Shown: positions 1-56,756 of the stretch, piece after piece
How positions within the stretch are numbered: position 1 is the stretch's first letter
How the letters are laid out: every line of letters begins with the position of its first letter
NCBI GenBank assembly: GCA_033549025.1
Contig: JAWSUS010000022.1
Coordinates: 1-56,756, forward strand
Source: Desulfuromonadales bacterium
Lineage (GTDB): Bacteria > Desulfobacterota > Desulfuromonadia > Desulfuromonadales > SZUA-540
Length of the DNA: 56,756 bases
Reading direction: 5' to 3'
Notes under the pieces: model-generated
The model's input: only the letters and a program-made list of their open reading frames with translations
What the model was told of the DNA's origin: nothing
Database searches by the model: none
Position numbers and translations under genes: made by a program

Positions 1-121
1 TATTCGATTGTCAGAGAACAATTTTGTAAACGATGTCCTGGCACATTTTTTTGTCTACGATGTGCTGGCACTCAACAACTAGTCGATTCATTTCTTGCGG
101 CTCTGAACCAGGATTTCACTC

Positions 122-1417
122 ATGGAAGCCAATCACCTGCTCATCCTCGCTATTCTCATCGGCGCCCTGGCTACGACAGTCCCCGTCTTTATGGCGCTCT
201 TTTTCACCGGGCTCGTCGGGCTGACCTTTCTGGTCGGTATCGACCCGCAGATCGTGGTCGAGGTGCTCTACCGCAGCATGGACAAGTTCGCGCTCATTGT
301 GGTGCTCTTTTTTGTCCTGTGCGGCAATATCATGACCACCGGCAGCATCGTGCAGAAACTGATCAAGACGGCCAACGTGGTGGTCGGCTTTTTGCCCGGC
401 GGTCTGGCCATGGCCGGTATTCTCGCCTGCGGCTTTTTCGGCGCCATCTCCGGTTCCACCGTGGCCACGGTGGTCGCCATCGGCGGTTTCATGATTCCGG
501 CCCTGGTCCAGAACGGCTATGACGAAAAATTCAGTGTCGGCATCATGACCACCGCCCCCATCCTGGGCGTCATCATACCGCCTTCAATCGCGATGATCCT
601 CTACGCCATGGTCACCAACGATTCGGTGGAGGCCCTCTTTCTTACCGGCTTTATTCCGGGCCTGCTCATCATGGCCGCCATGTCCCTCTATGCCTACTTT
701 TTTTGCAAAAACAAGGGACTGGCCACGCAGCCAAAGCCCAGTTTCCGTGAACTCGTCGCGGTGCTCAAAGAAAGCATCTGGGCCCTGCTGCTCCCCGTGC
801 TGATTTTTGGTGGTATTTACTCGGGCCTGTTCACGGCCAACGAGGCGGCTGTGGTCGCCTGCTTCTACGCCTTTTTCGTGGAGATCGCCATCCACCGGGA
901 CATGAAGATTCGCGACGTCAAGAAGGTCGTGGTCTCCTCGGCGGTCACTTCCGCAACTCTGCTCATCATTGTCGCCGGCGCTTCGGTTTTCGGCGAGTAC
1001 CTGACCTTCGAGCAGATTCCCGACCGCATCGCCAACGCCGTTGTCGCCAACATCCAGTCCCCCCTGGTCTTTCTGCTGGCCGTCAATATTCTGCTGCTGG
1101 TGATCGGCATGTTCATGGACATCATCTCGGCGACCCTGATCCTGACCCCGATCTTTCTCCCTCTGCTGGCCAAGTTCGGCGTCGACAGCCTTCACTTCGG
1201 CCTGCTCATGACCATTAATCTGGGCATCGGCTACTGCACCCCGCCCCTGGGCGTCAGCCTGTACATATCCGGCGCCGTGGTGGACCGGGACCTGCTCTAT
1301 GTCAGCCGCGCCGTCATGCCTTTTTTGCTCATCCAGATCGCGCTGCTGCTGGTGTTCACCTACTGGCCCGACCTCGTTCTGCTGCTGCCGCGCCTGATCT
1401 ACGGCTATGGAAACTGA
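122..1417 (+). CDS. dctM: TRAP transporter large permease subunit
   Basis: 431 aa hydrophobic; motifs FFGAISGSTVATVVAIG, GVIIPPSI, GYCTPPLG typical of DctM. Confidence 0.92.
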   Translation: MEANHLLILAILIGALATTVPVFMALFFTGLVGLTFLVGIDPQIVVEVLYRSMDKFALIVVLFFVLCGNIMTTGSIVQKLIKTANVVVGFLPGGLAMAGILACGFFGAISGSTVATVVAIGGFMIPALVQNGYDEKFSVGIMTTAPILGVIIPPSIAMILYAMVTNDSVEALFLTGFIPGLLIMAAMSLYAYFFCKNKGLATQPKPSFRELVAVLKESIWALLLPVLIFGGIYSGLFTANEAAVVACFYAFFVEIAIHRDMKIRDVKKVVVSSAVTSATLLIIVAGASVFGEYLTFEQIPDRIANAVVANIQSPLVFLLAVNILLLVIGMFMDIISATLILTPIFLPLLAKFGVDSLHFGLLMTINLGIGYCTPPLGVSLYISGAVVDRDLLYVSRAVMPFLLIQIALLLVFTYWPDLVLLLPRLIYGYGN

Positions 1418-1445
1418 CACCCCTTACCCTTTGCAAGGATTGGAT

Positions 1446-1871
1446 ATGGAACCCAGAATTCTCGTTCCCATAGACGGTTCGGCCACCTCCGAAAAGACCA
1501 TCCAGGCGATTCTGGACGACAGAGAGCGCTTCCCGCTGCCCCTGGTGCTGCTGCATGTCCTGGATGTCGACAAATTCGCCTATCGGATGATTCCCGATTT
1601 TCAGGTCGACATGATCCGCGAAAACGCCCGCAAAGCCGGCGAACTGCTCCTGCAGAAGCAGCTGCCGCGTTTTCTTGAGGCCGGGTTCCGCGCCGAAACC
1701 CGCCTGGAGATGGGCTCGCCTCGGGAAGTGGTCACGCGCCTCGCCAACGAGGAAAACATCGCCCTGGTCGTTCTAGGCCGGCGGCGGCAGGGCGAAGTTA
1801 GGGACATTCTCTTCGGTTCCGTCGCCAACTACGTTCTGCACCATGTACGCTGCCCGGTGCTGCTCTTCTGA
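1446..1871 (+). CDS. Universal stress protein (UspA family)
   Basis: RILVPIDGS N-terminus and FGSVANYVLHHVRCPVLL C-terminus; ATG 1446 preceded by AAGGA (alternative start 1407). Confidence 0.9.
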   Translation: MEPRILVPIDGSATSEKTIQAILDDRERFPLPLVLLHVLDVDKFAYRMIPDFQVDMIRENARKAGELLLQKQLPRFLEAGFRAETRLEMGSPREVVTRLANEENIALVVLGRRRQGEVRDILFGSVANYVLHHVRCPVLLF

Positions 1872-1896
1872 TTCCCGCAACCAATCTCACCTGTTC

Positions 1897-1938
1897 AAAC
1901 GACAAAAGCTCCGGCCATAACCGGAGCTTTTGTCGTTT
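1897..1938. terminator. Bidirectional intrinsic terminator
   Basis: Perfect 18-bp stem AAACGACAAAAGCTCCGG / CCGGAGCTTTTGTCGTTT between convergent genes. Confidence 0.85.
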
Positions 1939-1962
1939 AAGGAAGTGCGGCGCCTTTTGGGC

Positions 1963-3654
1963 TCAGTGCCCCTGGCTGCTGCGCACCAGCGCGAGAAATT
2001 CGGTGAATCCCGTGACACCGCCCGCCTTTTCCCGCACCTCCCTCGCCTTGAAAGTGGTGGCAATGTCGGAAAGAATCTCGAGCTGCGCGCCATTATCCAC
2101 CGTCGGGGTCAGAATGAGGAAAATGATATTGGCCGCCGTGTCGTCCGGAGCGTCGAAATCGATGCCGACCGCCGGCAGCCCCACGGCCACCACCGGCACT
2201 TTCAGATCTGGGAGCCTTGCGTGGGGCACGGCCAGGCCATTGCCGATGCCCGTCGGCATCAGGCGCTCCCGGGCCATGACCGCCTCGCAAATGGTCTCGC
2301 TGTCCAGGTCGTAGGCTTCGGCTGCCGCCCTGGCCAGGGAGGCGATCGCCTCGGCGTGGGTATGGCAGGAGAGAGGGCAGAGAAAGGTCCGCGAGATCAG
2401 GAAATCCGTAAAGTGCCGGGGCTTTTTGAGGCGCAGTATCCCCTGCAGCATTGGGCCGCTCACCAGCGAGGTGATCAGAGCCATCACCACCAGGGAGACG
2501 AAGACCTGCTCGCTGATCAGTCCATACTGCAGAGCCAGCACGCCAAGGATAATCCCCATGGTCCCCTGCGCGCTCATGCCGAACCCCACCGCCAGGGAAT
2601 CGCGCTTGGACAGCCCTCCCAGTCGTCCGCCGAGAGCGCTGCCGATAACCTTGCCGCTCAGGGCCAGGCCGAGAACCGTGAGGGTCAGTAGCAGATCGAA
2701 ATTGGCAGCGAAATTCACCTTGAGGCCGATGCTGGCAAAAAAGAGGGGCGCGAAGATAAAGGAGACAAACTGGTCGATGGTGGTACGGGTACGCTCCCGC
2801 AGGTGACTGGAATGACCGAGAGCCACCCCGGCCAGAAAAGAGCCGAAGATGGCGTGAATGCCGATCCACTCGGTGAAAGCCGCTGCCAGCAGCCCGAAGG
2901 AGAGGGCAAAGCCGAGCACACCGCCGGGCCAGCTGGCATGGGCCTGAATCCAGGGGAGCAGACGGTGAATCACCCAGGGGACCACCGTGAGCATGGCGGC
3001 GGTAAAGACCAGAGTGAGCCAGAGAGTGTGGGCCAGGGGCATGCCGCTGCTGGCCCCCAGCATCCCCAGAATCACGGCAAAAACGAGCCAGCCCAGCAGA
3101 TCGTTGAAAACCGCCGCCGCCACCACCGTCACGCCCAGGTCGCTACGGTAGATGTTGAGATCCATCAGGATCTTGGCAATGATGGGCAAGGCCGAAATGG
3201 AAAGCGCTGTGGCCATGAAGAGGGCAAAGGCCAGAGGATTGACGCCGGGCTGATAGCCCACAAGCCCCGGCAGGTACCAGGCTACGGCAAAGCCGAGGGC
3301 GAAGGGGAGCAGCATCCCGGCCAGAGCCACCCAAAGGGCCACCTTCCCCTGCCGCCATACAGTGGAAAGGTTGACCTCCATGCCGGCGACCAGCAGAAAA
3401 AGGACGATGGCCAGGGTCGTCAGGGCGTCAAAGGCGACGGCCCCACCACCTGTACGGGGGAAGAGAAAAGTGTGGGCGGCGGGGGCGAGGACGCCGAAGA
3501 TCGTCGGCCCCCACAGAATGCCGGCGAGAATCTCGCCGAGGACGGATGGCAGGTTGAAGCGGCGGGCCGTCTCTCCCAGCAGGCGAGCCGTGGCCAGCAG
3601 CAGCCCCAGAGCGAGGAACAGGGCCGTTATTTCGTGGTGACGGAGAACTTCCAT
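1963..3654 (-). CDS. Cation:proton antiporter (CPA2) fused to C-terminal PTS EIIA domain
   Basis: Multi-TM N-terminus with LGEILAGILWGP, AAAVFNDL; C-terminal TGIGNGLAVPHAR EIIA phospho-His motif. Confidence 0.88.
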   Translation of the reverse strand: MEVLRHHEITALFLALGLLLATARLLGETARRFNLPSVLGEILAGILWGPTIFGVLAPAAHTFLFPRTGGGAVAFDALTTLAIVLFLLVAGMEVNLSTVWRQGKVALWVALAGMLLPFALGFAVAWYLPGLVGYQPGVNPLAFALFMATALSISALPIIAKILMDLNIYRSDLGVTVVAAAVFNDLLGWLVFAVILGMLGASSGMPLAHTLWLTLVFTAAMLTVVPWVIHRLLPWIQAHASWPGGVLGFALSFGLLAAAFTEWIGIHAIFGSFLAGVALGHSSHLRERTRTTIDQFVSFIFAPLFFASIGLKVNFAANFDLLLTLTVLGLALSGKVIGSALGGRLGGLSKRDSLAVGFGMSAQGTMGIILGVLALQYGLISEQVFVSLVVMALITSLVSGPMLQGILRLKKPRHFTDFLISRTFLCPLSCHTHAEAIASLARAAAEAYDLDSETICEAVMARERLMPTGIGNGLAVPHARLPDLKVPVVAVGLPAVGIDFDAPDDTAANIIFLILTPTVDNGAQLEILSDIATTFKAREVREKAGGVTGFTEFLALVRSSQGH

Positions 3655-3860
3655 GGCTCCTCAAGCGGAAAGGGGCGTTTTCTATCTGGCTACCCAACTT
3701 CAAAACACAGTTTTGTTATTGCCGATGAACCGCCAATTTATCCGCAGAAATGGCTTCTTGGCAAGCAAAAAGCCCACGGGCAGTCCTGCCGCCTACCTGG
3801 CGATCCCAATGCTGACCCCAAGTTATCAGGAAACCGGCAGGCGTTGATACAGGGCGGGGG

Positions 3861-4655
3861 CTAGAAGAAACCGAGCAGCAGGCGGGTGCCCATGACCATG
3901 AGGAAGAGGGCGAAAATCCGCTTGAGCCGCGCCACCGGCAGGCTGTGGGCCAGTCGCACCCCCAAGGGGGCCGTCAGCACACTGGCCAGGCAGATGCCGA
4001 CCAGGGCGGGAAGATAGACAAAGCCGAGGCTGCCGGCCGGGAGTTCGGCCACAGCCAGGCCGTTGAGAACATAGCCGGCGGCACCGGCTACGGCGATGGG
4101 AAAGCCGATGGCGGCGGAAGTGCCGACAGCCGTGTGGACCGGCAGGTTGCAGCGCACGAGAAAGGGGACGGACAGACTGCCGCCACCGATGCCGACCAGG
4201 CTGGAGACGCCGCCGATGACATTCCCCATCGCAAACAGACCGGCCGGCTTCGGCAGGGTCATGGAAGCCTTGGGGCGGACATTGAAAAACATGCGCAGGG
4301 ACACGGTATAGAGGAAGACCACGAAAAAGGCGCTGAGAAAGCGTCCACTCAGCTGGGCCGCCACCCAGGAACCGAAAAAGGTGCCGGTGAGGATGCCGAG
4401 GGAGATGCCGCGCACCACCCCCCAGTGTACGGCGCCGCGGGCGTGATGCGCCCGGAAACTGGAAATCGAGGTCAGGATGATGCTGGCCAGGGAGGTACCC
4501 AGGGCCAGGTGAAGAATATAGGCTTCGGGCATCTGCTGGCTGGTGAAGACAAAGGTCAGCAGCGGCACGACGATCAGACCGCCGCCCACGCCCAGCAGAC
4601 CGGCAAAAACCCCCGTAAAGGCGCCTGTGGCCAGATAAAGCAGCCAGAAAGTCAA
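3861..4655 (-). CDS. Sulfite exporter TauE/SafE family protein
   Basis: GLLGVGGGLIVVP and SLVGIGGGSLSVP repeated halves; TTG start after GGGGGAG. Confidence 0.88.
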   Translation of the reverse strand: MTFWLLYLATGAFTGVFAGLLGVGGGLIVVPLLTFVFTSQQMPEAYILHLALGTSLASIILTSISSFRAHHARGAVHWGVVRGISLGILTGTFFGSWVAAQLSGRFLSAFFVVFLYTVSLRMFFNVRPKASMTLPKPAGLFAMGNVIGGVSSLVGIGGGSLSVPFLVRCNLPVHTAVGTSAAIGFPIAVAGAAGYVLNGLAVAELPAGSLGFVYLPALVGICLASVLTAPLGVRLAHSLPVARLKRIFALFLMVMGTRLLLGFF

Positions 4656-4969
4656 AGGTATCTCCCCCCGTTACATGTCTCGTGGCCTGCCGGCTTGAAA
4701 CATCATGTTGTGTCGAAGTGGAATACGAGAAGTCTCTCGGAGAAAAATCAACATATCCGGATTATTTCAGGCAAGGCAAGCTAAAATTCCTTTTTGACCC
4801 TGGCGCCGGACACATTTGCCGTCTAATAGTCGCGAATCCCCACAATAAAGTATTTCGCCACAAGGTGATTGTGAACCAAACGCCTTGCGGTACTATTTTT
4901 TATAATTTTCATGACTTCGAATTTTTGCGGACCGGACTTAATCGGCACCGTTCGCTTGGGAGAGGCCGG

Positions 4970-6844
4970 ATGACCCAGGATCAGATTCTGATCATTGCCA
5001 TTTTGCTGGTGACTATTGTGCTTTTTCTGTGGGGCCGCTGGCGCCATGATATAGTAGCCGGCGGCGCTCTGCTGGCCTGTGTGATCGCCGGGCTCGTGCC
5101 AGCCGGTGAGGCTTTTCTTGGCTTCGGGCATCCCGCCGTCATCACCGTGGCTTGTGTACTGGTGCTGAGCCAGGGCTTGCAGATGACGGGTGCCGTCGAT
5201 GCCCTGGCTCAGAAAGTCCTGCCTTCTTCCGCCGGGCCGATAATGACCATTACCGCCCTGACCGCTCTCGGCGCCGTTCTCTCCGCCTTCATGAACAATG
5301 TCGGCGCCCTGGCGCTGCTGATGCCGGTCGCCTTTCAGCTTGCCGACAAAAAAGGCCTTTCACCCGGCAGAGTCCTCATGCCCCTATCCTTTGGCACCAT
5401 TCTGGGAGGCATGACCACCCTGATCGGCACTCCGCCGAACCTGATCGTCGCCAGCTTTCGCCAAACCAACGGGGTGAACGGATTTTCCATGTTCGACTAC
5501 ACGCCGGTAGGACTGACCGTCGCCGTAACCGGCATCATTTTTATTGTTTTGCTCGGCTGGCGCCTTGTTCCCATCCGAAAACAGGAAGGGATCAGCGGCT
5601 TCGAAACAGGCGCCTACTTTACCGAAGTGCGCATTGGCGAAGACAGCAAGGTCGTGGACAGGCCGCTGCGCGACCTGGAACACCAACTGGAGGAGGCCGA
5701 TGCCCAGATCGTCGGTATGGTGCGCCACAAAATGCGGGTGATCGCCCCCAACCCGCGCCGCCTGCTGCACGCCGGCGACATTCTGGTCATCGAGGCCGAC
5801 CCGGAAGCGCTGGCCGGCCTGCTCTCATCCCTGCATCTTGAACTGGAGGAAGCTATCGCTCCGAAAAAAGAGGACGAGGAGGACGATGACCTGTCAGACG
5901 AGGCGCCCCTGACTGCCAAGGTACAGGCCGCGGCCACGCCAACAACGGGCGATAAAACGGAGAAGGAACAGCAGCGGCACGAAAGCGAGGAAACGGTTAT
6001 TCAGGAACTGGTGGTCATGCCTAACGCCCGGCTGATCAGTCGCACGGCAACCGATCTGCAGCTGCGCACCCGCTACGGTCTGAACCTGCTCGCCCTGTCT
6101 CGCCAGGGTCGCCGCTCCATCAAACGGCTGCGGGTCACGCGCATGCTGGCCGGCGATCTGCTGCTCATGCAGGGTTCACCGGAAGCCCTCTCCGCCTTTG
6201 CCTCCGAGTTCGCCTGCGTTCCGCTGGCGGCGCGCGCCATCCGCATCCCGGATCGCCGCAAGGCCCTGGTCGCCACCCTGACGATGCTGGCCGCGGTCGG
6301 TGGCGCGGCCTTTGGTCTGCTACCCGCCGCCATCGCTTTTGCGGCCGGAGTCCTGGTGATGATGACTCAGCGGATTATTCCCCTGCAAAAGCTTTACGAA
6401 GCCATTGACTGGCCCGTTATCGTCCTGTTGGCCGCCCTTATCCCCGTGGCCGGCGCCATGGCCAGCACCGGCACCGCCGACCTGCTGGCCAAGGGCCTTC
6501 TGCAGAACCTGGCCCAGGGCCGGCCGGTTCTCGCCCTGGCCCTGATCCTCATCACGACCATGACTCTGTCCGATTTCATGAACAATGCCGCCACAGCGGC
6601 CGTCATGTGCCCCCTGTCCATCAGCACCGCGACGCAACTCAACGCCAGCCCCGACACCTTTCTCATGGCCGTGGCCGTCGGCGCCTCCTGCGCTTTTCTC
6701 ACCCCTATCGGCCACCAGAACAACACCCTGATTCTCGGCCCCGGCGGCTTCCGCTTTGGCGACTACTGGCGCCTGGGGCTGCCCATGGAAATCCTCGTCG
6801 TCGCCGTCAGCATCCCCATGCTGCTGTGGGTCTGGCCCCTGTAA
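4970..6844 (+). CDS. SLC13/CitMHS-like permease with two TrkA-C domains
   Basis: SAFMNNVGA, TLIGTPPN, SDFMNNAATA, FLTPIGHQNN, GGFRFGDY; start moved from 4682 to ATG 4970 (GGAGAGG upstream). Confidence 0.88.
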   Translation: MTQDQILIIAILLVTIVLFLWGRWRHDIVAGGALLACVIAGLVPAGEAFLGFGHPAVITVACVLVLSQGLQMTGAVDALAQKVLPSSAGPIMTITALTALGAVLSAFMNNVGALALLMPVAFQLADKKGLSPGRVLMPLSFGTILGGMTTLIGTPPNLIVASFRQTNGVNGFSMFDYTPVGLTVAVTGIIFIVLLGWRLVPIRKQEGISGFETGAYFTEVRIGEDSKVVDRPLRDLEHQLEEADAQIVGMVRHKMRVIAPNPRRLLHAGDILVIEADPEALAGLLSSLHLELEEAIAPKKEDEEDDDLSDEAPLTAKVQAAATPTTGDKTEKEQQRHESEETVIQELVVMPNARLISRTATDLQLRTRYGLNLLALSRQGRRSIKRLRVTRMLAGDLLLMQGSPEALSAFASEFACVPLAARAIRIPDRRKALVATLTMLAAVGGAAFGLLPAAIAFAAGVLVMMTQRIIPLQKLYEAIDWPVIVLLAALIPVAGAMASTGTADLLAKGLLQNLAQGRPVLALALILITTMTLSDFMNNAATAAVMCPLSISTATQLNASPDTFLMAVAVGASCAFLTPIGHQNNTLILGPGGFRFGDYWRLGLPMEILVVAVSIPMLLWVWPL

Positions 6845-6859
6845 TCGCGCCTTCCACCG

Positions 6860-7411
6860 CTAGAGGCCGGCGCTTTCCAGCCAGGCCAGCAGCAGCACGA
6901 TAAGCAGAGACACCGGCGCCACCACGGCCCAGTCATTGACCCTGAACAATTTCGGCAAAGTCCGGTCGCCAAAGTCGCCTTTTTGCAGGATACCTTTTTC
7001 CAGCCTCGGGTAGAGCGCGGCAAAGAGTGCCGTGCCGATGATGATACCGGCCAGACCGCCGACCAGAGCATCGAGGTAGCCGTTGCCGATGGCGCCGGCG
7101 ATGGTGCCGGGGCAGTAGCCGAGCACGGCGAAGCCGACCCCGAAGATAAGACCGCCGGGGATGTTCATGCCCAACGAGCCCGCCTTGGGGGAAAGGGTGA
7201 TCCAACCCCGCCCCTTCATGAAATAGATGCCGATCATGCCCGTCACCACGGCACTGAGCATGATTTTAAGGACGGTAAAGTCCTCCAGCAGGAGCTGGCC
7301 GAGGATGACGTCGTATTTGGTGGCGCCCCCCTTGTGCAGGAGGAAGCCGAAGATCAGCCCGATAAGCAGGCCCCAGGCGGGCGACGGCTGTTGTTTCTGT
7401 TTCTGCGTCAT
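6860..7411 (-). CDS. YeeE/YedE family sulfur-compound transport protein (small half)
   Basis: GGLIFGVGFAVLGYCPGT motif; ATG 7411 after GGAGGGGGG (alternative 7429). Confidence 0.85.
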   Translation of the reverse strand: MTQKQKQQPSPAWGLLIGLIFGFLLHKGGATKYDVILGQLLLEDFTVLKIMLSAVVTGMIGIYFMKGRGWITLSPKAGSLGMNIPGGLIFGVGFAVLGYCPGTIAGAIGNGYLDALVGGLAGIIIGTALFAALYPRLEKGILQKGDFGDRTLPKLFRVNDWAVVAPVSLLIVLLLAWLESAGL

Positions 7412-7425
7412 GTTTCCCCCCTCCC

Positions 7426-7944
7426 TCATCCCGCCAGCGCAAAGAGCCCGAAGGCCGCCAGAATGCCGCCGATAAAGAAGCAGATGGCCGATATCCAGCT
7501 GGAAACGGCGAGCTGCAGGGTGCCGCTGATGCCGTGACCGCTGGTGCAGCCCCCGGCCCAGCGGGCGCCGAATCCGAGGAAAATCCCGCCGATCAGAGCG
7601 ACGACCACGCGCCGGAGGGGACTGTCACCAAAGGCCAGCGCCCAACGGTTCGGCACCCACTGCCAGTGAAAATCCCCCGACAGCAGGGCCGAGGCGAGCG
7701 CGCCCAGCACGACCCCCAACACGAGAAGCCCCTGCCAGCCCAGGTTGAGGCCGATTTTCTGATAATAGGGCCTATTTTCCACCCCTTTGCCCTGGAGGGC
7801 CTGCAGGATGCGGCCGCCCAGGCGGGCGAAGGTCGTTGAACAGGCGAGAGGCTTGCCCGACACAAGGAAACTGAACCAGCTCAACACCCCCAGGCCGATC
7901 CCGACCACATAGGGTGACCAGCGTACTTCCGTGAGAAAATCCAT
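7426..7944 (-). CDS. YeeE/YedE family thiosulfate/sulfur transport protein
   Basis: WSPYVVG and GFGARWAGGCTSGHGISG motifs. Confidence 0.88.
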   Translation of the reverse strand: MDFLTEVRWSPYVVGIGLGVLSWFSFLVSGKPLACSTTFARLGGRILQALQGKGVENRPYYQKIGLNLGWQGLLVLGVVLGALASALLSGDFHWQWVPNRWALAFGDSPLRRVVVALIGGIFLGFGARWAGGCTSGHGISGTLQLAVSSWISAICFFIGGILAAFGLFALAG

Positions 7945-7959
7945 CTATCCCGCCTCCTC

Positions 7960-9414
7960 TCAATTCTCTTCGTTCCAGTCCTGCTTGCCATCGATCACGC
8001 TGGAATAAAAACGCGAACCGTGGGGATTAACGCAGGCCCGGCACTCCTTGACGAACCCGGCGGCACTGTAGCCGGTGAGCCCGCCCGCCACGTTGAACAG
8101 CTGCCTGAAACCGTTTTTTGCCAGGATGCTGGCCCCCAGGCTGGAGCGGTTGCCCGAGCTGCAGATCACATAAATGTCCTTGTTCTGGTCGAGCTCCTGG
8201 TGGCGGCTGCGCAGCTCGGCCACCGGGATATTGACGGCTCCCTCAATATGGCTGTCGGCAAATTCGAGGGGGGCCCGCACATCGAGAAGGACAAAGTTTG
8301 CGTCCCCCTGCATGCGCTCATGCAGCTCTTCGGCCGAAACCTGCCGGAAGGAGGTAGAACTCAGGCCGGAGGTGGCCCAGGCCGACATACTGCCGGCCAG
8401 GGTGCCGACAATGCGGTCCACCCCCACGCGCCGGGCCCAGCGCAGGGCCTCCTTCGCCTTGGAAAAGTCATCGGTCACCAGCAGAATGTCCCGGTCCGTC
8501 GGCAGCACCCAGCCGGCAAAGGTCGGGAAATTCCCCTTGAGGTCGAGGTGCCAGGCCCCCGGCACATGCTGGCTGCTGAAGGCATGATAGCTGCGCGCGT
8601 CCAGAACCTCGAGATCGGCATCCTGCAGGCGGGCGCTGAACCGGTCCGGCTCCAGCTCTTCCAGATGTGGCAGCTCGGCCAGGCGCGTCGGTCCCTGCCG
8701 ATTGATGTCGCTGCAGCGGCTGAAGTGATCGGGCGCCGGCGGCATATCCTCCGTGAGGGAGCGAATGAAGGCGTCCTTGTCGTTGATCTGCAGAGCGTCA
8801 TTGAAGCGGCGTTCGTAACCGATGGTGCTGCGCCATTTGGCCCCCATGGCCCGCCCGCACAGGGAGCCCGCCCCATGAGCCGGGTAGACCTCGCAATAGT
8901 CTGGCAGTTTCAGCAGTTTATCGTGCAGGCTGTGATAGAGCTTGCCCGCCAGCTCCCGGGCCTGGTCGGGAAAGAGATCGGGCCGCCCGACATCGCCGAC
9001 GAAAAGGGTGTCGCCGACGAAAACGCCGATAGGGCTGTCGGCGCGGGAAGTGTCCACCACCACATAGCTGAGATGCTCCGGCGTATGACCCGGCGTCTCC
9101 AGCACCTCCAGGCGCATGTCCTCCAGCTCCACCCGATCCCCTTCTTCCAGGGGAACGTGATCGAAGGTACAGTTGGCCGAACGGGCCACGTAGATTTTCG
9201 CCCCCGTTTTCTGGGCTAGATCCATGTGTCCCGAGATGAAATCGGCGTGCAGGTGCGTCTGCAGGATATGGGTGATCTTCACCCCCAGGGCGCGGGCTTC
9301 CTGAATGTAGAGATCGACATCACGCTGAGGATCGATAATGGCGCAGTTTTTCTGGCCGGCCAGCAGGTAGGAACTGTGCGCGATCTTTTCGACGAAGTAA
9401 TGTTTAAGCAGCAT
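7960..9414 (-). CDS. MBL-fold metallo-hydrolase (persulfide dioxygenase-like) with two rhodanese domains
   Basis: THLHADFISG, TPGHTPEH, GDTLFVGDVGRPDL, PAHGAGSLCG; C-terminal rhodanese ICSSGNRS. Confidence 0.9.
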   Translation of the reverse strand: MLLKHYFVEKIAHSSYLLAGQKNCAIIDPQRDVDLYIQEARALGVKITHILQTHLHADFISGHMDLAQKTGAKIYVARSANCTFDHVPLEEGDRVELEDMRLEVLETPGHTPEHLSYVVVDTSRADSPIGVFVGDTLFVGDVGRPDLFPDQARELAGKLYHSLHDKLLKLPDYCEVYPAHGAGSLCGRAMGAKWRSTIGYERRFNDALQINDKDAFIRSLTEDMPPAPDHFSRCSDINRQGPTRLAELPHLEELEPDRFSARLQDADLEVLDARSYHAFSSQHVPGAWHLDLKGNFPTFAGWVLPTDRDILLVTDDFSKAKEALRWARRVGVDRIVGTLAGSMSAWATSGLSSTSFRQVSAEELHERMQGDANFVLLDVRAPLEFADSHIEGAVNIPVAELRSRHQELDQNKDIYVICSSGNRSSLGASILAKNGFRQLFNVAGGLTGYSAAGFVKECRACVNPHGSRFYSSVIDGKQDWNEEN

Positions 9415-9438
9415 GGAATTTCTCCTTTCCCAAAAAGG

Positions 9439-11229
9439 TTAGAGATAAAAGAAATAAAAGAGGGTGACGACGACCAGCAGAAAGAGCAGGGTGAGGCCGC
9501 CGCCGGCCCGGATATAGTCGGCATTGCGGTAGCCGCCGGGCGACATGTACAGGACGTTGACCTGATGGGTGGGCAGCATAAAGGAGTTGGCGGCACAGAC
9601 GGCGGCCAGGAGCACCAGGGGGCGGGGGGGCAGTCCGGCGAGCTCGGCCATGCCGATGACCAGGGGAGCCAGCACCACGATGGCCCCCACGTTGGACATG
9701 AACAGGGAGAAGAGGGTGGAGAGGACAGCCACACTCAGCAGAAAGAGAAGGGGATGGGCCCCCTGCACCAGGGTCATGAGCTGGCGGGCCAGAAATTCGG
9801 CAGCCCCCGTCTTCTGCATGGCGAGCCCCAGCGGGATGAGACCGGCGAGCAGGAAGACGACCTTCCATTCGATAGCCTCGTAGGCCGCCTCGATGGAGAG
9901 CACCCCCGTCAGGATCATGGCCAGAGCGCCGGTCAAAAAGGCCTGGGACAGCGGAAACCCCGCCAGGGCCAGGCCCACGGCCCCGGCAAAGCACAGCAGG
10001 GCCGGCCAGGCCTTGACGTCGGCCTGTTGCGGCCGCGAAAAGGGGGTAGCCACCACGAAATCGCCGCCGCCTTTCAGATCGTCGATATTCTCCCACAGCC
10101 CATACAGAATGAAGGTGTCGCCGGGAGCGATGTCGCGATCGGAAAAATCCCCCCGCACCTCTTCCCCCCGGTTGAACATCAGGACCGGCTCAACCGCGTA
10201 ACGGCGACGCAGGGCAAAACTCCGCAGGGTCTGGCCGACCAGGGCCGAGCGGGGCGGGATGATGACCTCGGCAAAACCGGCCCGTTCCGGGTCGCGCAGG
10301 GGAGCGAATCTCCCCTTTTTAGCCTCCTGTCGCAAGTCAAAGGTCGCCGCGAACCGTTCCGTCTTCGCCTCCTCTCCCAGCAGGGCCAAAGTCTGACCGG
10401 CTTCGAAGCGAGTCTGCCGCCAGGGGGCGTAATGGATCTCCCGGTCACGGGCCAGACCGAGGAGATTGAGACCGAAGCGGCTCCACAGCCCGGCCTCCTC
10501 TGGGGTCTGCCCAATCAGGGAGCTTCCGGCGGGGATGGTGTAGAGCCAGATATGGTCGGGCAGATGCAGAGCCTCGATGAGCCGCTCCTGTTCGGAAGGG
10601 GCGACCTCCCGAGACGCCGTGTCTGGCAGGACCGTCTTGCCGAACAGCACGAAATAGAGAATGCCGGCGCCAAGCAGGGTCAGGCCCACGGGGGTTACGC
10701 TCAGCAACCCGTAGGATTCATGACCGCCGACCCCCAGCAGATCGTTGATGAGAATGAGGGGCCCTGAACCGACCATACTGAGCGTGCCGCCCAGAATGGC
10801 CGCGAAGCCGATGGGCATGACCAGGGTCGAGGCCGGAATCCGCTGCCGCCGGGCGATATCCAGAATGGCCGGCAGAAAAAGAGCGGCAGCGCCGACATTC
10901 TGGATGAAGCCCGACAGGGAGCCGACGGACAGCGACAATAAGGCGACAATGCGCGAAGGTTTGTCTCCCACCTTCCTGACGAAAAAGCGGGCGAAACGAT
11001 CCATCAGACCCGTTCTGGCCAGGCCGCGACCGAGAATCATCACCGCCATCATGGCCACCACCGCATTGCTGGCAAACCCCGAGAGGGCTTCCTGCGGCTC
11101 CAGTACGCCGGTCCAGGCCAGCGCCAGCAGGCAGAGGAGGGCCGTCACGTCGAGACGGAAGATCTCCAGCGCCAACAGGGCCACCGTAACGGCCAGAATC
11201 AGGAGTACGGTCAGGATAGGGGCATCCAT
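9439..11229 (-). CDS. SLC13-family permease with TrkA-C domains (second paralog)
   Basis: SGFIQNVGA, SLFMSNVGA, FMLPTHQVN, GGYRNADY. Confidence 0.85.
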   Translation of the reverse strand: MDAPILTVLLILAVTVALLALEIFRLDVTALLCLLALAWTGVLEPQEALSGFASNAVVAMMAVMILGRGLARTGLMDRFARFFVRKVGDKPSRIVALLSLSVGSLSGFIQNVGAAALFLPAILDIARRQRIPASTLVMPIGFAAILGGTLSMVGSGPLILINDLLGVGGHESYGLLSVTPVGLTLLGAGILYFVLFGKTVLPDTASREVAPSEQERLIEALHLPDHIWLYTIPAGSSLIGQTPEEAGLWSRFGLNLLGLARDREIHYAPWRQTRFEAGQTLALLGEEAKTERFAATFDLRQEAKKGRFAPLRDPERAGFAEVIIPPRSALVGQTLRSFALRRRYAVEPVLMFNRGEEVRGDFSDRDIAPGDTFILYGLWENIDDLKGGGDFVVATPFSRPQQADVKAWPALLCFAGAVGLALAGFPLSQAFLTGALAMILTGVLSIEAAYEAIEWKVVFLLAGLIPLGLAMQKTGAAEFLARQLMTLVQGAHPLLFLLSVAVLSTLFSLFMSNVGAIVVLAPLVIGMAELAGLPPRPLVLLAAVCAANSFMLPTHQVNVLYMSPGGYRNADYIRAGGGLTLLFLLVVVTLFYFFYL

Positions 11230-11259
11230 GCTCGCAGGTCTCCGTTTCCCTCTCTTTTC

Positions 11260-12141
11260 CTAAAGCTCCTGCCGCAGGGCGGCGATACGCTCCTCGAGGG
11301 GAGGGTGGGTCATGAACAGACGTTTGAGGCCCCGGCCGATGTTCCCCGAGATGCCGAAGGCGGCCATCTGGTCGGGGAGGTGGGGCTGACCGGCGGATAT
11401 GCGCAGCCGCTCCAGGGCCGCCACCATCTTCTCGCGGCCGGCAAGGGTAGCGGCGCCGGCGTCGGCCCGAAACTCCCGCTGACGACTGAACCAGAAGACG
11501 ATGATGCTGGCCAGGATGCCGAAGACCATCTGGGCGACGAGAGTGGTGATAAAGAAGCCGGGTCCATGCCCCCGCTCGGTCTTGAAGACGACGCGGTCGA
11601 CCAGATGTCCCACCACGCGCGAGGCGACGATGACAAAGGTATTCACCACCCCCTGAATAAGCGCCAGGGTGATCATGTCGCCATTGGCGACGTGGCTGAC
11701 CTCATGGGCCAGCACCGCCTCGGCCTCGTCGCGGTTCATGGCCCGCAGCAGCCCGGTGCTCACCGCCACCAGGGCGCTGTTGCGCCGCATGCCGGTGGCA
11801 AAGGCGTTGACATCCGGCGCGTTGTAGATGGCCACTTCGGGCATGCCGATCCCCGCGGCCACGGCCTGGCGCCGCACCGTCTCCACCAGCCAGATCTCCT
11901 GTTCGCTGGAAGGCTGGCTGATAACCTGGGCGCCGGTAAGGCGCTTGGCCGTCCACTTGGAGATGGCCAGGGAAATGAGGGAGCCGCCAAAGCCGAAGAC
12001 CGCCGCAAAGGCGATGAGGCTCGGCATGTTCAAACCCTCTTCCTGCAGCATGGGTCCGACCCCCAGCAGGTTGAGCACCAGGCTTAGCACCAGGAGAATG
12101 GCGATATTGGTGATGACAAACAGGCCTATGCGTTTAAACAT
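11260..12141 (-). CDS. htpX: Zinc metalloprotease HtpX
   Basis: [39 protein letters not shown]. Confidence 0.96.
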
Positions 12142-12176
12142 GGTAACGTCCTCCTCTATCGATTGATCTATGTGCC

Positions 12177-13826
12177 TTACTCCGGCGAGGAAGCTTCCTC
12201 GCTTTGCGCTTCGATGACCTGGGCTCTGGCAGGATCGCGCAGCAGCCGATCGGCCTTGACCAGCTGCTCCACCATGCGCCGGGTCGTACTGAGCACCCCC
12301 AGCAGCTGATCGGCCTGCTCAACCAACAGCCTTCTGGCCACGGCTGCCGCCAGGATCTCTCCTTTAGCCTGCTGGTAGGCGCCCTGAAAACGCTCCAGCG
12401 CCTGCTGACGATGGGCATCCGTTCCCTGAAACTCCTCATCGCGCCCCGTCAGGTCGCAGCAGAACTTCACCGCGGCGATGAGGTGTTCGAGCCTATCGAC
12501 GACCTGGCGGTCGCTGCTGATGGCCATCTGCCGGCGCAGTTCCACGGCATTGCCCGACAGGCGCGCCGCCTCGTCCAGATAGCGGGCGATGCGCAGATCC
12601 CGGGCCAGGCTCTCTCCGACCTCCCGGGACATGCTTTCGGCGCGCACCTTGCTGATAAAGTCCGTGATGGCGGCGACCAGGGTACGCATGGCCGCCGCCT
12701 GCTGTTCCACCAGCGCCGCCGGTTGCTCGGGACGCAGCAGGGCGTCATGCACCATCTGGCTGGCCATCAGCCGTAAACGGGCCAGTTCGGCGGCCAGGGC
12801 CGATTCGGCCAGATCGGGAGTGGCGGTCAGCGTCGTATCGAGGTGACGCGGGCGCCCGGCTTCTTCCTCCTGGCTGCGGAAGAGCCGCTGCAGCCAGCGG
12901 GTCAACAGACCGGCCGCGGGCAGCATCAGCAGAACCCCCAGGACGTTGAAGACCGTGTGAAAAAGCGCCAGCACCGCCGCCGGGCTCCCTTCCAGTTCGA
13001 GGCCATCCGCCAGCAGATGGATGCCCCACATGAGCAGGGGCAACAGGGCCAGGGCAACGACGCCGGTGATGAGGTTGAAGAGGATATGACCGAGGGCCAG
13101 TCGCTTGGCGTTGGGGGTGGCGCGTAGTACCGCCATGGCCGCCGTCGAGGTACTGCCGAGATTGGCGCCGATGATGGCGACAGCAGCCGGGTACATGCCG
13201 AGCACGCCGCCGCTGACCGCGGTCAGCACAATGGCGATGGAGGCACTGGAGGACTGGGTCAATACCGTCGCCACAAAACCGAGGGCCAGAAAGAGCAGGG
13301 TGCCGCCGCGCTCGCCATCTATTAGCGTGGCACTGTAACTCTGCGCCAGGCCGCCGAAACCGTCTTTGAGAATGGCCAGACCGAGGAAGAACAGCCCGAA
13401 ACCCGCCAGGGCTTCCCCCAGACCCCGCAGGCGGCGGTCGAAAAGGCCGAGTCGCAACAGGACACCCAGCGCCAGGATCGGCAGGGCGAAATTCTCGATC
13501 TTGAAACCGAAGCCGACCAGACTCACCAGCCAGGCGGTGACGGTGGTGCCGATATTGGTGCCAAAGACCACCGTCAGGGCCTGGGCCAGGGTAAAGACCC
13601 CGGCATTGACGAAGCCGATGGTCGCCACGGTGACCGCCCCGGAAGACTGCACCAGCCCCGTCACCAGGACCCCCGCCATCACCCCCCGCAGGGGCGTGGA
13701 CGTGTAGCGGTTGAGCAGCTGCTTCAGACCACCGCCGGCGAAGACCTTGAGTCCTTCGGTCATCATCATCATGGCGAGCATGAATAGAGCCAGCCCGCCC
13801 AGAGTATTCATGGCAATCTGCATCAT
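12177..13826 (-). CDS. Na+/Pi cotransporter family protein
   Basis: Duplicated QSS motifs (VQSSGA, TQSSSA), GTNIGTT, GANLGST, HTVFN; start at MMQIAM. Confidence 0.88.
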
Positions 13827-13918
13827 CCCCACATCCCGTGCGCATTTGGCGTTGGAATAACAAGAGTTTACTTGGCTTCGGCGGCAATGCAAGACGCCGC
13901 TGCCACCCCCTTAAAGGC

Positions 13919-13953
13919 AAAAAGGCCCGCCTTTCTGAGAAAAGGCGGGCCTT
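13919..13953 (-). terminator. Intrinsic terminator after hflC
   Basis: Stem AAGGCCCGCCTTT / AAAGGCGGGCCTT with U-tract on the minus strand. Confidence 0.8.
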
Positions 13954-13979
13954 GCGATGGTCAGCGTCTCAATGATCGC

Positions 13980-14918
13980 CTATTTGACGTCCTGCAAGTA
14001 TTTGTAGAAGGGGGAGTCGGTGCCGATCACCAGGCGGCCGTTCTTGCCGATGACCTTCTTGTAGGACTCGAGGGTGCGTAAAAAGGAGTAAAATTCCTTG
14101 TCGCGGCTGTAGGCCGTGGCGTAGATGCCCGCCGCTTCGGCGTCGGCCTTGCCGCGAATCTCCAGAGCCAGACGGTAGGCTTCCGAGGTGATCTGCTTGA
14201 GCTCTCGCTCCATCTTGCCCAGAATCTCGGCCTTTTCTCCTTCGCCTTCCGAGCGATATTCGGCCGCCACCTGGTTACGCTCGTTAACCATGCGTTCGTA
14301 GACGCGGGTCAGAACCTGGTCGACATAGTTGATGCGCTTGATCTGCACGTCAATCAGTTCGATACCGTACTCGGGGGTGCTGGCCCGCGCCTTTTCCAGC
14401 AGGCTCTCGAGAATCTCCTCGCGACCGACCAGCTGGCTCTCGCTGACCACCTCCCCCTCGACCTCAAAGACCTCTTCCTCTCCCGGGCCTCTCGGCGACT
14501 GGTAATCGCTGCCGCGCACCAGTTCGGCCAGCAGACGACCGGAAACGGCATCGCGCACCACCGAGTCGATGATGTCGTCGAGACGGCTCTGGGCGCCCAT
14601 TTGCGTCGCCACGGTCTTGTAGAAGAGCAGGGGATCGACGATGCGCCAGCGGGCCGTGGTGTCGACCCAGATGAAACGCTTGTCCTTGGTCGGAATCTGG
14701 TTGGGATCGCTGTCCCACTTCATGATGCGCTTTTCGAAGCGTTTGACCTCCTGAATGACGGGAATCTTGAGGTGGAGGCCCGGACCCTTGACATCTCCCA
14801 CGGGCTTGCCGAACTGTGTGACGATGGCCTGTTCGGCCTCATTGACCACGAAAAGACTGCTGCTGATCCCGACAAAGGCAACAAAGGCCAGAATGATGAG
14901 TGCTGGTGCTTTTTTCAT
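13980..14918 (-). CDS. hflC: FtsH protease modulator HflC
   Basis: SPFH protein; QAIVTQFGKPV, IPTKDKRFIWVD, YSFLRTLESY. Confidence 0.93.
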   Translation of the reverse strand: MKKAPALIILAFVAFVGISSSLFVVNEAEQAIVTQFGKPVGDVKGPGLHLKIPVIQEVKRFEKRIMKWDSDPNQIPTKDKRFIWVDTTARWRIVDPLLFYKTVATQMGAQSRLDDIIDSVVRDAVSGRLLAELVRGSDYQSPRGPGEEEVFEVEGEVVSESQLVGREEILESLLEKARASTPEYGIELIDVQIKRINYVDQVLTRVYERMVNERNQVAAEYRSEGEGEKAEILGKMERELKQITSEAYRLALEIRGKADAEAAGIYATAYSRDKEFYSFLRTLESYKKVIGKNGRLVIGTDSPFYKYLQDVK

Positions 14919-15940
14919 TGCTTCCCTCCCTGACTCTCGCTGCGCATGGGCAGCAGCGGCAGCAGGTTACCCCCGGCGCCGTCCATCACGTAGATCTCTT
15001 CCAGCTTCGGCAGCACCTCTTCCATGGTTTCGAGGAAAATGCGGCGCTTGGTCACTTCCGGCGCCTTGCGGTATTCGAGCAGCAGGGCTTCAAAACGGTT
15101 GGTCTCGCCGCGGGCCTTGTTGATGCGCTCGATGGCGTAGCCTTCGGCCTCTTCCACTGTCTTCTTCGCTTCACCACGGGCCCGGGGCACTTCGCGGTTG
15201 AACTGTTCACGGGCCTGGAAGATCATGCTCTCCTTCTGCTGCTCGGCCTCGTTGACCTCGTTGAAGGCCTTCTTGACCGGATCGGGCGGCGTGACATCCT
15301 GAAATTTCACGGTGACCACGCGCACACCGATATCGTACTGATTGAGGGTTTGCTGCAAGTCCTGCTGGATGCGGGAGGCCAGCATGGCGCGCTCGGTGGT
15401 CAGCACGTCGGTGACGTTGCTGTTGCCGATGACCTTGCGTACCATGGCCTCGCTGACGTCGCGGATGGTGTCCACGGGATTTTTCAGCTGGAAAACGTAC
15501 TTGTAGGGATCGGTCACCTGAAACTGGACGATCCACTCCACGTCACTGACGTTGAGGTCGCCGGTCAGGGTGAGGGATTCCTCCTCGAGATTCCTCTTGG
15601 TGTAGGTGGAGCGCTCGCCCGGCAGGACCGTGCGGAAACCGAACTCTTCCTTAAAGACGCGACCGGTCTTGACCAGGTAGACGCGGTCGATGCCGAAGGG
15701 CAGCTTGAAGTGGAGTCCCGGCTGTGAATAGCCGGTAAACTTGCCGAAGCGCAGGATGACCCCGGTTTCTTCCGTATCGACCTTGTAAAAGCTGCTCATG
15801 CCCACAAAAACAGCCAGGACGGCCACGGCCACGAGAAAGAGATTTTTACTGGGGCGAAACTCTTTCTTGAGCTTCTGCCCTATATCGATGATTTTCCTTT
15901 CAAAGTCCTCTGCCGAGGGACCTTCTCCCCAATTTTGCAT
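14915..15940 (-). CDS. hflK: FtsH protease modulator HflK
   Basis: LTGDLNV, VKKAFNEVNEAEQ, APEVTKRRIFLETMEEV; start MQNWG after GGAGG; 4-bp overlap with hflC. Confidence 0.93.
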   Translation of the reverse strand: MQNWGEGPSAEDFERKIIDIGQKLKKEFRPSKNLFLVAVAVLAVFVGMSSFYKVDTEETGVILRFGKFTGYSQPGLHFKLPFGIDRVYLVKTGRVFKEEFGFRTVLPGERSTYTKRNLEEESLTLTGDLNVSDVEWIVQFQVTDPYKYVFQLKNPVDTIRDVSEAMVRKVIGNSNVTDVLTTERAMLASRIQQDLQQTLNQYDIGVRVVTVKFQDVTPPDPVKKAFNEVNEAEQQKESMIFQAREQFNREVPRARGEAKKTVEEAEGYAIERINKARGETNRFEALLLEYRKAPEVTKRRIFLETMEEVLPKLEEIYVMDGAGGNLLPLLPMRSESQGGKQ

Positions 15941-16069
15941 TGATCCTCCCTGTCTGGGTTGCTGGGCCGCCTGTGGCTGGGCCCCTGTCGCGGATGAAGG
16001 CAAAGGGTAACATAAAAGAATCCGCTTACCTAGCAGATCCGGTTGGATTCCGGTCGCTTTTTCTTCAGG

Positions 16070-19000
16070 CTATTCCCCCGGAAGCGACAGTCGGCCCCTC
16101 GCCAGCTCTTCCGCCAGGCGGGCCAGAATCAGACCCCGCTCGGCTTGACGGAGCAGGCTGCTGGCCTGCAGCAATGCGGCTTCCGCGTCGAGCACCTCGT
16201 TGACCGATCCTTTTTGCGCCTCGTACTTGAGCCGTTCCAGACGCACAGCTTCGCGGGCCTGTACCACCCCCTTGCCATGGGCCTGTTGCCGGGCCTGGGC
16301 GCTGGCCACCTCGGCCTGGGCGACGGCCAGTTCACGCCGCGCGTTGAGTTGAGCCTCGCGCAGGCGGGCCCGGGCCCTATCTGCTTCGGCGCGGGCCTGC
16401 GTCACCTTGCCGGCCCGCAAACCGCCGTCCAACAGCGGAACGGTCAGCTTCACCCCGACCGTCGCATCGGTCTGGCTGTCGTCGCCGGGTACCCCAGCCG
16501 CCATCGACAGGGGATCGTCGGCCCCGTAATATCCGGCACTGGCAAAGAGCCGCAGCTCCGGCAGGTAATCCCGCTTCGCCCCGGCGAGCTGTCGGCGGGC
16601 AGACTCGACCTCGGCCTGCCGCGCCGCCAGGTCATCGCGGTGGCTCCCCCCATCCCTGTTTTCCGCCGAGACTTGGGTCACTGCGGCGGGATCGACGTCG
16701 GTCAGCGGCGGCAGTTCACCCTCACATCCCAAGACAGCCAGCAAGGCGTATTCCGCCTCGACGAGGGCCGCCTCCACCTCGGCCAGCTGACTTTCCACCT
16801 CGGCCAGACGCACCTCGACCTTGAGCTTGTCCACCCGCGCCGTCCGCCCCTGCCGCCACAGCTGCTCGGCAGCGCGGTCGAGAGCAGACAGACTGTCCAG
16901 GGAGGCGAGGGTGGCCAGGCGAATATCGCGCAGGGACAATACCTGCAAAAACTGTTGGGAAATCTGAAAGGCCACCTCGTCACGGGCTCGGGCCGCCTGA
17001 TGCCGGACCCCCTCCTGCTGGGCCCTGGCGGCCTTCAGACGGGCCCGGGTCGCACCGAAGTCGGCGAGAAGCAGATCGGCGCTGGCCGTGGCCTGATAGA
17101 CGCGATGGGCAAACCCCTGATTCTGGGGCGCCAGCCCCGGCGCCATGTTGTGACGCTCCTGCGACCAGGCTGCGCTCCCTTCCAGGCGCAGCTGCACCCC
17201 GCGCGGGGCCCCGGCGCTCCGCACCAGGCCCAGGCCGCGCTCCACTTCGGCGGCGGCCTGGACGAGAACCGGACTGTGTTCGAGGCCATAGGCCACCGCC
17301 TCCGTCAGCGACAGGGGCGAAGGGAGTTCGGCCGCCGATGCGGGGTCGACCTGGGGCGACAGCAGGGCGCCGAACAGCAGCAGGGTGAGCGCCGGTTTTC
17401 TGGCCGCGCGCCCCAGCGTCCTCAGCTTCTCCTGGGCGTCATCCAGCAGCACGTAGACCAGGGGCAGATAGACCATGGTCACCACCGTCCCTACCAGCAG
17501 ACCGGAGGCGGCGGCGATACCCAGGGGGCTCATGCGCTCCAGGCCGACGGCCATCTCGAAGATCAGGGGCGAAAAACCGATGACCGTGGAGGTCGCCGTC
17601 ATGAAGATGGGGCGCAGTCGCAGCCGCACCGAGGCGATGATGGCCTCGTCGCGGCTCATCCCCTCCCGGCGCGCCTCCAGAATAAAGTCGAGCATGAGGA
17701 TGGCGTTGTTGACGATGGTGCCGCCGAGCAGAATGATCCCCATCAGGGCCGGCATGCAGAAGGGTTTATCGAAGAGCAGCAGGCCCCACACCGCCCCGGC
17801 CACGGCCAGGGGAATGGATAGGACGATGGCCAATGGTGGCAGAAAAGAGCGAAACATGGCGAAGAGCAGAATGAAGAGGAGCACTAGGCCGATGAGCAGC
17901 GCCCGCCCCATTTCGCCCTGGCTCTGGCCCATGTCGCGGGCCGTGCCGGCGATCTCCAGCGCGTAGCCGGCCGGCAGGGGCATGTCCCGCAGACGCTGCG
18001 CGGCTAAACTGGTGACCTGGGCGATGGTCAGCACCTGGTTGCCCGCCGTCAGATCGATGGTCGGGCTCAAGTTTTCGCGGGTGATGAAGGGGGGCTGCAC
18101 TTCGCTGCGCACCTGCGCCAGGGTGCCGAGCTTGATCGGCCCCTGGGCCGTGGGAATATCCACCTGCAGCAAAGCCTCCGGATCATCGATCTGGCTCTGT
18201 TGATAGCGCAGGCGGATGGGGATATCGAGATAGCCCTGCAGACGCAGCTCGCTGCCCGCCATCCCCTGCACCGCCTGGCGCAGCGACTCGGCCACTCCGC
18301 CGGCGGAGGTTCCGTAGAGGCGGGCCAGCTCGGCATCGACCGCCACCGTCTGCTGCACCTTGTCGCGGTACCAGGAACGCCGCAGGTCCGTCAGACCGGG
18401 GAGGCCCCGCAGGCGCTGCAGCGCTTCGTCCGCCAGGCTGTCGAGCATCGGCAGCTCCGGACCTGTGATCACCAGGTTGAAGGGGGCCTTGGTGGTCGCC
18501 ACCGGGGTGGCTCCATACTCGGAGACCCGGAAAGTGCGCACCCCCTCAAGGCGCCGCAAGCCCTGCCGCCAGCGCTCCTGAATCTGCCAGATATCGGCCT
18601 CGCGCTCGGTACGGTAGATGAGGTGAATGGTGAGCTTGGCGCTCTGGGTGGTGGTCCCGCCACCGCCGAAGCTGACCGCCTGCGGCTCCGACCCGACCAC
18701 CGCCGAAATGCTCTTGACCTCGGGGGACTGACCGAGCAGGGCTTCCACCCGGCTCAGCACCTCTTCCACCTGGCGGGGGCTGGCCGAGGCATCCGTGTCG
18801 AACTCCACCAGGGCGATCCCCGTGTCCATGGGCGGCATCTGCTCGCCACCCAGCAGAGGCCGCACCACGCGCATGGTGAAGACCAGAAAAACCAGGGCGA
18901 GGATGACGAAGAGCAGGCGCCGGCGCAGGACCAGGCCTACCAGGCCGACATAGAAATCGCTCAATCGGTCGAGGCCCTTCTCCACCGGATTCGCCAGGCG

Positions 19001-20512
19001 CTCCAGGCCTCGCCGCTGCGGACGTTGCCCGCCGAGCAGGCGGGAGGCCACCAGGGGGATGACGGTCAGGGAGACGAGCAGCGAGGTGACCAGAGTGGCG
19101 ATAATGATGATATTCAAGGGGGCCATCACCCGGCCCGTGTAGCCCTGGGTAAAGATTACCGGCACCAGCACCACCACCGTGGTCAGCATGCCGGCGGTGA
19201 CGGCCAGGGAGACCTGGCGCGTTCCCTCCAGCGCCGCCTGGGCGGGATCTTCGCCCGCCAGGTCGTGATGACGGCGATAGATGTTCTCCAGCACCACCAC
19301 CGAGGCATCGACAACCATGCCAACGGCGATGATCAGCGCCGACAGGGTCACCATGTTCAGCGTGTAGGGGCTGAACCACAACACCACCAGCGCCCCCAGA
19401 AAGGAGAGGGGAATGGAGACGCTTACTGTCGCGGCGGCACGCAGGTTGCCGAGGAAGAAAAAGATGACCAGCACCGTGAGGATGACGGCCTGCACCAGTG
19501 AGGAGCGCATGCCGCTGACGTTGAGATCGATGAGCGGCTGCTGGTCGTCGGTTATCTCGAAGAGCAGGTCGGGATAGCGGGCCTCGAGGCCCGGCAGGGC
19601 AGCTTTAAGATTTTTGATCGCCTTGACCGTCTCCCCCTTTTCCGGGCGCAGCAGATTCAGGGCGATAGCGGCCTTGCCGTTGCCATGGTAGAGGCTGCGC
19701 GCATCGGCCGTTTCCAGCCGAACCTCGGCGACATCGCGCAGATAGACGGTCTGGCCCTGGGCGCTGCGCAGCGGCAGGTTCTGCAAGGCCGCCGCCGAGG
19801 CAAATTCGCCGGCGACGTTGACCAGGTATTCCCGGCGATCGCCGTAGAGGATGCCGGCCGGCGCCGAGACGTTCTGCCCCGCCAGGGCCGCCATCACCGT
19901 TTCCAGGCCGAGGCCGTGGGCACGCAGGGCCTCCCGGTCAAGGCGCACCGACACCTCGGCCCGGTGGCCGCCAAAGACCTGCACATCGCCGATGCCGTCA
20001 AGGCGCAGCAGGCTGTCCTTGAGATCGTTTTCGGCCAGCAGGCGGACATCCGCCAGCGTCTTCAGACTGTCCGGCCGGGGGGAGAGGGCCAGGGTCAACA
20101 GAGGGCGGTTGGAATCGGTAATGCGAAAGAGACGGGGCTGGGCCGCGCCGGCCGGCAGGCTCCCCTGCACGCGGGCGACGGCATTCTGCACATCGGTGAC
20201 CGCCTCGCCGATAGGTTTGTCGTAGGCGAACTCCACGTTGATGGAGGAGACCTCATCGCGGGAGGTGGAACTGACTCGGGTGACGCCCGAAAGGGTGTGC
20301 AGCTCCTTTTCCAGCACCTGGGTCACCTGGTCGGCCATGTCACGCGCCACCGCCCCCGGCTTCACCGTGACCACCGCCACCTGCGGCGGCACCGTGTCGG
20401 GAAAGAGATCCGTCGGCGTTTTCCAGAAGGCGAAACCGCCGAGAGCGAAGACGACCATCGCCAGCGCCGCCACCAGGTGCGGCTGCTTCAGCGCGAAACG
20501 GGGCAGACTCAT
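16070..20512 (-). CDS. RND efflux permease (AcrB/AcrD/AcrF family) fused to C-terminal TolC-like outer membrane factor, 1480 aa
   Basis: First ~1030 aa RND (SIPLSF, VGMVVDASVVVLEN, RLRPIFMT); last ~420 aa OMF-like (LSLTEAVAYGLEHSP, DYLPEL, VPLLDGG, EVLDAEAAL); ATG overlaps MFP stop (ATGA). Confidence 0.88.
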   Translation of the reverse strand: MSLPRFALKQPHLVAALAMVVFALGGFAFWKTPTDLFPDTVPPQVAVVTVKPGAVARDMADQVTQVLEKELHTLSGVTRVSSTSRDEVSSINVEFAYDKPIGEAVTDVQNAVARVQGSLPAGAAQPRLFRITDSNRPLLTLALSPRPDSLKTLADVRLLAENDLKDSLLRLDGIGDVQVFGGHRAEVSVRLDREALRAHGLGLETVMAALAGQNVSAPAGILYGDRREYLVNVAGEFASAAALQNLPLRSAQGQTVYLRDVAEVRLETADARSLYHGNGKAAIALNLLRPEKGETVKAIKNLKAALPGLEARYPDLLFEITDDQQPLIDLNVSGMRSSLVQAVILTVLVIFFFLGNLRAAATVSVSIPLSFLGALVVLWFSPYTLNMVTLSALIIAVGMVVDASVVVLENIYRRHHDLAGEDPAQAALEGTRQVSLAVTAGMLTTVVVLVPVIFTQGYTGRVMAPLNIIIIATLVTSLLVSLTVIPLVASRLLGGQRPQRRGLERLANPVEKGLDRLSDFYVGLVGLVLRRRLLFVILALVFLVFTMRVVRPLLGGEQMPPMDTGIALVEFDTDASASPRQVEEVLSRVEALLGQSPEVKSISAVVGSEPQAVSFGGGGTTTQSAKLTIHLIYRTEREADIWQIQERWRQGLRRLEGVRTFRVSEYGATPVATTKAPFNLVITGPELPMLDSLADEALQRLRGLPGLTDLRRSWYRDKVQQTVAVDAELARLYGTSAGGVAESLRQAVQGMAGSELRLQGYLDIPIRLRYQQSQIDDPEALLQVDIPTAQGPIKLGTLAQVRSEVQPPFITRENLSPTIDLTAGNQVLTIAQVTSLAAQRLRDMPLPAGYALEIAGTARDMGQSQGEMGRALLIGLVLLFILLFAMFRSFLPPLAIVLSIPLAVAGAVWGLLLFDKPFCMPALMGIILLGGTIVNNAILMLDFILEARREGMSRDEAIIASVRLRLRPIFMTATSTVIGFSPLIFEMAVGLERMSPLGIAAASGLLVGTVVTMVYLPLVYVLLDDAQEKLRTLGRAARKPALTLLLFGALLSPQVDPASAAELPSPLSLTEAVAYGLEHSPVLVQAAAEVERGLGLVRSAGAPRGVQLRLEGSAAWSQERHNMAPGLAPQNQGFAHRVYQATASADLLLADFGATRARLKAARAQQEGVRHQAARARDEVAFQISQQFLQVLSLRDIRLATLASLDSLSALDRAAEQLWRQGRTARVDKLKVEVRLAEVESQLAEVEAALVEAEYALLAVLGCEGELPPLTDVDPAAVTQVSAENRDGGSHRDDLAARQAEVESARRQLAGAKRDYLPELRLFASAGYYGADDPLSMAAGVPGDDSQTDATVGVKLTVPLLDGGLRAGKVTQARAEADRARARLREAQLNARRELAVAQAEVASAQARQQAHGKGVVQAREAVRLERLKYEAQKGSVNEVLDAEAALLQASSLLRQAERGLILARLAEELARGRLSLPGE

Positions 20513-21687
20513 GGCCGGACCTCCACGGCTTCCCCGCCCGAGAGACGGTTCCATCCCAGATAGGTGCTGAGCACCACGGTGACCCCTTCATCAAGGCCGC
20601 TTACCGCCGCCAGCCCGCCCTCCGACAGGAGCAGCTGCACCGGACGGGGACGGGTGACGCCCTCCTCGACGACGAAGACCGCTAGTCCCCCTTCCGGCGA
20701 CGGGATCAGGCTCTCTTCCGGCACCAGGATGACATCCGCCGCCCGCTCCACCACGGTGGATACGGGGACATAGGCTCCGGGCCGCCAGGAGGTCACAGCC
20801 GGCAGCTCCGCCTCCATGGTCAGGGTCTGGTCGGGATTGACGGTAGGATAAAAGCGGGAGATGGCCAGAGCCTGTTTCTGCCCGTCTCCTTCGACAATGA
20901 CCTGGCGCTCTTTTTCGACCAGGGGCACATCCTTTTGGGGTATGTCGAAACGTATCTTCAGGCGGCTGTGATCCTCGATTTCCAGCAGGCGCTGGCCCGG
21001 TGCCGCCAGATCGCCGGGATCGACCAGCCGGCGGGCAACAAGGCCATCAAAGGGGCTGCGGATTTCCGTGTAGGCCAGGCGCGCTGCCGCCTCCTGTTGC
21101 TGCTGCCGCTGGGATTCCACCAGGCTGCGGGCCGCCTGCAGCGACTGCAGGGTCGCCTCCAGCTCCCCGCGCACCTGATTCAGGCGGTCGGCCGTAGCCT
21201 CAGCCTGAGCCGGGGCGATGGCACCTGCCGATGCCAGAGTGCGGTCCCTTTCCTCTTCCTTCTCCCAGAAGGCCAGACTCTGCCGCAGGCTGCTGACCTT
21301 GGCCGCCACCGCCTCGGCCTGGTCACGGGCATTGGCCACCCGGGCAGCCGCGCCCTGCAGCGCCCGGCGCAGCTCCGTGTCGTCGAGGCGCAGCAGTACC
21401 TCGCCCTGCCGAACCTTTTCTCCTTCCCGCGCTTTGACCTCGCCGACCACCGAGGTGATCCGGCTCGAAATGCCGGCACTCTGCCAGGCTTCCACCCGGC
21501 CCAGGTAGGTACGCGTGCGCGTCAGGTCACCCCGCTCGCTTACAGCCGTACGGACGACCGTCGGCTGCAGAGTAGGACGTGGCGCCTCGGCCAGCTCCAT
21601 TTTTTTGCGCGCGACCAGCAACAGGGCCGCGGCCAGCACCAGGAACAGGATAATCATTCCAAAAAGGCGTTTCTTCATCATCTTCAA
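20509..21687 (-). CDS. RND periplasmic adaptor (membrane fusion protein)
   Basis: N-terminal TM anchor, VRQGEVLLRLD, coiled coil, TEIRSPFDGLV; start TTG 21687 or ATG 21681. Confidence 0.9.
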   Translation of the reverse strand: MKMMKKRLFGMIILFLVLAAALLLVARKKMELAEAPRPTLQPTVVRTAVSERGDLTRTRTYLGRVEAWQSAGISSRITSVVGEVKAREGEKVRQGEVLLRLDDTELRRALQGAAARVANARDQAEAVAAKVSSLRQSLAFWEKEEERDRTLASAGAIAPAQAEATADRLNQVRGELEATLQSLQAARSLVESQRQQQQEAAARLAYTEIRSPFDGLVARRLVDPGDLAAPGQRLLEIEDHSRLKIRFDIPQKDVPLVEKERQVIVEGDGQKQALAISRFYPTVNPDQTLTMEAELPAVTSWRPGAYVPVSTVVERAADVILVPEESLIPSPEGGLAVFVVEEGVTRPRPVQLLLSEGGLAAVSGLDEGVTVVLSTYLGWNRLSGGEAVEVRP

Positions 21688-22124
21688 CTCCCTGAATTTT
21701 CCAGGTTATGGCGCACCCGGGTAAGGACCCCGATGGCCTGGGCGATTTCGGCGCTCTCGATCCCCCGACTGGCCTGTTCCAGCACGTCGCGGGCGTAAAA
21801 GGAAATCTCCGCCCACATGGAATGGGCTTTTTCGGTGATGACCAGGCGATTGACCCGGCGGTCCCTGGGGTCGGGCTGACGCTCCACCCAGCCGTCGCGC
21901 TCCATGCGATCGACGAGGCGGGCCGTGGAGGCGGCGGTGATAAAGAGCTTATCACCCAATTCGTTCTGGGAAAGGGGCCCCAGCGCCATCAGGTGGGCGA
22001 GAGCGAGAACATGGACCGGGCTGATGCCGGTGCCCTGCAGACGTTTCTCCAGAGCCTGGCGAAAGGCCTTAAAGGTGAGGGAGCAATGGAAGCCGATGCT
22101 GTCGGCCGGATTAAAGAATGGCAT
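21684..22124 (-). CDS. MarR/SlyA family transcriptional regulator
   Basis: SQNELG, ARLVDRMERDGWVER, DPRDRRVNRLVIT winged-helix motifs; AAGGAG RBS. Confidence 0.92.
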   Translation of the reverse strand: MPFFNPADSIGFHCSLTFKAFRQALEKRLQGTGISPVHVLALAHLMALGPLSQNELGDKLFITAASTARLVDRMERDGWVERQPDPRDRRVNRLVITEKAHSMWAEISFYARDVLEQASRGIESAEIAQAIGVLTRVRHNLENSGS

Positions 22125-22136
22125 GCCTGTCTCCTT

Positions 22137-22180
22137 TAGTTGTCAGGCAAATATTTAGCAGGCTAACTAATGACTGTCAA
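22137..22180 (-). promoter_or_regulatory. Sigma70 promoter with two tandem MarR/SlyA-like operators
   Basis: Minus strand TTGACA-N17-TAAATA; imperfect palindromes TATTTAGCAGGCTAACTA (22152-22169) and TAGTTGTCAGGCAAATA (22137-22153). Confidence 0.7.
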
Positions 22181-22210
22181 GGGGAGGCCGGCATCCGGCC
22201 GGCAACCACC

Positions 22211-23215
22211 TCAATGACCCAGATAGGGAACCAGGGGGATCAGTTGCTGGTAGTGCTGATAGGTCAGCGAAGTACCCCAATGCCCTGTCGCCATGCCGAG
22301 CAGAACGCCGCCGCCATAGAGGGAGAGGGCGAGAACGGGGAAAACCCAGCGGGGGAAGGTCGGGGAGACGGCCGGTGGCGCCATGGCCAGGGCGCGCTCG
22401 GGGCAGGCCTCGACGCAGGTCAGGCAGCCGGTGCACTCGGGACTGCACACCCTCGCCTTCTGCTGCACAGGGAGCCAGGCGGGACAGGCGCGACTGCAGG
22501 CACCACAGTCGGTGCAGCGCTCCGGGGCGCGGCGAATCTTGAAGGGGCTGAGCAGACTGGCCAGACCCATAAGGGCGCCATAGGGGCAGAGGTAGCGGCA
22601 CCAGAAATTCTGGTAGAGGAGTGACAACCCGGTAAGAACGAGGATGACCACCAGGGCCGTCAGGCTCATGCGGGTGAAAAAATGCAGCATCTTCACGTCG
22701 CTCACCGCCCAGTAGGGCGCGTCCATGAAGGCTCCCAGCGCGCGGGCCGGCATATCGAGCAGGATGATCTTGGCGAAGAAGAACAGGAGGAGGTATTTGA
22801 GGGAGCGCAGCAGCGTATCGAGCCAGCGCCAGGGCTTGAAGGTGCGACCGAAAAGACGGCGGCCCAGTTTCCAGGCCCCCTCCGACAGGGTCCCCACCGG
22901 GCAGAGCCAGGAACAGAAAGATTTCTTGGCCAGCAGGCTCATGACCAGAAAGCTCAGAAAAAGGACGAGGGCCGCCGGATGTACGTCATGAACGAAGCCG
23001 TTTGCCAGCCAGTGTTTGAGGCTGACCAGAGCGCCGATGGGCAGAAAGCCTTCCACGCCCGGGGGGCGCGAAACATAGGGGGCGGCGCCGCCTGACTCAA
23101 AGTGGCGCACAAAGAGGCCAAAGCGAATACCGATGGCGATAATCCAGGCCAGAAAGCCCCACTGGACAAGGGCCCGCCAAAAGGCCACTTTTTTCCCTGC
23201 CTCAAACTTGTTCAT
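22211..23215 (-). CDS. yccM: Membrane 4Fe-4S polyferredoxin (YccM/NapH family)
   Basis: RPPGVEGFLPI, FCSWLCPVG, WCRYLCPYG and two CxxCxxCxxxCP motifs; resembles E. coli YccM as recalled. Confidence 0.8.
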   Translation of the reverse strand: MNKFEAGKKVAFWRALVQWGFLAWIIAIGIRFGLFVRHFESGGAAPYVSRPPGVEGFLPIGALVSLKHWLANGFVHDVHPAALVLFLSFLVMSLLAKKSFCSWLCPVGTLSEGAWKLGRRLFGRTFKPWRWLDTLLRSLKYLLLFFFAKIILLDMPARALGAFMDAPYWAVSDVKMLHFFTRMSLTALVVILVLTGLSLLYQNFWCRYLCPYGALMGLASLLSPFKIRRAPERCTDCGACSRACPAWLPVQQKARVCSPECTGCLTCVEACPERALAMAPPAVSPTFPRWVFPVLALSLYGGGVLLGMATGHWGTSLTYQHYQQLIPLVPYLGH

Positions 23216-23280
23216 CCCTGATCTCCTTCATCTTTTGAACGAAAATGAAAAGACGGTAGCCCAGAGATTTCATCACTTCT

Positions 23281-23294
23281 TTGACCTGGGTCAT
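23281..23294. promoter_or_regulatory. CRP/FNR-family (HcpR-like) binding site
   Basis: TTGAC-CTGG-GTCAT, 9/10 match to TTGAC-N4-GTCAA, ~65 bp upstream of the yccM-like start. Confidence 0.55.
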
Positions 23295-23347
23295 TTTTCA
23301 GGGGGCGAAAGCGTCTTTTGCGGGATTGCACAGAGAAACTTCGGGCT

Positions 23348-23779
23348 TTACAGCGGCCACCAGGAAGAGACCCCTACAATGGTCAGGTAGCGCAGTCCCT
23401 TGCCGATGGCCACCAGCAGCAGGAAAAGCCAGACGCGCACCTTCATGACGCCGGCCACCAGGGTCAGAGCGTCCCCCACCACCGGCATCCAGGCCAGCAG
23501 CAATATCCAGAAACCATAGTGCTGAAACCAGCGCTGGCCCTTGTTGATCTGCTCGCCGCTGAAATAGAACCAGCGGCGATGGCGATAGTGCAGGAGCCAG
23601 CGCCCCAGCCCATAGTTGGCAAAGGAGCCCAGGGTATTGCCCAAAGTCGCTGTCGCCAGCAGCGCCAGGGGGGGATAGCCTTCGCGCAGCAGGGCGAAAA
23701 GGATCACCTCGGAGGAAAAGGGCAGAATGGTCGCCGCCAGAAAGGAAGCGGCAAAGAGCATCAGGCAGGACAGGGCCAT
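23348..23779 (-). CDS. YqaA/DedA (VTT domain) membrane protein
   Basis: FLAATILPFSSE, GNTLGS, LLLAWMPVVGDALT, GKGLRY. Confidence 0.88.
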   Translation of the reverse strand: MALSCLMLFAASFLAATILPFSSEVILFALLREGYPPLALLATATLGNTLGSFANYGLGRWLLHYRHRRWFYFSGEQINKGQRWFQHYGFWILLLAWMPVVGDALTLVAGVMKVRVWLFLLLVAIGKGLRYLTIVGVSSWWPL

Positions 23780-23817
23780 GGCATCAGTCGGTCAGGGAGG
23801 AAGATGAAGCAGACATC

Positions 23818-23850
23818 AAAAAAGTACCCCCAGACAACCCAGTCCGGGGG
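23818..23850 (-). terminator. Possible terminator after yqaE-like gene
   Basis: GC-rich imperfect stem followed by U6 on the minus strand. Confidence 0.45.
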
Positions 23851-23873
23851 CGGTAAAAAAACGATTCATCGCC

Positions 23874-24032
23874 CTAGCGTTTGGCGATGATCCAGACAGC
23901 ATGCACGATGCCGGGGATATAGCCGAGCAGCGTCAGCAGGATGTTGAGCCAGAACTGAGGGCCAATGCCCACTTGCAGAAAGACACCAAGGGGAGGCAGC
24001 AGAATAGCGATAAGAATGCGTACAAGATCCAT
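23874..24032 (-). CDS. yqaE: YqaE/Pmp3 family small membrane protein, 52 aa (not in ORF track)
   Basis: Translated by hand: MDLVRILIAILLPPLGVFLQVGIGPQFWLNILLTLLGYIPGIVHAVWIIAKR; AAGGA RBS. Confidence 0.93.
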   Translation of the reverse strand: MDLVRILIAILLPPLGVFLQVGIGPQFWLNILLTLLGYIPGIVHAVWIIAKR

Positions 24033-24088
24033 GAAAAATGTCCTTTCCTTTGTGTGGTTTTGACTGTTTGGGTGCGTCCAAACCGGCC

Positions 24089-24769
24089 TCAGTGCGGCTT
24101 GAGACCTTCTTTCTCCATTAGGTCGACGCCATAATCAATGGCCACGGCGTAGGAGATATTGGTGTTCGTTTCCACCGTATTTCGACCGTCCGTGTACTCC
24201 TTGGAAGCTTCCTGGGGATCGAAGCGGCCGTTGATGATCCCGATGATCAGACCGTCTTCGACGCTCACCAAAGGCCCGCCCCGGTCACCGTGATGGATCA
24301 TGCTGTCGAACAGCAGAATCCGCGTCTGGTTGTTGGAGAGCACCTTGCCACTCACCACGGCGTTCATCGCCACCAGCGTATGAAGGGACTGGTGACCGAA
24401 GGCGTAGCCCAGAGCCATGACGCTGTTGCCGGTCAGGGAGCTCGCCGCCGTCCCTATGAAATGATCGGGCATGCGGATACCGATGTCCTGTTCCATTTTC
24501 AGCAGGGCGAGGTCTCGCTCGAGGCTGCGCCGAACCACCGTAACCGGGATGGAGGTGACGGTCTCCTGGTTGAGAGGAACGAATTCGCTGCCCGAGTCGC
24601 CGGGGACGACGATCAGTTGCCCTTCCTCGGGCAGAATATGCGAAACCGACAGAAGATAGCCCTCCTCATGCACGAGAAAAGCGGTGCCGAGAAACTGGAC
24701 GCTTTCCCCCTGGCGCCGAAACACCATCATGCAGCCGCCGCTGAATTTCTGAAAGACGTTGCCAAGCAT
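24089..24769 (-). CDS. Trypsin-like (S1) protease-fold protein with Arg at the catalytic Ser position
   Basis: GTAFLV, LSVSHIL (His), DLALL (Asp), HGDRGGPL in place of GxSGGP. Confidence 0.8.
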   Translation of the reverse strand: MLGNVFQKFSGGCMMVFRRQGESVQFLGTAFLVHEEGYLLSVSHILPEEGQLIVVPGDSGSEFVPLNQETVTSIPVTVVRRSLERDLALLKMEQDIGIRMPDHFIGTAASSLTGNSVMALGYAFGHQSLHTLVAMNAVVSGKVLSNNQTRILLFDSMIHHGDRGGPLVSVEDGLIIGIINGRFDPQEASKEYTDGRNTVETNTNISYAVAIDYGVDLMEKEGLKPH

Positions 24770-24842
24770 AGACCCCCCGTTTTCTGCTGTCGTATATCAG
24801 GATTATCCTGGTGCGTTCATCGTACATCGGGCCTTTTGTTTT

Positions 24843-26453
24843 CTACCAGAATCGCCGCCGGCCGAAGGTGGGCAATTTGGCCGTCGGCCGGGTCTTGAAC
24901 TCCCGTGTTCGCACCCCTTCGATGGACAGCTCGAATCCCTGGCCTTCCTTGTATTCCGCCAGACCCTTGTGCAGGGCGACGCACATCCCCAGCAGAATCA
25001 CCGAAAAAGGCAGACCGGTGGTGATGGCTGCCGTCTGCAGAGCGACCAGACCGCCGCCAAAGAGGAGTACCGCCGCCACCACGCCTTCAAGGACCGCCCA
25101 GAATATACGCTGGATCAGCGGCGGCTCGGGATTGCCCCCCGCCGTGATGATGTCAATAACCAGGGAGCCCGAATCGGAAGAAGTGACGAAAAAGGTAACC
25201 ACCACGACGATGGCCAGCATGGAGGTCACCGACTGCAGGGGGTAGTGCTCCAGCAGCTTGAACAGGGAGACCGGGACGTTTTCCTGCACCGCCTTGGCGA
25301 TATCGCCGGCCCCGAACATCTCGATATTGATAGCGCTGTTTCCGAAAACCGTGATCCAGACGAAGGTGATGAAGGTGGGAATCAGCAGGACCCCTTTAAT
25401 GAACTCGCCCACCGTGCGGCCGTAGGAAACCCGGGCGATGAACATACCGACAAAAGGCGACCAGGAAATCCACCAGCCCCAGTAGAAAATCGTCCAGGCC
25501 TGCTGCCAGTCGGTGGCCTCGTAGGTCTCGTTCCAGGTGGCCAGCTGCGGCAGGTTCTGCAGATAGAACCCGATATTCTCCATCAGGGCTTTCATGATGA
25601 ACAGGGTCGGCCCCAGCAACAGGACAAAAAGCATCAGGCCAGCGGCAAGGTAGACGTTGATCTCACTGAGCAGCTTGATGCCGCTGTTGATGCCGCGCAC
25701 CACGGACCAGGTGGCTACGGCGGTAATGCAGGCAATGAGTATCATCTGCACCGTAACCGACTGGGGAACGCCGAAAAGATGATTGAGACCGGCGTTGACC
25801 TGCTGAACGCCCAGCCCGAGAGAAGTGGCCACGCCAAACAGGGTCGCCACGGTGGCCATGATATCGATGACATTGCCGATGGGCCCGTAAATCCGCTCCC
25901 CGAACAACGGGTAGAAAACCGAACGGATCGACAGGGGCAGCCCTTTGTTAAAGGCAAAGAATGCCAGGGAAAGACCGACTATGGCGTAGATGGCCCAGGG
26001 ATGAAGGCCCCAGTGGAGAAAGGTCAGGTCCATACCGACCCGGGCCGCCTCGGCCGTCCCCGGTTCCACCAGGGGCGAGGCGATGAAATGGAACATCGGT
26101 TCTGCCACCCCGTAAAAGAGCAGACCGATCCCCATCCCGGCCGAGAACAGCATGGAAAACCAGCCCAGGGTGGTAAACTCGGGAACCGCCTCAGCCCCCC
26201 CGAGGCGAATACCGGAGAAGCGCCCCAACAGCAGAGAGACGACATAGACCAGGATGATGTTCATGGTCCAGACAAAAAACCAGCCGGCATAGGTGCCGAT
26301 CAAGGACTGCAGATTGGCGAAAAAATCGTCGACATTGGCCCCGAAAATCAGGGTCAGGGCGACAAACAGAACGATGAGCCCGGCCGAGGTGAAAAACACC
26401 CACGGGTGGACATCCAGATGAAACCAGCCTTTATCCTCCCCTTTTTCGTCCAT
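24843..26453 (-). CDS. BCCT family (betaine/carnitine/choline) transporter
   Basis: WFSMLFSAGMGIGL, HWGLHPWAIY, WTIFYWGWWISWSPFVGMFIARVS, TSSDSGS. Confidence 0.95.
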   Translation of the reverse strand: MDEKGEDKGWFHLDVHPWVFFTSAGLIVLFVALTLIFGANVDDFFANLQSLIGTYAGWFFVWTMNIILVYVVSLLLGRFSGIRLGGAEAVPEFTTLGWFSMLFSAGMGIGLLFYGVAEPMFHFIASPLVEPGTAEAARVGMDLTFLHWGLHPWAIYAIVGLSLAFFAFNKGLPLSIRSVFYPLFGERIYGPIGNVIDIMATVATLFGVATSLGLGVQQVNAGLNHLFGVPQSVTVQMILIACITAVATWSVVRGINSGIKLLSEINVYLAAGLMLFVLLLGPTLFIMKALMENIGFYLQNLPQLATWNETYEATDWQQAWTIFYWGWWISWSPFVGMFIARVSYGRTVGEFIKGVLLIPTFITFVWITVFGNSAINIEMFGAGDIAKAVQENVPVSLFKLLEHYPLQSVTSMLAIVVVVTFFVTSSDSGSLVIDIITAGGNPEPPLIQRIFWAVLEGVVAAVLLFGGGLVALQTAAITTGLPFSVILLGMCVALHKGLAEYKEGQGFELSIEGVRTREFKTRPTAKLPTFGRRRFW

Positions 26454-26616
26454 GACGGAACCTCCCGACCTCAGATTTATCGCGTTTCATCAGCCCAATT
26501 GTGCCGAGAAAGTCTAACAAAGCTGGTGGGTTTTGCAAGATTTTGAATCTTTTGACCCCTATGGGAGGCCTGACCGAATACCCTCCAGGGGCAGGTCTTT
26601 CCTCTCGGGAAAGGTC

Positions 26617-26656
26617 AAAAAAAGCCCTGGTATCCTTTCAAAAATACCAGGGCTTT
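26617..26656 (-). terminator. Intrinsic terminator after the second RND operon
   Basis: Stem AAAGCCCTGGTAT / ATACCAGGGCTTT with U7 on the minus strand. Confidence 0.8.
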
Positions 26657-26686
26657 GCACAAACTGACGCGATGGGGGCCTATAGG

Positions 26687-28093
26687 TTAAAGCGCCCCGC
26701 CGCCCAGCACTTTGTAAAGGGTGACCAAGTTCTCCAGGCGCGCCAGCCGAACGGCCACCAGGCCCTGGCGGGCGCCGTAGAGGGAGCGCTGGGAGTCGAG
26801 CACGCTGAGAAAGCTGTCCACGCCCCGCGTGTAACGCAACTCGGAAAGGTTGTAGGTGGCCGCCGTCGCCTCGACCAGGGCCTGCTGGGCCTGCAGTTGA
26901 TCGACGATCGTTTCCTGCCGGACGAGGGCGTCGGCCACCTCGCGGAAAGCCCCCTGGATGGCCCCCTCGTAGCGGGCCAGGGAGATCTCCCGGTCGACCT
27001 TGGAGACCTGCAGGCGCGCCCGCAGGCTGCCCGCCGTGAAGATGGGCAGATCCAGCCGGGGCGAGAAGGCCCAGGCCCGGGAGGCGTCGTCGATGAGGGT
27101 AGAGAGCTCCGAGCTGCCAAAGCCGGCCGAGGCCGTCAGCGCGATGCGCGGAAAGAAGGCAGCCCGGGCCGCGCCGATATTGGCGTAAGCGGCTTTGAGC
27201 TGGTATTCGGCCGCCAGGATATCCGGGCGCTGCTGCAGCACCTCGGAAGGGACCCCGGCGGGGATATCCGTCACGACCGCCAGTTCCGTCACCGGCGCCG
27301 CAGGCAGCAGATCAGGCGAAAATTCCTGCCCCACCAGCTGGCGCAGGGCGTTCTCTCCTTCGGCCACGAGGCTGTCGTAACGGGCCCTATCCACCCGCGC
27401 CGCCTCAACGCTGGTCTGGGCCTGGCGCAGGTCGAGCTCGGAAGCGACTCCGGCGTCATAGCGCCGCTTGGTCAGCGCCAGAGTCTCCCGGTAGCTGGCC
27501 AGGGTCTCTTCGGCCAATTGCCGGCGTTCCCGGTCGGCGGCCAGAACCAGGTAGGCCCTCGCCACCTCCGAGACCAGAGCCAGGCGGGCGCTGCGATAGG
27601 CTTCTTCGCTGGCCAGATAGGTCTGAAGCGCCTGCTGTTTCAGGCTGCGCAAACGACCAAAAAAATCGATCTCCCAGGCCGTCGTCCCCAGGGACACATT
27701 GTACTGCTCCAGATGGATAACGCGCCCAAAGCCCGACGTATCGGGGACCCGCTGGCGGTTGTAGCCGGCCCCGGCCTGCAGGTCGGGGAAAAGTTCGGCG
27801 CGCTGGATGCGGTACTGGGCGCGGGTCCGCTCAATGGTCAAAGCCGTCACCCGCAGGTCGCGATTGCTTTCCAGGGCCAGCCTGATGAGTTCCTTGAGGT
27901 TTCCATCCACAAAAAAGTCCTGCCAGGACATGGCTGCATAAGCAGGTGCCGCCGGATCTTCATCCCCTTCCAGGTTGGCGTCAGCGGCCCAGGATGTCGG
28001 CACAGGAGCCTCCGGCCGGCTGTAATGAGGCGCCAGCGTGCAGCCACTTACCAGCAAAACAGTCAATAGCAGGCAGATCGCAATTCTATGCAT
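26687..28093 (-). CDS. RND outer membrane factor lipoprotein (OprM/NodT family)
   Basis: Lipobox LVSGC; WEIDFFGRLR, RPDILAAE, LYKVLGGG; start trimmed to MHRIAIC. Confidence 0.92.
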   Translation of the reverse strand: MHRIAICLLLTVLLVSGCTLAPHYSRPEAPVPTSWAADANLEGDEDPAAPAYAAMSWQDFFVDGNLKELIRLALESNRDLRVTALTIERTRAQYRIQRAELFPDLQAGAGYNRQRVPDTSGFGRVIHLEQYNVSLGTTAWEIDFFGRLRSLKQQALQTYLASEEAYRSARLALVSEVARAYLVLAADRERRQLAEETLASYRETLALTKRRYDAGVASELDLRQAQTSVEAARVDRARYDSLVAEGENALRQLVGQEFSPDLLPAAPVTELAVVTDIPAGVPSEVLQQRPDILAAEYQLKAAYANIGAARAAFFPRIALTASAGFGSSELSTLIDDASRAWAFSPRLDLPIFTAGSLRARLQVSKVDREISLARYEGAIQGAFREVADALVRQETIVDQLQAQQALVEATAATYNLSELRYTRGVDSFLSVLDSQRSLYGARQGLVAVRLARLENLVTLYKVLGGGAL

Positions 28094-28094
28094 A

Positions 28095-31000
28095 TCAGTG
28101 GCCCTCCTTGGTCGGTTCAGGCTTGGCCTTGAAAAGTCGGCGGATGGTGACGAAAAAGACCGGTACGAAGAATACCGCCAGCAAGGTGGCGGTGACCATG
28201 GCGCCGTTGACGGCGGTGCCCATGGCGTTCTGGGCACCCGAGCCCGCCCCCGTGTTGAGAGCCAGGGGCAGCACGCCGAAGAAGAAGGCCAGCGAGGTCA
28301 TCAGGATGGGGCGCAGGCGCAGCCTCGCTCCCTCCAGGGTCGCCTCGACCAGGCCCATGCCGCGTTCCATCTGCTCCTTGGCGAACTCGACGATGAGGAT
28401 GGCATTTTTCGACGACAGGCCGATGGTGGTCAAAATGGCGATCTGGAAATAGACGTCATTGGAGTAGCCGCGGGATGTGGCGGCCATGACGGCGCCAATG
28501 ATCCCCAGGGGCACAACCAGCATGACGGAAAAGGGCACCGCCCAACTCTCGTAGAGAGCCGCCAAGCAGAGAAAGACCACCAGCAGGGAGATGGCGTAGA
28601 GGGCCGGGGCCTGGGCGCCGGCCAGCCTTTCCTCGTAGGACAGGCCGGTCCATTCGTAACCGATGCCCGGAGGCAGCTGCGCTGCCAGCTCTTCCATCTG
28701 GGCCATGGCCTCGCCCGAACTCACACCAGGAGCCGCCTGACCCATGACCTGGATGGATGGCATCCCGTTGTAACGTTCCAGACGCGGCGAGCCGTACTGC
28801 CAGTGGGCCGTGGAGAAGGCCGAAAAGGGCACCATCTCGCCACGGTTGTTGCGGGCGTACCATTTGCCGATATCCTCGGGGAGCATGCGATACTGGGGAG
28901 CCCCCTGGACGTAGACCCTTTTGACCCGGCCATTCTGGATAAAGTCGTTGACGTAGCTGCTCCCCCAGGCTGTGGCCAGCAGGCTGTTGGCCTGGGCCAG
29001 GGGAATTCCCAGGGCGCCGGCGCGCACGTCATCCACATCCAGCTTGTACTGGGGGGTATCGTCCTGGCCGTTGGGGCGCACCGCCACCAGGTTGGGACTC
29101 TGCATCGCCATGCCCAGCAACTGGTTGCGGGCCGCCATGAGCTTTTCGTGGCCGAGACCGCCGCGGTCCTGCAGCTGAAAGTCGAAGCCGTTGGCGTTGC
29201 CCAGCTCCATTACCGCCGGCGGCACGAAGGCGAAGACCATGGCGTCCTTGATCTGGCTGAGGGCGCCCATGGCCCGCCCGGCAATCGCCGGAGCCTTAAG
29301 GGCAGGATCCTGGCGCAGCTCCCAGTCTTTGAGGCGGATAAAGGCGATCCCCATATTCTGGCCGCGTCCGGCGAAACTGAAGCCGGCCACCGTCATGAGG
29401 GAATCGATCGCTTCCCCCTCTTTTTCCAGAAAATGATGCTCCACCTGCTTGATCACTTCCATGGTTCTGGCCTGAGTGGCTCCCGCCGGCAGCTGCAGCT
29501 GCACCATGATGAAGCCCTGGTCTTCCTCCGGCAAAAAGGCCGTGGGCATACGCAGGAAGAGCCAGGCCATGACCACGACGATGAGCCCGTAGATCACCAT
29601 GAAACGTCCGGTGCGCCTCAGCATGCGGCCGACGAGGGACTGATACATATTATTGCTGCGGTCGAACCATTTGTTGAACCAGCGGAAGAATCCCTTGAAC
29701 CAGCCGCTGTCCGCCGCCACATGCCCTTTGGCCACCGGTTTGAGCAGGGTGGCGCAGAGGGCCGGGGTCAGGATAACCGCCACCAGCACCGACAGCACCA
29801 TGGCCGAGACGATGGTGATGGAGAACTGCCGGTAGATAACCCCGGTGGAGCCGCTGAAAAAGGCCATGGGGACAAAAACAGCCGACAGCACGAGGGCGAT
29901 GCCGACCAGGGCGCCGATGATCTGGTCCATGGACTTGATGGTCGCTTCTCGCGGCGGCAGGCCCTCCTCCGTCATGATGCGCTCGACGTTCTCCACCACG
30001 ACGATGGCGTCGTCCACCAGCAGGCCGATGGCCAGCACCATGGCGAACATGGTCAGGGTATTGATGGAGAAGCCCGCGGCCGCCAGCACGCCGAAGGTGC
30101 CGAGCAGCACCACCGGCACGGCGATGGTGGGGATGAGGGTGGCGCGGATGTTCTGCAGAAACAGAAACATGACGACGAAGACCAGGAAAACGGCCTCGAT
30201 GAGGGTTCTGACCACCTCTTCGATGGAAATCTTGACGAAGGGGGTGGTGTCGTAGGGATAGACGACCTTCATCCCCTGCGGAAAGAACCCGGACAGCTCC
30301 ACCATCTTCTCTTTGATGCGCTCGGCCGTATCGAGGGCATTGGCCCCGGCGGCCAGCTTGATCCCCAGTCCGGCGGCCGGGCTTCCTTTGTAGCGGGCCA
30401 GGATGTCGTAGTTTTCTGTGCCGATGGCCACCTCAGCCACGTCCTTCAGGCGGACGGTCGAGCCGTCGGCGTTGGTCCGCAGCACAATGGCCTCAAACTG
30501 CTCCGGCGTCTGCAGCAGAGTTCTGGCCGTTATGGTGGCATTGAGCTGCTGCCCCGCCACGGCCGGCAAGCCGCCGAACTGGCCGGCGGATACCTGGGCG
30601 TTCTGCGCCTGCAGCGCTGTCACCACATCTGCCGGGATCAGTTTGTAATTGGTCAGCTTGGTCGGGTTGAGCCAGATGCGCATGGCGTTCTGGGAGCCGA
30701 AGAGCTGCACCTCGCCCACCCCTTCGAGGCGGCTGAGAATATCCTGGATATTGGACACGGCATAATCGGCGAGGTCGTAGCGGGTCATGGAGCCATCCTC
30801 CGAAACCAGGCCGACAATCAGCAGAAAGTTGCGCGTCGACTTGACGACCGAGATACCCTGGCGCTGGACCACTTCGGGCAGCAGGGGTGTCGCCAGCTGC
30901 AGCTTGTTCTGGACCTGCACCTGGGCCAGGTTGGGGTCGGTGCCGGCCTTGAAGGTCAGCGTCACCGTTCCTAGGCCGGCCGAGTCGCTGTTGGACGACA

Positions 31001-31232
31001 TGTAGATCAGGTTGTCGATCCCGTTCATCTTCTGTTCGATGATCTGGGTAACCGTATCCTGCACCGTCTGGGCTGAGGCTCCCGGGTAGACGGCGTTGAT
31101 GGATATCTGCGGCGGCGCGATGGAAGGATACTGGGAAACCGGCAGCGTCTTGATCGCCAGCAGGCCGGCCAGCATGATGATAATTGCTATGACCCAGGCA
31201 AATATGGGTCGGTCTATGAAAAATCGGGCCAT
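28095..31232 (-). CDS. acrB: Multidrug RND permease (AcrB/MexB, HAE1)
   Basis: [49 protein letters not shown]. Confidence 0.93.
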
Positions 31233-31243
31233 GTGGAACTCCT

Positions 31244-32431
31244 TTAGTTGCCGGGGACCGTGTTTTGAGGGGCTGCATCAGGGGTGACATAGGGAACCGT
31301 TTTGACAGACGTTCCCGGTCTCGCCTTCTGAATACCTTCCATAATCACACGATCGCCTGCCTGCAGGCCCTTTTCCACCAGCCACTGATCGCCAATAGTA
31401 CGATTCACCTCAATGACCTGAGGAGCAACTTTGTCTTCCGCGGTGACCACAAAAACCATGGCGTTGCCGGCCGGGTTGCGGGTCACCGCCCTCTGCGGCA
31501 CCAGTATGGCCTGTTCTTTTACCCCCTCAAGGACGATGGCCCGGACAAAAAGACCGGGCAGCAGTGTCTGCTCGGGATTGGGAAAGAGGGTACGCAGGGT
31601 GACCGAACCGGTGCTCTCCTCAACGGTTACCTCGGAGAACTTCAGGGTTCCCGCCAGCGGGTAGGGGGTGCCATCCTCCAGCATCAGCTTCACTTCGGCC
31701 TGGCGGGGATCGCCTTCTTGAACCAGTCCGCCGGCAATCTGGCGTTTGAGACTCAGCAGCTCGGCCGCCGATTGGGTCACATCGACATACAGGGGGTCAA
31801 GCTGCCGGATGGTGGCCAGAGGCGCGCCCTGACTGGCGATGACCAAAGCGCCGGTGGTAACGGAAGAACGACCAATTCGGCCCGCAATCGGCGCCTTTAT
31901 CTGCGTGTAGTCCAGGTTGATGCGGGCTCGCTCCACCGCGGCCCTGGCCGCTTCGATTTCAGCCTGGGCACTCTTCATCGCCGAACGCGTATCATCGTAG
32001 TCCTGCTGGCTGACCGCCTTCATGTCGACCAGCTCCCGATAACGCTCTTCCCGCAGCTGCAAGGCCTCGAAATTGGCTTCGGCCTGGGCCAGAGCGGCCT
32101 TAGCGCTGCTGTATTCCGCCTGATACACGGCCGGATCGATCTCATACAAGACCTGACCCGCCTTCACCTCGGAACCTTCGGTGAAGAGCCGTTTCTGGAT
32201 GATACCGCCCACCTGGGGGCGCACCTCGGCAATGAGACGCGGAGCCGTGCGGCCCGGCAGTTCCGTGGTCAGGGTCACCGGCTGTTCCTTTAGCGTCAGT
32301 ACCGACACTTCCGGGGCCGGTCGGGCCCCCTGGGGCCCGGCCGGCCCACTTTTTTCGCAGCCGGCCAGCAGCAGTCCGGCAATGAGAAGCCCTGTCAACG
32401 TCAAGATCGTTCTTCTGAAACTGGTTCGCAT
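31244..32431 (-). CDS. acrA: RND periplasmic adaptor lipoprotein (AcrA/MexA)
   Basis: Lipobox [37 protein letters not shown] before MRTSF. Confidence 0.9.
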
Positions 32432-32501
32432 AAACACCTCTATCCTCGTCATAGATGATATTGAGCAACTCTCGGGCGAGCCGATTGCGCGGTCGCCGAT
32501 G

Positions 32502-33110
32502 TTAAGATTTCGCGCGCGACTCCGCCTGAGCGGCCGGGGTTCTCACCGCATCCCAACAGGCCTTGATCGTTTCCTCGATCAAGTGGTCGTCCAACGGCAA
32601 AAAGCCCAGCACATGGTCGCGGGCCACAGACAGAATGGGACCGAAAGCCAGAGCCAGCAGGATGGACAGCGGCAGGTCTTTCAGCAGCTTTCTTGACACA
32701 CCTTCGTCAAAAAGATGCAGGCAGACATCCCGTTCCTGCCGGCGCACCAACAGACGCTCCCGACGAAAGGCGACGCCATAGGGGGAATTGTGAAACTGTT
32801 CAACATAGCGGAAATCGAGGGGGTTTTCGGTAAAATATTTCAGCAGAGCCTTAAGCAGGTGGAAAAAACGTTCCCGAAAAGGCTGATTCACATCATAACC
32901 GGCGGTGATTACCGGATTGACGCGGTTTTCCACCTCCTGGTAGAGCTCGGTGATCAACACATCCTTGTTCGCAAAATAACGATAGATCGTGCCGGCTCCC
33001 ACCTTGGCCTGCTCGGCGATCAGGGCCATGGGTGTGCCGTGGTATCCCCGTTCGGCGATCAGCTCAAGGGCGGCCCTGACGATCTCTTCCCGTTTGTCTG
33101 TCTTGGTCAT
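32502..33110 (-). CDS. TetR/AcrR family regulator
   Basis: IVRAALELIAERGY...VGAGTIYRYFANKD HTH. Confidence 0.93.
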   Translation of the reverse strand: MTKTDKREEIVRAALELIAERGYHGTPMALIAEQAKVGAGTIYRYFANKDVLITELYQEVENRVNPVITAGYDVNQPFRERFFHLLKALLKYFTENPLDFRYVEQFHNSPYGVAFRRERLLVRRQERDVCLHLFDEGVSRKLLKDLPLSILLALAFGPILSVARDHVLGFLPLDDHLIEETIKACWDAVRTPAAQAESRAKS

Positions 33111-33124
33111 GTCCTGTCCTTGAT

Positions 33125-33146
33125 ACGGAATGAATAATCATTCCGT
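33125..33146. promoter_or_regulatory. Probable TetR operator
   Basis: Perfect 9-bp inverted repeat ACGGAATGA-N4-TCATTCCGT between a minus-strand TATAAA (33147-33152) and the tetR start. Confidence 0.7.
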
Positions 33147-33235
33147 TTTATAGAAAAGGCGAGAAAACGTCCAGCATTTTTTACGGCCCAAGATAAAAAG
33201 ATTAAAAGGATGGCTTCTCTGTTAGCACAAAAGTG

Positions 33236-33270
33236 AAAAGGCAGCGGATATAATCACCCGCCGCCTTTTT
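33236..33270. terminator. Terminator downstream of purE
   Basis: AAAAGGCAGCGG...CCGCCGCCTTTTT imperfect stem flanked by A/T tracts. Confidence 0.6.
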
Positions 33271-33301
33271 CGTCAAGCATTCTGAAAACTCTGACTTAAG
33301 C

Positions 33302-33838
33302 TCAGGCTTTTTTGTCACTCAGACGGGCCAGGGCCTCATCGGCGGTCTGATCGTAGCGGGCCCGCTCTTTTTCGGCCATATCCTTCAGTCCCTGGGCGAT
33401 GACCGGATATTTGAGGGCCAGGATACGGGCCGCCATGATAGCCGCGTTACGGGAACCGTCGATGGCCACCGTCGCCACCGGCACGCCCGGGGGCATCTGC
33501 ACGGTAGAGAGAAGGCTGTCCCAGCCGGAGAGAGGACCGTTGCCCAGGGGCAGGCCAATGACCGGCAGCTGGGTGTGACCGGCGATCACGCCGGCCAGAT
33601 GGGCGGCCACACCGGCACAGCCGATAAGGACCTCAACGCCCTCGGCGTGGGCGCGATCGAGGTAAGCGAAAACCTTGTCGGGGGTGCGGTGGGCCGAAGC
33701 GACGACAATTTCGCTGCGAATGCCCAGCTCATCCAGGGTATCCCGCACCTTGACCACCTTGGGCAGATCATTGGGGCTGCCGGTAAGAATGCCGACGAGA
33801 ACCTTGTCCTGGGGTGAAACCGTTCCTGCTTCCGTCAC
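33302..33838 (-). CDS. purE: N5-CAIR mutase / AIR carboxylase PurE
   Basis: [43 protein letters not shown] 33838 after AAAGGAG. Confidence 0.9.
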
Positions 33839-33948
33839 TGTACTATCTCCTTTGTTGAGGGGAGGCCGGCGAGGCCGCCACGACATAGTTTCTAAAAATC
33901 CACCGGTGTGTAAATCTCGGCTAAAGAGGTCTTTGTGCTGCTGAAGGG

Positions 33949-34004
33949 AAAAACAAAAGACCTTTACTCACATCACTTCGAGTGGTGGTGTGAATAAAGG
34001 TCTT
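33949..34004 (-). terminator. Riboswitch expression-platform terminator
   Basis: Long stem AAGACCTTTATTCACA...TGTGAGTAAAGGTCTT followed by TTGTTTTT; 5' arm overlaps the aptamer 3' strand. Confidence 0.8.
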
Positions 34005-34105
34005 GCCAATTCCGATCAAAGATCGCAACCCCGCGTCCGGGTGACTGGCACCGTATTGACGAACCGCGGGCCGGCTCTTTTCCAGCCGGAAGCTACTCCC
34101 CTTTA
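33995..34105 (-). ncRNA. yybP-ykoY (Mn2+-sensing) riboswitch aptamer
   Basis: Minus strand TAAAGGGGAGTAGC ... CGTCAATACGG ... GGCAAGACCTTTA; P1 TAAAGG/CCTTTA, P2 CCGGCT/AGCCGG. Confidence 0.85.
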
Positions 34106-34114
34106 AAGGCAAAA

Positions 34115-34143
34115 ATATTATTGGACGTGCGGGCCCATGTCAA
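34115..34143 (-). promoter_or_regulatory. Sigma70 promoter for the riboswitch leader
   Basis: TTGACA-N17-TAATAT ending ~10 nt before the aptamer. Confidence 0.75.
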
Positions 34144-34172
34144 CAGAAATAGGCACCTATGCAACGACTTCT

Positions 34173-34619
34173 TTACCCTATGGTTACCTGCCGGGTCTCT
34201 TCCCACAGCCCATGCAGATTGCAGAACTCGCGGGCCTTGAGGGTGGCCGGTCCCTCCAGAGTGATAAAAAAGGTGACCTTGGGAGCATTCTGGCCTGGCG
34301 TTAACGTGGCCCTGCCGGCCGGCTTGCCGTCGACGAACAGCTCCACATAGTCGATATAATGTTCCTTGACCATGGGATGGATGACTTCCCCCACCGTGAT
34401 CGTCACCGGGAAGGGCACTCCCTTGGTCAGGCGCTCGGGCACCTCGATTACCGGCACATGCTTCTGTTCGGACAAGGTTTTGTTGGCCGGATCCTTGGCC
34501 GTGAAAACATGCATCTCCGTCTCAGCCGCCTGCACCTGGGGAACGCCCATAAACAGACCGGCCGCCAGAACCGCCGATCCCGTCAGCAGAAACTCTCTTC
34601 GCTTCACCTCGCTACCCAT
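34173..34619 (-). CDS. Tat-exported superoxide reductase (neelaredoxin-type, 1Fe SOR)
   Basis: KRREFLL twin-arginine signal with VQA cleavage site; KHVP, HPMVKEHYI, FCNLHG iron ligands. Confidence 0.88.
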   Translation of the reverse strand: MGSEVKRREFLLTGSAVLAAGLFMGVPQVQAAETEMHVFTAKDPANKTLSEQKHVPVIEVPERLTKGVPFPVTITVGEVIHPMVKEHYIDYVELFVDGKPAGRATLTPGQNAPKVTFFITLEGPATLKAREFCNLHGLWEETRQVTIG

Positions 34620-34767
34620 ATGCGTGCCTCCCTGTTTGGATATTTCCAGTACTATAGCCGGCTTTGGGCTTCTCGCAAGGGGGAGGTAAAGCGGCCCGGG
34701 GCGATTTCACTTGCTAGCCCCCTGGAAGATATTATATATTAAAAAGCCTATCTAACGGAGGAGCCTT

Positions 34768-34914
34768 ATGGAAATACTCAGTATCCTCGGCATTGTCGCC
34801 ATCTGGTACGTCGTCAACAAATGGGTGCTACCCAAAATGGGCGTCCAGACCTGACTGTCCGACAGTTGCAGCCTTCCGGTCCGGAAGGAAGAAGAAAAAA
34901 AAGAAAACCAATAA
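34768..34914 (+). CDS. Candidate small membrane selenoprotein (48 aa with Sec; 28 aa if TGA is a stop); not in ORF track
   Basis: GGAGGAG RBS; MEILSILGIVAIWYVVNKWVLPKMGVQT-(TGA 34852-34854)-LSDSCSLPVRKEEEKKENQ-TAA; SECIS-like hairpin and downstream terminator. Confidence 0.65.
34872..34888 (+). promoter_or_regulatory. Candidate bacterial SECIS hairpin
   Basis: CCTTCCG-GTC-CGGAAGG, 7-bp stem, G first in the loop, loop starts 25 nt after the UGA. Confidence 0.55.
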
Positions 34915-34931
34915 TTCTCGTATCTGTGCAT

Positions 34932-34973
34932 TCAGCCCCCCGGACAGACCATTCCGGCGGGGCTGATTTTTTT
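34932..34973 (+). terminator. Intrinsic terminator of the small gene
   Basis: TCAGCCCCCCGGA...TCCGGCGGGGCTGA followed by T7. Confidence 0.8.
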
Positions 34974-34974
34974 G

Positions 34975-35012
34975 AAAACAAAAGGGCCACCCCGGTTGGG
35001 CGGCCCTTTTGT
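34975..35012 (-). terminator. Intrinsic terminator of the octaheme cytochrome gene
   Basis: ACAAAAGGGCC...GGCCCTTTTGT stem with minus-strand U-tract. Confidence 0.75.
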
Positions 35013-35035
35013 CTGCTTGGTGTTCCTGATCGGTC

Positions 35036-36418
35036 TTATTTGCTCCGGGACCACTTGGAATTGACCATGGGATCCCCTTTGTAGCCCAGCTCTTTCCAGT
35101 TCAGGCGGCCGTTGTCGCCATGACAGTCGAGGCAGCTGAGGGCTTCGCTGGCTGGAGAGACCATGTGGTTGAGGCGCCAGTACATGCGGGTCTCGATAAA
35201 GTCGACCTCGCCGCTGAAGGGGAGTCCCGCCGCCTTCATGCCGATTTCGGCCGAGCGCTTCCAGTCGAAAGTGTGCCAGTAGCCGTCATCGCCGATCTGA
35301 TGGACGGCCAGCAGGGTTTTATTGACGGGGTCGAAAGCCTGTTTGCCGCCCATCACCTTGAAGGGATAGATGCGGGCCTTTTTGTCCTTGATGGTCGAGG
35401 TCGGCCCGGCCACCATCAGCACCTTGTTTGGGTCCTTGATCTTTTGACCGCGCACATGGTTGATGGCCTCGCCCGTTTCAAACCAGGCATACTCGGGCTG
35501 TACCATTTTGCCGTATTTCATGTCGCCCTTTTTCTTCACGTACAGGGGCAGACCGTATTTATCCTTGACGACGTCGCGGCTGTCATCGCCGGCGGTCGAC
35601 CAGTCCCACCAGATTTTGGTCGGAATCTCTTTGGCGTAGTAAGGGATGTGGCAGGTCTGGCAGGCGATGTTGGCCGCGTGGTCATTGAGACGGCTTTCCT
35701 GATGGACTGCCCCAGCATGGCAGTCTTCACAGCGGAGCTGGCTGGCGGCACCCGGCGAGACGCCGAGGGAATTGCCGGGAATAACATGGTTCTTGGTCAC
35801 ATGGCAACTCTGGCAGGCGAAATCCTGTCCGTCGAGGCCCATATGGATGTCCGTCTTGCTTTCCGGATAGGACATGGAGGAATCGAGGTCGCCGTGCTTG
35901 ACGGCATCGCCGCCGCCGCCGTAAAAGTGGCACGCACCGCAGTTATCACGCACAGGCGCGCCGACATTTTGGGCAATCCGCAGCAGATTGAGGCCTTCGG
36001 CGGGCCAGCCGGCATCGCCCTTGGCGTAAGTGCCTGTCGTATCGTGACAGACGAGACAGTCTACGCGGGTCTTGTCGTTGAAATCGAAACTGTCATCCTC
36101 GTAGCCATAACCGGCGTGGCAGCGGTTGCATGAAGTCTCGTTGCTTTTGATCTGGGTGCAGTAGTTGTTGAGCACATTGCGCTTGCCGGCGGCTACCGTT
36201 TTGCCGGCTATTTCCTGCTCCAGCGCCCAGGTCCAGTGGCTGGTCTTCATAAAATCGTCGGCCTGCTGTTCATGGCATTCCAGGCAGACCTTGGTGACCT
36301 CGGGTCCCGATTTGAAATCCCCCTGGACATATTCGCTGTGGGGATTGGCGGCCAGGACCGTTCCTCCCCATAAACCCAGAATCAGAAATGACACCAAAAC
36401 CCTTTCCAACTGTCGCAT
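35036..36418 (-). CDS. Octaheme c-type cytochrome, tetrathionate reductase (OTR) family
   Basis: Signal peptide, 8 CxxCH motifs counted, GPEVTKVCLECH, GGGGDAVKHGDLDSS, MYWRLNHMV; GGAGG RBS. Confidence 0.9.
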   Translation of the reverse strand: MRQLERVLVSFLILGLWGGTVLAANPHSEYVQGDFKSGPEVTKVCLECHEQQADDFMKTSHWTWALEQEIAGKTVAAGKRNVLNNYCTQIKSNETSCNRCHAGYGYEDDSFDFNDKTRVDCLVCHDTTGTYAKGDAGWPAEGLNLLRIAQNVGAPVRDNCGACHFYGGGGDAVKHGDLDSSMSYPESKTDIHMGLDGQDFACQSCHVTKNHVIPGNSLGVSPGAASQLRCEDCHAGAVHQESRLNDHAANIACQTCHIPYYAKEIPTKIWWDWSTAGDDSRDVVKDKYGLPLYVKKKGDMKYGKMVQPEYAWFETGEAINHVRGQKIKDPNKVLMVAGPTSTIKDKKARIYPFKVMGGKQAFDPVNKTLLAVHQIGDDGYWHTFDWKRSAEIGMKAAGLPFSGEVDFIETRMYWRLNHMVSPASEALSCLDCHGDNGRLNWKELGYKGDPMVNSKWSRSK

Positions 36419-36467
36419 TCCTCGACCTCCTTGTAATGTTACGAATGATGGGAACAGGCTAAACCAA

Positions 36468-36483
36468 AGCAAATTAAATGCCA
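36468..36483 (-). promoter_or_regulatory. Sigma54 (-24/-12) promoter
   Basis: TGGCATTTAATTTGCT, GG-N10-GC, 50 bp upstream of the OTR start. Confidence 0.7.
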
Positions 36484-36631
36484 TTTTTCCTGAATAGATT
36501 GTTCGATTACTGGAAACATGAGGTCAGTCGGTTAGCGCGATGGGGTTCCGTCGGGCAGCCCAGGGGTTCGATCGATGGGCGCCAAATAACTCAGGGTACG
36601 CTAAATAGCGAAGAAGCGAAGGGAGAAACGG

Positions 36632-38059
36632 CTATAGGTAGGGGGAAAAGAGTTTGACTCCGGCATCGCGAATTTTTTGCCCGAGTGGTCGGGCATCGAC
36701 TTTTTCGAGGGTCATCAGGGTCGAAACCTCCCGCACCCGCTCAAAGTGCTGGGACATTTCGTCGACAAAATGACGGTCGTAGATCTCCATGGTGAATTCG
36801 AAATTCAGTCGCAGGCTGCGCGGATCCAGGTTGGCCGAGCCGATCTGGGCATAGTGATCGTCCACCAGCAGCAGTTTGCTGTGCACAAAAGGCGGGGGTT
36901 GATAGTAGACGGCCACCCCATGTTGCAGGAGCTCCCACAGATACGACCGGGTCGCCCAGTCGACATAGGGCAGGTTGTTTTTTTCCGGAAGCAGGATCTC
37001 GACCCTGACGCCCCTTAACGCCGCCGTGTTGATGGCGGTAATCATCGCCCTGTCGGGGATGAAGTAGGGCGTCATGATGCGCACCCGGCTGCGCGCGCAG
37101 TTCAGGGCTCCGATGAGCAGCCACACCAGCTTTTCAAAATCTTCGTTGGGTCCGGCGCTGATGCCTCGACAGAAAGCGTGCCCCGCATCAGGTGCCGGGG
37201 GATAGGCGATATTCCTAAAGGGTTCGCGGGTAGCAAAGGACCAGTCCTCCAGAAAAGCCTCCTGCAACTGACCGACCACCGGCCCTTCCACGCGAAAATG
37301 AATATCGACCACGCGAGCGGGGTCCTGGCGTTGCACCAGGTGACGTTCGCCGATATTCATGCCGCCGGTATAACCGGTTTCGCCATCCACCACCAGCAGT
37401 TTGCGATGGTTGCGCAGATTGAGATGGATTCCCCGCCCGGATAAAGACGGGGGCAGAAAACGCACATACCGTACTTTCGATTTCCTGAACTGCCGGCGAA
37501 TGGGGGGAAACGAATAGCGCTCCCCGAGGCCATCGACCAGAACCCGCACATCTACCCCTCGTTCGGCGGCCGCCCTGAGGGCCTCGGCAAACTGGAAGCC
37601 GATACCATCCGAGTCGAATATGTAGGTGGAGAGATAAATGGAATGCCGGGCCGCCGCCAGGCTTTGCAGCATGGCCGGATAGGCTTCTTCGCCGTTGTGG
37701 AGGGGAGTGATTTTGTTCCCTTGCAGTAGCGGTCGTCGTGTCACCTTGTCGGCGAGGGCCAGCTGGGCACAGAAGTTTTCGAGGCGAAAGGGCTGATCCA
37801 TGCCCTGATCGAAGGACCAGGGACACAGTTCGCTTTCATGCCAGAACATCCCCTGGCCCCGCAGCTGCCAGTCCTTGGCGGTCATACGTATGCGATTGAC
37901 CCCGAGCACCCAGTAGAGGAAGGCCCCTACGCCCGGCACACCGAGGCACAGCACGATCCAGATCAGCGCCGAGCGCGGATCGCGCTTATTGAGCAGCGCG
38001 TGTCCGGCCGACCAGAGGCCGAACAGCGTCAGTAGCCATCCTAGCAACCAATACAGCAA
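36632..38059 (-). CDS. cls: Cardiolipin synthase (two HKD PLD domains)
   Basis: N-terminal TMs, RNHRKLLVVDG and HSKLLLVDD...GSANLDPRS. Confidence 0.92.
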   Translation of the reverse strand: MLYWLLGWLLTLFGLWSAGHALLNKRDPRSALIWIVLCLGVPGVGAFLYWVLGVNRIRMTAKDWQLRGQGMFWHESELCPWSFDQGMDQPFRLENFCAQLALADKVTRRPLLQGNKITPLHNGEEAYPAMLQSLAAARHSIYLSTYIFDSDGIGFQFAEALRAAAERGVDVRVLVDGLGERYSFPPIRRQFRKSKVRYVRFLPPSLSGRGIHLNLRNHRKLLVVDGETGYTGGMNIGERHLVQRQDPARVVDIHFRVEGPVVGQLQEAFLEDWSFATREPFRNIAYPPAPDAGHAFCRGISAGPNEDFEKLVWLLIGALNCARSRVRIMTPYFIPDRAMITAINTAALRGVRVEILLPEKNNLPYVDWATRSYLWELLQHGVAVYYQPPPFVHSKLLLVDDHYAQIGSANLDPRSLRLNFEFTMEIYDRHFVDEMSQHFERVREVSTLMTLEKVDARPLGQKIRDAGVKLFSPYL

Positions 38060-38093
38060 TACGCCCTCATCAAGATGTTGGCAGTCAGCATGT

Positions 38094-38423
38094 TCATCGC
38101 AAGCTGGTCGCGCAACGGGGGCAGGTGAGCATGCTGGTAGAAGGTACGCGGTGCCCGCAGGTCGGGCAGAAGAACCAGTAGCGGCAATATTTGCATTGGG
38201 GTTCGGAAACCCCTTGTTTTTTCTTACACTTGGGGCACACGCGGTACATCTTTTTTTGTTCGATGTAGTCCGCGAAGATCAGGGCACAGCGGGGGCATTC
38301 CTGCGCCTGGCGATTGCGGATCTCAGCACCGCAATTGGGATTGGGGCACAAAAAGACCGTTTTGCAGCCGCTGCACCAATATTTTCCTTTTTTCATTTCC
38401 TTGCATACGGGGCATTTGTCCAT
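38094..38423 (-). CDS. Multi-zinc-ribbon protein
   Basis: Eight Cys pairs (seven CxxC, one Cx4C) in 109 aa; GAGG RBS. Confidence 0.8.
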   Translation of the reverse strand: MDKCPVCKEMKKGKYWCSGCKTVFLCPNPNCGAEIRNRQAQECPRCALIFADYIEQKKMYRVCPKCKKKQGVSEPQCKYCRYWFFCPTCGHRVPSTSMLTCPRCATSLR

Positions 38424-38477
38424 GATCAACCTCTTGACTTTTATGATGCGGCCGAACCGATATCAGACAACGTGCGT

Positions 38478-38506
38478 AAAAAAAGCCGGTCCCTGAAGAC
38501 CGACTT
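38478..38506 (-). terminator. Intrinsic terminator
   Basis: AAGTCGGTC-TTCAGG-GACCGGCTTTTTTT on the minus strand. Confidence 0.75.
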
Positions 38507-38686
38507 GTGGTGGAGCCTTTCCTCATGGGGATAAAACTAGGATGGGACGATGCGTTCCTGGCCGCGGCGCCCCGAAGGAAGCCGGGAGCCGGCCGAAAAA
38601 TATAGGGGTGAATTTGATGCGCTGTTCACTGATTATCCGTTCTCGATACCTTACTCTGTGAAGCCTGTCTAAACCGCCGAAGTTTG

Positions 38687-38715
38687 ATTATTCTACAGAC
38701 ACCGGGCCTTGTCAA
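38687..38715 (-). promoter_or_regulatory. Sigma70-like promoter just downstream of ktrA
   Basis: TTGACA-N17-AATAAT. Confidence 0.5.
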
Positions 38716-38731
38716 CCGGGACAGGAGAATC

Positions 38732-39391
38732 TCACTGCACCCCTATCTTCAGTTTTTCCAGGTTCTCCTTTTTCCCCATGAGGATCATGGCCGAATCCGC
38801 CGCAAAAACAAAATGGGCCGAGGGAATGAGATGGATCCGGTCCGTCAGGATCTCTTTGACCGCAATCACGACGACATCATGATGGCGCCGAAGATCGATA
38901 TCGCCCAGGCTCCTTCCGATAAAGGGATCCGGTACCGCGACTTCCACGATATCGTAATCCGGCGCCAGGGGAATATGCTCGATCAGGTTCGGCTGGTGCA
39001 GCTTGCGCGCCAGGTGGCGGGCCCCTTCCTGTTCCGGATTGATCCATTCCGTCGCTCCGATGGCTTTGACGATCTTGCCGATGGCGGGCGTCTCGGCCTT
39101 GACGATGATGCGCTTCACACCGAGGTCCACGAGGTTGAGCGTGGTCAGGGCTATGGCTTCGAGGTTGTCGCCAAGATTGAGGATGGCCGCTTCCATATCG
39201 GCACTGACAAAATCGACCAGGGCCTCCTTCTCCCTCGCGTCCGCGATGACACAGGCCGTTACCTGGTCTTTCAGTTCTTCGACCCGTTTTTCATTTTTAT
39301 CTACGGCCAGGACTTCCTCGCCATAGGAAGCAAGTTCAAGGGCGACATTCCGGCCGAAATTTCCCAAGCCGATCACGACATAGCTTTTCAT
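38732..39391 (-). CDS. ktrA: TrkA/KtrA potassium uptake regulatory (RCK) subunit
   Basis: VVIGLGNFG Rossmann motif, NPEQE, TrkA-C domain. Confidence 0.85.
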   Translation of the reverse strand: MKSYVVIGLGNFGRNVALELASYGEEVLAVDKNEKRVEELKDQVTACVIADAREKEALVDFVSADMEAAILNLGDNLEAIALTTLNLVDLGVKRIIVKAETPAIGKIVKAIGATEWINPEQEGARHLARKLHQPNLIEHIPLAPDYDIVEVAVPDPFIGRSLGDIDLRRHHDVVVIAVKEILTDRIHLIPSAHFVFAADSAMILMGKKENLEKLKIGVQ

Positions 39392-39417
39392 CCCTTCTCT
39401 CCCCCCTCCCTTTCCAC

Positions 39418-40758
39418 TCAACCCAAAGCCAGGTCGGCCTCGGGATAGCTGTAATGCTCTTTTCTGTTGCGCCTGAAGAGGGAGTACCCCAGCACAAGGG
39501 GACCCACCCGGCCGGCGAGCATGGTCAGCAGGATCAGGCTCTTACCGAAGGGTGTCAGGTCGGCCGTCAGCCCGGTGGAAAGACCGACCGTCCCCAGAGC
39601 CGAGACGACCTCAAACAGGAGCCCTGCCAAGTCGGCCTCCTCGGTGAAGAGGAGAACCCCCGTCGCCAGGATGATCCAGAGAAGAGCCAGGCTGACCAGG
39701 GCCAATACCTTGTTCAGCAGGAGGGGCGATATCCTGCTGCCTCCGACGACGGTATCCGCTCTGCCGGCCAGATGGTCGCGCAGATACGCCCCCAGCAAGG
39801 CCAATGACAGCGTTTTGATCCCCCCTCCCGAGCCCCCCGGCGAGGCCCCGATAAACATGAGAGCGATGAGTACCCACAGGGTCGCCATCGGCAGATGGCC
39901 GATATCCAGTGTGTAAAATCCCGTGGTCGTGGCCGCCGACAGCGCCTGAAACGAGGCGTCAAGCCACTGTTGTCCGAGGGGACCGCCCGCTGTCGGTAGC
40001 AGCCGATTGCCCAGCCACACCAGGATCGTGCCGCCAACGGCGAGGCAGAGGCTCGTTTTGAGGACAAGACGGCTCTGCATGGACAGTTTTTCCCGTCGGC
40101 CGCCCGCTCCCCGCAGGTTTCCCGCCACCAGGTCATGGATTACCAGGAACCCCAGCGCGCCCAGCCCCATGAGGACATGAATCACCAGCTGAATCGCTGC
40201 CGACTGGCGAAATCCGCTCAGACTGTCGGCATAAAGCCCGAAGCCCGCCGTGCAAAAGGCCGAAACGGCGTGGAAAAAGCCGCTGTAGAGAGCCTCTGGT
40301 GCCGGGCAGTCCGCGCTGAACAGCCAGGCCAGCCCCAGGGTACCGGTCAGTTCCACCACCAGGGTCAGGCCCACGATGAATCTTCCATAGGTCAGCATGT
40401 CCACCCGCGGGGGCCTGGCCATGGATTCCCGCAGCAGAACCCGCGAGCTCAGGGACAGCTTGCCGCCCAAGCCGGTGAGGATGCCGGCCAGCAGGAGCAT
40501 ATAGCCGAGGCCGCCGATCTGGAAGAGAACCAGGATGACCAGCTCGCCAAAGGGGGAGTAGGCTGAACCGATATCCACCACGGTCAGGCCGGTAGTGGTG
40601 ACGGCGGAGGTGGCACAGAACAGGGTATCGAGGAAAGGTTGAGAACGGGCGTTCGCGCTGGCCGCTGGCAGCTGGAGCAACAAGGCCCCCGCCAGGATGA
40701 TGACGACATAGCCGAGGACGATCTGCTGAAGAGCGCTGAGCCTGGGGCGGTGCGTCAT
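39418..40758 (-). CDS. ktrB: TrkH/KtrB potassium uptake membrane subunit
   Basis: SAVTTTGL, SAFCTAGF, GASPGGSGGGIK, FEVVSALGTVGLS. Confidence 0.88.
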   Translation of the reverse strand: MTHRPRLSALQQIVLGYVVIILAGALLLQLPAASANARSQPFLDTLFCATSAVTTTGLTVVDIGSAYSPFGELVILVLFQIGGLGYMLLLAGILTGLGGKLSLSSRVLLRESMARPPRVDMLTYGRFIVGLTLVVELTGTLGLAWLFSADCPAPEALYSGFFHAVSAFCTAGFGLYADSLSGFRQSAAIQLVIHVLMGLGALGFLVIHDLVAGNLRGAGGRREKLSMQSRLVLKTSLCLAVGGTILVWLGNRLLPTAGGPLGQQWLDASFQALSAATTTGFYTLDIGHLPMATLWVLIALMFIGASPGGSGGGIKTLSLALLGAYLRDHLAGRADTVVGGSRISPLLLNKVLALVSLALLWIILATGVLLFTEEADLAGLLFEVVSALGTVGLSTGLTADLTPFGKSLILLTMLAGRVGPLVLGYSLFRRNRKEHYSYPEADLALG

Positions 40759-40880
40759 GACTTGTCCTGTCCGGCGAAAGAGGGGAGGACCTTCAGGCCA
40801 GCGTGAGCTGGCCCGAATTTTCAGTCCCTGCTATCCCTCTATCAGCCGCCGGGAAAAAGTCAATGCATACCGGGCCGCCT

Positions 40881-43694
40881 TTAAAGGTTCAGATAGGAAC
40901 GCAGATAGCGTCCCGTGTGGGAGGCCGAGCAGCGGGCTACCTCCTCGGGCGTGCCACAGACGACGATCTCGCCGCCGCGACTGCCGCCTTCCGGCCCCAA
41001 ATCGATCAGGTGATCGGCCACCTTGATCACATCCAGATTATGCTCGATGATGATCACCGTATTGCCCGCGTCGACCAAGCGCTGCAAGACGTCCAGCAGC
41101 TTTTGAATATCGGCGAAGTGCAGTCCCGTAGTCGGTTCGTCCAAAATATAGATGGTCTTGCCGGTGGCCCGTTTCGAGAGCTCCTTGGCCAGCTTGACCC
41201 GCTGGGCTTCGCCGCCGGAGAGGGTGGTGGCGCTCTGCCCCACTTTGATGTAACCGAGGCCCACGTCACGCAGGGTCTGCAGCTTGTTGCGGATACGGGG
41301 GATATTTTCCAGAAACTCGCTGGCCTGATTGACCGTCATGTCCAGCACATCGGCGATGCTCTTGCCCTTGTAGCGCACCTCCAGGGTCTCCCGGTTGTAG
41401 CGCGCCCCCTTGCAGACTTCACACTGGACGTAAACGTCGGGCAGAAAATGCATTTCGATTTTAAGGATGCCATCGCCCTGGCAGGCTTCGCAGCGCCCGC
41501 CCTTGACGTTGAACGAAAAGCGCCCCGCTTTGTAGCCGCGCACCTTGGCCTCGGGGAGCTGGGCGAAGAGGTCGCGGATATCCGTGAAGACGCCCGTGTA
41601 GGTCGCCGGGTTCGAGCGGGGGGTGCGCCCGATGGGGGACTGGTCGATATCGATAACCTTGTCCAGCATGTCGAGGCCGACAATGGCATCGACCTTGCCC
41701 GCCTTCTCTTTGGAGCGGTAGAGCTGCTGGGACAGGGCCCGAAAGAGGGTGTCGATGACCAGGGTCGATTTGCCGGAACCGGAGGCGCCGGTGACACAGG
41801 TCATCACTCCCAGGGGAAAGGCGACATCGACCCCCTTGAGGTTGTTTTCGCGGGCGTTTTTGATCTCGAGAAAGCGGTCGCTGCGCCGGCGCTCCTTGGG
41901 CAACGGGATGGAGAGGGCGCCGGAAAGGTAGCGCCCCGTCAGCGAATTGGGGTCACGCAGAATCTCCTGCGGCGTGCCTTGGGCCACGATGCTGCCCCCA
42001 TGCACACCGGCGGCCGGCCCCATGTCGATCACATGGTCGGCCTCCAGTATCGTCTCTTCGTCATGCTCGACCACCAGCACCGTATTACCGAGATCACGCA
42101 AGCGCTTGAGGGTTTCGAGCAGGCGGCGGTTGTCCCGCTGGTGCAGACCGATGGAGGGCTCATCCAGAATGTAAAGCACCCCCACCAGGGAAGAACCGAC
42201 CTGGGTGGCCAGCCGGATACGCTGCCCTTCACCGCCGGACAGGGTGCCCGAGGCACGGTCAAGGGTCAGGTAGTCGAGTCCGACATGGGTCAGGAAGGAA
42301 AGACGCTCGCGGATCTCCTTGAAGATGCGCCGGGCAATCTCCTCCTCCTTGGGAGTGAGGGTAATGGCAGCGAAAAAGACCTCCGCCTCGACGATGGACA
42401 TCGCCGTCACCTCGCGGATGCTTTTGCCCGCCACCCGCACATTCAGGGACTCGGGACGGAGGCGGGCTCCGTGGCAGGTGGGGCAGGGCATGACGTTCAT
42501 GAAGCGCTCGAGATTTTCCCGCACGTTTTCCGAATCGGTTTCGCGGTATTTGCGCTCCAGGTTCGGGATGATGCCCTCGAATACCTTGTTGTAAAAGTGA
42601 CGGCGGCCGCCCTGGTCGAAAAAGAAACGGACCTCTTCCTTGCCGCTGCCGTGCAGCAGCACCTCCCGGATACGGGCCGGCAGCTCGGCGAAGGGGGTAT
42701 TGATGTCGAACCCGTAATGATCGGCCAAAGCCTCGATCAACTGCTGATAGTAGAAACCGGTGCGGGTCTCCCAGGGGACGACAGCCCCTTCGCGCAAGGA
42801 CAGGGCCGGATTGGGCACCACCTGTTCCGGGTCGAAGTACATGCGGGTTCCCAGACCGGAACAGTCGGGACAGGCGCCGTAGGGGTTGTTGAAGGAGAAC
42901 ATGCGGGGGGTGATTTCAGGATAGGAGATGCCGCAGTCGACGCAGGCGTGCTTTTCGGAAAAGAGCTGGCTCTCCCCGTCGACGACTTCCACCCGCACCA
43001 CCCCGTCGGCCAGACGCAGGGCCGTCTCCAGCGAATCGGCCAGGCGGCTTTCCAGCCCCTCCTTGATCACCAGGCGGTCCACGACCACTTCAATCGTATG
43101 CTTTTTGTTCTTGTCGAGCTCGATGGGCTCGCCCAGCTCATGCATCTGTCCATCGACCCGAACCCGCACGAAACCGTCGGCCTGCAGTTGCTTGAGCTCC
43201 TTGCGGTACTCGCCCTTTCGCCCGGCGACGATGGGGGCCAGCAGCAGCAGCTTCGTCTTTTCGGGCAGCTGCATAATGCGATCCACCATCTGCTCCACGG
43301 TCTGCGAGGCGATTTCCTTGCCGCAGCCCGGGCAGTAGACCCGACCCACGCGGGCGAAGAGCAGGCGCAGATAGTCATAGATTTCGGTGACCGTGCCGAC
43401 GGTGGAGCGGGGGTTTTTCGAGGTCGTCTTCTGTTCGATGGAGATGGCCGGCGATAGACCCTCGATGCTGTCGACGTCGGGCTTCTCCATCTGCCCCAGA
43501 AACTGGCGGGCATAGGCGGAAAGGCTCTCGACGTAGCGCCGCTGGCCTTCGGCGTAAATGGTGTCGAAGGCCAGCGTGCTCTTGCCGGAGCCGGAAACGC
43601 CGGTAATGACGACCAGCTTTTCCCGGGGGATTTCGACGTCGATCCCCTTGAGGTTGTGCTCGCGGGCGCCTTTTATGATGATTTTGTCAATCAT
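40881..43694 (-). CDS. uvrA: Excinuclease ABC subunit A
   Basis: [23 protein letters not shown], zinc fingers, two LSGGE signatures. Confidence 0.98.
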
Positions 43695-44722
43695 GGATTT
43701 GATCCTTTGTGTTCATCGCGATCTTTGGCGGCCATGTCCTCGGCCAGACGCAGCGCCGCCAGCAGGCTCTGGCAACTGGCCCGCCCCGTGCCGGCCAGAT
43801 CGTAGGCCGTGCCGTGATCGACGGAGGTACGAATGATGGGCAGGCCGAGGGTGACGTTGACCCCATCCTCGAAATGAAGCAGCTTCAGGGGGATGAGCCC
43901 CTGGTCGTGATACATGCAGACCACGGCGTCATAAGCGCCCCGGACGGCAAAGTGGAAGAGGGTGTCGGCGCTGTGGGGTCCGCTGGCCTCGATCCCCTCT
44001 CGGCGCGCGGCGGCAATGGCCGGCACGATGAGGCGCTGCTCTTCGTCGCCGAACAGTCCTCCCTCGCCGGCGTGGGGGTTGAGGGCCAGCACGGCGAGGC
44101 GAGGGGCTCGCTCCTTTACGAAATAACGGCGGAAGGCGGCATCGGTGAGCCGTATCGTCTCGAGGATGTCCGCGGTGGTGAGAGCCGTCGGTACCTGGTT
44201 CAGGGCCATATGGGTCGTCACCAGGCAGACCTTGAGCCGCTCGCCGCCGAGCATCATGACGACCCGAGGCACCCGGCAGCGATGGGCCAGCAGCTCCGTG
44301 TGGCCGGGAAAATCACAGCCGGCCGCATGAATGGCTTCCTTGTTGATGGGGCCGGTCACCATGGCCCTGCCATGACCGGCCAGCACCTGATCGCAGCTCC
44401 ATTCGATATAGTCTAGCATGGCGCGGCCACAGGCCGGGGTCGGCTGTCCGAAAGACAGACTGGTTGCCGGCAGTTCGGACAGCGCGCGCACGGGGAGGAT
44501 GTTTCCCTCGATCTCAAGCTGATGCGTGGCTAGCCCCCGACCCGGAGTCAGCACGGCTGTCCGGTCGAAAATCCGGGCGGCCCGGACCAGTACGCCGACA
44601 TCCCCGGCCACCAGTAAGGCGGGGGCGGCCGCCTGCAGCTCTCCGGAGATGAGGGCTTTGATCAAAAGTTCCGGACCGACCCCGACAGGATCTCCCATGC
44701 TGACGATAACAGGTTTTTCCAT
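43691..44722 (-). CDS. pdxA: 4-hydroxythreonine-4-phosphate dehydrogenase
   Basis: [38 protein letters not shown]. Confidence 0.96.
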
Positions 44723-44839
44723 TCCTGGCTCCTGACCGATAGTATCCCGAAGGTCTTTCTGTTTATTGGCCTCAAAGACAGGAGCCCCGCCGATGGTTCG
44801 ACGGGGCCCCTGACATCGGTGAGGTTACGGCGCGTGGAT

Positions 44840-45790
44840 TTATATCTTGATCTCGATAAAGGCCTTCGCTTTGAGCTCTTCCATCCAGTCCTTGACCCCT
44901 TGCGTCTTTTTGCTCTCGATCACCTTGCGGCTGATTTCCTCTTTAACGGTGTCGAAGTGCCGGATATTGCCATCGCTGCGCTCTATCATAAAGAGGACAT
45001 GGTAGCCTTCCGGGGTTGACACCACATCGCTGACCTGGCCCTGCTGCAGATCCGCAACGGCCCGTTCAAAGGCCGGGGACAGTTCCCCTTGGCCAAAGGC
45101 GCCCAGATCGCCGCCGCCCGCCTGCCCACTTTCCGCATAGCTGGCCAGAACCCTGGCAAAGTCCTCCCCCAATTTGAGACGGGAGACGGCTTCCTGCGCC
45201 AGGGCATAGCGCCTGTCCAGCTCTGCCTTGCTGACGCCGGGAGCGACCGGGAAGGTGATATGGCTCAGACGGATAAAGGGGTTCCCGCGAAATTCATCGA
45301 TATGCTCCCGGAAATAGTCGCGGATTTCCTGGTTGGTCACCTCCAGGCGGCTCTGCACTTCGCGGCCGAGCAATTTGAAGCTCTGGATCTGCTCCCGCAG
45401 GTTTTCCCGGTATTCCTCGAAATCCATCCCCTGAGCGCTCAGCGCCTGCCGCAACTGTTCGCGGGTCAGGTCGTTCTGCTTCTCGACGTCGCGAATGGCT
45501 TCTTCCACTTCCGCATCGCTGACCGCCAGACCCAGCTCGGCGGCGCGCTGGCGCATGAGCGATTCCTCGACGAGACCCTGCAGAATCTCCCGGCGCCGGC
45601 TATCCATGGCCACAGGCCCAAGGCTTTCCTGCTCGGCCGGAGAAATCCGCTCGTCCACGGCCCTGTCCAGGTCATGGGTAGTTATCGCCTCTTCGTTGAC
45701 GATGGCGGCAATTTCATTGAGGACCCTGGCCGAAGCCGAAGCGCCAAACAGCAGCAGGGCCGCAAGAGCGATGGTAACAATACGTAGCAT
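44840..45790 (-). CDS. SurA-like PpiC-type peptidyl-prolyl isomerase
   Basis: Signal peptide, IAAIVNEEAIT SurA N-domain, GGDLG, GYHV. Confidence 0.88.
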   Translation of the reverse strand: MLRIVTIALAALLLFGASASARVLNEIAAIVNEEAITTHDLDRAVDERISPAEQESLGPVAMDSRRREILQGLVEESLMRQRAAELGLAVSDAEVEEAIRDVEKQNDLTREQLRQALSAQGMDFEEYRENLREQIQSFKLLGREVQSRLEVTNQEIRDYFREHIDEFRGNPFIRLSHITFPVAPGVSKAELDRRYALAQEAVSRLKLGEDFARVLASYAESGQAGGGDLGAFGQGELSPAFERAVADLQQGQVSDVVSTPEGYHVLFMIERSDGNIRHFDTVKEEISRKVIESKKTQGVKDWMEELKAKAFIEIKI

Positions 45791-45811
45791 GAAAAGATCC
45801 TTGTGGTTAAT

Positions 45812-46741
45812 TTACAGCCGCTCCCAGTCGACCTCGATGACGGCCCGCCCTCGTAGCTCATGGAGCCATTGCTGGTAGGCCCGCTCTTCCTTCTGGGTTC
45901 GCAGCGTCTGGCGAATGTCGCCTTTGACTTCATCCAGCGTCAGACGCACGGCCTTTCGTTTTTCTTCTACCTTGAAAATATGATAGCCGTAGGAACTTTG
46001 GGTCAGGTCGCTGATCCGGCCCGCCGCCAGGCTGAATACGACGGCATCGAATTCAGTCGGCATTTCGCCCCGGCTGAAAAAGCCGAGATCGCCCCCCTCT
46101 TCAGCATCGGGAGAGAGGGAGTATTTACGGGCGACGGCGTCAAAATCCTCGCCCTGCCGCAGCAGGCCGAGCACACGCTCGCCTTCCTCCTGGCTGCTGA
46201 CCAGAATCTGGCGGGCCCGAACTTGCTCAGGACGGTCGAACTCCTCGCGATACTCGTCATAATAGGCGGCTATTTCATCGTCAGTGACCTCGACGCGGGA
46301 GTAGACGGCCTCTTTCAGCACTTTTTCCATCAGCAGGCCGTCACGCAATTCCCTTTTCCAGTCCTCCAGCGTGATGCCGCGACTTGCGAGCATCTGGTCG
46401 AAGGTGTTTTCGGGATAATCCCGGCGGTATTCCTGAAAAGCCGCTTCTTCCTCTTGGGCGCTGACCGTGAGACCGAGTCTGTCGGCCTCGGCCAGAGCCA
46501 GTTCCCGGTCAATGACCTGGACAAGAAAAGACCGTTTCATTTCGCTGCGCTCTTCTTCCGAGACCGTCTGGTCCGCCGGCAGGGATTTTTCGAGGTCGCG
46601 TTCGAATTGCTCCAGGGTGACAACGCGTCCATCCACGCGGACCAGGGCCTGGGCCTGGGTGGCATCTTTTTGCTGACAGGCACAGAGTCCGGCAGCCAGC
46701 AAAAGGACCAGAAAAAGGGATACGTGGCGGCGATTGCGCAT
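45812..46741 (-). CDS. PpiC-type peptidyl-prolyl isomerase lipoprotein
   Basis: Lipobox LCAC, VRARQILV, GGDLGFF, YGYHIF; start trimmed to MRNRR. Confidence 0.88.
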   Translation of the reverse strand: MRNRRHVSLFLVLLLAAGLCACQQKDATQAQALVRVDGRVVTLEQFERDLEKSLPADQTVSEEERSEMKRSFLVQVIDRELALAEADRLGLTVSAQEEEAAFQEYRRDYPENTFDQMLASRGITLEDWKRELRDGLLMEKVLKEAVYSRVEVTDDEIAAYYDEYREEFDRPEQVRARQILVSSQEEGERVLGLLRQGEDFDAVARKYSLSPDAEEGGDLGFFSRGEMPTEFDAVVFSLAAGRISDLTQSSYGYHIFKVEEKRKAVRLTLDEVKGDIRQTLRTQKEERAYQQWLHELRGRAVIEVDWERL

Positions 46742-46843
46742 GGTGATCGGTGGCCTCAGGAAAAGCAGGGGAAATGGTTCGCCCACCGGAAACCCGGCGG
46801 ACTTCCGGTGAAAAACCGGCCTGAAAGAGTCACGCTAGCACAG

Positions 46844-49800
46844 TTACAAAAACGCTTGCAATTCTTTTTTAGCCGCGCCAACCAGCTCTTCGGCCGAGGT
46901 TTTCGCCAGCCGCACAGAAAGGCGGTAATCCGGGGTAAAGCGATAGCGGCCGCTTTTGTCTTCCATCAATCGCAGAATCTTTTCCGGGGGGACCGGCGTC
47001 TCGGCGTGGAAACCAAATACCAGCTGGCGGCCGTCAAATTCGGCAAACTCCACTTTCAGCTGCTTCATCAGCAGGCGCAACTTCATGACCTCGAAAAGCA
47101 GCGAGGTCGGCGAGGGAATCTCGCCATAGCGATCGCGCAATTCATCGGCGATGGCGTAGAGCTGGGCCTCGTCAGGTACCGAAGCCATCTTTTTGTACAA
47201 CACCAGACGCTGGTTGGGATCGGGAACGTATTTTTCCGGCAGAAAAGCGGAGACGCCCAGGCGGATTTCCGGGTCGATGCGCTCTTCGACCGCCTGGCCG
47301 CGCAATTCGTGCACCGTCTCTTCCAGCAGTTCGGCATAGAGCTCGAAGCCGATGGCGGCAATCTGGCCCGCCTGCCTGTCGCCCAGCAGATCGCCGGCGC
47401 CCCGCAATTCGAGATCATGGCTGGCGATACGAAAGCCCGCCCCCAACTCCGTCAACTCCTGCATGACCTTCAACCGCTCCCGTGCCTCCCGGGTCAGGGA
47501 GCCTTCACCCGGAATGAGCAGATAGGCATAGGCCCGCTGATTGGAGCGCCCGACCCGGCCACGGAGCTGATAGAGCTGGGCCAGCCCGAAGCAGTCGGCC
47601 CGATTGACGATAATGGTGTTGGCCCGGGAGATGTCCAGCCCGTTTTCGATAATCGTGCTGCTGACCAGAACGTTGGTTTTGCCCTCGATAAATTCGAGCA
47701 TAACCTTTTCCAGTTCCCGTTCACCCATCTGGCCATGGCCGACGGCAATTTTGGCCTCGGGGATGAGTTTGCCTAAAAATTCAGCCATGGCGCCGATGGT
47801 CTGTACCCGGTTATGGACAAAAAAGACCTGACCGCCGCGGCGCAACTCCCGCAATACCGCCTCACGAATCAACTCGTCGTCGAAGCGGGTCACATAGGTC
47901 CGCACCGCCAGCCGATCGATCGGGGGCGTATCAATGACGGACAGGCTGCGCAGGCCCATGAGGCCCATGTGCAGAGTACGGGGAATGGGCGTCGCGGTGA
48001 GGGTGAGAGTCGCCACTTCGGCCCGCATCTTCTTCAGCCGCTCTTTGTGGGAAACGCCGAAACGCTGCTCCTCGTCGACGATCATGAGGCCCAGGTCGCG
48101 GAAGCGGACATCCCGCTGCAGCAGGCGGTGGGTACCGATAAGGACGTCGATCTTGCCTTCCGCCGTTTTCTGCAGAATAGCCTTCTGCTCCTTGGGCGTG
48201 CGAAAGCGCGAGACCATCTCCACCTCAAGGGGATAACCCTTGAAACGCTCCCGAAAACTCTCCAGGTGCTGCTGGGCGAGGATGGTGGTCGGCACCAGCA
48301 CGGCCACCTGCTTGCCGTCCATGGCAGCTTTGAAGGCCGCCCTGATGGCCACTTCCGTCTTGCCGAAACCGACATCACCGCAGATCAGACGATCCATGGG
48401 CTTGCCTGACTGCATATCCTCCAGGGTGTCGCCGATGGCGTCCAACTGGTCCGGCGTTTCCTCGTAGGGGAAGGCTGCCTCGAATTCCCGGAAGGTCCGG
48501 TCCGGCGGCGAAAACCGATAGGCCTCGGCCATCTCGCGGCGGGCATAGATATTGAGCAGTTCGCGGGCCAGTTCTTCCACTGCCGCCCGGGCTCGCAGGC
48601 GGGCCTTCTCCCAGGACCCGCTGCCCAAGCGGTCAAGGCGGGGGACATGGCCCTCGCCGCCGACATATTTCTGGACTTTTTCGATGCGGTCCACCGGCAG
48701 GTAGAGCCGATCGCCACCGGCATACTCGATCTGAAGGAAATCCCCCTCGATGCCGTTCATCTCCAGGTGCTGGAGGCCGCGATAGAGCGCGATGCCGTGA
48801 TCGGCATGGACGACATAGTCGCCTTCCTTGAGTTCCGCCAGGGAGGAGAGGAGCGCCTTGGCCCGGGCCTCGGAGAGAGCCCGGCGACGGACCCGCTGGC
48901 CAAAGATTTCCTCTTCGGTGATAACGGCCCACTTTTCTTCCGGCAGGCGGAAGCCAGCCTGCAGTTCGCCCTGCACCAGGCGGATTTCGCCGGGTTCGGG
49001 GCGCTGCACCTTATTTGAGGTGCCGGAGAAAAAGAGCTCCAGCCCGTAGGGCCGCAGCAGGTCGGCCATGCGCTCCGCCTGACCCCGCTGATGACAGACC
49101 AGCAGAAGGCGCCAGGACTCCTCCTGCCATCGTGACAATCTGTCGGCCAAGGGGGCCAAACCATCCCCCTCCTGAAGCAAGCCGCGGATATCCCCGTTGC
49201 CGTCGACGCGGAGGCGGTACAGTTGACGGTCGTCCTGCAGGCGGTACACCGGCAGGATGGGCAGCTCGATGCGACCCGTACCGGCGGCCAGCGCCTTCTC
49301 CATCTCGGCGGTCGTCAGATACAAATCGGCGGCGGGGGCATAGGGCTCATCCCGGTTGGCCGCGTGCCGTTCGCCTTCTTCAATCTCGGCGCTGAAGCGA
49401 TCCATTTCCTGCTCGACCTCGGGCGGATCGACGATCACCAGCCGAGCCCTGGGAAGATAGGTAAAAAGGGTATCCAAGGAAGGATAGTTGAAGGGGAGGA
49501 GAAAAGCGCGGCCGGGGGACAGCAGCCCTTCGCGCGCCTCTTCCAGGATAGCCTCGCGCTGGGTGCGCGGCAGGCCGAGATCGTCGCAGCGTTCTTTCAG
49601 GCGACGGGCGAAAGTCTCCAGGTACTCCCCGGTCAGTATCATTTCCCGGGCGGGCAGCAGCTCGATCTCTTCCAGTTCCTGCTGTTCGGAACGCTGGGTC
49701 GCCGGATGGAAGGGACGCATGCGCTCGATGGTGTCGCCGAAGAATTCGATGCGGACGGGAGCGGGGTGGGAGGCGGGGAAAATATCGAGGATATCGCCCC

Positions 49801-50335
49801 GCACCGAAAAGGTGCCCCGGTCTTCCACCAGCGGGACCGCATTGTAGCCCAGAGCCAGCAAGCGACCGGTGAGGGCATCCCGTTCGTAATCGTCCCCGCA
49901 GATCAGGGGGCTGCTCAGCTGGGCCAGCACCTGTCCCGGGATGACTTTCTGCATCAGGGAACGCACCGGCATAACGGCTGCACGCACGCGTCCCTGCAGT
50001 ATGGCGGTAAGGGCGGAGAGTCGGGTCGCTTCGACTTCCGGGTGAGGCGTCAGAGGCTCGTAGGGGTGCACCTCCCAGTGAGGAAGGGTCACGGTCTCCC
50101 CCTGCCGGCCATGATAAAAGTCGAGGGCCGCCGCCAGGGTATCGGCCTGTTTCTGATCCGCCGTCAGCACCAGCAGCGTCTCGCTGCTTTTGGCCAGATA
50201 GCGCGCCAGCAGATAGGCGGGACTCGATCCCGTCAGTCCCACCACTTCGGCCGACTGGCGACGCTCCAGCAGGCTGTCGACGCACTCCTCCACGGAGGTT
50301 GGCTGCGTTTCAGAAGGTGGCTGCTCGTTCGACAT
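46844..50335 (-). CDS. mfd: Transcription-repair coupling factor
   Basis: GDVGFGKTEVA, DEEQRFGV, TATPIPRT, QLRGRVGR, DLELRGAG. Confidence 0.97.
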   Translation of the reverse strand: MSNEQPPSETQPTSVEECVDSLLERRQSAEVVGLTGSSPAYLLARYLAKSSETLLVLTADQKQADTLAAALDFYHGRQGETVTLPHWEVHPYEPLTPHPEVEATRLSALTAILQGRVRAAVMPVRSLMQKVIPGQVLAQLSSPLICGDDYERDALTGRLLALGYNAVPLVEDRGTFSVRGDILDIFPASHPAPVRIEFFGDTIERMRPFHPATQRSEQQELEEIELLPAREMILTGEYLETFARRLKERCDDLGLPRTQREAILEEAREGLLSPGRAFLLPFNYPSLDTLFTYLPRARLVIVDPPEVEQEMDRFSAEIEEGERHAANRDEPYAPAADLYLTTAEMEKALAAGTGRIELPILPVYRLQDDRQLYRLRVDGNGDIRGLLQEGDGLAPLADRLSRWQEESWRLLLVCHQRGQAERMADLLRPYGLELFFSGTSNKVQRPEPGEIRLVQGELQAGFRLPEEKWAVITEEEIFGQRVRRRALSEARAKALLSSLAELKEGDYVVHADHGIALYRGLQHLEMNGIEGDFLQIEYAGGDRLYLPVDRIEKVQKYVGGEGHVPRLDRLGSGSWEKARLRARAAVEELARELLNIYARREMAEAYRFSPPDRTFREFEAAFPYEETPDQLDAIGDTLEDMQSGKPMDRLICGDVGFGKTEVAIRAAFKAAMDGKQVAVLVPTTILAQQHLESFRERFKGYPLEVEMVSRFRTPKEQKAILQKTAEGKIDVLIGTHRLLQRDVRFRDLGLMIVDEEQRFGVSHKERLKKMRAEVATLTLTATPIPRTLHMGLMGLRSLSVIDTPPIDRLAVRTYVTRFDDELIREAVLRELRRGGQVFFVHNRVQTIGAMAEFLGKLIPEAKIAVGHGQMGERELEKVMLEFIEGKTNVLVSSTIIENGLDISRANTIIVNRADCFGLAQLYQLRGRVGRSNQRAYAYLLIPGEGSLTREARERLKVMQELTELGAGFRIASHDLELRGAGDLLGDRQAGQIAAIGFELYAELLEETVHELRGQAVEERIDPEIRLGVSAFLPEKYVPDPNQRLVLYKKMASVPDEAQLYAIADELRDRYGEIPSPTSLLFEVMKLRLLMKQLKVEFAEFDGRQLVFGFHAETPVPPEKILRLMEDKSGRYRFTPDYRLSVRLAKTSAEELVGAAKKELQAFL

Positions 50336-50409
50336 AGGTCTGATCCATAAAAGAAGGGCGTGCCCGTGCACGCCCTGCGGAAACTAAGGAGGTCTGTCGT
50401 GGGAAAAGC

Positions 50410-51324
50410 TCAATCGCGCGGGACGGCCAGCATGCGGTCTAGAGCCGTGCGTGCCTTCTGCCGCACGTCTGCCGGCACGGTGATCTCCGGTGACAGGGTC
50501 TGCAAACTGTGAAGAACGTCTTCCAGCGAGGTCAACTTCATGTTGGGGCAGATCAGACGGGAGGTCGGCAGGATGAACTCCCGCTCAGGATTCTCCCGGC
50601 GCAGACGATAGAGGATGCCGGCTTCCGTCCCGACAATGAACTGGCGAGCCGTACTGGTGCGAACATAGTCGTACATGCCGCTGGTGGAACAGATATGATC
50701 GGCCATGGCCAGAATATCCGGGTGACATTCGGGATGGGCCATGAACACCGCCTCGGGATAGTCTTTTTTGGCCCGTTCGATATCGGCCACCTGGAGACGC
50801 TCATGGGTGGGGCAGTAGCCCTCCCAGAAATGGCAGACCTTATCCGTATGGCCGGCAATATAACGACCCAGATTGCGATCCGGCACCAGAATGACTTCGG
50901 CCGCTTCCAGGGAATTGACCACTTTTATGGCGTTGGCGCTGGTGCAGCAGATATCGCTCTCCGCTTTTACCGCTGCACTGGAGTTGACATAGGTGACAAC
51001 GGGCACGCCGGGATGGCGCGCCTTCAACTGGCGCAGTCCCTCGGGGGTCACCATGTCAGCCATGGGGCAACCGGCATCGGGTCGCGGCAGCAGCACGATC
51101 TTGTCGGGAGCCAGAATGGCGGCGCTCTCCGCCATGAAGTGAACGCCGCAAAAGACGATCACATCCTTGTCCGTTCTGGCCGCCTCCATGGAGAGCCCCA
51201 GGGAGTCTCCCGTTATATCGGCAATTTCCTGAATCTCATCCCGTTGATAGTTGTGGGCGAGAAGCAGGGCGTTCTTTTCTTTGGCCAACCGGCGAATTTC
51301 CGCTTTGATCTCTTGCTGGTTCAT
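50410..51324 (-). CDS. nadA: Quinolinate synthase
   Basis: [34 protein letters not shown]. Confidence 0.97.
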
Positions 51325-51353
51325 TGCCTACCTTCCCCTGATTTTTAGGGCGT

Positions 51354-51432
51354 ATACTACATGTAAAACTCCCGCTATGTCAAACCCTTATCGGGCTTCG
51401 CCCTTGACAGGGCAGGGGAGAAAGACTATCCT
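51354..51432. promoter_or_regulatory. Divergent sigma70 promoters for nadA and tatBC
   Basis: Minus TTGACA-N18-TAGTAT (51383-51354); plus TTGACA-N17-TATCCT (51404-51432). Confidence 0.6.
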
Positions 51433-51479
51433 CATCCCTTCTGATCCGTCCTTTTTCATTTTATTTTGAGGCTCTTCCT

Positions 51480-51797
51480 ATGTTTGGTATCGGCATGCCC
51501 GAACTGCTCCTGATCCTGGCGGTTGCTCTTATTGTCATCGGCCCTAAAAAACTCCCGGATATCGCCAAGGCGCTAGGTCGCGGGCTCGGTGAATTTAAAA
51601 AAGCCACCGAAGAGTTCAAAAACACCATCGATGTGGAGTCGCGCCAGGAAAACCAGCAGGACTCCCTGCTTAAAGCCGGCAAAATGACGCCGCCCGGCGC
51701 CGAAGCTCAGAACGGGCAGGACTCCCAGGAACATCAGGATTCGTCCGTGGAGGCTCCGGAGACTCCCGAAGATGCCGAGACGAACGATAAAGCCTAG
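51480..51797 (+). CDS. tatB: Twin-arginine translocase TatB/TatA-family subunit
   Basis: MFGIGMPEL...[13 protein letters not shown]; directly upstream of tatC. Confidence 0.85.
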
Positions 51798-51833
51798 ATT
51801 CCCCTCCCAGCCCCTGACGAAGGACCGCACCGC

Positions 51834-52601
51834 ATGAGCGACGAAGCTCTCCCTTTCACCGCCCATCTAGAAGAATTGCGCAAACGCCTCATCATTGCGG
51901 CCGGCGCCTGGTTTGTCGGTTTTATGGCCTGCTACGGCTTTGCCGAACGCCTCTTTGAGATGATTTCCGACCCGGTGCGCGCGGCCTTGCCCGAGGGGAG
52001 CTCGCTGGTTTTCATCAATGCGACCGAGCCTTTTTTCACCTATCTCAAACTGGGGGCCTTAGCCGGCCTGCTCGTCTCGCTGCCGGTTATTCTCTGGCAA
52101 ATCTGGGCTTTTATCGCCCCCGGCCTCTATGCCCATGAGAAAAAACTGGCGATTCCTTTTGTTGTCGCCAGCTTCCTCTGCTTCGCCAGCGGGGCCTACT
52201 TCGGGTTTTTCTATGTCTTTCCCCTCATCTTTACCTTTCTCATTCAATTCGGCACCGGCACCGGACAAATCGAGGCCATGCTCTCCATGGGCGCCTATCT
52301 TTCCCTGTCCAGCAAGCTTCTACTCGCCTTCGGTCTGGTGTTCGAACTGCCGATTATTATCTTCTTTCTGGCCCGCATGGGTATCGTGGACCATGTCTGG
52401 CTGGCCAAAAACCGCAAATACGCCCTGCTGCTCGCCTTTATCATCGGCGCCGTGCTGACGCCACCCGACGTCATCTCGCAAACGGCTCTGGCCGTTCCTT
52501 TCGCCATTCTGTATGAGGTGGGCATCTTGGTTGCGCGTTTCTTCGGGAAAAAGAAACATACCGAGGATTCCCACGAAGAGGACAGTCCGGCTTCTTCCTA
52601 A
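51834..52601 (+). CDS. tatC: Twin-arginine translocase TatC
   Basis: [30 protein letters not shown]. Confidence 0.97.
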
Positions 52602-52643
52602 CCTTCGCTTTTAGCTGCTCACCAACACTGTTTCAGGAACCCC

Positions 52644-53567
52644 ATGAGTCTGGCTCTCGACATCCAGAAGCTCAATAAATCCTTTGGCGGCACCCAGGTC
52701 GTTAAAGATCTCAGCTTTTCCATCGAACCTGGTGAAATTTTCGGACTGCTTGGTCCCAACGGTGCCGGCAAAAGCACGACGATCAACATGGTGGGAGGGG
52801 TGACCCGGATCGATACGGGCACCATCCGCGTCTTCGGGCACGACAATCAGCAGGAGAGCCTGGTTACCCGGCGACTGGTGGGCGTCATGCATCAGGAAAT
52901 CGTCACCGATACTTTCTTCACCATCGACCGCGCTCTCAAGATCCACCCCGGCTATTATGGCGTCCCCCTCGACACGGCCTGGATGGAACTGCTCATCGAG
53001 CGCCTCGCTCTCGGTCCTCATCTGCACAAACCGATGAACAAGCTTTCCGGCGGTCTCAAGCGGCGTCTTATGGTTGCCAAAGCGCTCATTCATAAACCGC
53101 GGCTGCTGATCCTCGATGAACCCACCGCCGGGGTCGACGTCGAACTGCGCCACAACCTCTGGCAGTTCGTGCGTGAGATCAACCAGCAAGGGACGACAGT
53201 TCTGCTCACCACCCACTACCTCGAAGAAGCCCAGCAGATGTGCGGCCGCATCGCCATCATGAACCATGGCCGTCTGATTGCCCTGGGCAGTACGCCGCAT
53301 CTTCTTTCACAGGTGGAGGGGCGGAAAATCGTGCTTCAGCTCAGCCAACCGCTGGTGGCCGTTCCCCGTGAGCTGCAGGAATTCAACGGTCAGTTGCAGG
53401 GGGGAGGGACCCGGCTCACTCTGCGGCTGCCCCCCGGGATTGCCACCGGCGATGCTTTGCACCGCATGTGCGCTTTGGGTCTGCCCGTTACCGAAGTGGA
53501 AACCCAGAGCGTCAGCCTGGAGGACGTCTTTATTGAATTGACTGGCCTCAAAGGGAGTTCCGAATGA
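52644..53567 (+). CDS. ABC-2 type transporter ATP-binding protein (YadG-like)
   Basis: GPNGAGKST, LSGG, ILDEPTAGVD, TTHY. Confidence 0.92.
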   Translation: MSLALDIQKLNKSFGGTQVVKDLSFSIEPGEIFGLLGPNGAGKSTTINMVGGVTRIDTGTIRVFGHDNQQESLVTRRLVGVMHQEIVTDTFFTIDRALKIHPGYYGVPLDTAWMELLIERLALGPHLHKPMNKLSGGLKRRLMVAKALIHKPRLLILDEPTAGVDVELRHNLWQFVREINQQGTTVLLTTHYLEEAQQMCGRIAIMNHGRLIALGSTPHLLSQVEGRKIVLQLSQPLVAVPRELQEFNGQLQGGGTRLTLRLPPGIATGDALHRMCALGLPVTEVETQSVSLEDVFIELTGLKGSSE

Positions 53568-54358
53568 ACGGTTCGAGCCAGCAGGATCAATCCTTTTACC
53601 CCTGGTTGCCTTTTCTGACCCTGCTGAAAAAAGAGGTCCTGCGATTTTTCCGTGTCTCCGTACAGACGCTGCTGACTCCCATCATCTCCGCTTCTCTTTA
53701 TCTTTTTGTCTTCGGCGCCACGCTCGGCACCCGCATCTCGGTGCTGGAAGGCTTCACCTACGCCCAATTTGTCATCCCTGGCCTGGTCTTGATGGGGATT
53801 ATCAACAACTCCTTCGCTAACGTCTCCTCCTCGCTCTTCATGTCTCGCTACCTCGGCAACATCGTCGACCTGCTGGTGGCCCCCATCACTCCCAGCCAGA
53901 TGATTTTTGCCTACACATTTGCCGCCATGCTGCGCGGTCTGCTGGTCGGCTCCGTTGTCACCCTGATCTCCCTCTTTTTCGCGCCGCTCCCCTTTGCGCA
54001 CCCCTTGTTGGCTGTACTCATGGGCTGCCTTGCCAGTTTTCTGTTCGCTCAATTCGGCATCATCGCCGCCATCTACTCCAACTCGTTCGACGCTCTCTCC
54101 ATGTACAGCAACTTCCTCATCCTCCCCCTCATCTATCTGGGCGGGGTCTTTTATCCCATTTCCATTCTGCCCCCTTTCTGGGAAAACCTCTCCCGCGCCA
54201 ATCCCCTGTTCTATCTGATTGACGGTTTTCGCTATGCCCTCATCGGGGTAGGGGAGGTTCCCCTTCTTTTCTCCTTCGGTTTCGCCTGTTGCGTTAGCCT
54301 CGCCTTGTTCGGCTGGGCCGCGTTTCTCATAAAAAAAGGGCACCGTCTTCGTTCGTGA
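53564..54358 (+). CDS. ABC-2 type transporter permease (YadH-like)
   Basis: QTLLTP, FVIPGL, LGGVFYP, NPLFYLIDGFRY. Confidence 0.9.
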   Translation: MNGSSQQDQSFYPWLPFLTLLKKEVLRFFRVSVQTLLTPIISASLYLFVFGATLGTRISVLEGFTYAQFVIPGLVLMGIINNSFANVSSSLFMSRYLGNIVDLLVAPITPSQMIFAYTFAAMLRGLLVGSVVTLISLFFAPLPFAHPLLAVLMGCLASFLFAQFGIIAAIYSNSFDALSMYSNFLILPLIYLGGVFYPISILPPFWENLSRANPLFYLIDGFRYALIGVGEVPLLFSFGFACCVSLALFGWAAFLIKKGHRLRS

Positions 54359-54367
54359 CGGTGCCCT
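54331..54367 (-). terminator. Terminator for the HD-GYP gene, overlapping the permease 3' end
   Basis: AGGGCACCGTC / GACGGTGCCCT stem with U7 on the minus strand. Confidence 0.7.
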
Positions 54368-54391
54368 CGGCCTACCTTGCGGATTGTCGTC

Positions 54392-55324
54392 CTAGGTCAA
54401 AAACAGCCTGACAAAGTGCTCAAAGAGGCCGGGCTCCATATCCACGACCAGCTTCTCCTTCATCAGTTTAAGGGTATCAAAAGTCGATGACCGGCGGTGG
54501 TAAGGGCGCTCGGAGGTCAAGGCCTCGTAGATATCCACAATGCGGCAGATGCGGGCATAGGGATGGATGTCTGTGCGGGTCAGCCCGTAGGGGTAGCCGC
54601 CCCCGTCATCCCTTTCATGATGCTGCAGCGTCAGGCACTTCAGTTCCTCTGTCACCACCCCGTTCTCCTGCAGGATCTTATAGCCGTCCTCGGGATGCCG
54701 ATTGACGATCAGCCGCTCCTGGGGCGTTAAAGGGCCAGGCTTGTTGATGATAGGCAGAGGAATGCGGCACTTGCCCAGGTCGTGGAGAAAAAATCCGGCG
54801 CCAAAGGCCTTCAGCTCTTTTTCAGCCTTCTGCCCGTAATAGTTTCGGGCCAGGGCGATGCCGAAAATACCGACGTTGGTCGAATGGGTATAGGTCTGCT
54901 GATCATAGTCGGTCAGCTTGATCAGACAGCGAGTGGCCACGTCGTCCGTAACAATCAGATCCATCGTCGGGGCGATGATATCCATGGCCAGGTGAATGAA
55001 GGAGGCGCGGGGATCGTCAAATACCTGCCGTAGGATTTCCTTGCAGGAGGAATAGACGACCTGGGCCTTGCGCTCCGGTTTTTCCCTGTTGTCGGCAACG
55101 GCTTGTTCCGTCAGCTTTTTAAGGCATCTGAAATAGGCCTCGCCCTCCTCTGGTTCTATGTACAGGGTGCTGACCGCGTTTTCACGGAGATTTGCAGCCA
55201 GACCCTGCGACAGGGGCAGCCCTTTGCGGGCGAAAAGGATGTACTCCTCATCGTGCACCCGGCGAAACATGTCGCACGGCGCGGTGCTTTCCTGGTCAAG
55301 TAGGCTTAATCCGACGGCTAACAT
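54392..55324 (-). CDS. HD-GYP domain protein (cyclic dinucleotide phosphodiesterase family)
   Basis: YTHS, LHDLGK, HHERDDGGGYP, RPY. Confidence 0.9.
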   Translation of the reverse strand: MLAVGLSLLDQESTAPCDMFRRVHDEEYILFARKGLPLSQGLAANLRENAVSTLYIEPEEGEAYFRCLKKLTEQAVADNREKPERKAQVVYSSCKEILRQVFDDPRASFIHLAMDIIAPTMDLIVTDDVATRCLIKLTDYDQQTYTHSTNVGIFGIALARNYYGQKAEKELKAFGAGFFLHDLGKCRIPLPIINKPGPLTPQERLIVNRHPEDGYKILQENGVVTEELKCLTLQHHERDDGGGYPYGLTRTDIHPYARICRIVDIYEALTSERPYHRRSSTFDTLKLMKEKLVVDMEPGLFEHFVRLFLT

Positions 55325-55345
55325 AGAGATACCATGGTCTCAAGG

Positions 55346-55915
55346 CTAAAACTGAGCGGTAAATCCTACCCGTATGGCCTCGTCAATATGCCTTGAGTCC
55401 TGATGCTCAAAATCCGCATCCATATTCTGATAGGTCGCCTTGATTTTTATTTTGGGCGTCACCGCGTAAAAAAGGCCCACCGACGTTTCCAACAGTCGCT
55501 CCAAGTCCATGAAACTAAAAATTTTCGGTGCGTAGCACACCCTTCCATCCACACCCAGACCGCCTAGGGTAGGGGGGGCAAAAGCGGCGTTCCCGCAGAC
55601 GCCGAGGCTCAGCATGTCCTGGTGATAATTGGTGGTCCCCCCATAGAGTTCGCCACCGATGCCGAATCGAAGTCCCGGCACATGTCCCGGCTCACCCGAA
55701 AAGTCCAGCCCCAAGGTTCCCAGTTTGGTTTCCTTGTCGTCATTGTACAGACCTCGCAAATTCAGCGACGAGGTGCCGTAACCATCTTGGTGAATGATAT
55801 GAGAGTAGCCTAGCTGGGCGCTGTCATCATTGAATTCCAAACTCAGTGAATCCCCATAAACATGGGTACTGACCAACAGGCTGGCCAAAATTGCCATTCC
55901 GATCTTTTTCAACAT
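55346..55915 (-). CDS. YfaZ-like outer membrane beta-barrel protein
   Basis: Signal peptide, YAPKIFSF motif, C-terminal Phe; ATG 55915 after GAGGAG. Confidence 0.65.
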   Translation of the reverse strand: MLKKIGMAILASLLVSTHVYGDSLSLEFNDDSAQLGYSHIIHQDGYGTSSLNLRGLYNDDKETKLGTLGLDFSGEPGHVPGLRFGIGGELYGGTTNYHQDMLSLGVCGNAAFAPPTLGGLGVDGRVCYAPKIFSFMDLERLLETSVGLFYAVTPKIKIKATYQNMDADFEHQDSRHIDEAIRVGFTAQF

Positions 55916-56025
55916 AAGACTCCTCACTTCCTTGGTTTATTAACTGGCAATATCGCACAAGGTGATTCATGAATCAAGAATCGTTCAAACAGGCGCCGGG
56001 CTCATGGCCTCCAGGCGTCAGGCGC

Positions 56026-56684
56026 ATTGGGTAGGAGGCGGGATTACTCCCGCCGTCCTCCCACACCACCGTGCGTACGGTTCCGTACACGGCGGTTCAC
56101 AAGGCACACTGAAAGCGTCTGAGGTGGTCGAGTAATGAGACCAACCCCAGTTTGTCGAAGAAAGATTTACGGAACGCATCGTTCATGTGTGAGGCTCCTG
56201 AGTTGTACCAGGGGCCTCGCCCGTTTCGTGCCGATCTCCAGGCCCGTTGTTCCGTCAATCCCCGCTGCATCATATTCCTGGCCCGGGTTGAGGTGCGCTT
56301 CCACTGCCGCCACAGAATGCAACGCAGTTTCCGCCTTATCCAGCCATCGAGATCCTCGAAGACCCCCCTGACTTCCGCTAACCGGAAGTAGGCGATCCAG
56401 CCCCGCAGCTTGGGGGTGGATTCTTCGATGACTCCCTTCAGGCTACGTCCCTTTCCCCGGCGAAAGAGCTCTCTGAGGCTGGCCTTGAACCGTTTCACGG
56501 ACGAGTCCGCCACCTTCAGGCGGGGCTTCTTGTGAAAGGTCATGCTGTAGCCCAGAAAGGTTCTTTCCCAGGGGCGGCCAACGGCGCTTTTGGCACGGTT
56601 GACCTTGAGCTTTAGCTGCTGTTCGAGAAACCGGGTTAGCGATTCCATCACCCGCTCCGCAGACCGGCGACTGTTAACATAAAT
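56026..56684 (-). mobile_element. Group IIC (bacterial class C) intron, 3' portion
   Basis: DV GAACCGCCGTGTACGGAACCGTACGCACGGTGGTGT with CGC triad; DVI GGCGGGAGTAATCCCGCCTCCTACCCAAT ending in AT at 56026. Confidence 0.92.
56097..56684 (-). pseudogene. Intron-encoded RT/maturase, C-terminal fragment (interrupted)
   Basis: IYVNSRRSAERVMES, LKVNRAKS, FLGYS, LRGWIAYF, RRKLRCILWRQWK; no En domain; YADD missing immediately upstream. Confidence 0.85.
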
Positions 56685-56756
56685 TGTAAGAAATTGACGC
56701 GTTGTTTACAGAATCCGATAATATCGAGGGGAGGATTTTGTAAACATGGTCATGCA
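56685..56756 (+). mobile_element. Probable insertion-sequence end (family unresolved), running off the window
   Basis: Abrupt AT-richer sequence starting TGTAAG; TTGACG-N17-GATAAT, GGGGAGG, ATG at 56746. Confidence 0.5.

Follow-up and report, generated by a model that had tools for sequence, protein, structure and literature searches.

A short gene for a membrane-anchored protein of a Desulfuromonadales bacterium as a member of a predicted, uncharacterised selenoprotein family

The 48-codon reading frame at positions 34768-34914 of the window, i.e., the whole 56,756-nt stretch of DNA analysed here, is confirmed at the level of sequence comparison as a real selenoprotein gene, in which UGA is read as selenocysteine (Sec) at residue 29. 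The frame had been put forward as a candidate selenoprotein in an initial annotation made from the sequence alone; that reading is supported, and every refutation test named with it was run, none turning out against it. The prediction is already in print under a working label, and the gene is a member of a predicted, uncharacterised family, which is therefore not a new discovery. What is new here is the breadth of the family, the contrast in selenocysteine insertion sequence (SECIS) hairpins between its Sec and Cys forms and a lead from its gene neighbourhoods.

The gene and its elements

Checking of the sequence found the ribosome-binding site, the ATG, the TGA, the Cys codon and the open frame down to the TAA where they had first been placed, together with a promoter that had been overlooked. 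The elements of the locus are as follows.

34711-34740 (+): sigma70-type promoter, with TTGCTA at 34711-34716, 18 nt, and TATATT at 34735-34740; sequence scan
34757-34763 (+): Shine-Dalgarno sequence GGAGGAG; sequence
34768-34914 (+): 48-codon selenoprotein gene with Sec29 and Cys34 (U-x4-C), ATG start at 34768, TAA end at 34912-34914, intervening frame open; sequence and homologs
34771-34836 (+): single membrane helix, residues 2-23; AlphaFold2 and Kyte-Doolittle
34852-34854 (+): in-frame TGA, codon 29, as selenocysteine U29; homolog conservation and Cys replacements
34867-34869 (+): partner Cys34 (TGC); Cys at +5 in homologs
34872-34888 (+): bacterial SECIS apical hairpin, 7-bp stem CCTTCCG/CGGAAGG, loop GUC; folding, covariation and homologs
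34932-34973 (+): intrinsic terminator after the TAA, stem 34932-34966 and T7 at 34967-34973; folding

The terminator, described at the outset as lying just past the TAA, is indeed found there and folds at -25.8 kcal/mol (z -4.8), a value equalled by none of 200 shuffles, despite which a simple terminator scan did not list it. With its own promoter and its own terminator, the selenoprotein gene is monocistronic in the window, flanked by a divergent desulfoferrodoxin-domain gene (34173-34619, minus strand) and a convergent octaheme cytochrome gene (35036-36484, minus strand). Metatranscriptome contigs cover the gene in two of three runs of one study (34730-34909 and 34782-35232); these were left out as evidence because contigs reveal neither strand nor level and may stem from carried-over DNA.

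At the order level, 67 of 114 upstream regions carry a TATATTGA-like word, and in most of those 67 the TTG(C/A)...TATATT spacing recurs at -30 to -37 from the start, while GGAG/GAGG-like words lie upstream of most homolog starts. The -10 box of the window promoter is overlapped by an AT-rich quasi-palindrome (34733-34754), for which the consensus TATATATTGAAATTCAAATATA was built from 53 regions upstream of homologs. Scanning of the bacterium's own genome with this consensus returned 34 AT-rich matches and no clear regulon. The best other matches on both strands precede a TetR-like gene (G000:C4:120078) and an apparent outer-membrane efflux operon (C33:3274), and a weaker one precedes a HesB-like reading ending in G-F-G-TGA (C25, near 13650), probably another selenoprotein.

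Several features of the surroundings deserve mention in their own right. The product of 34173-34619 has a desulfoferrodoxin ferrous-iron domain only, after a twin-arginine-like signal (KRREFL), and is possibly an exported superoxide reductase-like protein. The octaheme c-type cytochrome encoded at 35036-36484 belongs to the tetrathionate reductase family and scores above the cut-off for TIGR04315; a second strong hairpin (34978-35012) probably terminates its gene. A long, structured-looking leader (33890-34170) lies 5' of purE (33302-33886, minus strand). Rfam models gave five matches over 33000-36600, all far from the gathering score.

Conservation across the in-frame UGA

The family is widespread in the order and in the phylum, and frequent among bacteria of the sulfur cycle. 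At E<=1, the read-through protein found matches in 174 of the 201 order genomes; nine are weaker than 0.001, which leaves 165 of 201. Each of the order matches among those listed (150 of 223) contains one TGA. A profile of 55 sequences matched 138 of 301 genomes of the phylum, with the TGA inside 138 of 142 matches; the other four stop short of the codon, and the two of these that were fetched do have the TGA. A scan of genome contigs confirmed 356 relatives, of which 80 were kept, mostly titled Desulfuromonadales. A single-sequence protein search gave no match, the profile being required to find protein homologs; there is no paralog in the own genome and no match to the family among plasmids. 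Solved structures gave eight weak matches (E>=0.11), all to the same unrelated membrane helix.

Examination of 210 homolog loci yielded 181 distinct ones, and all 181 have the TGA, one codon off the motif anchor in 6 of the 210. The Sec codon position is never TAA or TAG, whereas the true stops are mixed (TAA 79, TAG 52 and TGA 48; n=179). A TAA or TAG at this codon was the outcome named beforehand as contrary to the selenoprotein reading, and it occurs in none of the 181. The downstream x4-C segment and the hairpin were likewise checked and are both kept across homologs, with the bias that the loci were found with queries including the downstream part, which favours seeing that part conserved. 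The Cys stands at +5 in 162 of the 181 distinct loci, at +6 in 10 and at +7 to +10 in 3, while 6 Sec forms are without Cys within 12 residues. The Cys+5 codon is TGC in 102 loci and TGT in 60, Ser+2 is encoded by TCN as well as AGY, and Leu-Pro at +7/+8 is kept with synonymous variation; such codon variation indicates coding selection beyond the UGA. In one family (f24; L066-L070), the protein is one residue shorter before Sec and reads G-U-G-P-x-x-C, with the hairpin unchanged.

The SECIS hairpin and the Cys forms

The 7-bp hairpin with a G-first loop 25 nt past the UGA, reported from the first inspection, is present at 34872-34888; the G that opens the loop, at 34879, is the 25th base after the UGA, i.e., the spacer is 24 nt. 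In a 2026 review, the bSECIS model is given as a loop of 3-9 nt, a stem of 4-16 bp, a G within loop positions 1-2, a spacing of 16-37 nt and an MFE <= -7.5 (PMC13188914). The window hairpin falls inside all of these published limits, with its GUC loop, 7 bp, 24 nt and -9.0 to -10.3 kcal/mol. Taken alone, it is modest against shuffles (z -1.5, matched by 18 of 200), but it stands above chance when set against synonymous recodings, of which one in 100 was equally stable.

It also stands above chance among homologs. In an alignment of 59 sequences, 83.6% of the stem cells are paired, versus 47-63% when the stem is slid, with 26 compensatory cells, although the shuffle control for this covariation is inflated by the relatedness of the 59 sequences; the unpaired rows, judged by eye, are mostly from one subfamily with its hairpin in a shifted register. 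In 160 of 180 loci there is a hairpin that fits the model and reaches -4 kcal/mol or better, with a mean of -8.1 versus -2.2 for synonymous recodings. The best control is the contrast between Sec and Cys forms in metagenomes, where 80 fetched loci gave 66 distinct ones (two were without the motif and the remainder were duplicates): the hairpin is found in 26 of 28 TGA forms versus 12 of 38 Cys forms, with means of -10.5 and -2.8, respectively. The hairpin tracks the TGA rather than the protein.

The existence of homologs with Cys at the TGA position, a further check proposed at the start, is borne out. Among the 150 cluster representatives listed (of 999), 104 have Cys at the Sec site, 102 of these with a second Cys at +5, while 25 stop at the site and 13 have Trp there; in the metagenome loci, TGC or TGT occupies the site in 38 of the 66 distinct loci. 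An extra tail Cys is found in many Cys forms. The expectation that pipelines would truncate the protein also proved right, since among the 120 database proteins listed (of 621), 66 stop at the TGA, 45 have Cys, 6 have Trp supplied by gene callers and 1 has Arg, with two further Cys forms that the pattern overlooked. Database names are 'hypothetical protein' or none. A lead only is provided by an Atlas search with a Cys form, which returned one unnamed cluster at 0.88 with 123 members, whose phylum is assigned for five members only, most commonly Planctomycetota. Two individual forms stand apart. L263, a Desulfuromonadales-like Cys form, retains the hairpin at the same spacing, as if Sec had recently been replaced by Cys and the SECIS left behind as a relic, and P0237 is a Cys form fused to a thioredoxin domain, possibly a frameshift or read-through artefact.

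Sec machinery

The own genome (3.39 Mb, 100% complete) encodes selA, selB, selD and tRNA-Sec, each above its curated cut-off, so that the complete selA/selB/selC/selD set that the initial annotation had asked to be confirmed is present; its selD itself has an in-frame TGA. Among the gene-positive genomes of the phylum, 8 of 138 are without a selA match, and selB and tRNA-Sec are found in all eight.

The genomes without a selA match at E<=0.001 are G208, G287, G321, G250, G315, G339, G348, G474 and G244; among these nine, tRNA-Sec is present in 9 and selB in 8, five are 93-100% complete, and a genus (g83) has a selA match in 0 of 4 genomes. These genomes may have gaps in their assemblies, a strongly diverged SelA or a route to Sec-tRNA of the archaeal type. 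Two selB genes occur in G208, G321 and G339, and two tRNA-Sec-like genes in G208 and G339, doublings reminiscent of selB*/selC*.

Relation to described selenoprotein families

Table S3 of Peng 2016 has a row 'Unknown (Geobacter lovleyi)' with five organisms, given as a name and counts without sequence (PMC5029168). The label and a shared senior author suggest that this row is the window family. The accessible part of a 2025 listing contains six entries of the family and gives no function; all six have, by eye, an N-terminal membrane segment and L-P-[RK]-x-G-[VI]-x-T-U-[LM]-x3-C as in the window protein, and one reads identical to locus L015, itself 69% identical to the window protein. As far as these sources extend, no sequence difference separates the labelled family from that of the window, the breadth found here being larger (138 of 301 phylum genomes, and many Cys forms). 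The passages searched in main texts, including that of Peng 2016 (PMC5029168), do not mention the family. The family is not named in the 119-family catalogue that forms Table 1 of the 2026 review (PMC13188914), and none of the Pfam/NCBIfam models given there matches it; the passages searched in a 2022 review (PMC9312934) have no 'lovleyi', and those of the Haft and Gwadz preprint say nothing on the family. No paper on its function was found in library searches, which miss most subscription journals. None of the 55 Sec forms or 21 Cys forms tested against NCBIfam comes near any cut-off, and against Pfam the 55 Sec forms give only weak membrane-helix matches.

Likeness to other selenoproteins is partial. 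Those of the thioredoxin fold with UxxC/CxxU (Trx, Grx, UXX-star, SaoT) share a Sec with a nearby Cys and an inferred redox role, but the window protein has x4 spacing, a single helix without beta-sheet in the model and no Pfam/NCBIfam match. The reading as a thioredoxin-fold oxidoreductase was rejected on the U-x4-C spacing and the one-helix AlphaFold2 model. The small modelled bacterial selenoproteins KCU-star (NF033934), dual-CXXC (NF041197), TsoA (NF045695) and SaoC (NF040734), which Table 1 of PMC13188914 lists, are like the window protein in being short, overlooked by pipelines and mostly without described function, but in NCBIfam release 20 their models are hit by no family member at E<=1. 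With the eukaryotic SELENOK and SELENOS there is analogy only, the window Sec standing 6 residues past the helix and leaving 19 residues to the C-terminus, and without a Pfam match. Those two are single-pass membrane proteins with Sec in a disordered cytosolic tail, next to the C-terminus.

Protein anatomy and topology

AlphaFold2 predicts one helix at residues 2-23, with a pLDDT of 85-91 over residues 1-20 and a tail of low confidence; overall, pLDDT is 69.8 and pTM 0.39, and the model is uninformative on the U-C geometry. The 19-residue Kyte-Doolittle maximum is 1.91, at residues 3-21. The conserved segment W-x-L-P-[RK]-x-G-[VI]-x-T-U-x4-C is followed by a disordered charged tail. Lys and Arg amount to 0.24 in the first five residues, which are net acidic, versus 4.6 around U; by the positive-inside rule, the acidic N-terminus and the K/R around Sec would therefore place the U-x4-C segment in the cytoplasm. 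A lipobox has the consensus [LVI][ASTVI][GAS]C after a basic n-region; a bacterial lipoprotein was rejected in view of the acidic N-terminus, the V-Q-T before U and the missing lipobox.

Gene neighbourhoods

No constant neighbour gene exists across the order, phylum and metagenome loci. Within the own order, 50 of 108 loci have a rubrerythrin, desulfoferrodoxin or Usp gene no more than two called genes away, versus 1.1% in a control of 2503 gene gaps of the own genome that under-detects (it found one thioredoxin); desulfoferrodoxin is near the selenoprotein gene in 11 of the 108, and thiol/sulfur neighbours in only 4. Elsewhere, thiol/sulfur genes occur within the same distance in 23 of 60 loci from the phylum and in 25 of 61 from metagenomes (control 2.0%), figures to be read with neighbour classes fixed after the data had been seen, query proteins drawn from the same loci, loci that are kin and some labels resting on BLAST against picks from the loci themselves. 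These genes encode thioredoxin (6 of 60 and 6 of 61 loci), MBL-rhodanese fusions, rhodanese, SQR-like proteins, CoA-disulfide reductase, DUF302, DsrE, YeeE-like, CMD, OsmC, DsbD-like and ArsR proteins. The MBL-fold/rhodanese fusion is directly upstream (about 30 nt) in six metagenome loci and two genes off in a seventh, and SQR-like or CoA-disulfide reductase genes lie downstream of some homologs. Cys forms are most often accompanied by a zf-HC2 anti-sigma gene (18 of 36) and by one resembling cytochrome bd subunit I (10 of 36). The ArsR proteins adjoining homologs reach 42-57 bits with the BigR model, far short of its cut-off of 155.

At a single locus (L296:2336-2995), a TIGR02187-like protein disulfide oxidoreductase is encoded directly upstream in two parts, the break probably marking a Sec codon; L296 may hold a two-selenoprotein operon.

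Possible function and rival explanations

The best guess, ranked first though tentative, is that the family provides a Sec/Cys redox or persulfide pair tethered to the membrane at its cytoplasmic face, preferred because relatives often adjoin persulfide and thiol-redox genes. The protein would cross the membrane once, with its acidic N-terminus outside and W-x-L-P...U-x4-C at the cytoplasmic face, as the positive-inside rule suggests. Going by the gene neighbourhood, Sec29 may act as the reactive nucleophile and Cys34 as the resolving thiol, the pair cycling between selenol/thiol and selenylsulfide or persulfide states. It might thereby accept or hand on sulfane sulfur or other oxidising equivalents at the membrane, be reset by thioredoxin or CoA-disulfide reductase and serve a reactive-sulfur and thiol-stress response. 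Against this explanation stand the inconstant neighbours, the few thiol/sulfur neighbours in the own order, the equal frequency of zf-HC2 anti-sigma and bd subunit I-like genes, the low BigR scores of the ArsR neighbours, the Sec forms without Cys and a U-x4-C spacing that differs from the CxxC of thioredoxin-type enzymes. A wider formulation is doubtful: the family would be a minimal carrier or sensor of persulfide, a Sec/Cys pair tethered to the membrane without a fold, and a widespread, so far overlooked component of sulfane-sulfur handling. It would act alongside thioredoxin, SQR-like enzymes and persulfide dioxygenase-rhodanese, both in Desulfobacterota that reduce sulfur or sulfate and in Planctomycetota-like anaerobes, and would rank among the commonest selenoproteins of the phylum.

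Gene neighbours also speak for other roles. ArsR/SmtB, MerR, cation-efflux, Nramp and TolC/HlyD efflux genes adjoin some homologs and, together with the additional tail Cys of many Cys forms, are consistent with a role as chaperone, sink or efflux partner, the U/C pair binding a soft metal or metalloid (Cu, Hg, Zn, As) at the inner membrane face. This reading, ranked second, is rather unlikely, as metal genes are rarer than thiol/sulfur genes among the neighbours, no P-type ATPase or Mer operon recurs, and ArsR proteins can sense sulfane sulfur too. A redox-sensing regulatory or accessory small membrane protein, whose U/C switch would tune either signalling (ECF sigma/zf-HC2 anti-sigma or a histidine kinase) or a complex in the membrane (bd-like oxidase or RND pump), could explain why 19 of 61 metagenome loci adjoin a zf-HC2 anti-sigma gene and 12 of 61 a bd subunit I-like gene, why a sensor kinase/response regulator pair lies upstream at about 30 loci of the order, and why the juxtamembrane W-x-L-P-x-x-G, which resembles an interaction surface, is conserved. 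Ranked third, it nonetheless has a low probability: the partners depend on lineage, the gene is monocistronic in the window, and a place 3' of an ECF/anti-sigma pair fits a regulated target equally well. It is very improbable that the UGA is a true stop closing a 28-aa membrane peptide, or that an overlapping 87-aa ORF from 34821 is the real gene. The 66 listed database homologs that end at this codon agree with a stop, but they are automatic gene calls, Cys forms read straight through, and a site never TAA or TAG in 181 loci contrasts with the mixed true stops; some truncated 28-aa product is to be expected because UGA recoding is never complete. The overlapping ORF was rejected, since no more than 18 of 179 loci have its ATG and the frame stays open for at least 60 codons in 18.

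Significance

Recognition of this family amounts to an annotation correction at scale, since pipelines miss, or cut to 28-29 aa, a selenoprotein that occurs in 165 of the 201 order genomes sampled and in 138 of 301 from the phylum. The family has no HMM and is absent from the current catalogue table (PMC13188914). The matched Sec and Cys forms constitute a clean natural control for SECIS models. Moreover, with 48 residues whose sole conserved chemistry is a membrane-adjacent U-x4-C, the protein offers a cheap, synthesisable test of selenium function without an enzyme fold.
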